Shown: positions 1 to 36,804 of the stretch, piece by piece | How positions within the stretch are numbered: position 1 is the stretch's first letter | How the letters are laid out: the number at the start of each line of letters is the position of its first letter | The notes under the pieces: model-generated | Databases searched by the model: none | Told to the model about the DNA's origin: nothing | Seen by the model: only the letters and a program-made list of their open reading frames with translations | Assembly: GCA_045631585.1 (NCBI GenBank) | Contig: JAZQUX010000116.1 | Span: 1 to 36,804 of the forward strand | DNA from: Eubacteriales bacterium | GTDB taxonomy: Bacteria > Bacillota > Clostridia > Oscillospirales > CAG-272 | Reading direction: 5' to 3' | Length of the DNA: 36,804 nucleotides | Translations under genes and position numbers: made by a program

Positions 1-84
1 ATTTTGGTGGTAAAAGCAGGAGGGGAGAGGAACGTGTCCGCGGCTCATTTTTTTCGCCTCTTTACAAATTTATTCGCAAAACGG

Positions 85-140
85 TTGCTTTTTGCCGTTT
101 AGCGTGATATAATAATATCACCAACAAGACCAAATGTCAA
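85..140. promoter_or_regulatory. Integrase promoter overlapped by an opposing promoter and a palindrome (left copy)
   Basis: Plus strand: TTGCTT(85-90)-17bp-TATAAT(108-113) with TG extension. Minus strand: TTGACA(140-135)-17bp-TATTAT(117-112). Palindrome GTGATAT-aata-ATATCAC at 104-121. Confidence 0.7.
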
Positions 141-168
141 TAGGTTAATAAAATATTTTTTAGGTGAA

Positions 169-256
169 AAAAAATGAACGCAGTAATATATGCGCGGTTC
201 TCGTCCTACAACCAAACAGAACGGTCAATAGAAGGCCAGCTTGAAGATTGTATGTC
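169..256 (+). repeat. 88-bp exact direct repeat with the window end (36717-36804)
   Basis: AAAAAATGAACGCAG...GATTGTATGTC is identical at both ends; the preceding ~150 bp are homologous but diverged. Confidence 0.95.
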
Positions 257-1748
257 CTACGCCGAGCGCAACGGATACAATGTCATAAAGTCCTACATCG
301 ACCGCGCCAAGAGCGGCACCGATGCGGAGAAACGCACGGGTTTTCAAAAAATGATCTCCGACAGCGCATCGGGGCAGTTCGACACGGTACTTGTATGGAA
401 GCTCGACCGATTCGCGCGAAACCGATACGACAGCGCAAACTACAAATACAAATTAAAAAAGAACGGTGTCAGGCTGGTATCTGTCAACGAGCCTGTTTCA
501 GACGATCCGACCGGCATCATGCTCGAATCCATCCTTGAAGGCGCGGCAGAGTATTATTCCGCGAACCTGTCCCAAAACGTCAAGCGCGGTATCCGCATAT
601 CGCTGGAACACGGCAACTATATCGGCGGTATCACGCCATTCGGGTATCGGATCGATAACAAAAAAGTTATCGTCAACGATGCCGAAGCTGACGCCGTGCG
701 CTATATCTTTGAGCAGTACAACACCGGAGCATCGTGCAAGCAGATTGCCGCCGACCTCAACGCCAAAGGCTTGAAACCGCGCATGTCTGACCGATTCAAG
801 GAAACATCGTTTACGGTCATCCTCAAAAATCGCAAGTACATCGGTGAGTATAGCGCGGATGGCGTGGACTATCCCGACATCTATCCTCAGATCGTAGATA
901 CAGCCCTGTTTGAAGCCGTCCAGCGTAAGATCAACGCCAACAAACGTGCACCCGGAGCAGGGAAGGCAAAGGTCGATTACCTGCTGCAAGGCAAGGCATA
1001 CTGCGGACACTGCGGCGCGCCGCTGGTCGGCGAGAGCGGCAAGAGCAAGACAGGCGCGATACATAATTACTACGCTTGCGCCGTCAAAAAGAAGCACCAC
1101 AAGTGCAAAAAGAAAAACGAGCGCAAACAGCCGCTGGAGTATTACATCGTCGAGCGTACCGTCAATTACATCCTGACACCGGAGCGCATCGATTTCGTTG
1201 CTGACGCGCTGGTCAAGAAGTATGAGTCCGATTTTAACGCATCTGGCGCGGCGAACCTTGAAAAGACCATCAACCGCCTTGATCGTGAGATATCGGACGC
1301 CGTCGATAATCTGCTTGCCTTTACCGGCAACAAGCCCGTGCAGGACAAAATCGCCGAAAAGATAGAAATCCTGTCCGCCCAAAAACAGGACGCGGAATCA
1401 GACCTTGCAACAATGCGGATCGCCATGAAACACGCGCTGAAGAAAGAAGACTATGTGAAATGGCTGTCATCATTCCGTGGCGGCGATCCGCTCGACGAAA
1501 AATATCAAAAGCGAATAATCGATACCTTTATCAATGCGGTTTATGTCTTTGACGACAAATTGGTGACCTACTACAATGTCAAGGATGATGAGCAGGTCGG
1601 GTATGAAGAAATGCTTGACGATCTGACCGAGGAGGAAAAAAGTTCGGATTTGATTGATTCTGCCCCGCCAAACCTCGTAAAAATCGAACGCCTGATAATC
1701 AAAACGGTAAGGATTTTTGGAGCCATATTCAAAAAGAGCGATGGTTAA
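174..1748 (+). CDS. int: Large serine recombinase (integrase)
   Basis: YARFSS catalytic Ser motif, VWKLDRFARN, recombinase domain (PFGY...), zinc ribbon CGHCG...YYAC...C and a coiled coil. Confidence 0.97.
   Translation: MNAVIYARFSSYNQTERSIEGQLEDCMSYAERNGYNVIKSYIDRAKSGTDAEKRTGFQKMISDSASGQFDTVLVWKLDRFARNRYDSANYKYKLKKNGVRLVSVNEPVSDDPTGIMLESILEGAAEYYSANLSQNVKRGIRISLEHGNYIGGITPFGYRIDNKKVIVNDAEADAVRYIFEQYNTGASCKQIAADLNAKGLKPRMSDRFKETSFTVILKNRKYIGEYSADGVDYPDIYPQIVDTALFEAVQRKINANKRAPGAGKAKVDYLLQGKAYCGHCGAPLVGESGKSKTGAIHNYYACAVKKKHHKCKKKNERKQPLEYYIVERTVNYILTPERIDFVADALVKKYESDFNASGAANLEKTINRLDREISDAVDNLLAFTGNKPVQDKIAEKIEILSAQKQDAESDLATMRIAMKHALKKEDYVKWLSSFRGGDPLDEKYQKRIIDTFINAVYVFDDKLVTYYNVKDDEQVGYEEMLDDLTEEEKSSDLIDSAPPNLVKIERLIIKTVRIFGAIFKKSDG
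1642..1689 (+). other. Candidate attP within the 3' end of the integrase
   Basis: Imperfect inverted repeat GTTCGGATTT(1642-1651)...AAAATCGAAC(1680-1689) centred on CC(1665-1666) in CCCCGCCA. Confidence 0.6.
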
Positions 1749-1764
1749 AACCACCGCTCTTTTT
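1731..1764. terminator. Bidirectional intrinsic terminator between convergent genes
   Basis: AAAAAGAGCGATGGT-taaa-ACCACCGCTCTTTTT. Confidence 0.85.
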
Positions 1765-1766
1765 CT

Positions 1767-2057
1767 TTATTTTTCATCGATTCTGCGGAACTTTTCCATC
1801 AGCTTTTCGCGCCGCTTGGTAAATGACCGACACATGACATCTGACAGACCGCCTTCACCGAATTTCTTTTTAGCGGCATCGCACCAGCGTGCAAGCTCGT
1901 TCATGCGCGTCTGTGCATCCTGCTTGTGCATCTGCATGGTTTCCATGTCGTTTTCGTCGCGCGCGTCAATAGCGTAGTCAATATGCGATTCAGCGTCCTT
2001 GAACTCATCCTCGATGGTGTCCAGCATTTCCTCGATGACTTTGCTGTTGTGCATCAT
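1767..2057 (-). CDS. Hypothetical helical protein (accessory module gene 3)
   Basis: 96 aa ORF with an RBS (AGGAGG) at the end of the upstream gene; acidic and helical. Confidence 0.85.
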   Translation of the reverse strand: MMHNSKVIEEMLDTIEDEFKDAESHIDYAIDARDENDMETMQMHKQDAQTRMNELARWCDAAKKKFGEGGLSDVMCRSFTKRREKLMEKFRRIDEK

Positions 2058-2060
2058 ATC

Positions 2061-2402
2061 TTACACCTCCTTGATGTACTGATACAGACGGTTGATGTCA
2101 TTTTCTCCGAGCGAGATCACACCGAGCGGCGACATGTCGATCTTGATGCTGCCTACGCGCCGAGCCTGCGCCGCAAACTCATCTCGCAGAGCATCAATGT
2201 CGATGCCGTCGTTGGGATCGATCACGCCGAGCATGGCCACGATCGGATTTTGTGCGAGATTTGCAATCAGCTTGTCAGACTTGGACAGCGCCATACCGAC
2301 CGCCGCGCCAAACACGACACCTTGCCATCCGGGGATCTTTGGCAAAAGCTCGTTCTCCACATATGCGCGGATCCCTCTCTGCACCTGTGCTGCGGATACC
2401 AT
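2061..2402 (-). CDS. Hypothetical protein with a hydrophobic segment (accessory module gene 2)
   Basis: 113 aa ORF, strong AGGAGG RBS, hydrophobic stretch GVVFGAAVGMAL. Confidence 0.85.
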   Translation of the reverse strand: MVSAAQVQRGIRAYVENELLPKIPGWQGVVFGAAVGMALSKSDKLIANLAQNPIVAMLGVIDPNDGIDIDALRDEFAAQARRVGSIKIDMSPLGVISLGENDINRLYQYIKEV

Positions 2403-2427
2403 GACATCAACCTCCTGTAATCAAATA

Positions 2428-3072
2428 TCAGCCGTTGCAACCACAGCCACAGCCGCAGTTGGTAACGGGATTGTAAAGCGTCTGCGCGGTCGTGGTCGTT
2501 CCGACGGTTACATCAGCGACCATCTTGGGATAAAACGTCGCATTTGCATATGTGACGATCGCATTGTCGCCACAGCAACGCGCCGCACGCTCTGCCGCGA
2601 TCTTACCCTCAAGATCACCCTTGACGCACATCAGATCATCGTGGACGCGCTCAAAGCTGTCAGCCGTACGCTGGTTGATAACCGCCTGCTCACCAAATCT
2701 GCGCTCAAATTCCATGAATCTTCCATCCATGTATTTCTGCTGTTCAAGATCCTTCTGATCTCCAAAAATGTTTGCTTTCAGCAACGCGATTTCTGCGTCT
2801 TTAGCCGCATTTTCTTTTTCCAGCGCAAATTCAGAGCGAGAGATCGGGGGTTCGACGAAACACGTCCCATGGTTGTTCAACAGCGCCGCCAGTGCAAGTG
2901 CTTCCATACCGGTACCGCCGGTGTTTCCGCCGTTTCCAAGGATACCTCCGAGCAGCCCCTGCAGACCGCCACCGTTGCCGGAAAGCGCACGCAGAAGTTC
3001 GATGCCTACCGCCGTGGAACCAAGCGCAATACCTGCATTTCCCTTTGCGTTTGCAGTTTCAATTGTTGCCAT
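2428..3072 (-). CDS. Gly-rich, coiled-coil protein with a C-terminal CGCGCGC tail (accessory module gene 1)
   Basis: 214 aa; GAGGTG RBS; N-terminal glycine-zipper-like segment; ends NCGCGCGCNG. Confidence 0.88.
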   Translation of the reverse strand: MATIETANAKGNAGIALGSTAVGIELLRALSGNGGGLQGLLGGILGNGGNTGGTGMEALALAALLNNHGTCFVEPPISRSEFALEKENAAKDAEIALLKANIFGDQKDLEQQKYMDGRFMEFERRFGEQAVINQRTADSFERVHDDLMCVKGDLEGKIAAERAARCCGDNAIVTYANATFYPKMVADVTVGTTTTAQTLYNPVTNCGCGCGCNG

Positions 3073-3131
3073 TAAATTTTCACCTCATTTTTGATAAAAT
3101 CAGTCGGTGTGCACCCCGATCTGTTGATATC

Positions 3132-3192
3132 ATTGTATCATAATAAGGCTATTTTTTACATCCACAGAAGCGGTCATTTTTTGGTCATTTTT
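3132..3192 (-). promoter_or_regulatory. Promoter of the Gly/Cys module with upstream tandem direct repeats
   Basis: Minus strand TGTAAA(3160-3155)-17bp-TACAAT(3137-3132) with TG extension; GGTCATTTTT x2 at 3172-3181 and 3183-3192 (11-bp period). Confidence 0.6.
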
Positions 3193-3235
3193 GAGCAAAA
3201 AACATAGAATTTCAAAAGAAATTTCGCAAAACCCC

Positions 3236-3264
3236 TTGACATACCACAATGATTGTGGTATAAT
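3236..3264 (+). promoter_or_regulatory. Consensus sigmaA promoter P1 with a perfect palindromic operator
   Basis: TTGACA(3236-3241)-17bp-TATAAT(3259-3264) with TG extension; ATACCACAAT-G-ATTGTGGTAT at 3241-3261. Confidence 0.9.
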
Positions 3265-3307
3265 ATATACAACAAAGGAAAACAACAAAAACAAAGGAGA
3301 TCACATC

Positions 3308-3622
3308 ATGACAAAGCAGGACGCAATTAGAGAGATCATCACCCGCGGCAACCATGCCTTCGAAGATAGTGACCTTGTGCCCGAGGTCGGCGAGATTTAC
3401 ATGCTCGAAGAGACTGCCAACACCCCCGTCAGAGTGGTCACGAGTGTTAAGGGTCACATCACTAAAAGCACATACGATTTCTTCCTCAAAGCAACCACCG
3501 GCACCGTCTATCTGTTTAAGGTCACGAAAGCAAATCAGCACAAGTACATGGACTGGGACTACAACACCGTCCGCATCCACACGCACTCCATTGACGGCGA
3601 GCTCCGCTGCATGGCTGACTAA
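3308..3622 (+). CDS. Small orphan protein, 104 aa (candidate anti-defence protein)
   Basis: AAGGAG RBS before ATG 3308; first gene after P1; function inferred from context only. Confidence 0.8.
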   Translation: MTKQDAIREIITRGNHAFEDSDLVPEVGEIYMLEETANTPVRVVTSVKGHITKSTYDFFLKATTGTVYLFKVTKANQHKYMDWDYNTVRIHTHSIDGELRCMAD

Positions 3623-3666
3623 CACATCGAGCGCGGCGGTTAACCGCGCAGAAAGGAATAAAAATC

Positions 3667-3951
3667 ATGAAATTTGGTCTTTTTACTCTGCAAAGCACCG
3701 ATCACCTTGTCCGCTGCATCGACGGCAAGCTGTCCCTGATCGACACCCCGGCATATGTCGAAGGCTCCGCAAAGAGATTCGATTCGTACGTTGACGCCCC
3801 CGAAATCCCGGCAAAGGAATCCGAGCTTGAAATCAAGCTGCGGAACCAAGGTACGCTGCTGACATCCAGCCGCTCCGTTGCCGCAGTCCTCTACGGTGTA
3901 CCGGACGACGTTGAGCTGTACACCGCCGAGGACGGAATGTGCAAGCTGTAA
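3667..3951 (+). CDS. Small acidic orphan protein, 94 aa (candidate anti-defence protein)
   Basis: AAAGGA RBS; second gene of the cassette; function inferred from context only. Confidence 0.8.
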   Translation: MKFGLFTLQSTDHLVRCIDGKLSLIDTPAYVEGSAKRFDSYVDAPEIPAKESELEIKLRNQGTLLTSSRSVAAVLYGVPDDVELYTAEDGMCKL

Positions 3952-3956
3952 ACCCA

Positions 3957-3985
3957 TTGACAATTTAATAAAACTGTGCTATAAT
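3957..3985 (+). promoter_or_regulatory. Consensus sigmaA promoter P2 for the small RNA
   Basis: TTGACA(3957-3962)-17bp-TATAAT(3980-3985) with TG at 3977-3978; expected +1 near 3992. Confidence 0.9.
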
Positions 3986-3991
3986 AACACT

Positions 3992-4020
3992 GTCAGCCGG
4001 AAACGGCTGTGGATTGAAAT
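3992..4020 (+). CRISPR. Solitary type I-C-like CRISPR repeat (not an array)
   Basis: GTCAGCCGGAAACGGCTGTGGATTGAAAT: starts GTC, forms hairpin CAGCCG-GAAA-CGGCTG and ends with the 11-nt I-C handle TGGATTGAAAT. Confidence 0.8.
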
Positions 4021-4055
4021 TATTATTTGAACATATACGGAGACGTATGGCAGAT

Positions 4056-4087
4056 AGCACAGTGATCTATGATTGCTGTGCTTTTTG
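4056..4087 (+). terminator. Intrinsic terminator of the small RNA (probably conditional)
   Basis: AGCACAGTGATC-tat-GATTGCTGTGCT (12 bp with 2 G.U pairs) followed by a T run. Confidence 0.8.
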
Positions 4088-4110
4088 CTTTTGATTGGAG
4101 GTAAAAAATC

Positions 4111-4593
4111 ATGAGAATCATCAAAATATACACCGTGAACGTTTGGAGCGCGAATCATTATCGAGACACCAACTACGAAAATTTCTACAGCCGCGCCGAC
4201 GCTTACCGATATCTGTGCGACTTCGCGCAGGGCTGGAAAGAGTATTCCGATCATGGCTACGACAGCCCTGAAATCATGGATGTCGGCTGGATTTATTGCA
4301 GCCTCGTACCGATCAATGATGGCGTGACACTCCCGGAAGATCCGTCAGAGCTGTTTTCCGATGACAACTTTAATTTGGACGACGGCAGCTTTGTATACCT
4401 TGATCTGCCACCGTACACCGACTTCTGCGTCGAGCATGAGATGCCATACGGCGGAGACAGTTGGACGCTGTATGCAGACGGTCACATCGAGCAGATGTAC
4501 CACGACGGCAGACAATCCAAAACCATGGAAAAATACATCAACGACTGGAAATCGCGTGGATGGGACGGTAAAGTCGAGGAGGTGATCCTGTGA
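4111..4593 (+). CDS. Highly acidic, aromatic-rich orphan protein, 160 aa (candidate Acr or DNA mimic)
   Basis: GGAGGT RBS; by hand count about 30 D+E versus 12 K+R; lies directly upstream of an HTH gene. Confidence 0.85.
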   Translation: MRIIKIYTVNVWSANHYRDTNYENFYSRADAYRYLCDFAQGWKEYSDHGYDSPEIMDVGWIYCSLVPINDGVTLPEDPSELFSDDNFNLDDGSFVYLDLPPYTDFCVEHEMPYGGDSWTLYADGHIEQMYHDGRQSKTMEKYINDWKSRGWDGKVEEVIL

Positions 4594-4784
4594 CCACCAT
4601 GACTTTCCGCGAGCTTCTCTCCGCCTCCGGCATGACCATCCGCCAGTTTGCCGCCTATTTCGACATCCCCGTCCGCACCGTCGAAAGTTGGAGCAGCCAA
4701 AATCCAAACGTCAAAGGCAAGTGCGCACCGTACCTCATTGATCTGCTGCACTTCAAGCTCGTCCATGACGGAATTTTGAAATAA
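4590..4784 (+). CDS. Small XRE-type HTH regulator (Aca-like)
   Basis: FRELLSASGMTIRQFAAYFDIPVRTVESW HTH pattern; GTGA overlap with the upstream gene (alternative ATG at 4599). Confidence 0.85.
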   Translation: MTTMTFRELLSASGMTIRQFAAYFDIPVRTVESWSSQNPNVKGKCAPYLIDLLHFKLVHDGILK

Positions 4785-4818
4785 AAAAACGCACGGCATC
4801 AAAACCGTGCGTCTTTTT
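4783..4818. terminator. Bidirectional intrinsic terminator
   Basis: A run, ACGCACGG-catcaaaa-CCGTGCGT, then a T run; lies between convergent genes. Confidence 0.85.
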
Positions 4819-4850
4819 ATGCATTTTTTAACTTGCCGGCAACTTGCAGA

Positions 4851-5129
4851 CTATGTGTAGTCCACCATATCCGCAAGCAGCTTGGGATCGAGCTTTGCCC
4901 ACGCATATTGCAGTCTGCGCAATCCCTCTCCCCTGTGCCTCGACACAAACTTCGGCGACCGCTCAAGCTCCTCTGCAAGCTCCTCATTGGTTTTGCCGTC
5001 GACGATGCACCCGATCACACAGCGCATCTCATCGCGCGACAGAGATACATAAGACAGCGCAAGCACTCTCAGCGGTGCATACGGTGTCCTCAAAGCCCGA
5101 ACAACGATTTCCTTATCAAGGGGGATCAT
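4851..5129 (-). CDS. Sigma-70 region-4/LuxR-like HTH protein
   Basis: LSRDEMRCVIGCIVDGKTNEELAEELERSPKFVSRHRGEGLRRL; RBS GAAAGGA before ATG 5129. Confidence 0.75.
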   Translation of the reverse strand: MIPLDKEIVVRALRTPYAPLRVLALSYVSLSRDEMRCVIGCIVDGKTNEELAEELERSPKFVSRHRGEGLRRLQYAWAKLDPKLLADMVDYT

Positions 5130-5283
5130 GTTTCCGTTCCTTTCTTTTCGCCGTGATCGCAAGGATCGCTGCCGCCGATAAAATAGCAATCGCGGCAGAC
5201 TGGATGCGCACGGCACCTCGCAGTCGTTTGATATCACGTGCGGCAATGATCACCGCGCGTGCGTATTTGTCATCGTTCGTCAT
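5116..5283 (-). CDS. Small membrane protein, 55 aa (not in the ORF track)
   Basis: GGAGG RBS; MTNDDKYARAVIIAARDIKRLRGAVRIQSAAIAILSAAAILAITAKRKERKHDPP. Confidence 0.6.
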   Translation of the reverse strand: MTNDDKYARAVIIAARDIKRLRGAVRIQSAAIAILSAAAILAITAKRKERKHDPP

Positions 5284-5340
5284 GGCTTCAACCTCCGTGT
5301 TACCGATTCCTGCGCTCGTTTGCGTGACGTTTCACATCCA

Positions 5341-6204
5341 TCATCCTTCTTTCAGCGCGGCAATGAGCCGCTTTCCGATCTCATCTGCCGCATCATCGAC
5401 CGCTTTGTCATAGATGCGCTTCGCAAAAACACACATCTGCTCGACCGTCACCGTGCCATGCAGACCGAGATCCCCGTTGCTGTCGCCGACGATGATCTTG
5501 TTGTCCTTCGCCCACTTGACAGCCTCTTTCGCCCACTCAGACGGCGTGTTGTCCCGTTTCGCAGTCTCAACCGTTTCGGATTTCGGCGGTTCTTCGACCT
5601 TAATGTCGCAAATCATGTAGTTTGCGTCGGGCTTTCCTGTGATACCGTCAACCGCTTCCGTACCCCACTGCCATACGCGCAGATTCGGGTATTTGTCGGC
5701 GGTCGGTACATTTGCTTTGTTGCGCCACAGAGCCAGCCACAAGTCCCAATGCGATATATTGCCGAGCTTGTTTGTCAGCCAGTCGAGATTGGTGTATACC
5801 ATCGGTTTGTATCCCTCTGCATCAACGCGCGAGCAGAAGGTGTTGACGATCTGCGCCATGAGCGTTTTGTCCTTTGGCGATCTGCTGTCCTCGACATCAA
5901 CCGCCGCCCACAGATCAATGATGGAGCGATACGGCGCGATGACGGACAGGAAGTATTCCGCTTCCTGCATCGCTTCGCTCACGTTCCACGCTGTCAGATA
6001 GTGGTACACGCCGATGCGGATGCCCCAGCGATTCGCGTTTACAATGTTCTGCGCAAATTTGCTGTCCTCAAAGTTCCGCAGGGAGGCGTTTGATACAGAC
6101 CGCCCCTGTGTTGCCTTGATAAAAGCAAAGTCGATACCGTCCGCCTTGACCTGTGCCCAGTTGATATCACCCTGATAGGTCGATACGTCAATACCGCGCT
6201 TCAT
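5341..6204 (-). CDS. Endolysin, GH25 muramidase with a C-terminal SLH-like domain
   Basis: GIDVSTYQG, FAFIKATQG, GVYHY, AVDVE, VWQW motifs; C-terminal WAKEAVKWA...IIVGD...VTVEQM. Confidence 0.93.
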   Translation of the reverse strand: MKRGIDVSTYQGDINWAQVKADGIDFAFIKATQGRSVSNASLRNFEDSKFAQNIVNANRWGIRIGVYHYLTAWNVSEAMQEAEYFLSVIAPYRSIIDLWAAVDVEDSRSPKDKTLMAQIVNTFCSRVDAEGYKPMVYTNLDWLTNKLGNISHWDLWLALWRNKANVPTADKYPNLRVWQWGTEAVDGITGKPDANYMICDIKVEEPPKSETVETAKRDNTPSEWAKEAVKWAKDNKIIVGDSNGDLGLHGTVTVEQMCVFAKRIYDKAVDDAADEIGKRLIAALKEG

Positions 6205-6488
6205 ACCAGCAGTTCCTCCGCTTTTTCGTGCGGGATGCACTGATTCTCAAATTTCTTGTATGCATCGAGATAAAATTCCTGCTTATCACCGTTATAGGTG
6301 ATTTCGTAGTACATACCATCGTGGAGAGAAGTGGAGACAAGAGCCTTATGATTCTGCAAAGTCTTGCACATCCATACGATATACACGTCGTATGCCGGAA
6401 TTGGTCTGTCCGTTTTATCGGTATGCTCTCTGACATATTCCTTTACAAGTTCTTTGCATAGCGTTGCAAACATTTCATTTCCCATCAT
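6201..6488 (-). CDS. Conserved phage protein (DUF6275-like)
   Basis: VYIVWMCKTLQNHKALVST...DGMYYEITYNGDKQEFYLDAYKKFEN motif, recognised from memory. Confidence 0.75.
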   Translation of the reverse strand: MMGNEMFATLCKELVKEYVREHTDKTDRPIPAYDVYIVWMCKTLQNHKALVSTSLHDGMYYEITYNGDKQEFYLDAYKKFENQCIPHEKAEELLV

Positions 6489-6985
6489 TCTGCTCTACCT
6501 CCACTCTCTTCGTTTTCGTCATCTTCTATTTCGCCCGGAACCTTCGCTTCGTCCGCACGGCTTTGCAGCACCTCAATCGCGCGGATGATGATTTTCGGCA
6601 GCGGGATGCCCATCAGACCCGCGTTCTCGACGATTGAGAAAAGTTCGTTTACCATAAAACCGATCACGACGGTATCGCGGATGCAGTGCATTGCAATCTC
6701 AATTCCCGCCGTCTCCATCAGCGCAAGATCAAGCCTGTGCGCGATCAAAACAAACAGCAGGGTAAAGCACTTTTTCACAAGACCCTTCCATCCCGCGCGG
6801 CTCTCGAACGCTCCCGACGCGGATTTGTTTGACTTGTGAAATACACACGCAACGACGATGCCGGAAATATAGTCGATTGCCATGAATATCACGAGCGTCG
6901 TCATACCGGCAGACCAGCCGCCTAAGATTGTGGACACCATGCCGCCAATTAAGGCGGCGAAGGTGCTGATGTAGTTTTTGATCAT
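6485..6985 (-). CDS. Holin (toxin secretion/phage lysis holin family)
   Basis: Multiple TM segments; LGGW...IDYISG...GWKGLVKK...NELFSIVENAGLMGIPLP. Confidence 0.93.
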   Translation of the reverse strand: MIKNYISTFAALIGGMVSTILGGWSAGMTTLVIFMAIDYISGIVVACVFHKSNKSASGAFESRAGWKGLVKKCFTLLFVLIAHRLDLALMETAGIEIAMHCIRDTVVIGFMVNELFSIVENAGLMGIPLPKIIIRAIEVLQSRADEAKVPGEIEDDENEESGGRAE

Positions 6986-7022
6986 TTTTCTGCTCCTTTT
7001 GTTTTCTTTCGGGTTCTATTGC

Positions 7023-8846
7023 TTACTCATTCATGGTTTCATTGTGTGCCTGTCTCACCGCGAAATCCACGCCGTCGCCTTGCTCTGCAACCGCGAACGT
7101 CGCGCCGTCCGCCGCATAATTCTGCGAAAATACCATGTCGGTTTTGGCGTAAATTTCGTTCTTGCTACCCTTGAACGTATTGAGCCATACGCGGCTGTTC
7201 TGTACCTCGTCTCCGATGTAAAGCCGTGTTTCATCAAATTCGTTGTTGTGGATGACAAGCCCGTCCGCACCTGTCGCCATGACCGTACCGCCGCCGCTGA
7301 ATTTGCAGTTTCGGAGTATATGCCCTTTGTTGTGGTTTCTGCCGTCTTCCCAGTCGATATGCGACGCTGGATCACGGAAACCGTTATTATGGAATATACA
7401 GTCAGAAATCAGCCAGTTTTCCCCGGCGTTCGGCTGAATCGCTGTTGCGTTGCTATCTTCCATACGGCAGTTTTTTATGTAACAGTTCACGGGCGTACCA
7501 TAAGAATAGATGTGCGCAATTCCGTTGAAATCTGGATCGGCGGATGTCGGTGCAGTGCCTTGATGGAATTTGATTCTCGCGTATACGGCGTTTGTCGGTT
7601 TCTTGTACTGATAATACTGTATACAATTTTCAAGGCATGACAGAAAATTCTTTTGTGCATTATAGAAATAGATACTGTACACACGGGCAGAAAGGTAAAG
7701 ATAACCCTGAAATCCCTGCATGTTACCAAACCCGAAACGGTCACCGATTTTTGAAATATCCATGTATCCGTTATTTCGGAACGCATAGGACTCCGCTTGA
7801 TCCTGTCCGTTCTTGTCAATGCCGCCGACCTCAACCGCTGACAGCTTGAACGGTACACGTTGCATATTATTCCATGCCGCCCCGATGTTGAATCCGGGCG
7901 ATTTGCTTATTGTGCAATTGTACAGCCCGGAACGGTAGTTATAACCACCGAAAAACACAGATTGACAGCCATACGCCCCGGTGTAATCTATCATGTCACC
8001 CTCGGCATAAATCACCGCGTTTTCAATGCGGCTGTATTCCGTATCGGTAAACAGGAACATCTGATACCCTGTTTGCGTCAATGCAGATTCGACGATCTGG
8101 ATGACAGAACCGGAAAAATCAAGAATCATATGCGACGGCATTGTAAACGTCCCGTATGCCGGGGAAACTTCATAAATGCCCTCCGGGAAGATGATTTTTT
8201 TCTTTCCGCTTCCGACCGCCGCCGCGATAATGTCAATAATCGCAAGTGTCGTCGATTCTACGTCTGTCCAGTCGTAATCATCCGCATTCACGGTCATGAT
8301 ATCGTCATCGGAATATGCAAGCGCGATTTCTTCCACGACAGACACGACAAACGATTTTCTGACCGTTCCTGTGATATCTGCCGCCGTGATGGTCGCCGTT
8401 CCCGGTGATATGCCGATCAGAACGCCGTTTTTCACGCGGCATACAGATGGATTATCACTTGTAAACGATACAATGTTATCGTCATAATACGAATACGCCC
8501 ACGGATGATCGTCTGTCATTTCTGACAAGATATAGGCTTGCGCTGAAAATTCTTCTCCGACTTCTATCACGTCCGGTGCTCTTGCGAGTGTGATATCTGC
8601 CGCCGTTCGTGCGGATGTCAACCCGTAATCAATCGGCGATACTGTAATATCATGTGATGCAGTCACCGTCTTTCCCTGCGCCTTTGCCGACACTTCAACC
8701 GTTGTTGTTCCGTCTGAAATCGCCGTGATGGTTTCGCCGTCTGCTGTCACAATGCCGTCATTCGCGGATGCGATCTGCACGTTATGCACTTCGACGACCC
8801 CCGGCTGTACTGTTTTAACAAGGGCGGCTTCGTCGCCTACTTCCAT
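7023..8846 (-). CDS. Tail-associated protein: two Ig-like (Big_2) domains plus a right-handed beta-helix (candidate depolymerase)
   Basis: FTSDNPSVCRVKNGVLIGISPGTATITA Big_2 motif; IIFPEGIYEV and repeated I.NC motifs typical of pectate-lyase-like folds. Confidence 0.75.
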   Translation of the reverse strand: MEVGDEAALVKTVQPGVVEVHNVQIASANDGIVTADGETITAISDGTTTVEVSAKAQGKTVTASHDITVSPIDYGLTSARTAADITLARAPDVIEVGEEFSAQAYILSEMTDDHPWAYSYYDDNIVSFTSDNPSVCRVKNGVLIGISPGTATITAADITGTVRKSFVVSVVEEIALAYSDDDIMTVNADDYDWTDVESTTLAIIDIIAAAVGSGKKKIIFPEGIYEVSPAYGTFTMPSHMILDFSGSVIQIVESALTQTGYQMFLFTDTEYSRIENAVIYAEGDMIDYTGAYGCQSVFFGGYNYRSGLYNCTISKSPGFNIGAAWNNMQRVPFKLSAVEVGGIDKNGQDQAESYAFRNNGYMDISKIGDRFGFGNMQGFQGYLYLSARVYSIYFYNAQKNFLSCLENCIQYYQYKKPTNAVYARIKFHQGTAPTSADPDFNGIAHIYSYGTPVNCYIKNCRMEDSNATAIQPNAGENWLISDCIFHNNGFRDPASHIDWEDGRNHNKGHILRNCKFSGGGTVMATGADGLVIHNNEFDETRLYIGDEVQNSRVWLNTFKGSKNEIYAKTDMVFSQNYAADGATFAVAEQGDGVDFAVRQAHNETMNE

Positions 8847-8863
8847 CCTCGAAACCGCCCCAA

Positions 8864-10126
8864 TTAAAAAGCCGTTAATATCATCTTTGACTTTTCGGCT
8901 TTCATGTTTTTCCGGATTTCGTCTTCTGTCAGAACACGGTTATAGATTCGCTGTGAGGACGTATACGAGCTTTCGCTGCCGACGTAACTGTTTCGCAACG
9001 AAAAATCGGCAAACATGGTCGCATAATCCCACGATGCGAAATTATCAATAACGATTTCGTTATCAAATTTATAGCCGTTTATCCATGTTGCGATAGTGCC
9101 GTCAGGTGAAAACGTCTTAACGATGTGCATAAATACATCAGATTCGGGTACGTCATACCGGTTTGCGACTGCGACAATGGTTAATGTGTTTCCGTTTATG
9201 GTGATATTCCCATCGCTTGTCAATCTGCTGTGATCCGTTGTTCCGTTTTCCAAGATCCGCGTAGGATTGGTATTGTTAGCTGTAAAGACCATTCCTTCCG
9301 TAACAAAACCGCCGTCACTTCCCGTGCTAATCATATCGCGGTAATTCGGCAGGAAGAAACAAGTCGGAATCTGCGTACCGAACGCTTCGATGGTGAAACC
9401 GTTTCCGTTTTTCATCTTTTCGACAAACGCGGTGTGCGCATCGTCCTTTGCAACCGTCAGATATTTGTACGCCTTTTTACCGTAGATACCGTTATCGACC
9501 TTGTTGAAGTGTGAGAAGTTACTAAACGTCAGACCGCTTGCACTGTCCGTGATTGTATCGCTTGTGTCGTCGGTATGGTTTCGATAATCGACGTAAAGCG
9601 TAAGACCGTCTGTAATTACTTCCGGCTTATCATTATCCGAAATCGTAATCATAACAACTTTCGCTTCCACCTTTTTGCTTGTCAGCGAAACCGATACAGA
9701 ATCATCGTATTCATCCGTATCTTCCAGTGCCGTAACAGTCACGGTCTGCTCGGTGTTATAATTGTTCGTCGTAAACGTCAGCGTTGCAGGCTGCACGCTG
9801 ACTTTGGTGTTATCGGATACCGCAAGATATACCGTCTGTGTCCCGCTCGGTGCGGTAGCCAACTTTACAGTAAATACTCCGCTCCCACCCTCTGTGATAC
9901 TCACATCGACAGTAGACACCAGCATTTCTCCGTATGTTGCGCTGCTTAAATCAGACAAATCGAGCGTGAATAGCACTTTGCCGTTTGCGTTTTTGAAATT
10001 CACGATACCATCCTCGTCGATTTCTGCCTTATCAGCAATCGCTTCAGAAAGCTGCGGAACCTGCATCGCGTAATCAATAGCCTTTTGCACCTGTACGCCG
10101 TTTTGTTTCAACTTAAAATTGTTCAT
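8864..10126 (-). CDS. Tail fibre / receptor-binding protein with Ig-like and LamG/ConA-like domains
   Basis: VQPATLTFTTNNYNTEQTVTVTA; ITDGLTLYVD...RIYNRVLTEDEIRKN; position after the baseplate genes. Confidence 0.72.
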   Translation of the reverse strand: MNNFKLKQNGVQVQKAIDYAMQVPQLSEAIADKAEIDEDGIVNFKNANGKVLFTLDLSDLSSATYGEMLVSTVDVSITEGGSGVFTVKLATAPSGTQTVYLAVSDNTKVSVQPATLTFTTNNYNTEQTVTVTALEDTDEYDDSVSVSLTSKKVEAKVVMITISDNDKPEVITDGLTLYVDYRNHTDDTSDTITDSASGLTFSNFSHFNKVDNGIYGKKAYKYLTVAKDDAHTAFVEKMKNGNGFTIEAFGTQIPTCFFLPNYRDMISTGSDGGFVTEGMVFTANNTNPTRILENGTTDHSRLTSDGNITINGNTLTIVAVANRYDVPESDVFMHIVKTFSPDGTIATWINGYKFDNEIVIDNFASWDYATMFADFSLRNSYVGSESSYTSSQRIYNRVLTEDEIRKNMKAEKSKMILTAF

Positions 10127-10147
10127 TGTTTCACTCCTTTCTAACTG

Positions 10148-10639
10148 TTAAGTTCCTGCCGCCATCGATACGCAAATATATTTACCGTCAGATGTCATCA
10201 GCAAATCCTCGTCCGACGTGGCAAGCAACACTTCGACGATATTTCCTGCCGCCATCGACAGTATCATTTCTATTGCATTAGCTGCACGATAATCAATCCA
10301 ATCATCGATCGTCGGTGCTTCCGGCAGATTCAATTCGCTGTTGATATAACCCCTGATGTGCCGGACATTGTTCAGATATCGCTCGACTTCATCTTGTGTT
10401 GCGATGTCGTTATATGTCCAGTTTGTTTTGGTTTCCAATTGCATCCCGTAAGCGTTTGAGATTTCCTCGACTGCCGCTTCTACCCGATTCCAGTCGTGCG
10501 CCATGGTATACGCGCCGCGCAAGCCCCCGAAGTATTCCGCGCGTTCTGCATCGGTCAGCGTTTCGCCAGCGTGCATTTTGTCAAGCAAATATTGCGCCCG
10601 CTCACAGTCTGCGTAAGTTCGATCTGTGATCAAATCCAC
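10148..10639 (-). CDS. Baseplate / tail-associated protein
   Basis: 163 aa; GGAGGTG RBS; lies between the tail-tip and fibre genes. Confidence 0.65.
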   Translation of the reverse strand: MDLITDRTYADCERAQYLLDKMHAGETLTDAERAEYFGGLRGAYTMAHDWNRVEAAVEEISNAYGMQLETKTNWTYNDIATQDEVERYLNNVRHIRGYINSELNLPEAPTIDDWIDYRAANAIEMILSMAAGNIVEVLLATSDEDLLMTSDGKYICVSMAAGT

Positions 10640-12764
10640 GCACCGTCACCTCCTGTATCATTTTTGAGCCGATCAACGAGTATCGGATTTGTGTCACCGT
10701 TCCAGCAAACCGCACGCCGTCGCTGATCTCCATTTCGATGTTTTCGCCGAGCCGCACATCTCCCACGATGCCCGCAACAATCGTCTGATCGCGCAGGTAC
10801 CATGACAGACACCGCTCCGCGATCGTTTTTGCATTTGCAGACGACATCATCGTATTGTCATATACGATCGTACCGCCTCTCATCATAGGCACGGTCACAA
10901 TGACCGCCGATTCCTTGACGATGTACGGATACAGCTCGACCGCCCATTGATCGGTGTTGGTCATCTGACCGCTTGCGTTGGTGGTATTGTAAAGCTGTGT
11001 TCCGTCCCACAGAACACGGTTCGCGGAGCTTCCCGGCATCAGCGCGCGCGATGCTTCCGCGTACCTGTCGCGCCACATGACCGACGGCTTTTCGGGGATG
11101 ATGATGATCGGCTTGTATCCTTTGCCGTACTCTTCCCACGTATACACGACCGACGTATGCTCACTCGTCTGCGCATCGTATTGGTCGATATACTGCCGCG
11201 TCTTCATTTCGATGCTTGCAATGCGCGTCTCATCCGTCACCGTCTCGCCGATCAGCACATCCTCGATCCTATGATCCGCGCTCTGATCGTTGATGTCAAT
11301 GCTGCAGATCCTCGGCACCGGAGATCGGCTCTCGTCGATGTACAGACCCGACGCAAACAACACCGACCGCATTGCAGACCGGCAGTCTGTCATCGGTATG
11401 TGTCCGCTGATCTTTGTCACAGGAGCGCCGGCGACATCGACCTTGTACGGCAAGCCCGCCGCACGGAAGATCTCACACGCAAGATCAACAGCGTCCCTCT
11501 CCCGGTATACATCACCGGCAAAGGTGCTCTTGTCAAGCTCGCCGCACCAGCTGTGCGATGTGATGCTGTACGTCTTTTCGCCGCTTTTTCTCGCGCCGTC
11601 AATGACATACACGCCCCGCAGCTTGCCGTCTCGGTAGACCTCCATCCTTTGCAGCTTTGCCTGATTGTACTCAAAACCGTTTTCCTCGATCATCGTGACA
11701 TCGCAAGTGGATATCGGCAGCGCTTCCGATATCGGATCGCACTGCTCGATGATGTCGCACGATACGATCTCCTCCTCAGTATACATCTGCATTTTGCCAA
11801 GATAGATCGTCGTCAGCTTATGCCTGATATACGGTGCATTGGTATCGTACAGGATCAGCCCGATAATACCGACGTTTTCCGCGCTGCACTCGACATAGCA
11901 GACGGGATCCGTGACATATGTCACCGCAACGCCGCCGATGTATTCCTCAGATTTTGCTGTTTTGTTGTCGCCGTACGTGATCTCCTCGTTTACGCTGATG
12001 ATGACCTCGTCCGTATTTTCGACAGCTCCCTCCGATACGCAGATCTCAAAAAAATCAGACTGCACTATAGCGCCGATCTTGATCTCTGCGTTTCCGTCTG
12101 CATCGATGGTCATTTTTCCGTAGCCGTCAAACTCACTCGCGCTTTCTATCAAATTGGAAGCCGTTGCAAATCCGTGCCATTTAGGCACCATACGATTCCC
12201 TGACAGTCCTTTTCCGTACAGGTTGACGCCGCTGATCGTCTTGTCTGCTTTGTTCCAGTCGATACCGCGCGTCCTGATCGTGACATCGTTTTCCCCTGTG
12301 ATGTATCCTGTTGTCATCGTCCCGGCGTGATCGATGCGGTCGCCTGTTGCCGCATCAAACGCGGTTCCCGGCAAAAATCCCGTGTCGCTGACGCGCGTCA
12401 CAAGGTCATCCTTAAACGATTGCGATTTGTACGCATTCACGAAATTCGGCAGTGTTTTTGAGATCAGCACAACATCCATCTTTTTCGGATGCGTACCACC
12501 CGCGGCATCAAAGATCACCGTCAGCCCGTTGACATCCTGCAGCTCAACACCGACATTTTTCTTTGACTGGAGCGTTCCGTTTGCATCGGACACGGTGCTC
12601 GACACAAAAAGGTAGGGAAGAGGAGACCGGAAGATCTCCTGACTGCCGTACAGCTTCGTGTGGTTTAACTCTCCCCCGAATGCAACCTCATCAACGATCG
12701 CGCGGTTGTACTCCTCAGAAAAATAGTTTCCGTCCTCTGTATAAAAGATCTTTGTGCTGCTCAC
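10602..12764 (-). CDS. Tail tip / baseplate hub protein
   Basis: Large ORF after the Dit-like gene; probable GTG start at 12764 overlapping the upstream TGA. Confidence 0.7.
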   Translation of the reverse strand: MSSTKIFYTEDGNYFSEEYNRAIVDEVAFGGELNHTKLYGSQEIFRSPLPYLFVSSTVSDANGTLQSKKNVGVELQDVNGLTVIFDAAGGTHPKKMDVVLISKTLPNFVNAYKSQSFKDDLVTRVSDTGFLPGTAFDAATGDRIDHAGTMTTGYITGENDVTIRTRGIDWNKADKTISGVNLYGKGLSGNRMVPKWHGFATASNLIESASEFDGYGKMTIDADGNAEIKIGAIVQSDFFEICVSEGAVENTDEVIISVNEEITYGDNKTAKSEEYIGGVAVTYVTDPVCYVECSAENVGIIGLILYDTNAPYIRHKLTTIYLGKMQMYTEEEIVSCDIIEQCDPISEALPISTCDVTMIEENGFEYNQAKLQRMEVYRDGKLRGVYVIDGARKSGEKTYSITSHSWCGELDKSTFAGDVYRERDAVDLACEIFRAAGLPYKVDVAGAPVTKISGHIPMTDCRSAMRSVLFASGLYIDESRSPVPRICSIDINDQSADHRIEDVLIGETVTDETRIASIEMKTRQYIDQYDAQTSEHTSVVYTWEEYGKGYKPIIIIPEKPSVMWRDRYAEASRALMPGSSANRVLWDGTQLYNTTNASGQMTNTDQWAVELYPYIVKESAVIVTVPMMRGGTIVYDNTMMSSANAKTIAERCLSWYLRDQTIVAGIVGDVRLGENIEMEISDGVRFAGTVTQIRYSLIGSKMIQEVTVRGFDHRSNLRRL

Positions 12765-13150
12765 AGCGCCCTCCTTTGCGGCCGTGTCGAGATGACCGTA
12801 AATGTCAGATCTCCCCAACTTGACACACCGCCGCGCTTGGTGTACATTGTGTCACCGCCCGCTTCAATATGCCCGCGGAATTTCAGCATCTCTTGCCCAT
12901 ACGGGAACTCAAAATCATGCCACTCCTCCGGAGCCGAGATGACCTCAAACAGCCTGTCGTACTCCTCCGCACTTGTGCCGCTTGTGTCGATCGTGATCGT
13001 ATACCCGTAATAGGTACCGACCACATTGTACACGCGCTTACCGTTGATCGTCTGATCCTGCCGCGAGGAATACACCTCAAAGCTGCGCTGGATCCCGCCG
13101 ATCGGGACGATCACGTTGTACGGCCGTCCGTCAATCTTAAATAAACTCAT
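12761..13150 (-). CDS. Distal tail (Dit-like) protein
   Basis: 129 aa beta-rich ORF immediately after the tape measure gene. Confidence 0.65.
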   Translation of the reverse strand: MSLFKIDGRPYNVIVPIGGIQRSFEVYSSRQDQTINGKRVYNVVGTYYGYTITIDTSGTSAEEYDRLFEVISAPEEWHDFEFPYGQEMLKFRGHIEAGGDTMYTKRGGVSSWGDLTFTVISTRPQRRAL

Positions 13151-15303
13151 ACTCTGACCACCCTCACGTCTCGTCTCGCATTTTCACGGTCGGATGCATC
13201 GACAACAACGCGGCCGAACTCTCGCTCATTGATCTGCAGTACGATCTCCTGCTTGCCCGACACACCTCTCGCGGCACCTCCATAGGATCCGCCGGATCCG
13301 CCAAGCGTTCCCGACGATCTCAACTTTGCATCAAGGCTCGTTTCAAACTGTGTCGGCACGGCATCCCGCATCTGACGCGATACCATGTCCATCTCCTTCT
13401 CAAATCCGACACCGAGACCTTCCGCGAGATATCCGCCGATCCCCGCAAACACCGTCGACGGGGAATGGATGCCGAAAAACTCCTTGATGTCGCCGACGAT
13501 GTCGGATGCCCATCCTTTGAGCTTTTCCCAAAGCCACGCGCCGCCCGACTTGATGCCCTCCCAAACGCCTTTGAGCATTTGCAGACCCGCGTCCTTGATC
13601 GCCGGCCAGTTGTCCATCAGCGCCTTGACAAGCGTCTGTACCAGTTCGACCGCGATCTCACCGAGCGACGTGATCAGCATCGGCAGAGCCTCAACCAGCA
13701 CTGTACCCAACAGCGGCAGTACCTCTTGTATGACATCAAGGATCATCGGCAGCATGTCCTTGACCTTGCCGACGATGTCCGAGATGCCCGCTTTGATCTG
13801 ATCGGTTGCGCCTTCCTGTCCTGTCGCAAGTCCGACAAATCCGTCCGCGATCATCGTGAAACCGGGAAGCAGTTCCGCTGTAATATTCTGAAACAGTGCA
13901 GTGCCGACACGTTTCATCTTGTCCATGCTGTCCGTGTACTTGACAGCCGCATCAACGGCATCGTCCGACATCACAAGACCAAGATCGTGTGCTTCCTGCT
14001 TCAGTTTGTCCGTTGCTTCCGCCGTTGAGTTAAGCAGCGGCATCAGCTCCGCACCCGAACCGCCAAGCAGTTCCTGTGCGATCTGTGCCTTTCGTGTCTC
14101 ATCGGTCATGCCCTGCAGTCCTTGCACGACCATTTCAAACGCTTCCTCGGGAGTTGCGGATTTCACAGCGTCCATCGAGATCCCAAGCTCTCCAAACATG
14201 CCCGAGACCTCTTCGCTGCCCTCTCCCGCCGCTTTCATTTTGTCGACAAGCGCTTCCATTCCGGATCCGAGCTGTGCGATATCAGCGCCGTTTTGCGACA
14301 GGACATAAGACCATTCCTGGTATGCCTCGCGCGACATGTTCAGCTTCTGTGATTCCTTGTCGATCTGATCACCCGCGGATGCAACATTGTTTGCCGCAGA
14401 GATCGCCGCCGTCGCAAGACCCGCAAGAGCCGCACCGCCCGCAACCGCCGCCGTTTTCAAACCTTTCAGCGTAAAACTTGCGGCCTTCTTTCCGACCGAC
14501 GCAAGACTGCTCCCGAATGATTTCAACTCGCTTCCGGCTTTTTTCAAACCGTCCTTCAGCTTCTCACCAAATGACGATGTGTTTTTCCCGGCATTGTCAA
14601 GTTCATCCTTTGTCTCGGCAAGTTCCTTCTGCATGTTGTTCAGATCCGCTGTCGCAAGGTTGAGTTGTTTCTGCCAGCTTTTGGTTCTCTTGTCGTTTTC
14701 TCCAAATGCTTTTGTCGCCTCTTCCAGAGCCACTTCCAAAGTGATGACCTTGTCTCTCTGTTCTCTGACTTCCTTCGACATCACGCGGTATTTCGCAGTT
14801 AATGCATCTACCGACTTATCGTTTGCATCAAACTCGGACGCAACGAGCTTCATTTCCGATCCGAGCAGCTTCATTTCGTCATTGATTTCCGACAGCATCT
14901 GCTCGAATGCATCTCCATTAAACGATGAGATATTTTTACCCGCATCGTTGATGGATTCGCCCGTCTTGTCGAGTTCCCGTTGCATATTATTAAGCTCGGC
15001 TGTTGCATTGTTTAATTGTCTTTGCCAGCTTTTGGTTCTCTCGTCGTTTTCTCCAAATTCCTTTGATGCTGCTGCAAGTGCATCTTTCAGCGTGTTTACC
15101 TTTTCCCGTTGTGCATCGACCTCTTTGGACATGACACCGTACTTTGCTGAACGCGCCTCCACGGATTTGTCATTTGCATCAAACTCGGACGCAACGAGCT
15201 TCATTTCCGATCCGAGCAGCTTCATTTCGCCATTGATTTCCGACAGGGCTTTTTTGAACTCCCTCTCGCCCTCAACGCCAATTTTTAATCCCGCATCTGC
15301 CAT
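13147..15303 (-). CDS. Tail tape measure protein
   Basis: KIGVEGEREFKKAL N-terminus, coiled-coil and hydrophobic repeats, FFGIHSPSTVF motif. Confidence 0.95.
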   Translation of the reverse strand: MADAGLKIGVEGEREFKKALSEINGEMKLLGSEMKLVASEFDANDKSVEARSAKYGVMSKEVDAQREKVNTLKDALAAASKEFGENDERTKSWQRQLNNATAELNNMQRELDKTGESINDAGKNISSFNGDAFEQMLSEINDEMKLLGSEMKLVASEFDANDKSVDALTAKYRVMSKEVREQRDKVITLEVALEEATKAFGENDKRTKSWQKQLNLATADLNNMQKELAETKDELDNAGKNTSSFGEKLKDGLKKAGSELKSFGSSLASVGKKAASFTLKGLKTAAVAGGAALAGLATAAISAANNVASAGDQIDKESQKLNMSREAYQEWSYVLSQNGADIAQLGSGMEALVDKMKAAGEGSEEVSGMFGELGISMDAVKSATPEEAFEMVVQGLQGMTDETRKAQIAQELLGGSGAELMPLLNSTAEATDKLKQEAHDLGLVMSDDAVDAAVKYTDSMDKMKRVGTALFQNITAELLPGFTMIADGFVGLATGQEGATDQIKAGISDIVGKVKDMLPMILDVIQEVLPLLGTVLVEALPMLITSLGEIAVELVQTLVKALMDNWPAIKDAGLQMLKGVWEGIKSGGAWLWEKLKGWASDIVGDIKEFFGIHSPSTVFAGIGGYLAEGLGVGFEKEMDMVSRQMRDAVPTQFETSLDAKLRSSGTLGGSGGSYGGAARGVSGKQEIVLQINEREFGRVVVDASDRENARRDVRVVRV
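14620..15245 (-). repeat. Tandem duplication (351-bp period) inside the tape measure gene
   Basis: 14822-14895 is near-identical to 15173-15246; TGCCAGCTTTTGGTTCTCT occurs at 14672 and 15023. Confidence 0.9.
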
Positions 15304-15318
15304 GATCTCACCTCACTT

Positions 15319-15513
15319 TCAAAGTATTTCGTCGATATAATGTATTTCCTTCGCCTTCGCCATTCCGTGGTATTGGCGGTATATTTCGATCTGATCGATC
15401 AGATCACCGTACGGCTCCATCCACACATCCGTCTCCGGCATGCCGAGCAGTGTCCGACCCCAAAAGAGCAGGCGTGCAAACCGCTCCACGGTGTCTGCAC
15501 GCCTGCCGTTCAG
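15319..15513 (-). CDS. Tail assembly chaperone -1 frameshift extension (gpGT-like)
   Basis: The -1 frame after A AAA AAC reads LNGRRADTVERFARLLFWGRTLLGMPETDVWMEPYGDLIDQIEIYRQYHG...DEIL*. Confidence 0.85.
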   Translation of the reverse strand: MNGRRADTVERFARLLFWGRTLLGMPETDVWMEPYGDLIDQIEIYRQYHGMAKAKEIHYIDEIL

Positions 15514-15893
15514 TTTTTTCCGTTACCGGGAGCCTGTTCGGATTCGATGTAAGTTTCTTTTCCGCGCCTGACCGCCTCGATCGCCGAGCGGAGCAGGGAA
15601 GTCATCTCTCCCGGCGTTGTGAGGATCCCGACCTCATCGTGACCGATCATTCTTCGCGGCGTGTCGCGGTGCCTGTAGTTGTATCTCTCAGATCCCGCAT
15701 TGCACAGGATCGCGATCAACTTGGATGCCGTCTCCACACTTGCGTCGCGGTCATCTCCGTCCAGTGCTTCGCCGACCTTGTCGAGGCCTCCGAATTCACG
15801 GTCAATGTCCGCTGCCGCTTTCGTGGTCAGCAGCATTTCAAAATTTTCTCCGTCGATCTCAACCGAGACCGCGCGATTGATTGCCGCGTTCAT
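15510..15893 (-). CDS. Tail assembly chaperone (gpG-like)
   Basis: Lies between the major tail and tape measure genes; ends GGA AAA AAC TGA. Confidence 0.88.
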   Translation of the reverse strand: MNAAINRAVSVEIDGENFEMLLTTKAAADIDREFGGLDKVGEALDGDDRDASVETASKLIAILCNAGSERYNYRHRDTPRRMIGHDEVGILTTPGEMTSLLRSAIEAVRRGKETYIESEQAPGNGKN

Positions 15894-15903
15894 GATATCC
15901 TCC

Positions 15904-16488
15904 TTATGCGGTTACTGCCGGCTCTTTGACCGACTCAAACCACGCCTTGATCGTTGTCTGATCCGCACCCTCTGCATCCTCATCCATCTTGTACTGATGG
16001 TAGTGATGGCCGTCCGCCGCCTTTTTGATCTGATCGGAAAACGTACCTGTCGCCGTTGGTGTGGTGTAGGTGATCGCATCGCCCTTTGTCTGCACGTTTT
16101 CACCGGGCGGCGCAAATACCACATGCAAAAGCCATGTATAGCGGTATTTACCGTTTGCCTTCAGCGCACGGAAGCCAATTGCGATCGGCTCCGGGAGCTT
16201 GTCTCCGGCATAACCGATGCCGCCCTTGGAATCCTTGACCGCGCCGAAGATATCGACCAGCGCCTCGTCAGAGATGTCCGCAAGGTTGATCGTGATCGTA
16301 CCGTTGGAAAAGGATTTGTTCGCGTAGTACGCGCGATTGTCTGCCGCAAGCATCGCTTCCGCAATGTTCTTGGCAATGTCGACCGAGATTGCTCCGGCCA
16401 TCTTTTTCGGCGTGTCGTATACCTCATCGGCATCGTCCGCGCTCGTGATCTTGGCGTAGTACATCTCGTCAAGTCCGATTGTTGCCAT
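15904..16488 (-). CDS. Major tail protein (phi13-like)
   Basis: MATIGLD..YYAKI, AIGFRALKANGKYRYTWL, TKGDAITY motifs. Confidence 0.92.
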   Translation of the reverse strand: MATIGLDEMYYAKITSADDADEVYDTPKKMAGAISVDIAKNIAEAMLAADNRAYYANKSFSNGTITINLADISDEALVDIFGAVKDSKGGIGYAGDKLPEPIAIGFRALKANGKYRYTWLLHVVFAPPGENVQTKGDAITYTTPTATGTFSDQIKKAADGHHYHQYKMDEDAEGADQTTIKAWFESVKEPAVTA

Positions 16489-16946
16489 TATGTGGTGCCT
16501 CCAATCTGTTGTGATACCAGCCGCTCCACGGTTTCCCGCATCGCCTGCTGTGCTCTTTGCTTGTTTTTATTGACCGCATTCTGTGCAAAATGCGTTGCTT
16601 TGATTTCACGGTTTTCCGACAGCTTCGCGCCCGAGTTCAGCGACCGTGCGATCAGCTGATACGGTACGCGCCTGTCTCCTACCGTCTGATAGCCATCAAA
16701 ACCAAGGTGTACCGTGTAATTAAAATTTCTATCCTGCTTAAACGGTGTGATACCAAATGCATTGATCAGCGCATCGCGCCGTTTGTCCTTGATCACGCCC
16801 GTCAGCTCGTCCTTCATCGCATCCGCGTAGATCTTCGCGCCGACATACAGCGCCTGACGCGCGATATCATCTGTCATCCCCGCGATTTTTTGCAGAGACT
16901 CCGCAAACGCATCAAACGGATCACGCATAAAGATTGCAGTTGCCAC
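16488..16946 (-). CDS. Tail completion / neck protein (HK97 gp10-like)
   Basis: Position and the IARSLNSG...THFAQNAV motif. Confidence 0.7.
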   Translation of the reverse strand: MATAIFMRDPFDAFAESLQKIAGMTDDIARQALYVGAKIYADAMKDELTGVIKDKRRDALINAFGITPFKQDRNFNYTVHLGFDGYQTVGDRRVPYQLIARSLNSGAKLSENREIKATHFAQNAVNKNKQRAQQAMRETVERLVSQQIGGTT

Positions 16947-17277
16947 AGCTCACCTCAAAGTTGTATGTATACACCGTCTGTCCGGTCTCGTAGTCATATC
17001 CGATTCCGGACAGATTGCAGATGATCCCGACGCCTGCAAATGCGTTTGTGATCGCATCTGCCGTCGCGTCGTACTCCTCCGCGGTGTAATACAGGATCTC
17101 TCCGGACACCGCCGCATATTTGCACCTGTTGTCACCATGCATGCGCATGTCAACTCCGGTCTCGCCCCATACGACGTATTTGTCCGGCTTGCTTGCCGGT
17201 GCCTCATAATGATATACATCATCAAGCACCGACAGCAGGGTGTCTCTCACGTTAAGCACGTTCAAGTTTAACACCAA
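16921..17277 (-). CDS. Tail terminator-like protein
   Basis: 118 aa in the neck cluster; VYHY.AP...YVVW.E and YDYETG motifs. Confidence 0.7.
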   Translation of the reverse strand: MVLNLNVLNVRDTLLSVLDDVYHYEAPASKPDKYVVWGETGVDMRMHGDNRCKYAAVSGEILYYTAEEYDATADAITNAFAGVGIICNLSGIGYDYETGQTVYTYNFEVSCGNCNLYA

Positions 17278-17608
17278 TCCTTTCCAAGGTCAGATCCATG
17301 CAGTCCATCCCCGCGTCATCGTCCCGGACGTACTGCGCCTGCAGGATCCGGTATTTCATGCCGTCGCGGGACAGCTCACAAAGATCGTCCGCGTGTATGC
17401 CTACCGCCGGATCATCCGGACGCGCAATGCGCACCAGCATGTCCACGCGGTCGTTTGCCTGTTTTGCCGTGTAATAACGGCTCATACCGACCGTTCTCTC
17501 ACCGTAGGGAGACCTGTAGATCTCCACGGTGTGTGCGCTCGGTCTGTTTCCCGGTTCCGCTTCCGCCGATCTCCGCAGGATGACGGCAATACCCATATCA
17601 AGTAGCAT
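17252..17608 (-). CDS. Head closure / head-tail adaptor
   Basis: ERTVGMSRYYTAKQAN...YRILQAQ; start at ATG 17608 after GGAGGAG. Confidence 0.75.
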   Translation of the reverse strand: MLLDMGIAVILRRSAEAEPGNRPSAHTVEIYRSPYGERTVGMSRYYTAKQANDRVDMLVRIARPDDPAVGIHADDLCELSRDGMKYRILQAQYVRDDDAGMDCMDLTLERIGVKLERA

Positions 17609-17873
17609 TGCGCTCCTCCTGCAGCCAGCGCTCCCGGATGGCAAGTCTCAGCCATTCCGGCATTCCGGTCTGCTTGTCGCGTGCGCTGTACCTCCAGCAC
17701 ACGACATCGACCAGCAGCATGGCATCATCCGCCGTATCTGTCAGATGGATCCCTTTGCGTTCAAGATCGCCTTTGCAAGCGCGGATGCGGTCGATCAGCT
17801 GCTCATCGAGCATGGATGTGTGTGAGCGGTCAAGCCGCGCTTTGCACATCGCAAGGATCTTTGCATCGTGCAT
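17598..17873 (-). CDS. Head-tail connector (gp6-like)
   Basis: 91 aa helical ORF directly after the capsid gene. Confidence 0.8.
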   Translation of the reverse strand: MHDAKILAMCKARLDRSHTSMLDEQLIDRIRACKGDLERKGIHLTDTADDAMLLVDVVCWRYSARDKQTGMPEWLRLAIRERWLQEERNAT

Positions 17874-17891
17874 GGCCCAACCGCCCCTCTC

Positions 17892-19316
17892 TTACTGATT
17901 TGCCTTGTCCGCCGCAAAATCGATGGACGTGGTCGGTTCGGTGCCGTGGATGCCCATGATGACAAATGCTTCCGCGATGACGGGTTCGCCGTCCATTCTT
18001 GCGGTTCCCTTGATGACCGTCTGATCCTCGATAAAGCGGACATGCTCGGAGGATTCGATCGCGGTACCTGCGCGCTCTGCAAGCAGATACTTGGATCCGT
18101 AGCCAAAGCCGATGTTGTTGTCCGGCATAAAGTCGAGGATTTCGATCTGACCGCCGACGACGGGCATCTGCATGTTCATACCGGAGACGATCGCGCCTGC
18201 GGAGTTAAACGTGATCAGCTCTGCCATCAGAGAACCGTAGGTTGCCTCATTCATAACCCAGAATTTACCGTTGCCGTTCTTCGCCTTCGCCGCGGATGCC
18301 GCCTTGACGATCGCCGCGATCAGCTTGGAACCGGTCGCCTCCGCTACGGTGACAACGTTGGTTGCGGTAAGATTCTTCCACGCTCTCGCGGTCGCGGACG
18401 CATCGGAAGGCTCCTCGGCCTGCGCAAGACGAGTTACAAAGCCCATCGGCATCTTGGTTCCCTTACCGTATACGATCGCCTTGTCGACTGCGTAGCCGAT
18501 CGCCTGGCCGAGTGCGTCAATGATGACGGTCGCAAGGTTGATATCGCTGTCATCGAGAACCGCATTGCAGATCGCGATGTAGCCGCCGACCTTGTAGCCG
18601 TCAACCTCGACAGCGGAGAAATCAAGTGCAAGCTCGTTGAGTTTCTTGCACATTTCAGTCCATACAGCTTCCGGGATGTCGCCCATGATGGTCTGACGTG
18701 CGGTGCCGCCGACGCGCTGTACGTTGACATGCTTCATCAGCTTGGAGTTACGGTTGACGTTGTCGCGGATCAGCGGCAAAACAACTTCGGGGATCAGCAG
18801 TTCCTGTCCGGTGACAGCGCGGGTCTGACCGACCGTGCGGCCGATGGTTCTGACATTGGCAAGCCAGCCCTTGACATCTTCACGTGCAAAAAATGCATCG
18901 CGGCGTTCGGGAGACATACCGAAAAAGTCTCTGTTTTCCATGTTTGTGTTACCTCCATTCTGTGCATCCGCAGTGGTTGCGGGTGCAGGTGTTGATCTGT
19001 TTTTGATTTCCTCAAGCGCAGTGCGCTTTTCTGCGATTTCCGCATCGATCTCCGTCAGACGCTGATTGGTGCGCTCTTCCTCGGCGCGGATTTCGTTGTC
19101 TTCCGCTTCGATCGCCGCCGCTTCCGTATCAAACGCTTCGCGCTCATCCTGCGGCGTGTTTTCGTTGATTTCGGCAAATGCCGCTTCGGCCGCAGCCTCT
19201 CTTGCCTGCCAAGCCGTGCGTCGCGCCGAAACGTTTGTGATTTCTGCCATCAGATCGGTTCTCTGCTGTTCCAGCTTTGCGATCTGCTGTGCAAGCAAAA
19301 TCTGTCTTAATGCCAT
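17892..19316 (-). CDS. Major capsid protein, HK97 fold with an N-terminal coiled-coil scaffold
   Basis: LLIPE, AVWTE, WVMN and FIEDQTVIKGTARMDG motifs. Confidence 0.96.
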   Translation of the reverse strand: MALRQILLAQQIAKLEQQRTDLMAEITNVSARRTAWQAREAAAEAAFAEINENTPQDEREAFDTEAAAIEAEDNEIRAEEERTNQRLTEIDAEIAEKRTALEEIKNRSTPAPATTADAQNGGNTNMENRDFFGMSPERRDAFFAREDVKGWLANVRTIGRTVGQTRAVTGQELLIPEVVLPLIRDNVNRNSKLMKHVNVQRVGGTARQTIMGDIPEAVWTEMCKKLNELALDFSAVEVDGYKVGGYIAICNAVLDDSDINLATVIIDALGQAIGYAVDKAIVYGKGTKMPMGFVTRLAQAEEPSDASATARAWKNLTATNVVTVAEATGSKLIAAIVKAASAAKAKNGNGKFWVMNEATYGSLMAELITFNSAGAIVSGMNMQMPVVGGQIEILDFMPDNNIGFGYGSKYLLAERAGTAIESSEHVRFIEDQTVIKGTARMDGEPVIAEAFVIMGIHGTEPTTSIDFAADKANQ

Positions 19317-19873
19317 TTTGCAAACCTCGCTTCGTTTTTGATTTTGAATGCGTCAAACTGACGCTTTTTGATGTTCTCCGCTTCTGCCTTTCGGGCAGAA
19401 AGTGAAGTCTCCTCATACGCCGGGAAGGTACACGGGCTGACCTCGTACAGCTTTGTGCGCTTGACCGTCCAGTGGATGGTACCATCCTCACGGTACTCCG
19501 TTTCCTCTTCGAGGATGTCGAAGCCGAAGGAACACTGATCGACATCTCCGCGCTGTACACGCTCCCAAAGGTTCGTTGCGTCCGTGTCATGTTCATTGAT
19601 GCGGATGCGTCCCCACAGACCGTGATCGTCAACACGCAGTTCCAGCGTACCCGACTTGGTACGGCCGAGAACCAGCGTCGTGTCGTGATTGATCAGCGCG
19701 CGCACGTCATCGTTTGCGACAGCTTCATCAAACGCATGCGGATCAATCGATTCCGTCGCACCGTTCCACAGCTGATAGTTCGACCCGAACACCGAGAAAT
19801 ACCCCTCAAGATATTTCGCACCGTCTGTCTCTGCCGCACGGAACTGTGTTGCAAGTGACCGTCTCTCCATCAC
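19307..19873 (-). CDS. Prohead protease (HK97 family)
   Basis: ALINHD...LGRT, DQCSFGF and LYEVSPCTFPAY motifs. Confidence 0.96.
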   Translation of the reverse strand: MMERRSLATQFRAAETDGAKYLEGYFSVFGSNYQLWNGATESIDPHAFDEAVANDDVRALINHDTTLVLGRTKSGTLELRVDDHGLWGRIRINEHDTDATNLWERVQRGDVDQCSFGFDILEEETEYREDGTIHWTVKRTKLYEVSPCTFPAYEETSLSARKAEAENIKKRQFDAFKIKNEARFAKWH

Positions 19874-21093
19874 TCATCACCTCCCGTCTGTATCAGTTTC
19901 TTTTGATCGCCGAGCTTGTCGGCGGGAATGTAGTTTTCGAGGGCAATGATTTCCTCCATGTCCTCGCGCGGGTCGAGCGTCATCCAGTCGCGCCATTCGT
20001 TTCTTGTCATAGCGAGCGACTGTACCATCGCCTGTCCCGCCTGTACCAGCTCCGCGAGCTTGTAGTTGTACAGACTGCGCGGGTTGAACTTGAAATACCA
20101 ATCCTTCGAGATCAGAAGCTTACGTGTCATTTCCTGCTGCAGGATCTGCGCTTTGCCCATGATCTTTGTGTTGACGAAATTGTTGTACTCGTCCTCGTTG
20201 TAGGTGCCGACACCCACAAGAAACGGCGGCACTCCAAACATCGCCGCGACTGCGCGCTTGTCAAGCTCAAGGTTGCCTCTGATCGCAAGATCTGTGATGG
20301 ACAGCGGCTTGACCGTCTCCACGGAAAACGCCTCGGCCGGGATCATCCACGGCTCACCGTTTTCCGATGCGTCGATATACTGATTTCGCAGTTTTTTCCG
20401 TCCCTCGGACGACTGGAAATCCTCCGACAAACCGTCAACCTTGACGATGATCGACGGTGCGGGCGACTGCATCAGCTTGCGCTTGGTCTCTCCGGCCTGC
20501 GCAATGCATGCAATCGTATCTTTCAGCGCGACACGCATTCCCGTTCCGATCCACGGCTTCTCGGGATCCGGCCTGTCGACAAAGTGCAGCACCTCTGACG
20601 GATCGATCACGTGGCCGTTGATGACGATGTCATACATGGCCGCGCCACGGTCACGGAAGGATACCTGCGATGCAGGTACCGGGATCATGTCCCCGATGTA
20701 CTGTCCGCCCGGCTCTGTCTCGACGATCGTGACCTGATTTCCGTCTCCCGACAGCATCATCGTCTGCACGATGGAGTAGATCCATTGCTTTCGCGTCATG
20801 TTCCGGCACGGCTCAATGTCAACGCGGCGCGACAGCTCATTGACCACGCGCTTGTCACCGTTGGCTGTGTTCTCCATCAGCCGGATTGTCATGGACGAGA
20901 TCAGATCCGCATATGCATTGACACATGCGATCACTTCCGGACACTTGTCCAGTGTCCGGTATCCGTTTCCACAGAAAAAGTCATATCCCGTTTTGTCCGT
21001 CAGAAACACAGCCCCGCGTTTTTCGGGTGCATCCCTCTCCCTGATTCCGGCTTTGCCTCGGTTGGCGTTCACCGCTTTCCCAAACAGATTCAT
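19870..21093 (-). CDS. Portal protein (HK97 family)
   Basis: VIACVNAYADLISSM, EVLHF, AAMFGVPPFLVG and MTRNEWR motifs. Confidence 0.96.
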   Translation of the reverse strand: MNLFGKAVNANRGKAGIRERDAPEKRGAVFLTDKTGYDFFCGNGYRTLDKCPEVIACVNAYADLISSMTIRLMENTANGDKRVVNELSRRVDIEPCRNMTRKQWIYSIVQTMMLSGDGNQVTIVETEPGGQYIGDMIPVPASQVSFRDRGAAMYDIVINGHVIDPSEVLHFVDRPDPEKPWIGTGMRVALKDTIACIAQAGETKRKLMQSPAPSIIVKVDGLSEDFQSSEGRKKLRNQYIDASENGEPWMIPAEAFSVETVKPLSITDLAIRGNLELDKRAVAAMFGVPPFLVGVGTYNEDEYNNFVNTKIMGKAQILQQEMTRKLLISKDWYFKFNPRSLYNYKLAELVQAGQAMVQSLAMTRNEWRDWMTLDPREDMEEIIALENYIPADKLGDQKKLIQTGGDE

Positions 21094-22868
21094 TACTCAA
21101 GCCACTCCTTGTCTCTCTCTGATTTTTCCATGCACTCCAGCATTCGTATGCATGCGAACACCGCCGCATCAAATACGTCGATGCGCAGATTCGGCATGAT
21201 TTTCTCGTACTGGATCATATCGTCCGTCTTCTCGATAGCCTTGACATTCATGACGCAGTATTCAAACGGTTCCGCGTGCAGATAGTAAAGCTTTCCGGCT
21301 TTTGCCTTTGCCTCGATGTGTCGGAATCCCTCGGATTTTTTGTAAAAATACTGCGGCTGGTCTATGATCTTAAATCCTGCTTTTTTCATGCCGAGAAAAT
21401 ATTCGCGGCAGAATTTCCGGTCATGACCGACCTGCGCGATCTTGTATCCCTCTCGTCTGCGGTTGACAAACCAGTTGACGATATCGGCGTGGTTGACGGT
21501 CTCGTCGTTTGACATATCGAGCCACCCGTCATCTCTCCATCCGAACAGCGGTATATTGTCCTCGTCCGCCTTCTGCACGGCGGCCGTGATCGGGAACCAG
21601 CAATGCGGTATGATGATATCGACATCGTTGTATGTCCCGTACAAGGCCGTCGCGGAAAGGTCATGCATCTTCGACAGGTCAGCACCGCCGTACCATTTGA
21701 TTGGCATCCGCAGAAGCTCGTCAAGCGTCCAGTTGTACGCCCGGTCGGATTTCTGAAACTCCTTGATGTTAAAATACGCACGCATCGACTGCGTGTACAC
21801 GTTCAAGGATTTCGCGAGGAAGTCTTTTCTTTGCTGAGGGTCGTTCTGCGCTTCCAGCGACTGTGCCAGGATGTCCGCAGGTCTGATCGTGATCCCGTAG
21901 TTCGGATTCGCGATCTCGTGCTGATACGGATTGGTAAAGTCGACGTTTCCGTTTTCGTCCTCCTCTGCGCGGCAGATGAAGATAAAAAGCTGTTCCGCAA
22001 ATCCGTCTTCCGTTTCCGCTTCAAGGATTCTGACACACATCTGAAGTCTCTTGTAACAAAAGCTCGTCATGTCATCGCCGGCAGTAGAGATACCGACAAC
22101 CAGCTTATTTGTGTATGCCTTTGTTGCTTCGCGGATGATGTTGTACTGCTTGGCACGTTTCAGCGCGTGAAGCTCGTCGATGATCGCAATGTTGCAGTTC
22201 AGCGAGTCCTGCGTATCAGGATTTGCCGCCAGCGCCTCGATGTAAACAGATCCTCCCGCGACATCTTTGTTTTCGATCGAATGCGACATGTTGTTGTCGA
22301 GGATCCGCCAGCCTTCGTCCTGCGCCTCTTTTTTGCCGCAGTAGATATTCTGCGTAAGGTTGTCCGAGATATCGTTGTATGACTGCATCGCCTGCTTCAG
22401 CGACGCGGCCGCGATGTAGATGACCGCACCCGATCTTGCAGAGAGCAGTGCAAGAGACCATGCAAGCGCAGCAACAAACATCGTCTTGCCGTTTTTTCGC
22501 GGAATAAAGATAAACGCTTCTTTGATTCGCCTCTCCGAAGATCCGTGGACGTAGAATATCAGGATTCCATAGACGATAAACTTTTCCCACGGCTCTAGGA
22601 GAAGCGGCGTACCTTTCAGCGGTGTGCCGTCCAGCCGCTCTCCTTGTCTGTGCGTAAACGATGTCTCGATCGTTGTGATGACATAGTCCGCTTCCGCGCA
22701 GTCAACGTCCCATTTCCCGGATCGCAGATCACGCACAAACCGCTTGCATGCCTGCCGCAGCTCCTTGCATGCGTTTTTTCTTCCCGAGACTACCGCGTCA
22801 ACGTATTCCCGTACCTCGTTCCAATATGTCCCGCCGATCTCAATGTCAGCGATTTCCGACGAAGCCAT
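21093..22868 (-). CDS. terL: Terminase large subunit
   Basis: Walker A PRKNGKT, Walker B IIDELH, ISTAG, GADLS..DL and RIDVFDA. Confidence 0.97.
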
Positions 22869-23196
22869 TCAGCAGCCTGTCTTTCTTTGATTCGTCCGGA
22901 GGTTTTTCAAACGCGCCCTCTCTCAGCCGGAGCAGACCGCCCGGCGTCAGACCCAGCGCATTTTCGATGGCAAGCATATCGCGCCTCAGCGACTCCAGCG
23001 TCGTCACAAGAGGATTTTTCTTCTCTCCCTGCGCTCCATGCACCGTGCAGGGATACCCTTCGTCCGCATACCGTTTGTTCAGCTCGTTATACTCTTTGCG
23101 CATGCCGACATACCGCACAATCGTGTCATCAAACTCCGGTTTATACACACCGATCGCCTTCATGCGATCAACAACTTTTTTCTTCGATACCGCCAC
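22846..23196 (-). CDS. terS: Terminase small subunit (P27-like)
   Basis: KKNPLV...ALGLTP motif; probable GTG start at 23196 after GGAGGTG. Confidence 0.9.
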
Positions 23197-23282
23197 CAAA
23201 ATCACCTCCAAACTTTTTTTGTTTCACGCGCGTGCGAGACCGGGGAGGGAAAGAGTTACCCTCGCCATTTGAGGCGCGACGC

Positions 23283-23531
23283 CTATTCTACACGCCGACC
23301 GGGGCGGGTACCACCCTTCTCCGGATGCATCACATTGTGACACGCTTCGCATAAACTTTGCAGATTCGTCAGATCGTACGCCCGCTCCGGCTTGACCTCA
23401 ACCGGTTCGATGTGATGTACCAGCTTTGCCTCTCGTTTACGCCCGTACCTCAGGCATCTTTGGCACAGATACTTGTCACGCCGCTTGGCCTTTTCCGCCA
23501 GTTTGATCCACCGATAACTCGTGTAGTCCAA
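23283..23531 (-). CDS. Packaging-associated HNH endonuclease
   Basis: RDKYLCQRC...VHHI...NLQSLCEACHNVMHPEKG; directly upstream of terS, as in cos phages. The cos site is probably near 23210-23320. Confidence 0.92.
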   Translation of the reverse strand: MDYTSYRWIKLAEKAKRRDKYLCQRCLRYGRKREAKLVHHIEPVEVKPERAYDLTNLQSLCEACHNVMHPEKGGTRPGRRVE

Positions 23532-23635
23532 TGCATCACACCCCCAATCGTTTGCAAATCTCACCCGCCATCCGCCCTGCGTCAATTACACCGACGCCCC
23601 ATCTGTGCACTATTGTATCACAAACGCATAGCAAA

Positions 23636-23986
23636 CTACTCGCATCTTTTCTTTGCACATGATTTTTTGCGTGGTTTTTTCAAAAGCCCCGCGTTTTCTG
23701 CCCATAAACGCCGCGCTTTGTCGAGCGTTCTCCACACCTGCGACTGCGACAGATGCATCTCATACGCGCACCGTGTTGTGACTGCACCGCGCTTTTTGTG
23801 CGGCAGATGCCCAAGAGGTGACATGTATACCGTCCGCACGATCCTCTCCTCCTGCGCATTGAGGCAGAGTAGTGTCTTTTTGACGGCTTTCCCGCGTTTT
23901 GCCGAGATCACGCCGCCCTCACGCTCGATCGCCGCAAACTCTGCAAACGCATCCAGTGCGTCATCGAAATAGAACTCCTTGATCAC
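23636..23986 (-). CDS. Late transcriptional regulator (RinA/ArpU-like)
   Basis: Last early gene before the packaging module; C-terminal HTH CAYEMHLSQSQVWRTLDKARRLWA. Confidence 0.7.
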   Translation of the reverse strand: MIKEFYFDDALDAFAEFAAIEREGGVISAKRGKAVKKTLLCLNAQEERIVRTVYMSPLGHLPHKKRGAVTTRCAYEMHLSQSQVWRTLDKARRLWAENAGLLKKPRKKSCAKKRCE

Positions 23987-24912
23987 TTGCTCATCTCCTC
24001 CCGCGCCGCAGCTCTCGCAGGCGCGCTGAAATACTCCTCGCAATCGTCCGCGTCATACCGTCTCTCCTCCGGCCGCAGACTGTTCCACGGATACTCATCC
24101 CCCGGATGACCTCCCCGTGTTGTCGCCCATCCCGCTACCGCAGCATTGACGCGCAGTAGCCGCATATGTAAGTAATACCCCTTGTCGTACGGATTGTATT
24201 TGCATGTCCACCCGTCAACGATCTTGAACCCCGGAAACAGATCCTGCATCTGCGCTCTTGTCAGATTGTTTGCATACAGATCCTCGCACACCGATCTCGT
24301 CAGCGTCCGATTGATTCTGCGTGCCTCCGCGTCCTCATCGGGAAGCGGCTCCGGTCTGATCAGATTTTTCGATGTCGTGAACGATCGCTCCCAGCGTTCT
24401 GCCTTTTTTGCTGTATACACCGCAAGATCAGAGTATCCGTTTTCGGAAAATTCGAGGTGCTCCGCAAAGCACCTCTTACTGTTTTTCCAAGCCGACAGGA
24501 TCACGTCCCTCGCCACACCTCCCGATACGATCAGATGGTGATGCGTTCTGCCGGTCTCACATCCGCGCTCCGTCGAGTAGATGTACCGCAGGATCGCACC
24601 CGCCTTCTTGTAGATCGCTCGAAGCCGTCTGATAAAGTTCTGCACGTTGCGCTTTGCCTCATCCATCGTGTCAGGATACATGCCGTCATCGTAGTCCAGC
24701 GACATCATCCATGACGACCTGTCGAAGTTGAGATTGACCAGCCTCGACACCTCCCGCATCTTGCGCCGTCTGTTGACCCGCTCCTGTGCTTGGGTCGTCG
24801 GGCGCCAAGCTGCCCTCCGACCCTTTCCGATTTTCTTCATCGGATATGCATCGATCTCGACCATCTCCCCGAGATCATATGCAAGTGCTCTTGTCCTGGT
24901 CTGTCTGCTCAC
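23983..24912 (-). CDS. HUH-endonuclease rolling-circle-type replication initiator
   Basis: Motif I MSLDY, NFIRRLR, motif II RTHHHLIV, motif III LAVYTAK. Confidence 0.8.
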   Translation of the reverse strand: MSRQTRTRALAYDLGEMVEIDAYPMKKIGKGRRAAWRPTTQAQERVNRRRKMREVSRLVNLNFDRSSWMMSLDYDDGMYPDTMDEAKRNVQNFIRRLRAIYKKAGAILRYIYSTERGCETGRTHHHLIVSGGVARDVILSAWKNSKRCFAEHLEFSENGYSDLAVYTAKKAERWERSFTTSKNLIRPEPLPDEDAEARRINRTLTRSVCEDLYANNLTRAQMQDLFPGFKIVDGWTCKYNPYDKGYYLHMRLLRVNAAVAGWATTRGGHPGDEYPWNSLRPEERRYDADDCEEYFSAPARAAAREEMSK

Positions 24913-25012
24913 GTTTTTGCTCTCCTTTATATATAGGATTTATCGTCGACTTGTTAATAGTTCATCCAAGTTCCGGAGCGGCACCGAAGCCGCTCCATTT
25001 TTATGCGTTGTT

Positions 25013-25558
25013 TTACTCGTTTTCCGTAGACCTTTTGGCACCCGCCAATTGCAGCAGTCTGTCCGCAAGCCCCTCTCCCGGCATGACCTCCGGTGTCAGC
25101 TCGTACGCCAGCAGTGCCACAAGGTACAGCCCCTCAAACACCGCAATGTATGTCTCTCCGCTCTCCCCGGCACGCAGGAAGAACCGCCATTCTGCCGCCG
25201 CAAGCGGTGACAGCTTATCATTGTCAAGCCAAAGAACACCGCCTCCGTCTGCATGAAACGCTACCATGTGTCGTCCGCCGACAATGATTGACACGGCATC
25301 AGGCTTCAGTTCTCGATCGTTTTCCGATGCATCAGCAACAAGAACCTCATCCGCAGGATTCATGGTAACGTCCCATTCGTCGCGCTTCGCCTTCGGCACG
25401 TCGAGATATGCAAGAAATTCCTCATTTTCCATCTGCGGCATACCGTCGATCAGATACAGCGCATTCACGAAATCGAAGAATTGCCGTCCGTCCTCAGCCG
25501 TCCATACATTCAATGTATTTGTGTTTTTCGCAATCGCATAGATTTTCTTTGCTTTCAT
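25013..25558 (-). CDS. Hypothetical protein upstream of Rep
   Basis: 181 aa ORF, ATGA-coupled to the upstream gene. Confidence 0.75.
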   Translation of the reverse strand: MKAKKIYAIAKNTNTLNVWTAEDGRQFFDFVNALYLIDGMPQMENEEFLAYLDVPKAKRDEWDVTMNPADEVLVADASENDRELKPDAVSIIVGGRHMVAFHADGGGVLWLDNDKLSPLAAAEWRFFLRAGESGETYIAVFEGLYLVALLAYELTPEVMPGEGLADRLLQLAGAKRSTENE

Positions 25559-25914
25559 GTTGTTCCACCCTCATCGATATAATTGTTTCTGAAAATCGCC
25601 CTGAAATCATCAACCGACCAGCCGTACCGCTTCATGGCGATCCTCTGTGCCTCGCGTCTGCTCACAATGTCAAGATCACGGTTCCTGTGGATGCCCATCA
25701 CGCCGCGATGACAGCTCCAACCGCATACGTACACCCAAAGACCGTACCTTTTGCTTTTGTTCCGGTTTTCACCACCGAAGATCTCGTGCCGCTCCAACGG
25801 ATCCGCTGTCCCGTTTCTTCCGCAGATCTTGCATTGATACTCATCCGTCCCCGGAATGATCGACGGTGCATATCCGTTGCGGTCAAGACGCACCCCGAAC
25901 TCGTTTTTACTCAT
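25555..25914 (-). CDS. Zn-binding HNH/Ref-like nuclease
   Basis: CKICG...LERHEIFGG...VCGWSCH...GIH. Confidence 0.7.
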   Translation of the reverse strand: MSKNEFGVRLDRNGYAPSIIPGTDEYQCKICGRNGTADPLERHEIFGGENRNKSKRYGLWVYVCGWSCHRGVMGIHRNRDLDIVSRREAQRIAMKRYGWSVDDFRAIFRNNYIDEGGTT

Positions 25915-26368
25915 TCTCTCGACTCCTTTCAAATTGACGCCCACAAGCAGGACAAAACCGCACAGGAACACGGTGGAATTCCTCTTTGTCCTCCGGCTGA
26001 TGTGTCCGCGCAAACACCCAAAAGATGTCCTTGTCGGCTTCCGTGATCCTCTCGCATACCTTGCACGGCGGTTTGTCCCCGACATTTATGTCGGTCACAT
26101 CATCGGGCTTCTGCTTTCGTTCGCCTTTCGCGCAGTAAAAACCCGGCGGCGGGATCATCCCGTTAAGATTCGGGCACCCCGTCCATTTGTTGTGCGGAAC
26201 GGCGCAGTCTTTACAGCGTACCACTTCCACGACATCCTCCTCAATATGTGAGTCGTTGATCAGATCTAAAAACTCATCGTCAACAACAGCCATGCGCGCT
26301 TCATGCGCTAAGGAAATCCTTTTCTGCGTGTCCGCGTATAGCGCATCCGCATCAATGTACCTCGGCAT
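25907..26368 (-). CDS. Hypothetical early protein (YIDAD...VEVVRCKDC Zn-ribbon type)
   Basis: 153 aa with CxxC pairs. Confidence 0.75.
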   Translation of the reverse strand: MPRYIDADALYADTQKRISLAHEARMAVVDDEFLDLINDSHIEEDVVEVVRCKDCAVPHNKWTGCPNLNGMIPPPGFYCAKGERKQKPDDVTDINVGDKPPCKVCERITEADKDIFWVFARTHQPEDKEEFHRVPVRFCPACGRQFERSRENE

Positions 26369-26753
26369 TACATTCTCCTTTCAATGCCTGTTCGGCTTCT
26401 TCGCGGGTGAGGAAGACGGTTTTCCCAAATTCTACGTTGGGAATTTCATTGACTGCGTGTCCTCCGTGAATCCTTATTACATGCGAAACACCGTACTTTG
26501 TTACAACAATCCGAGAAACAACCGCCTCATAAACCCTGTCTCTATATAGCATTATGTGGAAGTAGATGTTGATGTAATACACCGTATCCCCCACCTTGTA
26601 CGGCGGCGCGATAACGCCGTTTGCGAGAATGCGGTCAGCGACAAATTCTTCGTACTGCGGATAGCTTTTATACCCATCTTTGTCGCACCTGTCGCAAATA
26701 TCCCTGTATTCGTCGTCTGCTTTTTTAATCAGTTCTATCAATCTATCACGCAT
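26352..26753 (-). CDS. Hypothetical early protein
   Basis: KVGDTVY...FGKTVFLTREEAE, a common phage motif. Confidence 0.8.
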   Translation of the reverse strand: MRDRLIELIKKADDEYRDICDRCDKDGYKSYPQYEEFVADRILANGVIAPPYKVGDTVYYINIYFHIMLYRDRVYEAVVSRIVVTKYGVSHVIRIHGGHAVNEIPNVEFGKTVFLTREEAEQALKGECNAEVH

Positions 26754-27084
26754 CAGGTATCACTTCCCGTATCGTGTATATCTCGCCCTCTGTGTCGAGG
26801 ATTTCGTACCGTTCCAAAAATTCGACGAGCTTAACATCCTCGGATATCGTGACCTTGTAGCGGGTGTGATCTGGTTCGGCATTGATGCTCATATTGATAA
26901 TAATAACAAATAATCCGGTCGCTAAAACATATGCAACGATACCTCCAGGAAGGTTTTCAGCCGTAAGATATAAGGCTACAATTAAACACCATATCATCAT
27001 CAAGGAAAGTACAGCAATAGCTACATCCGGCAGTCCGCCTGCCGTGTACTCGGCGAGTATGTTAATTCCTGGCATCAGATTCAT
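26746..27084 (-). CDS. Hypothetical membrane protein with two TM segments
   Basis: Two hydrophobic stretches; locally AT-rich. Confidence 0.65.
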   Translation of the reverse strand: MNLMPGINILAEYTAGGLPDVAIAVLSLMMIWCLIVALYLTAENLPGGIVAYVLATGLFVIIINMSINAEPDHTRYKVTISEDVKLVEFLERYEILDTEGEIYTIREVIPDA

Positions 27085-27379
27085 CGCCTTTCTTCTCCCC
27101 TCGGCTGCAAAATTCGTTTGCCATTCGTGTTGCAAGTCCGTTTTTGATACAGACGCCATCGTGATCTTTACCTCTCCAAAACATGCAACCTTTACAGCGT
27201 ACTACTTCCACCCACTCACCTTCAGCGTGCACACGGCATCCTCTGTGGTATAAGTCCATCGCGTGCAAGCGTGCCTTGATCATAGATATCTTAATGCCGT
27301 TTATATCAAAGGCATCTCTGATCAGATCCGTCAGAGTATCGATCTGTCCCTTTTTACCTCTCACTTCCGTCTCCTCCAC
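27062..27379 (-). CDS. Hypothetical early protein with a VEVVRCKGC motif
   Basis: 105 aa ORF; start uncertain. Confidence 0.65.
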   Translation of the reverse strand: MEETEVRGKKGQIDTLTDLIRDAFDINGIKISMIKARLHAMDLYHRGCRVHAEGEWVEVVRCKGCMFWRGKDHDGVCIKNGLATRMANEFCSRGEKKGDESDARN

Positions 27380-27489
27380 TCAATAATCAACCCGACCGCA
27401 TACACCGCACCGAATATCAGCATCAAAAGCACAAAGTACAGCACCGATGCGCTCGCAACGGATAGTGTCGCATGATCAAGATGCATCAT
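27361..27489 (-). CDS. Small membrane peptide, 42 aa (not in the ORF track)
   Basis: MMHLDHATLSVASASVLYFVLLMLIFGAVYAVGLIIEWRRRK; fills the gap and follows a GGAGGAG. Confidence 0.55.
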   Translation of the reverse strand: MMHLDHATLSVASASVLYFVLLMLIFGAVYAVGLIIEWRRRK

Positions 27490-28510
27490 CACTCATCTCC
27501 TCCACCATTCCGGCCACGGCCTGTGAAACCTTCGCGCGGATCTTCGCGGCCATGTCTTCCGGTAGCCGCTCAAGCGCCTTTTTTAACTGCCCGTAGCTGT
27601 TGACCATGGATTCAAAGTGCATCGCCGCGCGCTGTGCATCCGGATTCGCCGCCGCAGATAACTTTTTCTCATATTCTGCCCGCAGCTCCTCCTGCAATTT
27701 CTCCCGTTCCTCTTCCGCGATCTTCTCGCGCTGGGCTTCAAGAGCCTCCTCCGATACCGCCGCTTCCATCGTGATCTGCTCCGGCTCCGGCTTTTCCTGC
27801 GCCTCTGCTTCCAGACGGCGGATCTCCTCCGTCGCATCGTTCAGCTGCTTCAAAAGATCGGCTTCCTTCTTTTCAGCCGCCGCCTTTGCCCTGACTGCTT
27901 TGTCCTTTTCCTTTGCATTCGCATCGGCAAGCTTCTTGGCCGCATCAAGCATGGTCTCTGCATTCCTCTTTGCCGATTCCGCTTCTCGCAGTGCCTTCTG
28001 CGCTACCTCAAGATCATCCGCCGCCGCAGTGCAGTCTCGCTCCGCTTCCGCGTTTTCCTCTTCCAGCTTTTCGATCTCGCCGAGCAGTTTTTCTTCCTTT
28101 GCCTTCAAAGCCGCGATTTCCTCTTTGAGTTCCCGCGTCGACAGATCCTCCATGTCATGCTCCTCGACAAACTCCTGTCTCTGATCCATCGGCAGCGCAA
28201 ACAGCGCGACCGCCTGCGAGTAGGTCAGAGCCGCAAACGTCTCCGAATTTGACTTGCCGGAAAACAGAGACACCTGCTCATCCCCGTACTCCGTCGCAAT
28301 GCGCATCAGATTGTTTGCCGTGGATTGCGAATAGTCCACGTTTTCCGTCAGCCACTCCTCCCACATACCGTGCGGAACAAGCGCCTTTGCCTCGTTGAGC
28401 TTCCGCCCGATCTCCACGGATGCGGCAAGCAAGGTCTGCTGTGCCTGCCGCTTGATATAGTTGATCTCCCCGGCAATGACAGCCGGTGTTCGCTCCATAA
28501 CCTGATTCAT
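27476..28510 (-). CDS. DUF3102-like domain protein with a long coiled coil
   Basis: EIGRKLNEAKALVPHGMWEEWL...YSQSTANNLMRIA. Confidence 0.85.
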   Translation of the reverse strand: MNQVMERTPAVIAGEINYIKRQAQQTLLAASVEIGRKLNEAKALVPHGMWEEWLTENVDYSQSTANNLMRIATEYGDEQVSLFSGKSNSETFAALTYSQAVALFALPMDQRQEFVEEHDMEDLSTRELKEEIAALKAKEEKLLGEIEKLEEENAEAERDCTAAADDLEVAQKALREAESAKRNAETMLDAAKKLADANAKEKDKAVRAKAAAEKKEADLLKQLNDATEEIRRLEAEAQEKPEPEQITMEAAVSEEALEAQREKIAEEEREKLQEELRAEYEKKLSAAANPDAQRAAMHFESMVNSYGQLKKALERLPEDMAAKIRAKVSQAVAGMVEEMSDDAS

Positions 28511-30357
28511 GATGTTTTCTCCTCTCGTTCATTGACTTCCATCGTAATTTCGCCGCCCGTTTTTGCGGCATAAACCTGCTCCATCAGATCCGCAGATAGC
28601 ACATCGTACAGCTTCTTTCCGCGCAGGGAGCCAAACTTGACCGTCGTACCCGTCCGCGCCAGCTCTTCCATTTCCGTGATGCGCATACGCCGCGCTTCCA
28701 TCGCCGCCGCGAGATCCTCTCCCGTCATGCGCTTTGCAATGACCTCCTGCCATTCGCGCAGGAACGGTTCTGCCGCCTTGAGGTCTTCGTTTTGCTCATC
28801 GTGCATCGTCCGCTTCTGTCGGATCGTTCCGCCCGGCTCAACCTCCAGTGTATACCACGATTTGCTGATGTCAGCAACTCGTCGCAGGAACAGCACAAAC
28901 GTCTCCCGCCGCCGTGTGCGCTCAAAGTATCGATCCGATGTACCCGCGCAATGATGCAGTCGGATGCCTTCCTCGATGACCGCCGATGCATTCTCCGGCA
29001 CAACGATGGCAAAGGTGCCGTTGCTGTAAGCGTACTTGTCCGCGATCTTGTGATAGATCTCCGTGACATCCCGGTATTTCGCCTCCTGTGCCGCGATCAT
29101 CCTGCGCTTGGTCTCAAGGTCACGCTTCGCCCGTGCTTCCTCGATGCGCTTCAGCACCGCGTCATGCTCGGCCTTGAGATCACGCGGGAATGGATTGGTG
29201 TTTTTTCCGAGCGACCCTTCCTGCTTCAGCATGGCGCGCCAGTCCCGCCATTGATTGTATACCACATGCTCTGTGACATACCCCCAATGGCACGCCCTCT
29301 CGTTGTTGTCCTCTTTGATGCGCTCAAAATACCGCACAACCTCGCGCGGTGTCCTTGATGCAGATGCTCCGAGCCTGATCAGCTCCACAGCATCCGTCCA
29401 GTTGTGCGTCAGCCCAAGCAGATCCTTCGCGGTTTCAAAATCCCGTGCGCACTTGCCCTTGATACGCTTGTACATTTTTAACGTCCCGAGATCCGCGTGA
29501 TATCTGCCCGATGTCCATGTCTTGTATTCCGGCTTTGTCAGACGGTGCATTGCCCACGGCGTTTTGGCATTCCAGTCCATCGTGCGCTTGTTCTCCGCGC
29601 CAGCCTCGACCAGCAACCGTACCGCATCGAACACACCGACCTTGCACAGCACCTCGATCTGCGGATGCCGTGCATATGCACACAGATATTTTAACAGCGG
29701 CATCGAGCACGGGAACCGCGCCGCGTATTTGTCCCACGCGCAGTACCGCAGGAATGTGTCCTTGATGTCAGAGATGCCGCCTTGCTCGACCCACTCTGCG
29801 GTGTAGGTATATTTTTCGTTCCACGCGCCGTGATGATACGAAAACGGCTCGCAGATCCTCTGTGACCGCGCGAAATAATCGCCCATGCCGTACCCGTTGT
29901 ACCGCCGCCACATCTCCGCTACACCCGGCCGCAGTCGGTAGATCTCCGTCTCGGTCGTGTATATCTCAGTGTCCGACCGTTTGTAATCCTTGTACAGGAA
30001 AAAGCACCGTACCCATACATCATCCTTTTCCACCGGAACAAAAATCGCAACCGCACGGCTTGCATACGGCGGTGTAAAGGTCTTGCGGTTTTTGACGTAA
30101 GCCACACGGTTGCACTTGGGACAGCATACGCGGTCATTTACCCCGACTCGATCCCAGTACAGATCATATGGCGTTTCGATGTCCCGCATGGCTTTTGCAT
30201 CATGCACAAAGGTGTTCCCGCAGTGCGTGCATGTATATCTGCGGCACCGCGGCTTCACCGTTTCAAACAGCATCCATTTCTCAAAAAAGTCACGTTTTTC
30301 CTCGACAAACGCGCCGAGGTCAAACGCCGGAACCCCATCCGGATATCCCTGTGTCAC
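28507..30357 (-). CDS. PcfJ-like protein
   Basis: FPRDLKAEHD...EEGIRLHHCAG...FLRR...WYTLEV; N-terminal CxxC pairs. Confidence 0.88.
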   Translation of the reverse strand: MTQGYPDGVPAFDLGAFVEEKRDFFEKWMLFETVKPRCRRYTCTHCGNTFVHDAKAMRDIETPYDLYWDRVGVNDRVCCPKCNRVAYVKNRKTFTPPYASRAVAIFVPVEKDDVWVRCFFLYKDYKRSDTEIYTTETEIYRLRPGVAEMWRRYNGYGMGDYFARSQRICEPFSYHHGAWNEKYTYTAEWVEQGGISDIKDTFLRYCAWDKYAARFPCSMPLLKYLCAYARHPQIEVLCKVGVFDAVRLLVEAGAENKRTMDWNAKTPWAMHRLTKPEYKTWTSGRYHADLGTLKMYKRIKGKCARDFETAKDLLGLTHNWTDAVELIRLGASASRTPREVVRYFERIKEDNNERACHWGYVTEHVVYNQWRDWRAMLKQEGSLGKNTNPFPRDLKAEHDAVLKRIEEARAKRDLETKRRMIAAQEAKYRDVTEIYHKIADKYAYSNGTFAIVVPENASAVIEEGIRLHHCAGTSDRYFERTRRRETFVLFLRRVADISKSWYTLEVEPGGTIRQKRTMHDEQNEDLKAAEPFLREWQEVIAKRMTGEDLAAAMEARRMRITEMEELARTGTTVKFGSLRGKKLYDVLSADLMEQVYAAKTGGEITMEVNEREEKTS

Positions 30358-30878
30358 ATCTCCACCTCCTCGCCATGCGCATTGTACCATACGTTTGGTT
30401 TTATTCCGTCCTCGCCGACCGTCAGCAGAACCTGATCGTTGTCTCCGATGATCAGCAGATGATCACCGTCCCGTCCCATCGCTCTCGCATCCGCACAGAT
30501 GGAAATTGCGTATCCAAACCGCGCCTCGCAAGGTCTGCCGAACCGCGCTTTGTTTGCGGCCGCGAACTCATCGCAGTTGCAGTGCGTGATCGCGCCCCAC
30601 ATCAGGATCCCGCGCAGACCCGTCTCATGCAATGGCGTGATCTCCGTCGACGATACCTTGCTGTCGGCTCCGTCCTCATCGACATCCCCGCTGACCTCGC
30701 ACATCCAGTATTCCGATACAGACGGATCCGGATAGTACGTCAGTACGTCCAGCGGATTTTCGGCCGAATGAAATCCCTCTCTTGCCGTTTTTGCTTTGTC
30801 GCATCGGTTGATCTCCCACGCCTTGAACTGATATCCGCGGCAGATCAATCCTTTGTGAAACCCTTTATATGTGATCAT
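30354..30878 (-). CDS. Conserved phage protein (YKGF...CRGYQF...GFH family)
   Basis: MITYKGFHKGLICRGYQF...GFHSAENPLDVLTYY. Confidence 0.8.
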   Translation of the reverse strand: MITYKGFHKGLICRGYQFKAWEINRCDKAKTAREGFHSAENPLDVLTYYPDPSVSEYWMCEVSGDVDEDGADSKVSSTEITPLHETGLRGILMWGAITHCNCDEFAAANKARFGRPCEARFGYAISICADARAMGRDGDHLLIIGDNDQVLLTVGEDGIKPNVWYNAHGEEVEM

Positions 30879-30896
30879 TGCCCATCCTCCGAAAAA

Positions 30897-31277
30897 TCAA
30901 AAAATATCAAACAGAGATACCGTGATCTCCTCGCCGTCTGCATCCGCGGCACGTCCGATCCCGCGTGTCACAACACCCGACTTTTCTGCCGGCAGAACAA
31001 CAACGCACTTGAAATCAACGTCTGCGGCAGGGAAGTAGAACTGCACTGCGCGCTTATATGCCTCAACATCTGACAGCGCATATGTAACGCCCTTGGACAC
31101 CGCATGCATGCAGTCGGTCAAGGTCTCCTTTTTCTCAAAGACTGCATCCGCAAACCGTGCATCCTGTTGGCAGAAGGACGTCAGCATCCTCCCGACCGGC
31201 TCCAGCATTGCCGCCTCGATCCGCGACAGCTTCCCCGGATTTTTGATCTCTTGCTCAAGCTTCGTTTCCGCATTCAT
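30897..31277 (-). CDS. PcfK-like protein
   Basis: TLTDCM...LSDVEAYKRAVQFYF...SLFDIF; near PcfJ; TGATG coupling. Confidence 0.7.
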   Translation of the reverse strand: MNAETKLEQEIKNPGKLSRIEAAMLEPVGRMLTSFCQQDARFADAVFEKKETLTDCMHAVSKGVTYALSDVEAYKRAVQFYFPAADVDFKCVVVLPAEKSGVVTRGIGRAADADGEEITVSLFDIF

Positions 31278-31666
31278 CACGCGTCCCTCCTCTTTTTTCT
31301 CACAACCCGATATCTCACGCCGCCGATCTCGATCCACTCCGATTTGAGTGCGCGCCGCTGCACATAGGAGTAGGAGTAGCTTGTCCTGTCGACGATGTCG
31401 CGGATCTTGTACATCTTCCCGCCGTTCTCGAGTAAATAAAGCCATGCGCGTTTCCTTTCCGGCTTTGCCACAGGCTTCGTCGGTGCATCGATCCCCGCCT
31501 TCTTGAGTACCGCGCGGATCTGCTCCTTTCCGCATGCATTCAGATCGGCAAGGATCTCAATGATCCCGTACTTGTCCGCCGCGCGGTTGTAGTGTTCAAC
31601 GATCTCCTCCGATGACCAGCACGTCACGGCCGCATCATACCTCTCCCTCTTTGTCGGTCTTCCCAT
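31277..31666 (-). CDS. Hypothetical DNA-binding protein
   Basis: IEILADLNACGKEQIRAVL motif; GGGAGAG before ATG 31666. Confidence 0.65.
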   Translation of the reverse strand: MGRPTKRERYDAAVTCWSSEEIVEHYNRAADKYGIIEILADLNACGKEQIRAVLKKAGIDAPTKPVAKPERKRAWLYLLENGGKMYKIRDIVDRTSYSYSYVQRRALKSEWIEIGGVRYRVVRKKRRDA

Positions 31667-31859
31667 GTTCCAATATCTCTCCCTTCTCAAAGCATCGCTT
31701 CGATCCGACACACTCCCTGCGTTTGCAGTTGAGACAGACCGCCGCCTGCCGCAGAGACTTGTCCTTGATCAGACACCGCTCCGGCTTGCCCCTGTCCTCG
31801 TTGTGCCGCGTGGTAAGCTTGCCCTCTTTTGCCAATTGATTCACATATTTCATGATCAC
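31635..31859 (-). CDS. Small Cys-containing hypothetical protein
   Basis: 74 aa; CLNCKRRECVGSKRC. Confidence 0.6.
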   Translation of the reverse strand: MIMKYVNQLAKEGKLTTRHNEDRGKPERCLIKDKSLRQAAVCLNCKRRECVGSKRCFEKGEILEHGKTDKEGEV

Positions 31860-31866
31860 AAACCTC

Positions 31867-31962
31867 TTGGCTTGTTCTCAATAATCTGTTATAATAGTAA
31901 TGTCGATCAACGCCCATCTGATTGACATTCGAGGCTCCCGGTGCTGTACCGAGAGCCTTTTT
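31867..31962 (+). ncRNA. Antisense small RNA with its own promoter and terminator in the early operon
   Basis: TTGGCT(31867)-17bp-TATAAT(31890) with TG extension; hairpin TGTCGATCA...TGATTGACA; terminator AGGCTC...GAGCCTTTTT. Confidence 0.55.
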
Positions 31963-31965
31963 CCT

Positions 31966-32133
31966 TTATTCGCCGAGCTGACGCATGATCGAGTCGCGCT
32001 CATGATCCATCTGATCAAAGATCGTGTCATCGATCTGCGCGCGGTCTACAAAGACCTGCGGAAAATCGGTTTTTGCGCTAAGTCCCCGCGCGACGGGATC
32101 GTGGATCTCATAGTTGATAACACCAGTAAACAT
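31966..32133 (-). CDS. Small acidic protein, 55 aa (not in the ORF track)
   Basis: GAAAGGA RBS; MFTGVINYEIHDPVARGLSAKTDFPQVFVDRAQIDDTIFDQMDHERDSIMRQLGE. Confidence 0.55.
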   Translation of the reverse strand: MFTGVINYEIHDPVARGLSAKTDFPQVFVDRAQIDDTIFDQMDHERDSIMRQLGE

Positions 32134-32181
32134 GATAATATTCCTTTCATACTTTGAATTTTTGATAGCAAAGATTGATTT

Positions 32182-32601
32182 TTAGGCCTGCGCGGCCTTT
32201 TTCTTTTTGAAATTGTACTTGTCGGGATTGGCCGAGTAGTCGCAGTACCATGCCCAATCATTGCGCATGCACACCTTGCGTCGGTATGCATCCGGCATCG
32301 TCCAGTAACCGACACGGCACCGCCCCTGCGTGTCCTTTGGCAGTACGACCACGTCGCCGAACAGGGAAGTGCCGGCAAAATAGGATGCCGCCTCGTTTTT
32401 GGTGCGGCCGTCAGTAAACGCACCCTCTCTCGTGATGTATGCATAGCCGTCGGACGTGCGCGCCCAGTCGATCGCACCCTCGAAATACGTTTCCAGTGCG
32501 TCGAGGATCGTCTGACCGTTCCCATCAAACCCGATCTGCACCTCCTCAAACCGACCCGTCGGACGGATCAGGATCCCAAACCGTTCCTTGACCTCGTTCA
32601 T
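32182..32601 (-). CDS. Hypothetical early protein (DUF3846-like)
   Basis: LETYFEGAID...REG...NEAAS...LFGDVVV. Confidence 0.7.
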   Translation of the reverse strand: MNEVKERFGILIRPTGRFEEVQIGFDGNGQTILDALETYFEGAIDWARTSDGYAYITREGAFTDGRTKNEAASYFAGTSLFGDVVVLPKDTQGRCRVGYWTMPDAYRRKVCMRNDWAWYCDYSANPDKYNFKKKKAAQA

Positions 32602-32840
32602 GATGTTTCTCCTCTCGTTTCTTCCGCCGTGAGATCGTCGGCGCGTACCTGTGATATGTGTCCCGTCGCATCAATGATGTCCGCGCCGTAGTACCACTCA
32701 CCAACGCACCGCCACTCACCGCTTGTAAGATCTCGTTTCGTTTTCCTGCGGATCGCGACACCGACGATCACGCATTTTCTGCCTTGATATAGCACCCTTT
32801 GCCCGGTGTCAAGCGCCGCTCTCGCATCTGCCCACGTCAC
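32598..32840 (-). CDS. Hypothetical early protein
   Basis: 80 aa, translationally coupled on both sides. Confidence 0.7.
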   Translation of the reverse strand: MTWADARAALDTGQRVLYQGRKCVIVGVAIRRKTKRDLTSGEWRCVGEWYYGADIIDATGHISQVRADDLTAEETRGETS

Positions 32841-33055
32841 CGAAAATCCGTCTCCTCGAAAACGTGCAGAGCCGCGTAAGCCTGATTCTTTGCTTTTCTC
32901 GCATCGTCAAGCCGCTTGTGCATTTCCGATGTCGCTGGTATGTTCACTTCCTCCGCATTTTCGACCGCTCTGATCGCCGCCGTGAATTCTTCTTTTGCCG
33001 CGCGGTCGGCCTCGACCAGCAGCTTGTGGATAAACTCCAACGTTTTGATATCCAT
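32837..33055 (-). CDS. Hypothetical helical early protein
   Basis: 72 aa; GAAAGGA RBS. Confidence 0.72.
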   Translation of the reverse strand: MDIKTLEFIHKLLVEADRAAKEEFTAAIRAVENAEEVNIPATSEMHKRLDDARKAKNQAYAALHVFEETDFR

Positions 33056-33077
33056 GATTTGCCCATCCTTTCAATTT

Positions 33078-33317
33078 TCAAATAATAACATCTCTCGGAT
33101 TATCGATCCCGAGATAATCACACAGTGTTTTGACCAGCGACCATTTAAGATCATACCGCCCGTCAAGCACTTGCGACAGCCACTCCGCGTTTTTTCCGAT
33201 CGCGTTTGCCGCCTCGTTGAGATCGCCCCGCTCATAGATCCGGTTCCAAAGCTCAACCTGTACTGGGAAGCGATTTTTCTTTTTCATCGCCCGGTCAAGA
33301 TTTTTCTGATATGCCAC
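33078..33317 (-). CDS. XRE HTH protein (Cro-like candidate)
   Basis: LNEAANAIGKNAEWLSQVLDGRYDLKWSLVKTLCDYLGI. Confidence 0.8.
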   Translation of the reverse strand: MAYQKNLDRAMKKKNRFPVQVELWNRIYERGDLNEAANAIGKNAEWLSQVLDGRYDLKWSLVKTLCDYLGIDNPRDVII

Positions 33318-33588
33318 CTCCGCGCCTCCTCTCGTTTATGATTTTGGAGATCGCACGCTTCCGAAGCACCGTGCGCAGATATTCCTGCGCTGTGCCCTCC
33401 TCTGATCCGTGTTCATGCAGCTCCATCTGCCGTGCATCCTCCTCAGCGTACATCGCGATCAGCTGCTCGGTCGACAGATCCCGCATGATCAGCTCGTCTG
33501 CCGTGGCACCGATCACATTGTCGATCGCGCGCCGCGCCGCACCGATCATATTGTCGATCGCGCGCCGTGTTGCATCGTCCCCTCTCAT
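33295..33588 (-). CDS. Hypothetical protein with an 11-aa internal duplication
   Basis: RRAIDNMIGA-A-RRAIDNVIGA. Confidence 0.65.
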   Translation of the reverse strand: MRGDDATRRAIDNMIGAARRAIDNVIGATADELIMRDLSTEQLIAMYAEEDARQMELHEHGSEEGTAQEYLRTVLRKRAISKIINERRRGGGISEKS

Positions 33589-33812
33589 TTCGGAGACCTC
33601 CCGTTCCAAAGGAAATTGCAGTTGTCTTTACAGGAACAGCATGCATACGTTTTCGCCGCCTCGCTGTCGCAGTCCCAGCATTCCAGCGTACAGTCCCGCG
33701 GCTCTGATCCCCGGAAGACGCAGATGTCGCACACATCGGTCTGCGGCAGGATCGCCGCCACCAAGCGTTTGAGAAATTCGTTTTCTTTTTTGAGATTGTT
33801 TTTCCAAAACAT
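33585..33812 (-). CDS. Small Cys-rich hypothetical protein
   Basis: 75 aa with multiple CxxC motifs. Confidence 0.7.
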   Translation of the reverse strand: MFWKNNLKKENEFLKRLVAAILPQTDVCDICVFRGSEPRDCTLECWDCDSEAAKTYACCSCKDNCNFLWNGRSPK

Positions 33813-33830
33813 GATTTATTTCCTTTCCTC

Positions 33831-33993
33831 TCTGCGCACCGGGGCGCGGTGACAGTATCGGTGCTCACCCGACTGATCACTGTCGCCCCCGCAGGAACCG
33901 GCAAGAGATTCCCGCGAATCGAAAGGAGAACTCCGGGGAGGTATCAGATCCCCGGAAAGTGCGTCTTGATTTCACCGCACCCCGGCGCGCAGA
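33831..33993 (-). ncRNA. Structured intergenic RNA element (multi-branch)
   Basis: 22-bp closing stem (33831-33852 with 33972-33993) enclosing three hairpins; both mismatches are G.U pairs on the minus strand. Confidence 0.6.
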
Positions 33994-34000
33994 TATTTGA

Positions 34001-34210
34001 TTATTTGAATAATTCCGCAAAGTCAGGATTCTGCTTTGCGATCTCGAAGAATACGCTTTCCGCCGCACGGGACATACAGCGTTCCTCGCACTTGGTCAGA
34101 CCGGATGCGCCGACAGCGGATTCCGGAATGTCGCGGAAGATCGGACGATCTTCGACAAACCCTCCGTCTTCCGTTCTCTTTGCGACAAATCCGACCTGCA
34201 CACGCTTCAT
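34001..34210 (-). CDS. Hypothetical early protein
   Basis: 69 aa, ATGA-coupled. Confidence 0.7.
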   Translation of the reverse strand: MKRVQVGFVAKRTEDGGFVEDRPIFRDIPESAVGASGLTKCEERCMSRAAESVFFEIAKQNPDFAELFK

Positions 34211-34554
34211 TCTTTTTCTTCCTCCACGACTTCACCGCCGACCATTTTGGCAATTCGGCGAACTGATAAATCAGCAACTCTGTTTCCTACTTTTTCGGCA
34301 TCTCTTTCGGAAATGATTTTCATCACCGCTTCAATGTGTTTGGCGATTTCTACGGCTTCATCGACCGTGTACAGACCCATTTTGAGCATCAGAGGGATAC
34401 CCGATCTGATCGCTATCAACTGCTTTCCAATGATTTTATCGACTTGCAGTGCCTTCTCAATACTCTTCTTATCTATGCTCTCTACCATGCGGCAGTACAT
34501 ATTTCCGCGCTTTTCGTTTTTGATCGTCCTCGTGATTTTGCCAAATTCACCCAT
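34207..34554 (-). CDS. Hypothetical early protein
   Basis: AGGAGG RBS before ATG 34554. Confidence 0.72.
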   Translation of the reverse strand: MGEFGKITRTIKNEKRGNMYCRMVESIDKKSIEKALQVDKIIGKQLIAIRSGIPLMLKMGLYTVDEAVEIAKHIEAVMKIISERDAEKVGNRVADLSVRRIAKMVGGEVVEEEKE

Positions 34555-34555
34555 A

Positions 34556-34723
34556 TCACGATGCCTCCTTCTTTTCTTCATCCGGCTTTGCTTCTCTGCG
34601 CTGGCTTTCCAGCACAAACGCCATGCCTTCAAGCTGATTGACAAACGCCTCACGCGCGGTCTTCCCGAGCTGTGCATAAATCGCACACGCCTTTTCGGCA
34701 ATTTTCTTTTCGTTATCGTGCAT
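34556..34723 (-). CDS. First gene of the lytic early operon, 55 aa
   Basis: AAGGAGG RBS before ATG 34723. Confidence 0.75.
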   Translation of the reverse strand: MHDNEKKIAEKACAIYAQLGKTAREAFVNQLEGMAFVLESQRREAKPDEEKKEAS

Positions 34724-34736
34724 ATTAACCTCCTTT

Positions 34737-34884
34737 TGAGCGAATAGCTCAATGCGAATTTCTGTATTGGGTTTACGACTCAATTATAACATACTTCTTT
34801 TGAGTTGTCAACCCTTTTTAGAAAAATAAATCACAAAATATTTTGCATAAATGAGTTGACAACTCTTTGCTGTTGTGGTATAAT
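34737..34884. promoter_or_regulatory. Lysis/lysogeny switch: divergent promoters and four operators
   Basis: Minus TTGACA(34811-34806)-17-TATAAT(34788-34783); plus TTGACA(34856-34861)-17-TATAAT(34879-34884); TGAGT-N5-ACTCA-like sites at 34737, 34768, 34801 and 34852. Confidence 0.88.
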
Positions 34885-34909
34885 TATGTTGTGAAACGGA
34901 GGTGACTTC

Positions 34910-35293
34910 ATGCCGATCAATGAACGAATCAAACTACTGCGTAAAACGCTAAAACTTTCGCAAACTGATTTCGGAAAGAATCTCGGTGTTAGTCGTGATG
35001 TTATCAACAATATCGACCGATCCACAGTCGAGCCGAAGCCTTTATTGCTCGAACATATCTGTGCAGTATACAACGTCAATCCCGATTGGCTGATCCATGG
35101 AACCGGCGAAATGTTCTTGGAACGTGACACTCAGGACGAAATCGCAGATTTCCTCACGCAGCTTATGTCCGACGATGATGAAAGCATCCGCAAACGCTTC
35201 ATTCTCGCACTCTCCAAGTTCGACGGCGACGACTGGGCGACGGTCGAAAAATTCATCGACAGCTTCACACAAAAAGAAAAAGACGGCGAATGA
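34910..35293 (+). CDS. CI-like repressor (XRE HTH, no S24 peptidase domain)
   Basis: INERIKLLRKTLKLSQTDFGKNLGVSR...VNPDWLIHGTGEMF; divergent from the early operon. Confidence 0.92.
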   Translation: MPINERIKLLRKTLKLSQTDFGKNLGVSRDVINNIDRSTVEPKPLLLEHICAVYNVNPDWLIHGTGEMFLERDTQDEIADFLTQLMSDDDESIRKRFILALSKFDGDDWATVEKFIDSFTQKEKDGE

Positions 35294-35310
35294 GCCGTCT
35301 TTTTTCTTTT
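35281..35310 (+). terminator. Intrinsic terminator after the repressor
   Basis: AGACGGC-gaatga-GCCGTCT followed by a T run. Confidence 0.8.
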
Positions 35311-35314
35311 GGTA

Positions 35315-35343
35315 TTGACAGTTTTTAGAATCGGTGTTATAAT
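35315..35343 (+). promoter_or_regulatory. Consensus promoter for the lysogeny-side accessory genes
   Basis: TTGACA(35315-35320)-17bp-TATAAT(35338-35343) with TG extension. Confidence 0.85.
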
Positions 35344-35370
35344 AGAATAAAACAGAAGGAAGTGAAAGAA

Positions 35371-36153
35371 ATGGGCAAGAAATTAACAGGCGCGCTTGCG
35401 ACCGCCGCAGCTGTCGGTGTGATAGCAACCGTTGGCAGTCTCCCCGAATCCAATCCGGCAGATGGTCTTTATCCTCCGCTTTCCGCTTCGAGATGCGACG
35501 GCGTACATTATTCCGAGATCGTTTCTGATTTTTCTGAGGCTGGTTTTTATAATTTCGAGTATGATGTCATCGACGATCTTGTTTTTGGCTTCCTTACAAA
35601 GGATGGCGATGTCGAGAGTGTGTCCATCAACGGCGACTTTGATTTTTCGTCGTCCACTCTGTTCCCGACTGACGCAACAGTAACGATATCATATCATACA
35701 TTCCCCGTGGAGACCACCACAGAAACGAATAATGATCCGGTTGTCTATGTCTCTGAGGGCTTCGCCGAGACCTCACCGCCTCCCGTCACCACTGCTCCGG
35801 TGCCCGAAACCAAGGCTCCCGTTGTTACGCAGGCGCCTAAACCGACAACCCCGCCTCCAGCCGCACCTGTCTCTGTGCAGACACTTGATATCATTTCTGT
35901 CACCTCCCCGATCGAAGGCGGCCAAAAGGCAACCTTAATCGCCAAAGGCAAACCAAACACCGAGTATGACATCAAAGTTGTATACAGCTCCGGCGAGAGC
36001 AAAGCAAAAGGTCTCGATAACATGGTATCTGATGCTTCAGGCAATGTCAGATGGACATGGAAGGTCGGGAACGGAACCAAGCCCGGCACATACACGATCA
36101 CCGTCAAAGGCGGCGGCGAAACCGATACGATCGAAATAACCGTCACAGAATAG
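35371..36153 (+). CDS. Exported or membrane-anchored protein with a Pro/Thr linker and a C-terminal beta-rich domain
   Basis: N-terminal MGKK plus hydrophobic helix; acidic domain; PPPVTTAPVPETKAP linker. Confidence 0.85.
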   Translation: MGKKLTGALATAAAVGVIATVGSLPESNPADGLYPPLSASRCDGVHYSEIVSDFSEAGFYNFEYDVIDDLVFGFLTKDGDVESVSINGDFDFSSSTLFPTDATVTISYHTFPVETTTETNNDPVVYVSEGFAETSPPPVTTAPVPETKAPVVTQAPKPTTPPPAAPVSVQTLDIISVTSPIEGGQKATLIAKGKPNTEYDIKVVYSSGESKAKGLDNMVSDASGNVRWTWKVGNGTKPGTYTITVKGGGETDTIEITVTE

Positions 36154-36161
36154 GAGGAATC

Positions 36162-36314
36162 ATGAAGACATTCGGATTTTCATGGAAGCGTCTGCTCGGC
36201 ATCACCACTGCCAAGCGCAAGATCGCAAAAGCAACCGGCATCCCCACCACAAAGCAAGGCCGCAAAAATAAGCGTAACGCAAAGATCGTCAAAACGCTTT
36301 TTTGTCTCAAATAA
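36162..36314 (+). CDS. Small basic protein, 50 aa
   Basis: AGGAGG RBS; FSWKRLLGITTAKRKIAKATGIPTTKQGR. Confidence 0.8.
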   Translation: MKTFGFSWKRLLGITTAKRKIAKATGIPTTKQGRKNKRNAKIVKTLFCLK

Positions 36315-36343
36315 AAAAAAGAGAGGTCAACCCTCTCTTTTTT
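36313..36343. terminator. Bidirectional terminator
   Basis: A run-GAGAGG-tcaac-CCTCTC-T run. Confidence 0.85.
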
Positions 36344-36351
36344 GTATGCCA

Positions 36352-36444
36352 TCATGCGCGAAGCAGCGCCATGACAAACTTATAGATTTTTCTCAATCTC
36401 TGATCATCGATCGTGTCGATGATATTGTGTAACATCTCCCGCAT
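36352..36444 (-). CDS. 30-aa amphipathic peptide (not in the ORF track)
   Basis: AAAGGAGG RBS; MREMLHNIIDTIDDQRLRKIYKFVMALLRA. Confidence 0.6.
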   Translation of the reverse strand: MREMLHNIIDTIDDQRLRKIYKFVMALLRA

Positions 36445-36634
36445 CGGTACGTCCTCCTTTCCGCAGAACTGTACCGATATGTCACATTCGTTGCAATCGT
36501 CGTGCCGCACCATTAAATCGGGAGAGTTTGAAACGGTTTGATCTGTCAGTAGATCTCATAGGGGAGGAGCGGAGGGGAACATGTCCGCGGCACATTGATT
36601 TTCGCCTCTTCTTTTTTAAATATTCAGAAAACTG

Positions 36635-36690
36635 TTGCTTTCCGCTGTTTTCTGTGATATAATAATATCACCAAACAAGGGAATTGTCAA
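36635..36690. promoter_or_regulatory. Integrase promoter overlapped by an opposing promoter and a palindrome (right copy)
   Basis: Plus TTGCTT(36635)-17-TATAAT(36658); minus TTGACA(36690-36685)-17-TATTAT(36667-36662); palindrome at 36654-36671. Confidence 0.7.
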
Positions 36691-36721
36691 TAGGAAAATA
36701 AAATATTTTTTGGGTGAAAAA

Positions 36722-36804
36722 ATGAACGCAGTAATATATGCGCGGTTCTCGTCCTACAACCAAACAGAACGGTCAATAGAAGGCCAGCTTGAAGATTGTA
36801 TGTC
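36722..36804 (+). CDS. int: 5' end of the serine integrase (truncated by the window edge)
   Basis: Identical to 174-256. Confidence 0.9.
   Translation, partial: MNAVIYARFSSYNQTERSIEGQLEDCM

Follow-up and report, generated by a model that had tools for sequence, protein, structure and literature searches.

Classical acr-aca operons, such as those with Aca1 or Aca2, are driven by a strong promoter containing an inverted repeat that is bound by a small helix-turn-helix (HTH) protein encoded at the end of the operon. In such operons, as in the AcrIIA1 loci of Listeria prophages, the small acidic upstream genes are variable, the position is between the lysis genes and the prophage end, and fusions of effector to HTH occur. 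Virus-borne mini-CRISPR arrays carry full spacers against rival viruses. To our knowledge, few anti-CRISPRs are known in phages of anaerobic Bacillota. Camara-Wilpert et al. (2023, PMC10651486) describe Racrs that lie directly downstream of promoters and are clustered with acr genes; their acrIC5-racrIC1 is bicistronic, with RNA and protein acting on the same system. Viral crRNA-like 'Cracr' RNAs, I-C ones included, are described by Liu et al. (bioRxiv 10.1101/2024.10.29.618823) as silencing cas genes, often alongside Acr proteins, and both I-C Cracrs and two-unit arrays are reported there.

We analyzed a 36,804-nt phage contig, referred to throughout as the window, and within it a cassette at 3236-4818 that is probably a temperate-phage anti-CRISPR locus aimed at type I-C, combining an RNA, probable protein inhibitors and an Aca-like autorepressor. 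The preliminary description of this DNA had proposed the cassette as a candidate anti-CRISPR operon with the layout of acr-aca operons. The layout, the recurrence of the HTH protein and the promoter palindromes all support that reading; the searches described below matched the HTH protein to no described Aca family and the other proteins to no known Acr.

Layout, putative operator and protein cargo

The cassette is on the + strand at the prophage end and is flanked by - strand lysis genes and a serine recombinase. Its neighbors are a GH25 lysin (5341-6240, -) and a holin (6485-6985, -) and, on the other flank, the serine recombinase (174-1748). Two perfect sigma-70 promoters, four ORFs with ribosome-binding sites and two terminators make up the cassette, and the promoter, palindrome, three ORFs, HTH gene, terminator and orientation claimed previously were all found at the coordinates given below. 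A Shine-Dalgarno-like sequence is present 5-10 nt 5' of each of the four ORFs, and the end of ORF3 overlaps the start of the HTH gene in the tetranucleotide GTGA. The cassette terminator, T2 (4789-4822, +; stem 4789-4812, then a T run), has an 8-pair stem with 6 GC pairs. It is bidirectional in appearance, with arms of 16 nt (4781-4796 and 4805-4820), and is convergent with a LuxR-like gene (4851-5246, -). The cassette had no match by blastn among 50,697 phage records, and the sequencing runs containing this sequence were DNA runs only, at shares of at most 0.14, with no RNA run listed. Metagenome contigs did contain versions of the cassette in which ORF1 was replaced, and versions with a second tandem copy of the repeat-like unit (psiR) discussed in the next section. 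A joint between 3241 and 4108 (P1 to ORF3) in metagenome sequence was not relied on because just 26 letters support one side of it.

The first promoter, P1 (3236-3264, +), is a consensus sigma-70 promoter with an extended -10 element (TTGACA, a 17-nt spacer, TATAAT), matching at 12/12 hexamer positions and carrying TG 5' of the -10. The P1 region is common to many metagenome contigs whose downstream sequence differs. A perfect 21-bp palindrome (3241-3261, no strand) begins on the final -35 base and ends on the third -10 base; it is a 10+1+10 inverted repeat with the sequence ATACCACAAT-G-ATTGTGGTAT and, by its sequence, the putative operator of the HTH protein. The palindrome occurs once in the window, and none of 100 shuffles had any match to it at up to 3 mismatches. 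Promoter-spacer palindromes were found in the window, in two related loci (L005 and L022) and in the L034 group, where the palindrome is 17 bp. Because a palindrome occupies the same place in these four independent loci, we infer that the HTH protein binds it and shuts P1, and autoregulation of P1 by this protein is likely.

The HTH gene (4590-4784, +, with an alternative ATG start at 4599) encodes a 64 amino acid putative Aca-like autorepressor, whose family we analyzed with two alignments, A1 and A2. Its matches were weak and generic (HTH_23, E 0.0055; phrog_8898, E 1.3e-4; PDB 3mlf, E 5e-5), and further weak matches were to Xre-antitoxin-like HTH proteins (PF20432, E 0.044; HigA2, E 0.84). 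Pfam, PHROG and NCBIfam gave no named family above the cut-off. A profile search of all PDB chains returned 3mlf, 2ppx and similar chains, none of them named Aca or anti-CRISPR-associated. No close relatives were present in IMG/VR, and scanning GTDB with the close HTH alignment gave no match. Full-length homologues were found at 17 other loci. The gene just 5' of the HTH gene was a small acidic ORF of unrelated sequence in 11 of these, an acidic domain was fused to the HTH in two more, and four were exceptions. Altogether, the cassettes found hold more than 10 unrelated small acidic proteins. The guilt-by-association analysis that had been suggested for the HTH homologues was thus borne out, as members of the family repeatedly have small acidic neighbors that vary and palindromes at a shared promoter register. 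The earlier assignment of the HTH protein as an Aca stands as regards this Aca-like behavior, and finds no support as regards membership, no described Aca family having been matched in these searches. The family and structure searches proposed at the same time turned up neither a known Acr nor a solved Aca.

The three remaining ORFs are unrelated to one another, as had been claimed. Searches of Pfam, PHROG, PADLOC and NCBIfam (E≤0.01) and of PDB sequences assigned none of them to a family or to a known Acr. ORF1 (3308-3622, +; 104 amino acids, with an AAAGGAG ribosome-binding site) is an orphan and an anti-defence candidate; it has 17 homologous clusters at 59-90% identity, Pfam domains being found in none, and in one metagenome contig it is swapped for 10 other letters. 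ORF2 (3667-3951, +) encodes an acidic protein of 94 amino acids with a conserved YGVPDDVELY motif and is the strongest Acr candidate. It has 15 relatives at E≤0.001, and four of the 13 that were aligned have a C-terminal HTH_3 or RHH domain. On the viral contig L120, immediately 5' of another psiR RNA, lies the gene of a 51 amino acid RHH protein; its identity to the RHH domain of the fused ORF2 relatives is 64-65%. The AF2 model of ORF2 (pLDDT 94.5) has no fold neighbor at E≤0.001 in the PDB or BFVD (Foldseek best E 0.47), so that the model shows a new fold for the predicted protein. ORF3 (4111-4593, +; 160 amino acids, pI 4.3, net charge -18) is an anti-defence candidate and the conserved partner of the HTH gene. 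It has four homologous clusters, and in L029 an ORF3 homologue (32% identity) lies immediately 5' of an HTH gene homologue (43% identity). Its AF2 model reached a pLDDT of just 65.5 and had no fold neighbor (Foldseek best E 0.59). In the Foldseek comparisons of ORF2 and ORF3, a hit to AcrIF9 at rank 14, E 1.6, was not meaningful. No toxin family was matched by ORF3 in Pfam, PADLOC or NCBIfam, and in the ESM Atlas the best scores of ORF3 and ORF1 were 0.81, with no family. IMG/VR held no close relatives of ORF1 or ORF3 and one distant relative of ORF2 (L001), which is in the early region of a lytic-looking phage and was uninformative. The chance that at least one of the three ORFs encodes an Acr appears to us slightly short of even.

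The predicted small RNA and type I-C loci of the host family

Between ORF2 and ORF3 lies a second consensus promoter, P2 (3957-3985, +), which has 12/12 matches and a TG, is 70% identical to P1 over 37 nt and has no operator. P2, the internal terminator T1 and the repeat look-alike had been left without coordinates in the preliminary description. The likeness of the P1 and P2 half-sites TGTGGTAT and TGTGCTAT presumably reflects the TRTG -16 promoter element of Gram-positive bacteria; because of this fit, and because no inverted repeat was found when one was looked for in P2, the half-sites were dropped as a candidate second operator. The RNA predicted to start from P2 is approximately 100 nt long and consists of a degenerate I-C repeat, an unpaired spacer-like stretch and a terminator. 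The repeat, psiR (3992-4020, +), is a degenerate solitary type I-C CRISPR repeat that starts 6 nt after the P2 -10 and forms a 6-bp hairpin with a GAAA loop, followed by the exact 11-nt handle TGGATTGAAAT. The spacer-like stretch, psiS (4021-4055, +), is predicted to be unpaired over its first 16-18 nt or so, and a small GNRA hairpin (4035-4048) appears within it in the predicted fold of 3992-4092. T1 (4056-4092, +; stem 4056-4082, then a T run) has a 12-pair stem and a 3-nt loop and may act as an attenuator before ORF3 and the HTH gene. The fold of 3992-4092 has an energy of -38.7 kcal/mol (z -6.2), and 0 of 200 shuffles were equally stable.

A covariance model, R1, was built from 14 canonical I-C repeats, with the window excluded; a matching type I-C system would have repeats ending in GTGTGGATTGAAAT. 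R1 matched 3992-4020 along the whole model, with a score of 29.5 bits (E 9.6e-5), and no other match in the window exceeded 11 bits, the runner-up being at 10.5 bits. The unit is intergenic on the phage and is a single match in the 36.8-kb contig. Seventeen flanking nucleotides of psiR also occur, unchanged, in repeats of the same bacterial family, and its stem is shorter than those of canonical repeats. The Rfam CRISPR-DR models did not report 3992-4020 at E≤10, nor did Rfam searches of 2900-5300 and 3940-4120 find anything; on the family's canonical repeats the same models gave 27-30 bits, likewise under the gathering score. The embedded RNA mimic proposed previously is therefore confirmed: it is a solitary I-C repeat unit that has a promoter to itself and scores 29.5 bits with R1. 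Its description as a solitary-repeat RNA holds for the single I-C repeat and falls short for a bare repeat, since the unit adds a short spacer and a terminator. The RNA resembles a copied host crRNA-like RNA of the kind that regulates cas more closely than it does a bare repeat, and we consider it likely to be a functional I-C crRNA-like RNA.

Similar elements were found both in related loci and in the bacterial family to which the host was binned. Of the 18 loci encoding a relative of the HTH protein or of ORF2, four had I-C repeats or repeat-like RNAs, and R1 found nothing above 16 bits in a control set of 100 loci (732,743 bases), so cassette relatives are strongly enriched for I-C repeat elements. 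The four loci form two pairs of related elements and therefore do not represent four independent events. In L030 and L037 a promoter-psiR-psiS-terminator unit lies directly 3' of the HTH gene, with compensatory stem changes and a conserved psiS, while L036 and L038 have short arrays of canonical repeats (three and six repeats, respectively). In the same bacterial family, 26 of 301 genomes have arrays whose repeats share GTC...GTGGATTGAAAT with 3992-4020, and Cas8c/Csd1 adjoins the array in 5/5 of the array-bearing genomes tested. The host I-C locus L176 has a TATAAT followed after 7 nt by psiR, psiS and a terminator, adjoining cas3. Its psiS matches a TTC-flanked site just 5' of cas3 at 15/15 scored positions in the first 18 nt, every sixth position being unscored. 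In L111 (genome G296, of the same family), a psiR-psiS-terminator unit is located between cas3 and cas5, and its psiS has a 14-position match approximately 95 nt upstream of cas5. For both RNAs the site matched by the first 16-18 nt of psiS lies in the cas promoter and is flanked by TTC. R1 scores of the L176 and L111 RNAs (25.7 and 26.3 bits) are in the class of the window's RNA, and order and spacing are shared by the window RNA, these CreR-like units and the phage units of L030, L037 and L120. CreR-like autoregulators with TTC-flanked promoter targets thus exist in the I-C loci of this bacterial family.

No target of the window's psiS was identified. None was present beside the cas genes in five I-C loci of the family. 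The 401 genomes of the family gave six matches, with a similar number for the reversed control, and the GTDB species genomes gave 95, a chance-like result. A search combining the handle with psiS found no target, and across these loci and genomes no site beside cas genes fitted the Cracr pattern of 9 or more PAM-proximal bases that are either common to a host CreA/R spacer or complementary to a cas or toxin promoter; the true host is perhaps unsampled. Two candidate targets were at chance level, namely a 12-nt match with a TGT flank at window position 33087 (-), and, on MAG contig C231, a 5' leader with a TTC plus a match of 10 nt. In the opposite direction, none of 135 distinct I-C spacers from 19 loci matched the window over its full length. 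Since the contig is entirely phage, the host is known from binning alone. Cas1 was found in 0/13 genomes of the binned host genus and Csd1 in 0/13, and the MAG (78% complete) has no Cas1, no Csd1 and no array. This absence of cas genes from the binned genus is explained neither by an anti-CRISPR role nor by use of the RNA as a phage-borne CRISPR guide.

A proposed mechanism and its rivals

The explanation that we favor for these elements is a locus that probably acts against CRISPR-Cas. On infection, P1 would drive ORF1 and ORF2, and the transcript would run on through the RNA gene; ORF3 and the HTH gene, whose placement behind T1 is observed, would be expressed by read-through of T1. The HTH protein would then bind the 21-bp palindrome filling the P1 spacer and turn P1 off. 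The operator-free P2 would produce the RNA of about 100 nt, beginning at the degenerate I-C repeat. Cas5c could cut this RNA after the hairpin, and the 11-nt handle with the 16-18-nt unpaired spacer-like part would be loaded into Cascade. We favor a Cracr-type action, in which Cascade would be guided to a partly complementary, TTC-flanked site at a cas promoter and silence cas, like the CreR-like RNAs of the host; alternatively, in a Racr-type action, the RNA would merely soak up Cas proteins. The variable protein cargo would be encoded by ORF1, ORF2 and ORF3 and most probably consists of Acrs or other proteins that counter defences.

An improbable extension of this scheme is that the operon senses CRISPR-Cas. 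In the P1 transcript, the repeat mimic comes after candidate acr genes and before the aca gene, so that cleavage or loading would take place just in cells with active I-C. Cleavage by Cas5c or loading into Cascade at the mimic would sever the aca message from P1, lower the repressor and keep P1 open, and the same fragment would guide Cascade to the cas promoter. If true, this would be a three-layer system tuned to the defence that it attacks, with new-fold Acr proteins, a CreR-mimicking RNA and RNA-gated Aca feedback.

Several other explanations were weighed against an anti-CRISPR locus. The RNA might be a phage-borne mini-CRISPR guide that turns the host I-C Cascade on rival phages or on a gene of a phage or of the host, serving superinfection exclusion or regulation instead of disabling CRISPR, with the proteins as unrelated moron cargo. 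The crRNA-like unit of repeat, spacer-length stretch and 3' hairpin would suit such a guide, as would the real short arrays in the relatives L036 and L038, the tandem second unit in one metagenome contig and a TTC-flanked 17/18 match to psiS that two MAGs (L212 and L228) carry in a prophage-like replication module. That match, however, does not exceed chance when 596 billion bases are scanned, with 95 matches to the 18-base pattern, and several equally good psiS matches are in unrelated phyla. In addition, complementarity would end after 18 nt, which fits binding rather than cleavage, and the closest design matches are the host cas autoregulators, so we regard a guide of this kind as unlikely.

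An ordinary autoregulated moron cassette, serving lysogenic conversion or blocking another defence, with the repeat-like sequence as a non-functional relic of a host array or creR gene, would account for the lack of cas genes in the host genus, for the missing psiS target, and for a stem that is shorter than in canonical repeats and is missed by the Rfam models; the site between lysis genes and integrase is moreover a usual one for morons. A relic would not be expected to retain a handle and a 6-bp stem that are both perfect, as well as a terminator and, 6 nt upstream, a promoter with 12/12 matches, nor to have equivalents with compensatory stem changes and a conserved psiS in L030 and L037, nor to be duplicated in tandem in a relative, and this explanation seems to us somewhat less likely still than the guide. 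Finally, ORF3 and the HTH gene could be a toxin-antitoxin-like or regulator-partner pair to which the rest is incidental, as their GTGA overlap, the palindromic operator, their joint conservation in L029 (32% and 43% identity) and the weak Xre-antitoxin-like matches (PF20432, E 0.044; HigA2, E 0.84) might suggest. We consider such a pair very unlikely, as ORF3 is very acidic (pI 4.3) and matched no toxin family, the HTH protein has no extra domain and is found behind unrelated genes or fused to other domains in 15 of the 17 other loci, and the operator is 1.3 kb upstream, before ORF1.

On the anti-CRISPR reading, the three protein families are candidates for inhibiting type I-C CRISPR-Cas or other defences, and the fold of ORF2 is confidently predicted and lacks a known neighbor. 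The HTH protein would represent a candidate new Aca-like repressor family with a readable operator code, and the RNA would be a cas-regulating RNA of hosts that was copied into phages of anaerobic Bacillota. Together, the HTH family and the repeat-like RNA could serve as a practical marker for mining further anti-defence cargo.

Comparison with described systems

The resemblance to acr-aca operons and AcrIIA1 loci extends to the promoter palindrome, the terminal HTH gene, the acidic upstream genes, the position and the fusions, all of which are seen here. The locus differs from acr-aca operons in that its HTH protein has no detectable relation to solved Aca proteins and in that its palindrome fills the whole promoter spacer. 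With virus-borne mini-arrays and solitary repeat units it shares a repeat on a phage without cas genes, just 3' of a promoter; unlike mini-arrays, its RNA has only about 18 nt free, and no viral target stands out.

The RNA resembles Cracr, CreR and CreA RNAs in its degenerate repeat, short spacer-like stretch and terminator and in being encoded together with Acr candidates, and the two-unit relative found in one metagenome contig parallels the two-unit arrays in the account of Liu et al. (bioRxiv 10.1101/2024.10.29.618823). It departs from the Cracrs as defined in that account, in that our searches turned up no stretch of 9 or more PAM-proximal bases matching a host CreA/R spacer or cas promoter. 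Racrs are recognized by a promoter within 250 bp upstream and by location on a mobile element without cas genes or further repeats nearby; here the P2 -10 ends 6 nt before the repeat, and the element is a 36.8-kb phage contig from an assembly without Cas1 or Csd1. As in acrIC5-racrIC1 of a Bifidobacterium pseudocatenulatum prophage (PMC10651486), a solitary I-C repeat RNA and a small acr gene, here a candidate, are found in one prophage operon with a promoter directly upstream. Compared with acrIC5-racrIC1 as described in that source, the proteins of the window are unrelated to known families, and the RNA lies between the candidate acr genes and the regulator, is served by a second promoter of its own, ends in a terminator and includes a spacer-like part whose length is defined.

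The cassette and its phage setting

The reading that we favour for the cassette at 3236-4818 (+) is a type I-C anti-CRISPR locus, an assignment that we consider reasonably probable from sequence comparison. Its parts would be an Aca-like autorepressor with an operator in promoter P1, a CreR-like RNA copied by the phage (CreR being the host cas-regulating RNA) and transcribed from a promoter that lacks an operator, and three cargo proteins, among which ORF2 is the best case. The window is the entire contig C116 of an assembly of 2.48 Mb (339 contigs, 78% complete), and reads as a temperate phage. It encodes a serine recombinase (174-1748) with Resolvase, Recombinase and Zn-ribbon domains, and, on the minus strand and thus opposite to the cassette, a GH25 lysin (5341-6240), a holin (6485-6985) and large tail-like ORFs. 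A LuxR/GerE-type HTH protein of 131 aa (4851-5246, minus strand; PF00196, E 3.9e-5) is encoded convergently with the cassette, and one terminator is common to both. Adjoining the recombinase is a 96-aa helical ORF (1767-2057, minus strand) whose match to PF20158, the helical domain of Cas5fv, is weak and sub-threshold (E 7e-4; 20.2 bits, cut-off 25) and may be due to chance.

A promoter scan found P1 (3236-3264) and P2 (3957-3985) on the plus strand, each with 12 of 12 hexamer matches, a 17-nt spacer and a TG before the -10, and plus-strand terminators at 4056-4082 and 4789-4812. Within P1 lies a perfect, unique 21-bp palindrome (3241-3261); none of 100 shuffles held a match to it at up to 3 mismatches. 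ORF1 (3308-3622, 104 aa), ORF2 (3667-3951, 94 aa), ORF3 (4111-4593, 160 aa, pI 4.3, net charge -18) and the HTH gene (4590-4784, 64 aa), which overlaps ORF3 in GTGA, all have ribosome-binding sites. The layout of promoter, palindrome, small ORFs, terminal HTH gene and terminator reported in the preliminary description was thus fully confirmed.

The HTH gene, its putative operators and the cargo proteins

Full-length HTH homologues with 35-45% identity, all confirmed by tblastn, were found in 17 loci: 3 family genomes, 3 of 7 viral loci and 11 of 64 metagenome loci. A search of the bacterial family at E<=0.01 gave matches in 34 of 301 genomes, most over the helix-turn-helix only. In 11 of the 17 loci the HTH gene directly follows a small ORF of unrelated sequence with an acidic product (pI 4.2-5.4), and in two an acidic domain is fused to the HTH; four (L003, L004, L032 and L038) were exceptions. 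Since L034, L035 and L024 are near-identical, and L037 is related to L038 and L030 to L036, the independent loci number fewer than 17. Many have neighbours that, by eye from translations, look recombinase-like or lysis-like. In one locus, L029, an ORF3 homologue (32% identity) lies directly ahead of an HTH gene (43% identity). Ahead of this pair (1730-1870) consensus promoters stand face-to-face, and since a terminator follows the minus-strand promoter within about 70 nt, a second small RNA may be made there; it showed no likeness to the I-C repeat. A 335-aa ORF that by eye looks like a reverse transcriptase adjoins the upstream side of the cassette in L024, L035 and L039, one phage lineage.

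Palindromes recur in the spacer of consensus promoters ahead of these cassettes, at 21 bp and in identical register in the window, L005 and L022, and at 17 bp in L034, L035, L024 and L039. Their half-sites vary between loci, as do the HTH proteins. Such a pattern is the comparative signature of a putative autorepressor, and we infer that the HTH proteins bind these palindromes. Guilt by association, through the acidic neighbours, the fusions and the recurrent palindromes, agrees with the Aca role first proposed for the HTH gene.

Searches of Pfam, PHROGs, PADLOC and NCBIfam gave no match at E<=0.01 for ORF1, ORF2 or ORF3, and among PDB chains none of the three had a relative by sequence. The HTH protein had weak generic matches (HTH_23, E 0.0055; phrog_8898, E 1.3e-4; profile match to PDB 3mlf, E 5e-5). 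The three ORFs are orphans, as first described; none of the cassette proteins matched any known Acr, and the HTH profile met no PDB chain named as Aca. With 7 homologous clusters for the HTH, 4 for ORF3, 17 for ORF1, and 16 proteins at E<=0.001 for ORF2, all four are real, narrow families. Of these 16 we aligned 13 ORF2 relatives, leaving out an identical copy of the query and two very long proteins that matched only in part. HTH_3 was above cut-off in two of the 13 and RHH_5 in one, with RHH_5 just below cut-off in one more. Among anti-CRISPRs, such fusions of an effector to a regulator are known. Two very large proteins, P0031 (1988 aa) and P0041 (3802 aa), likewise match the C-terminal motif region of ORF2, the first once and the second in six stretches. 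Neither PDB (best E 0.47, TM 0.34) nor BFVD (best E 0.038, TM 0.43) gave a neighbour of the predicted ORF2 fold (pLDDT 94.5) at E<=0.001. The ORF3 model also had none, which says little because that model is poor (pLDDT 65.5).

The repeat-like RNA and its possible targets

Six bases past the -10 of P2 begins a repeat-like unit (3992-4020, plus strand), GTCAGCCG-GAAA-CGGCTG-TGGATTGAAAT. Arrays occur in 26 of 301 genomes of the window's bacterial family, none of them from its genus, with repeats that consist of GTC, a 7-8-bp stem, a loop, the complementary stem and then GTGGATTGAAAT. Since Cas8c/Csd1 adjoined the array in all five array-bearing genomes tested, the family systems are type I-C. 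A covariance model built from 14 distinct canonical I-C repeats, the window excluded, matched 3992-4020 over its full length (29.5 bits, E 9.6e-5), while the next best match in the window reached 10.5 bits. In the predicted fold of the 101 nt at 3992-4092, the repeat hairpin is followed by an unpaired stretch (the handle and a further 16 nt), then by a small GNRA hairpin and the terminator; the stability z-score is -6.2, and none of 200 shuffles folded as stably. Rfam did not report 3992-4020; this is weak evidence against a repeat, because its CRISPR-DR21 gave only 27-30 bits, under the gathering score of 48, even on the family's canonical repeats.

Searching with the 3' half of the RNA unit located L176, from a Bacillota MAG, where a similar unit (about 6400-6700, reverse orientation) adjoins cas3; in it, TATAAT is followed after 7 nt by a repeat-like unit, then by a spacer-like stretch and a terminator. 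Its repeat-like unit equals that of the window over the first 6 and last 17 nt. Within the first 18 nt of its spacer-like part, all 15 positions scored (each sixth one was left out of the scoring) agree with a TTC-flanked site immediately ahead of cas3. A like unit lies between cas3 and cas5 in G296, a genome of the window's own family (L111, G296:C14 about 7250-7450); the TTC-flanked site that its spacer-like part matches is about 95 nt ahead of cas5. In both host units the first 16-18 nt of the spacer-like part match the site, with differences at sixth positions only. Both RNAs belong to the CreR-type autoregulators of cas. They scored 25.7 and 26.3 bits against 45-53 bits for canonical repeats, so that the window RNA and the two host RNAs form one score class, well below canonical repeats.

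Several results speak against the type I-C reading. The spacer-like part of the window RNA (4021-4055) had no target beside the cas genes in five I-C loci, and its handle and spacer start were not common to any host or viral RNA searched. Its 14-base pattern gave six matches in 401 family genomes, similar to the reversed control. The 95 matches to an 18-base pattern in GTDB species genomes look like chance; the best in Clostridia, in L212 and L228, lie in a prophage-like replication module. There (about 1814 and 1714, in Ruminococcus and Eubacteriales MAGs) a TTC-flanked 17/18 match within a 153-aa ORF is conserved in both, insignificant at the scan size. Two shorter matches are within chance: 12 nt of the spacer-like start with a TGT flank at 33087 (minus strand) in the phage early region, and TTC plus 10 nt on MAG contig C231 (about 12819, minus strand), where a consensus promoter precedes the 5' leader of a chromosomal gene and the match lies in that leader. 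Neither Cas1 nor Csd1 was found in the MAG or in 12 other genomes of the genus, and the MAG has no CRISPR array; because the contig is purely phage, the host is known from binning only. Of 135 distinct I-C spacers taken from the collected loci, none matched the phage over full length.

Related loci and known systems

The repeat model was run on 19 loci, 18 with an HTH relative and L001 with an ORF2 relative. L037 and L030 each gave a single degenerate unit (30 and 27.8 bits), and canonical I-C repeats were found near the cassettes of L036 (3) and L038 (6); on 100 unrelated loci (732,743 bases, default filters) nothing exceeded 16 bits. The units of L030 (2850-3010) and L037 (2540-2677), both on the minus strand, lie just past the HTH gene on the opposite strand; in each, a promoter-like box precedes the repeat-like hairpin and handle, and a spacer-like stretch and a terminator complete the unit. 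Compensating changes distinguish the two stems, and the first 19 spacer-like bases differ at one place, so a common target is probable; a search for it found none. The short canonical arrays of L036 (973-1140, plus strand) and L038 (1684-2051, minus strand) lie within a few kb of the HTH cassettes, on contigs that lack cas genes; they are either mini-arrays carried by a phage or arrays of the host beside an integration site. Viral contig L120 (10334-10640, plus strand) carries a 51-aa RHH protein, a promoter-like site and an I-C repeat-like RNA (34.3 bits); the ORF2 relatives P0040 and P0038 carry a fused RHH domain to which this protein is 64-65% identical. On viral contig L117 (1135-1363, plus strand) three consecutive repeat-like matches (22.9, 19.7 and 14.1 bits) are possibly a multi-unit crRNA-like array.

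We also compared 3100-4900 with four metagenome DNA runs at 80% likeness, where mixed-community contigs indicate presence only. Many contigs held the P1 region (45 at place 3242 in run X2), with several different continuations past 3265-3271. One contig had 10 letters in place of ORF1 (44 letters on the shorter side), and one jumped back from 4039 to 4004 with 33 letters inserted (83 letters on the shorter side); these begin a second repeat-like unit, and this metagenome contig therefore holds a two-unit array.

Solitary phage repeats (Racr) just downstream of promoters and clustered with acr genes, and acrIC5-racrIC1 as a single transcript, were shown by Camara-Wilpert et al. (PMC10651486). 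Phage copies of CreR-type RNAs (Cracr), including type I-C and two-unit arrays and often beside Acr genes, are described by Liu et al. (bioRxiv 10.1101/2024.10.29.618823). The window RNA or its relatives may already be in the supplementary lists of these two reports. On the reading favoured here, the locus belongs to these known kinds, the acr-aca operons and the Racr and Cracr RNAs, and is not a separate kind.

Follow-up and report, generated by a model that had tools for sequence, protein, structure and literature searches.

The window, by which we mean the whole stretch of 36,804 nucleotides analysed here, is by its gene content a siphophage, and a temperate one because it carries a large serine recombinase; only binning ties the contig to its putative host MAG, and the two ends of the contig overlap. 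In the accessory region of this phage, in the intergenic space between ORFs 3667–3951 and 4111–4593, lies a cassette (3957–4092, + strand) made up of an extended promoter, one 29-nt repeat mimic (psiR), a 35-nt spacer-like stretch (psiS) and an intrinsic terminator (Table 1). The window's genes include phage genes and, as an earlier sequence-only reading had stated, no cas genes. Comparison of the neighbouring proteins with Pfam, PADLOC, PHROGs, PDB, GenBank phages and Atlas returned nothing usable, and none had a match among known anti-CRISPRs or solved structures. Homologues of the 64-aa ORF (44% identical over 34 aa) adjoin elements of the kind described below in two related contigs (L083 and L089), and its place at the end of an operon is one that we take to resemble that of aca genes.

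Table 1. Features of the accessory block surrounding the cassette.
Feature	Position	Strand	Remarks
Large serine recombinase (integrase)	174–1748	+	phrog_95, E 8.6e-111; bounds accessory block
Second extended promoter	3236–3264	+	12/12; leads the small upstream ORFs of this block
Small ORF, 104 aa	3308–3622	+	no known family
Small ORF, 94 aa	3667–3951	+	no known family; stop codon 5 nt before -35 box
Promoter	3957–3985	+	TTGACA (3957–3962), 17-nt spacer, extended -10 TGcTATAAT (3977–3985); 12/12 with TG
Repeat mimic (psiR)	3992–4020	+	GU, 6-bp stem, GAAA loop, handle TGGATTGAAAT
Spacer-like stretch (psiS)	4021–4055	+	35 nt
Intrinsic terminator	4056–4092	+	12-pair stem-loop 4056–4082, then U-rich tail TTTTGCTTTT 4083–4092
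ORF, 160 aa	4111–4593	+	no known family; own ribosome-binding site past terminator
ORF, 64 aa	4590–4784	+	sub-threshold helix-turn-helix matches; HTH_23 E 0.0055, 16.9 bits, below cut-off
Terminator	4789–4812		after 64-aa ORF

The -10 box ends 6 nt upstream of G3992, the predicted transcription start: this, together with the full promoter score, bears out the sequence-only reading, which had proposed an extended sigmaA promoter with +1 at about G3992. The parts it had listed downstream (a 6-bp stem with a GNRA loop, an exact 11-nt handle, then 33–35 nt and a terminator) are likewise in place. Within psiR a leading GT precedes a stem in which 3994–3999 pairs with 4004–4009 around the GAAA loop (4000–4003), and the handle, UGGAUUGAAAU, is exact at 4010–4020. 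Cleavage by Cas5c is predicted between 4009 and 4010, on the model of the enzyme described in PMC8524198. The first part of psiS (4021–4034) is predicted to be single-stranded, and a small hairpin (AUACG-GAGA-CGUAU) is predicted at 4035–4048. For the 99-nt RNA the predicted fold has an energy of -38.7 kcal/mol (z = -5.84), a value equalled by none of 200 shuffles. One suggestion was not borne out: the start of the terminator (ATAGCAC) had been likened to that of the repeat (GTCGCAC), with the terminator standing in for the 3' repeat hairpin. This is unsupported, since in relatives the terminator begins anywhere from 17 to 48 nt past the handle, and such a stand-in is thus not a conserved part of the design.

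When positions 3200–4800 were compared by BLAST with 400 genomes of the host family, matches were found in 84, mostly on the two promoters (3957–3985 and 3236–3264), and none extended past 3993: the promoter of the cassette is thus of a kind typical of the host family. Rfam gave no match at gathering thresholds and only noise within 3900–4150 (E 5.8 and 9.8). The exact 29-mer of psiR was not found in IMG/VR, and matches among GenBank phages covered promoter-like sequence only.

The relationship of psiR to CRISPR repeats was assessed with a covariance model (R1) of 15 distinct CRISPR-array repeats from the host family, from which the window element was left out. The best match of R1 in the window falls exactly on 3992–4020, over the full length of the model (28.5 bits, E 5.9e-5), and the next best reaches 10.3 bits; the array repeats themselves score 41–57 bits, psiR about half of that. 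The handle is identical to the tail of 14 of the 15 array repeats. The bare 11-mer is unremarkable alone, with four occurrences in the 2.48-Mb MAG, and when one mismatch is allowed 29 of 100 shuffles match or exceed the count in the window. A relaxed scan of the MAG for handle plus hairpin returned only the window element itself and look-alikes in coding regions. The window contains a single R1 match, and no second repeat at spacer distance, such as defines an array, was found in it; at the next handle-like site (18652) a stem is lacking. By the independent covariance model and by the covariation seen among related elements (below), psiR belongs to the type I-C repeat class as an RNA motif, and the sequence-only reading was right to call it a solitary repeat of that type.

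Like canonical I-C array repeats, psiR has a 2-nt GU 5' overhang, a C-G-closed stem-loop and the 11-nt 3' tail; it differs in being solitary, in its length (29 nt as against 32–34 nt in array repeats), in its stem (6 bp as against 7–8 bp) and in its GAAA tetraloop. It is thus a weaker repeat, its stem 1–2 bp shorter than those of the arrays, and its acceptance by Cas5c is an assumption. According to PMC8524198, BhaCas5c reads the base of the stem and U22-G23-G24, not the loop.

Related elements were sought with the pattern GTC-N5-GAAA-N5-G-handle, in which the stem is left free. Beyond the window the pattern matched 23 sites, one on a viral contig and 22 on metagenome contigs. All six stem pairs are formed at 13 of these, with eight different stems, and most of these 13 sites share the same promoter-to-terminator design and lie beside phage genes; on one contig (L068) there are homologues of endolysin, tape-measure and capsid proteins. 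When all 24 sites (15 distinct sequences) are taken together, stem positions are paired in 82% of cells as against 57% in shuffles, and the covariation score is 0.619 as against 0.192: no shuffle out of 500 reached this score, which falls away once the partners are slid. A promoter scoring at least 10 of 13 is present at 11 of the 24 sites, its -10 box ending 6 nt before the GTC in 10 of these 11, and a terminator follows at 16 of 24; the succession of psiR, psiS and terminator recurs in 15 related elements. The GAAA-type element was found in none of 400 other genomes of the host family, and a search for related viral loci by way of the flanking proteins yielded nothing useful.

Cas1, Csd1 and Cas5d were not found in the MAG (78% complete), nor was a CRISPR array: k-mers flagged 25 regions, and the eight that were inspected are all tandem or coding repeats. 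Within the genus, Csd1 was found in 0 of 13 genomes and Cas5d in 0 of 7. Of 400 genomes of the host family, 45 have Cas5d and about 32 carry the exact handle in at least three repeat–spacer matches; Csd1 was recovered from five of five array-bearing controls; by these counts the cognate I-C system is common in the family. Its arrays have a period of 67–68 nt, and none of 217 distinct spacers from the collected arrays matches the window or the related contigs.

In 9 of the 45 family I-C loci a gene with the same succession of promoter, psiR, psiS and terminator stands beside cas5c on the opposite strand. These host counterparts have the promoter spacing of the window element, and in one of them (in G271) the stem is likewise short and the loop GAAA. 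In seven of the eight host loci that could be tested, a partial target flanked by TTC lies nearby. Four of the eight have a TTC site whose seed agrees in full (10 of 10), the only mismatches falling at position 6 or 12; among the others, two agree at 9 of 10 and one at 8 of 10 (TTC), and one agrees at 9 of 10 next to a CTC motif. The suggestion in the sequence-only reading of a CreA/CreR-like function thus gains support from I-C loci of the host family, which hold RNA genes of the same build together with cis targets.

For psiS itself, no target was found in the MAG, where the candidates (in contig C82 and at 33087 of the window) lie within genes or at their ends, next to an unsuitable PAM. 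In 390.6 kb from the 45 family I-C loci no site flanked by TTC agrees at 9 or more of 10 seed positions, and an order-wide scan for PAM plus seed gave about as many matches as a reversed-pattern control. The handle joined to the psiS seed was met elsewhere eight times in 185,579 species genomes and once in a virus, each time chance-like and without a hairpin. The pseudo-spacer of one relative (L079) agrees with 11 of its first 12 positions (mismatch at 6) at a TTC-flanked site that precedes cas3 in genome G211 by about 216 nt; for all pseudo-spacers tried together, chance would give about 0.1 such matches, and we regard this site as a candidate cas target.

Our preferred reading, which we hold to be probable, is that the cassette encodes a viral crRNA-like RNA anti-CRISPR, of the Cracr or Racr kind, which is cut by host Cas5c and loaded by Cascade. 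We infer transcription, cleavage, loading and an effect on immunity from the sequence, as follows. The strong constitutive promoter would drive a transcript whose first base is also that of a miniature I-C repeat, and host Cas5c would cleave it on the 3' side of the 6-bp stem, at its base. The downstream product, which would run from the handle through the 35-nt pseudo-spacer to the terminator hairpin, could then be taken up as a crRNA by Cas5c, Cas8c and Cas7c, and if abundant would divert these proteins from the crRNAs of the host. Should the first 12–18 nt of the pseudo-spacer partly match a TTC-flanked promoter, Cascade may in addition be parked there as a repressor, much as the similarly built CreR-like RNAs of hosts seem to repress their own cas5c promoters. 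Against this reading weigh the failure to find an I-C system in the MAG or genus or a target for psiS, the lack of any convincing second instance of the handle joined to the psiS seed, the rarity of the element in the host family, its weaker repeat, and neighbours that match nothing known. Within this anti-CRISPR reading, we give a guide function of the pseudo-spacer slightly better than an even chance, and competition pure and simple slightly less than one.

Other readings place different weight on the same features. If psiR and psiS were a one-spacer mini-CRISPR serving conflicts among phages, the RNA would be a real crRNA sending Cascade-Cas3 against a rival phage or a resident prophage (superinfection exclusion). 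Viral mini-arrays directed against other viruses are known (PMC10120712), the 35 nt of psiS are the usual spacer length in arrays of the family, and two units stand in tandem on one related contig (from run X5); the two spacers of that contig, however, share their first 19 nt, as would be expected of a duplicated regulator more than of acquired spacers. There is also a TTC-flanked site agreeing with 17 of the first 18 positions of psiS (mismatch at 6); it falls within an ORF of 153 aa belonging to a prophage replication module of genome G537 (L163, 5151–5188), and it recurs in the same phage lineage in IMG/VR (L167). As a target of psiS this site is statistically indistinguishable from chance, since about 0.5 matches of this kind are estimated to arise by chance in IMG/VR and both matches represent one lineage; moreover the agreement ends after position 21 of 35, IMG/VR contains no full protospacer for psiS, and Cas5d was not found in G537. 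The lack of a second repeat in the window, the hairpin predicted within the would-be spacer and the variation of the spacer-like length across the family (17 to 48 nt) also speak against a mini-CRISPR, which we judge quite unlikely.

Nor do we think it likely that the cassette is an inert relic of a host CreR-like or array repeat, or a repeat-like RNA that makes no use of Cas proteins, be it a common small RNA or the 5' leader of gene 4111–4593. The failure to find an I-C system in the MAG or genus, or a target for psiS, would fit such an origin, and a gene on the same strand 19 nt past the terminator makes attenuation conceivable in the window. Against this, over at least eight different stems the pairing is compensated and both the exact handle and the GU overhang are retained, which argues for selection on the determinants read by Cas5c and Cascade; the spacing from promoter to repeat is constant in 10 of 11 members, and Rfam offers no family into which the RNA falls. 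In 8 of 15 members, furthermore, the next downstream ORF is convergent, and in contigs from four of four metagenome runs the unit is kept while both flanks are exchanged, the unlike sequence starting at about 3950 on one side and at 4089–4091 on the other: by both observations the element appears to be a stand-alone gene and not a leader. The least probable reading, to which we give very little credence, is that the repeat copy acts as DNA, as a site for recombination or integration into host I-C arrays (a possibility that PMC10651486 raises for solitary repeat units). A serine integrase gene lies 2.2 kb from the element, and others, 33% identical to it, adjoin the element in three related contigs (L072, L074 and L075). 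A DNA site, however, would require neither a consensus promoter 6 nt upstream, nor a terminator, nor compensatory changes in a stem; and because the stems are unlike those of every collected array repeat, homology to arrays is limited to 14–15 nt.

Returning to the crRNA-like RNA anti-CRISPR that we favour, a broader conjecture, which on balance we doubt, is that these elements form a distinct and widespread subfamily of miniaturised I-C crRNA-like genes, shuffled as cassettes by temperate gut phages and copying the CreR-type autoregulators of their hosts rather than array repeats. If so, the variable pseudo-spacers would amount to a phage-side guide library by which Cascade is reprogrammed and cas operons, other defence promoters or rival phages are silenced. 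Descriptions of RNA anti-CRISPRs and of crRNA-like regulators from viruses date only from 2023–2026, and type I-C cases put to the test are few. The cassette, about 100 nt long and equipped with its own predicted promoter and terminator, is a clean candidate. Some 15 natural variants with compensated stems and differing pseudo-spacers make up a ready-made family, and CreR-like genes with readable cis targets are available in the same bacterial family. The questions raised concern the minimal size of a repeat for Cas5c, the copying by phages of host regulators versus array repeats, and the pseudo-spacer as a guide. Because only 14–15 nt are held in common, similarity searches with canonical repeats may miss such elements and so under-count them.

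Among known systems, host I-C crlRNAs, produced by solitary repeat units next to cas5c (CreR/CreA and CRISIS; bioRxiv 10.1101/2024.12.27.630466 and 10.1101/2023.03.10.532045), are described as sharing with the window element an 11-nt handle, a 5' hairpin, a short guide and a 3' hairpin; for I-C crlRNAs the handle and 3' hairpin are reported from small-RNA sequencing (bioRxiv 10.1101/2024.12.27.630466). As presented in these two preprints, the host RNAs have partial, TTC-flanked targets in cis and their genes lie inside cas loci, whereas the window element is borne by a phage with no cas genes around it, has the canonical handle exactly, and has no TTC-flanked cis target on the phage's own contigs.

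Racr elements (PMC10651486) are solitary repeat units in phages or prophages, intergenic and situated just past a predicted promoter, that mimic a CRISPR-type repeat. The window unit, too, is solitary, intergenic and not beside cas genes. One of them, RacrIC1, is reported to inhibit type I-C and so indicates that an I-C repeat mimic can protect a phage; by the same account Racr hosts carry the cognate CRISPR-Cas subtype in 83% of cases. RacrIC1 is described there as co-transcribed, 11 nt downstream of acrIC5, whereas the window element has its own predicted promoter and neighbours without a family. The inhibitory product of RacrIF1, as given in PMC10651486, lies upstream of the processing site; it is made up of a leader and a hairpin and gives rise to a filament of Cas6f and Cas7f. 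With its start predicted at the first base of the repeat, the window RNA would have no leader 5' of the cleavage site, where the active part of RacrIF1 lies, and only the product of handle plus pseudo-spacer would be long enough to act.

The anatomy therefore appears to fit the guide-type (Cracr or crlRNA) design better than that of RacrIF1. Viral Cracrs, I-C candidates included, are described in bioRxiv 10.1101/2024.10.29.618823 as one psiR and one psiS with a terminator, whose RNAs repress cas or creT promoters. Like them, the window element joins psiR and psiS to a rho-independent terminator, is phage-borne and lies outside CRISPR-cas loci, and both designs mirror the CreR-type genes of hosts, found here in the host family. 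The hallmark of Cracrs in that preprint, at least nine PAM-proximal pairs between psiS and a cas or creT promoter or the spacer of a host CreR/CreA, was not found for the window psiS in the MAG or the 45 I-C loci, and the order-wide scan stayed at control level. The novelty implied by the sequence-only reading does not stand, since both kinds are in print (Racr in PMC10651486, Cracr in bioRxiv 10.1101/2024.10.29.618823): elements of this kind have been known since 2023, and the window cassette is, on the sequence comparisons given here, a new and well-supported example.

Arrays whose repeats end in exactly the 11-nt handle of the element were found in about 32 of 400 host-family genomes, each with at least three repeat-spacer matches. 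Csd1 adjoins the arrays in 5/5 genomes tested, and Cas5d was found in 45 of the 400. A covariance model was built from 15 distinct host-family array repeats (GTC, a 7-8-bp stem, a loop, the returning stem and TGGATTGAAAT) and run over the window with filters off. It returned a single match at E < 1, covering the full model at 3992-4020 (28.5 bits, E 5.9e-5); the second-best match scored 10.3 bits and genuine array repeats score 41-57 bits. By this independent measure, which bears out the identity proposed in the sequence-only reading, the phage copy clearly belongs to the type I-C repeats, though in a shortened and weaker form.

The anatomy described in that reading at 3957-4087 was also recovered: a promoter matching at 12/12 positions with its TG extension; 6 nt past its end, G3992 as the first base of GTCAGCCG-GAAA-CGGCTG-TGGATTGAAAT; then 35 nt and a 12-pair hairpin with a T-rich tail. 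The handle 11-mer by itself occurs at chance level. The 99-nt RNA folds much better than its shuffles (z = -5.84; 0/200 as good), with three predicted hairpins: the repeat stem, a small one and the terminator.

Coordinates of the element, its surroundings and the loci compared with it
Feature	Location	Strand	Remarks
Large serine integrase	window 174-1748		
96-aa protein	window 1767-2057	-	leftward accessory operon
Leftward operon	window 3072 to 1767	-	accessory block
Second extended promoter	window 3236-3264		12/12 with TG; heads the small orphan genes
Small orphan genes	window 3308-3622 and 3667-3951		rightward
Element promoter	window 3957-3985	+	TTGACA, 17 nt, TGcTATAAT
Repeat mimic	window 3992-4020	+	handle 4010-4020
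Small predicted hairpin	window 4035-4048	+	
Terminator hairpin	window 4056-4082	+	
Contig end repeat	window 36565-36804		copies positions 17-256
Host CreR-like gene	L056 9700-9860	+	type I-C locus
Host CreR-like gene	L055 6745-6850	-	type I-C locus
Host CreR-like genes	L117, L118, L125, L141, L143, L144, L108		type I-C loci
Solitary repeat, metagenome contig	L088 4419-4447		GAAA-type
Its target	L088 about 4620-4657		TTC-flanked
Single-handle sites	G191:C127:1661-1710; G129:C5:34742-34791		one genus
Best pseudo-spacer match	L163 5151-5188; L167 4232-4269		G537 prophage; IMG/VR contig
Pseudo-spacer of a related element	L079 309-367		
Its match	L052 4273-4300		G211, upstream of cas3

The window is the entire 36.8-kb contig C116 of a 2.48-Mb MAG (339 contigs, 78% complete). 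Because it encodes a large serine integrase, an endolysin and holin, tape-measure and major head proteins, a portal, a large terminase and a replication initiator, it is read as a temperate siphophage. The last 240 nt repeat the contig's beginning. Identity is complete over the final 83 nt, where the integrase gene starts, and about 85% over the remainder; the first 27 integrase codons fall within the repeat. Such ends point either to strain variants assembled into one circular genome, or to a tandem or second recombinase. The contig is on this ground probably circular or tandem, and the link between phage and MAG depends on binning. The element lies between integrase and lysis genes in an accessory block, where a leftward operon is joined by rightward small orphan genes; the genes adjoining the element have no known family after database searches. 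One protein of the leftward operon matches the Cas5fv helical domain weakly and below threshold (PF20158, E 7e-4, 20.2 bits; cut-off 25). BLAST against the 400 host-family genomes gave matches in 84, mostly at the element promoter and the second extended promoter and none past 3993; the element promoter is, on these matches, of a type common in the host family.

Related elements were sought with a pattern in which GTC, GAAA, G and the handle were fixed and five stem pairs were free. It matched one IMG/VR contig and 22 metagenome contigs: 13 of the 23 have 6/6 stem pairs (with eight different stems) and three have 5/6. The other seven have 2-4 pairs; six of these carry neither promoter nor terminator and, the seventh (L088) apart as a host locus, look like chance or coding matches. 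The pair count took in all 24 sites (15 distinct sequences), none being left out: 82% of stem cells are paired, against 57% in shuffles, and five of the six pairs vary on both sides. The covariation score of 0.619 (0.192 in shuffles) was reached by 0/500 and collapses once the partners are slid. A promoter of the form TTGAC(A/T)-17/18-TGnTAnnnT is present at 11 of the 24 sites, ending exactly 6 nt upstream of GTC in 10 of the 11. An intrinsic terminator is present at 16/24 sites and begins anywhere from 17 to 48 nt past the handle; because this distance varies, the earlier idea of a terminator taking the place of the 3' repeat hairpin is argued against.

Several members sit among phage genes: serine integrases 33% identical to that of the window adjoin the elements of three contigs (L072, L074 and L075), L068 encodes endolysin, tape-measure and capsid homologues, and the window's 64-aa HTH-like ORF has homologues in L083 and L089. 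A leader function is argued against because the next downstream ORF is convergent in 8 of 15 members. In metagenome contigs from four DNA runs of four studies the unit is kept in 4/4 – run X1, for example, carries 3974-4091 with two differences – and the flanks turn unlike the window at about 3950 and at 4089-4091. These points mark the limits of a promoter-to-terminator cassette, and the element is best described as a stand-alone gene in phages. A single contig of run X5 (window 3957-4127) carries tandem duplicate units whose spacers share their first 19 nt: past 4039, 33 other letters finish a second repeat (same stem, longer loop), and the sequence resumes at 4004.

Nine of the 45 Cas5d-positive genomes carry, opposite in strand to cas5c, a gene of the same build: promoter, about 6 nt, repeat-like hairpin with handle, 24-31 nt, terminator. 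It lies ~130-240 nt upstream of cas5c in eight of them and ~2.6 kb upstream in G389. The copy in G271 (GTCAAC-GAAA-GTTG-TGGGTTGAAAT) has a short stem and a GAAA loop, as in the phage copies. Cis targets were sought for eight of the nine, the gene of G360 being cut by the contig end, and a TTC-flanked partial target lies near seven: 100-160 nt off with 10/10 seed positions and mismatches confined to position 6 or 12 in G271, G296, G325 and G141, with 9/10 in G341 and G389, and with 8/10 in G382. In G046 the site has 9/10 seed positions and a CTC motif. That of G271 overlaps the -10 region of the cas5c promoter. The metagenome contig L088 has cas7, cas3, an I-C array and a solitary repeat with only 4/6 stem pairs; its target, ~210 nt off, matches at 10/10 seed positions with mismatches exactly at 6 and 12. 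We take the genes of the nine loci and L088 to be regulators of the CreR/crlRNA type already published for I-C (bioRxiv 10.1101/2024.12.27.630466). Two sites in one genus each hold a single handle, then a conserved 39-nt stretch and GTC; they may be another regulatory mini-array.

Searches of the MAG, of 390.6 kb taken from 45 I-C loci, of the phage itself and of IMG/VR gave no target for the window's pseudo-spacer, and matches in an order-wide scan were about as numerous as in its reversed control. The best match – TTC plus 17 of the first 18 positions, in a G537 prophage and a same-lineage IMG/VR contig – lies in a phage replication module (Phage_rep_org_N, DnaC-like loader, Cro/CI-type HTH), within an ORF of 153 aa. 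Chance alone is estimated to give about half a hit of this kind in IMG/VR, and Cas5d was not found in G537: the site is indistinguishable from chance and is kept as a lead only. A related element, L079, has a pseudo-spacer that matches a site in G211 lying ~216 nt upstream of cas3: TTC plus 11/12 first positions, the sixth being the mismatch. Chance would account for ~0.1 matches of this kind; the L079 RNA is a candidate viral guide against that cas3 promoter. I-C genes were found neither in the MAG (78% complete) nor in 13 genomes of its genus, the GAAA-type element is absent from the other host-family genomes (400 sampled), and none of 217 array spacers matches the phage.

BhaCas5c is reported to recognise the base of the stem and the U-G-G that opens the handle, and neither the loop nor the 5' overhang; these determinants are all intact in the window's element. 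Since transcription is predicted from the first base of the repeat, the only long product would be handle, pseudo-spacer and terminator hairpin. This is the shape reported for I-C crlRNAs by small-RNA sequencing and for viral Cracrs; in RacrIF1, by contrast, the active part is described as lying upstream of the cut. The product is therefore read as a viral crRNA-like RNA. Host I-C Cascade would load it; at the least it would compete with host crRNAs – even a crRNA without a target is reported to reduce interference (PMC10651486) – and it may act as a guide as well. We are highly confident that the element is a real repeat-derived small-RNA gene. That it subverts host I-C Cascade we consider likely, with guiding and pure competition about evenly placed within that reading.

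Solitary repeat units acting as RNA anti-CRISPRs (PMC10651486), viral crRNA-like repressors, I-C candidates included (bioRxiv 10.1101/2024.10.29.618823), viral regulatory mini-arrays (PMC10120712) and host I-C crlRNAs (bioRxiv 10.1101/2024.12.27.630466) have all been published; the kind of element is thus already known and the window's copy is a new example. The miniature GAAA-loop subfamily may be new, as may the observation that these phage elements resemble host CreR genes rather than array repeats.

Follow-up and report, generated by a model that had tools for sequence, protein, structure and literature searches.

A solitary type I-C CRISPR-repeat mimic in a prophage operon and a possible antiterminator encoded by its own promoter

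We identified, in a prophage of an Eubacteriales bacterium, a solitary type I-C CRISPR-repeat mimic which, judging from its sequence, is a self-contained element with its own promoter, a spacer-like part and an intrinsic terminator. Ten bases of the extended -10 element of that promoter are perfectly complementary to the 5′ side of the terminator, and we consider it possible, at just under an even chance, that this complementarity serves as a partial promoter-selective antiterminator, one that would bias read-through rather than act as an all-or-none switch, with operon transcripts predicted to pass the terminator more often than transcripts of the small RNA. Tentatively, and somewhat short of even, we propose that the -10 element of the internal promoter, once it is part of an RNA, is itself the antiterminator for the terminator of that promoter's small RNA, so that the choice of promoter alone would decide the outcome. 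The mechanism as a whole is plausible, and the findings that speak for and against it are given below.

The window, by which we mean the whole 36,804-nucleotide stretch that was analysed, is one complete contig of an assembly that is 78% complete. Pfam and PHROG profile searches placed a serine integrase gene at 174-1748 and genes for an endolysin and a tail-type protein on the other strand, and the locus is to all appearance an accessory, integrase-proximal region of a prophage. Its operon runs on the forward strand in the order P1 with a palindrome, orf104, orf94, P2, repeat mimic, terminator, orf160, HTH64 and second terminator. A consensus scan found two perfect sigma-70-type promoters on this strand, P1 and P2, both with the TG element, and two terminators, one with its stem at 4056-4082 and the other at 4789-4812, the latter also seen by the repeat finder as an operon-end terminator spanning 4789-4820. 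P1 (3236-3264; TTGACA-17-TATAAT with TG, 12/12 consensus positions) looks like generic strong promoters of the same bacterial family, for instance those ahead of tRNA genes. Its spacer and -10 hold a perfect 10+10 palindrome (ATACCACAAT g ATTGTGGTAT, 3241-3261, repeat finder), which occurs once in the window where none is expected by chance; even when 3 mismatches are allowed, the full palindrome has no other copy there. This palindrome is likely a repressor operator.

Two small proteins are encoded between the promoters, orf104 (3308-3622, pI 5.9) and the acidic orf94 (3667-3951, pI 4.7). Behind the first terminator lie orf160 (4111-4593, or 4097-4593 with its GGAGG ribosome-binding site), which is acidic (pI 4.3), and HTH64 (4590-4784), a small basic protein of 64 residues (pI 9.0) whose GTG start overlaps the orf160 stop codon. 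Searches of Pfam, PHROGs and NCBIfam gave no family for orf104, orf94 or orf160; the predicted structure of orf160 has a mean pLDDT of 42, a quality too low to support a fold search, and PDB sequence searches with it returned nothing meaningful. HTH64 has weak helix-turn-helix matches, to Pfam HTH_23 (E = 0.0055; 16.9 bits, below the cut-off of 24.6 bits) and to PHROG 4779 'transcriptional regulator' (E = 0.0033), and two of its seven homologues bear the source-given name 'DNA-binding transcriptional regulator YiaG'. An Rfam scan of the whole window gave zero families at gathering score, and at E ≤ 10 the region 3940-4110 yielded only spurious matches to the terminator hairpin.

This layout upholds several points of an earlier sequence-only reading of the same DNA. 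That reading had placed a promoter P1 upstream of the small RNA, and P1 is indeed a perfect consensus promoter from which the consensus scan found no terminator-like site before P2. It had further described genes for an acidic protein and an HTH protein behind the terminator, in agreement with the acidic orf160 and with the weak helix-turn-helix matches of HTH64, with no separate promoter for the gene at 4111: neither the consensus scan nor inspection by eye found a promoter-like site on the forward strand between 3985 and 4111. Because the interval from the terminator to orf160 lacks a promoter-like site, orf160 and HTH64 would depend on transcription that reads through the terminator.

The repeat mimic itself (GTCAGCCGGAAACGGCTGTGGATTGAAAT, 3992-4020, forward strand) contains an 11-nt handle and a hairpin at 3994-4009 (6 bp, GAAA loop, -10.2 kcal/mol), and its 3′ end is GTGGATTGAAAT. 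It is followed by a spacer-like stretch of about 33 nt (4021-4053) with a small hairpin of its own at 4035-4048. Among 400 genomes from the same bacterial family, a pattern search revealed CRISPR arrays whose repeats begin GTC(A/G/C), have a G+C-rich hairpin and end GTGGATTGAAAT, and the mimic has the 5′ GTCA, the stem-loop and the 3′ GTGGATTGAAAT in common with the arrays of five of these genomes. Cas8c/Csd1 was encoded on the array's own contig in all five family genomes checked, and we assign the mimic to type I-C because family arrays with such repeats adjoin this gene. The mimic and the family arrays differ in stem sequence and in length (29 nt versus 32-33 nt). In its own genome the mimic has a copy number of 1 at up to 3 mismatches; in this 78%-complete assembly we saw no clustering of the handle motif and found neither Csd1 nor Cas5d. 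The mimic matched zero Rfam families.

The spacer-like stretch was also considered as a crRNA-like guide. A general BLAST of 3986-4100 against the 400 family genomes returned a 19-nt match (4030-4048) to the leader and 5′ end of tRNA-Ser(CGA) genes, and we rejected it as a target since its E-value of about 0.005 per genome is at chance level over 400 genomes and since it lies away from the PAM-proximal end.

The internal promoter P2 (3957-3985, forward strand) is, like P1, a 12/12 match to TTGACA-17-TATAAT, here with a TGTGC extended -10. Its -10 ends at 3985, and a start site some 7 nt further on would fall near G3992, the first base of the repeat mimic. The terminator that follows the spacer-like stretch (4056-4094) has a 12-pair stem at 4056-4082 with five G-C pairs and a 3-nt loop, followed by TTTTTGCTTTTG; the U-tract after the stem reads TTTTTGCTTTT, and the hairpin alone is predicted at -15.1 kcal/mol. 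Two arms link these elements. The left arm (ACTGTGCTAT, 3973-3982) overlaps TGTG-C-TAT in the extended -10 of P2, and the right arm (ATAGCACAGT, 4054-4063) is made up of 2 nt ahead of the terminator stem and the first 8 of the 12 nt of its 5′ arm. Both were located on the forward strand from the sequence and with the repeat finder; they are 10 nt long and 100% complementary with 71 nt between them, and a search of the window for the 10-mer at up to 1 mismatch gave two matches, namely the arms themselves. The sequence-only reading had claimed just this set of features, that is, a P2 promoter with part of its extended -10 at 3973-3982, a small-RNA terminator with its 5′ arm at 4054-4063 and perfect complementarity between the two segments, and our scans agree with it on each. 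They likewise sustain its claim that only transcripts started upstream carry 3973-3982: the left arm lies within the -10 of P2, and as a P2 transcript cannot include its own -10, the left arm is restricted to upstream-started RNA. Its further suggestion that Cas5c, by cutting the long mRNA, could tie protein output to the presence of host Cas is purely speculative.

Two other accounts of the right-hand region were rejected by eye. A minus-strand promoter at the right arm would have TATCTG as its -10 and lacks a -35, and a decayed duplicate of P2 at the terminator 3′ arm matches the -10 at 2 of 6 positions and lacks a -35 as well.

We propose the following course of events. Transcription from P2 would start at about G3992 and end at the terminator (4056-4094), giving a small RNA of about 95-100 nt, and the same terminator would be the sole barrier between the upstream promoters and orf160 and HTH64. 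RNA started at P1 would include the P2 -10 sequence, so that 3973-3982 could pair with 4054-4063 before the 3′ arm of the terminator exists, possibly helped by short flanking helices (3990-3993 with 4050-4053 and 3961-3965 with 4071-4075). The resulting antiterminator helix would compete with the terminator, and read-through would then be commoner for P1 transcripts than for P2 transcripts, which are without the left arm and would fold into the terminator. An autoregulatory loop in which HTH64 acts on the P1 palindrome would need P1 transcripts that reach the HTH gene, and such a loop would stay clean if the terminator stopped P2 transcripts tightly and let P1 transcripts pass. Some support for the loop comes from two distant HTH64 relatives, whose promoters have palindromes of a similar type. 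Counting against the antiterminator is the leakiness of terminators in general, which makes read-through possible without any special device.

That point leads to the rival we take most seriously, namely that the complementarity is a coincidence between a generic extended -10 and an ordinary stem, with orf160 and HTH64 expressed by ordinary leakage from both P1 and P2. We regard this as a real possibility that falls somewhat below an even chance. Under coincidence, constitutive leakage from P2 would maintain the HTH repressor at a basal level in the lysogen, an arrangement that is equally workable. In support of it, TGTGNTATAAT is a standard promoter element with 111 copies in the genome (the N position is C in 22), and promoters nearly identical to P2 precede unrelated genes in other family genomes; a BLAST of the locus against the 400 genomes gave many matches, confined to its two promoter regions, before tRNA and assorted genes. 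The promoter consensus (TGTG, TAT and the common C) accounts for 8 of the 10 left-arm bases. Against coincidence, three left-arm bases are not set by the promoter consensus, and the two leading bases, AC, stand before this motif in only 2 of the 22 cases. If selection made the complementarity, the terminator arm must have been its main target.

To assess chance, we collected terminator-like hairpins genome-wide, 1065 in all, and sought for each the longest exact complement of the 5′ arm plus two flanking bases 10-130 nt upstream, with each upstream stretch shuffled 40 times as the chance model. A complement of at least 10 nt was found for a single hairpin of the 1065, the terminator of the mimic. 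The next-longest belonged to one unrelated hairpin (9 nt) and to two with 8 nt; a second 9-nt entry is the mimic's terminator in another register. The shuffles put complements of at least 10 nt at 2.1e-4 per hairpin, a figure that argues against coincidence when taken per terminator, and at about 0.22 expected cases per genome, which is compatible with it. For complements of at least 8 nt (0.6% of hairpins in the shuffles) about 6.3 cases were expected versus 5 observed, and the genome-wide spread of upstream complement lengths agrees with the shuffles, again as coincidence would have it.

Inverted repeats were also counted without regard to terminators. The window holds 8 perfect 10-nt inverted repeats with a spacing of 15-120 nt, against 4.7 ± 2.9 in 200 first-order Markov resamples, which is within chance and counts for coincidence; as a bare inverted repeat the arm pair is unremarkable. 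What is unusual is its position, in that it joins the 5′ arm of a terminator to a 40-nt stretch that upstream-started RNA contains and P2-started RNA lacks. The chance of a match is lower still if the complement is confined to these 40 nt, from the orf94 stop to the P2 start. It also counts against coincidence that the match goes 2 nt past the terminator stem and that the left arm is the better partner, since the same 5′-arm bases form 10 Watson-Crick pairs with it versus 8 pairs, one of them G-U, with the 3′ arm of the terminator.

Predicted folding bears on both readings. The sequence-only reading had proposed a comparison of the folds of 3960-4095 and 3992-4095, and the outcome was mixed. 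The minimum-energy folds of both full-length RNAs keep the terminator, a point for coincidence. Termination, however, is settled while the RNA is being made, and RNA that ends at 4063 or 4071 is predicted to form the antiterminator. At these two ends all five upstream starts give the antiterminator helix as the minimum-energy fold, and its probability is 0.93-0.997 in all seven upstream-start contexts; its predicted formation ahead of the terminator in each upstream context counts against coincidence. P2-started RNA adopts the terminator fold with a probability of 0.999.

Once the RNA extends to 4082, the predictions depend on where it starts. For starts at 3952, 3960 and 3900, the forced antiterminator and forced terminator folds differ by at most about 1 kcal/mol, and for starts at 3800 and 3667 the terminator is better by about 3-4 kcal/mol. 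The antiterminator probability at this length is 0.43 for a start at 3952, 0.31 for 3900 and 0.99 for 3308, the full P1 transcript, and is about 0 for starts at 3973, 3965, 3800 and 3667. At equilibrium the terminator is thus ahead in six of the seven upstream contexts, with a probability of 0.57-0.998 in those six. This sensitivity to 5′ context shows that the fold prediction at 4082 is not robust.

The estimated barrier for refolding from antiterminator to terminator, along a direct path, is 5.3 kcal/mol for starts at 3952 and 3900 and 9.3 kcal/mol for 3667. A barrier of this size is, by this estimate, a weak kinetic trap, and because it is low the terminator could quickly displace the antiterminator helix, which favours coincidence. 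The three loop-proximal pairs of the terminator stem lie outside the antiterminator helix and can, in the predicted structures, seed such strand displacement. On these models, the first structure of upstream-started RNA should be the antiterminator helix, which should lower termination, probably only in part.

How easily the terminator could be displaced was also compared across the genome. With its 3′ arm held unpaired, the alternative state of the mimic's terminator is 3.7 kcal/mol worse than the terminator itself, a point against the antiterminator. The median gap for hairpins of the genome is 13.4 kcal/mol, and the mimic's terminator takes rank 55 of 949 in this ranking, which is unvalidated. 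Of the 568 hairpins whose stems have at least 10 pairs, a gap this small occurs in only 3, which counts for the antiterminator. Among 12 top-ranked hairpins, together with the other hairpin that has a 9-nt complement, no known Rfam attenuator was found, only a tRNA.

Relatives of the locus were sought in several collections. Homologues of orf160 (4, with 64-98% identity and a conserved N-terminus) and of HTH64 (7) all come from metagenome assemblies. In a phage collection, a DNA search with the locus and tblastn with orf160 each returned zero matches, and tblastn with HTH64 found only the two distant relatives (37-41% identity), which stand in a different context and whose promoters carry palindromes of the TACACA type. 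When orf160 or its alignment guided scans of viral, genome and metagenome contigs, no locus came up, nor did a scan of viral contigs with HTH64 yield one; a search with orf94 gave one relative at 26% identity, without a repeat behind it. The repeat-pattern search gave 0 loci in viral contigs, and its two metagenome loci and one genome locus are all unrelated high-G+C elements. We found no homologous locus in the 400 family genomes, which gave generic promoter matches and short chance-level matches only.

Small parts of the stretch are present in 20 sequencing runs from 14 studies, none of which is recorded as RNA, and contigs of four DNA runs included mosaic relatives among the matches listed. 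In one of these metagenome contigs, again among the matches listed, only 3974-4091 is shared, with 2 substitutions and 2 gaps, and is preceded by unlike sequence; another has 3599-4091 and then unlike sequence. A third contig among those listed carries an inserted second repeat, with a joint from 4039 back to 4004 and 33 nt between the repeats, and is without most of orf160. Since the block is flanked by unlike sequence in such contigs, the extended -10, the terminator and all that lies between them behave as a cassette. The same observation counts for coincidence, in that the module 3974-4091 recombines into other contexts.

The family genomes hold three other solitary, promoter-proximal I-C-like repeats with terminators. 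All three are stand-alone, each with a long convergent frame and no co-directional gene behind it, and the complementarity between promoter region and terminator arm is at most 4 nt. That complementarity is missing where no co-directional gene follows may be counted weakly for the antiterminator.

Two further explanations accept that the arms matter and give them another purpose. In the first, the pairing is real in long transcripts and serves an RNA-level role, either as a site for a double-strand-specific RNase or by hiding or exposing the repeat for Cas5c, so that it would separate the upstream and downstream cistrons or tune RNA stability with termination unchanged. A helix of just 10 bp speaks against this, since such a helix is short for RNase III, and the idea leaves the overlap with the terminator arm unexplained. 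In its favour, the predicted long-range helix brackets the entire repeat and spacer-like part, and the main text on RacrIC1 reports, from 5′ RACE, a bicistronic RNA with acrIC5 (PMC10651486). We consider this role quite unlikely.

In the second, the arms are DNA half-sites for the HTH repressor, which would form a DNA loop or a roadblock by binding at P2 and at the terminator. The halves of the P1 palindrome, ATACCACAAT and ATTGTGGTAT, are alike to the arms ATAGCACAGT and ACTGTGCTAT at 8 of 10 positions, and the TACACA-type palindromes at the promoters of the distant HTH relatives fit such a site. However, 7 of the 8 shared positions belong to the promoter consensus TGTG..TAT, the arms are 71 bp apart where the halves in P1 are separated by 1 bp, and, even with 3 mismatches allowed, the window contains the full P1 palindrome only once. 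Taken together, we regard the half-site explanation as very improbable.

By its architecture, the mimic would be a further member of the Racr/Cracr group, with a putative RNA function. Racrs are described as single CRISPR-repeat-like units that mobile elements carry directly behind a predicted promoter, and RacrIC1, one of type I-C, shares an operon with acrIC5 (Camara-Wilpert et al. 2023, PMC10651486). There as here, in that account, a single repeat-like sequence stands among small candidate anti-CRISPR genes (PMC10651486). The present element, known from sequence alone, differs in having its own consensus promoter and a strong mid-operon terminator with two genes behind it, and the word 'terminator' is absent from the main text of the Racr paper (PMC10651486). 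In the Cracr preprint the RNAs consist of one repeat-like and one spacer-like part together with a rho-independent terminator, and the definition requires that the spacer-like part match a host cas or creT promoter by a PAM, with at least 9 PAM-proximal pairs (bioRxiv 10.1101/2024.10.29.618823). These three parts recur here as repeat mimic, spacer-like stretch and intrinsic terminator. The difference is that the only recurrent match of the spacer-like part here is to the tRNA-Ser leader, at chance level and from a general BLAST rather than a PAM-anchored one.

The operon as a whole resembles those under Aca control. Aca autorepressors of acr operons are encoded by a small HTH gene at the operon end and have a palindrome in the promoter, and Aca2 reportedly binds both RNA and DNA. 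Here, too, a putative HTH gene ends an operon of small acidic proteins, with a palindrome in P1. HTH64 differs in standing outside the named Aca families, none of which it matched in Pfam, PHROGs or NCBIfam, and its binding to P1 is putative.

The proposed control would be a new variation on transcription attenuation. In the trp and pyr leaders, in T-box elements and in riboswitches, attenuation works by mutually exclusive terminator and antiterminator helices, and in these classical attenuators a ribosome, a protein, a tRNA or a ligand decides which helix forms. Similarly, an upstream segment here can pair with the terminator 5′ arm and thereby exclude the terminator hairpin. In contrast to the classical systems, the promoter used would decide, and the antiterminator arm is the -10 of an internal promoter, which that promoter does not transcribe. 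A search of titles and abstract openings in the open-access literature brought up no paper that points to an internal promoter encoding an antiterminator arm.

Should the complementarity prove a coincidence, the locus would still hold a clear type I-C repeat mimic, equipped with a promoter and a terminator of its own, in a candidate acr-aca operon, within a gut Firmicute prophage. If the antiterminator is real, the terminator would be strong for the small RNA and weak for operon transcripts, with no need of a sensor protein, ligand or ribosome, and could offer synthetic biology a simple promoter-selective terminator. It would then be a very compact way of nesting a constitutive small-RNA gene in a regulated operon, in which a constitutive CRISPR mimic could sit inside a repressor-controlled anti-CRISPR operon with autoregulation still coupled, and it would be relevant to the way phages coordinate anti-CRISPR functions based on RNA with those based on protein.

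Within the spacer-like stretch of the small RNA (4021-4053), we found that positions 4030-4048 exactly match 19 nt of tRNA-Ser(CGA) genes, comprising 9 nt of leader and the first 10 nt of the tRNA. Several genomes belonging to the same family carry the exact match (L070, L072, L073 and L074), and in others it is 95%. With an E-value of ~0.005 per genome over 400 genomes, this match is at chance level, and it recurs across genomes because the tRNA-Ser(CGA) target is itself conserved. One of these loci, L073 (G098:C39, ~1430-2000), contains three tandem units of ~199 nt each, all of which start like the tRNA-Ser(CGA) leader and 5' end. Only the last unit is called as a tRNA (ARAGORN, Rfam); units 1 and 2 diverge from tRNA-Ser(CGA) after the shared start and matched no Rfam family at the gathering score.

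Repeat-like units were also identified in metagenomic sequence. Among the contigs from DNA sequencing run X4 that align to window 4004-4136, a relative lacks 4137-4517 of orf160, the gene behind the terminator, and has a two-repeat mini-array in which a 33-nt insertion separates 4039 from another copy beginning at 4004. This second repeat has a 7-bp stem and an ACAC loop, versus 6 bp and GAAA. The hairpin-plus-handle sequence CAGCCGGAAACGGCTGTGGATTGAAAC also occurs in L049 (metagenome contig, 3600-3860), an unrelated high-G+C element, where it is followed by two more degenerate repeat-like units between small genes; L048 has a single copy directly 3' of a gene stop codon.

Between the -35 and -10 of the upstream operon promoter P1, a perfect 10+10 palindrome, ATACCACAAT g ATTGTGGTAT (3241-3261), probably serves as a repressor operator. 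The HTH protein has two distant relatives (L128 and L129) with TACACA/TGTGTA-type palindromes immediately 3' of their own promoters. Two other inverted repeats were observed in the window. One, GTCCTCTACGGTGTAC / GTACACCGCCGAGGAC (3886-3933; 16-nt arms, 88% complementary, 16 nt apart), lies within the 3' end of orf94 immediately upstream of the internal promoter P2 and is followed by no U-tract; the other, a perfect 10-nt repeat (45-54/168-177, arms 113 nt apart), lies immediately upstream of, and overlaps, the serine integrase gene start.

Finally, solitary, stand-alone I-C-like repeats were identified at L104 (G064:C45 111-260), L121 (G296:C14) and L101 (G046:C1), and every one has a TATAAT upstream, a terminator and a spacer-like stretch, and converges on a frame of 439-470 residues. 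They could represent crRNA-like regulators of the host or further genes of the Racr type.
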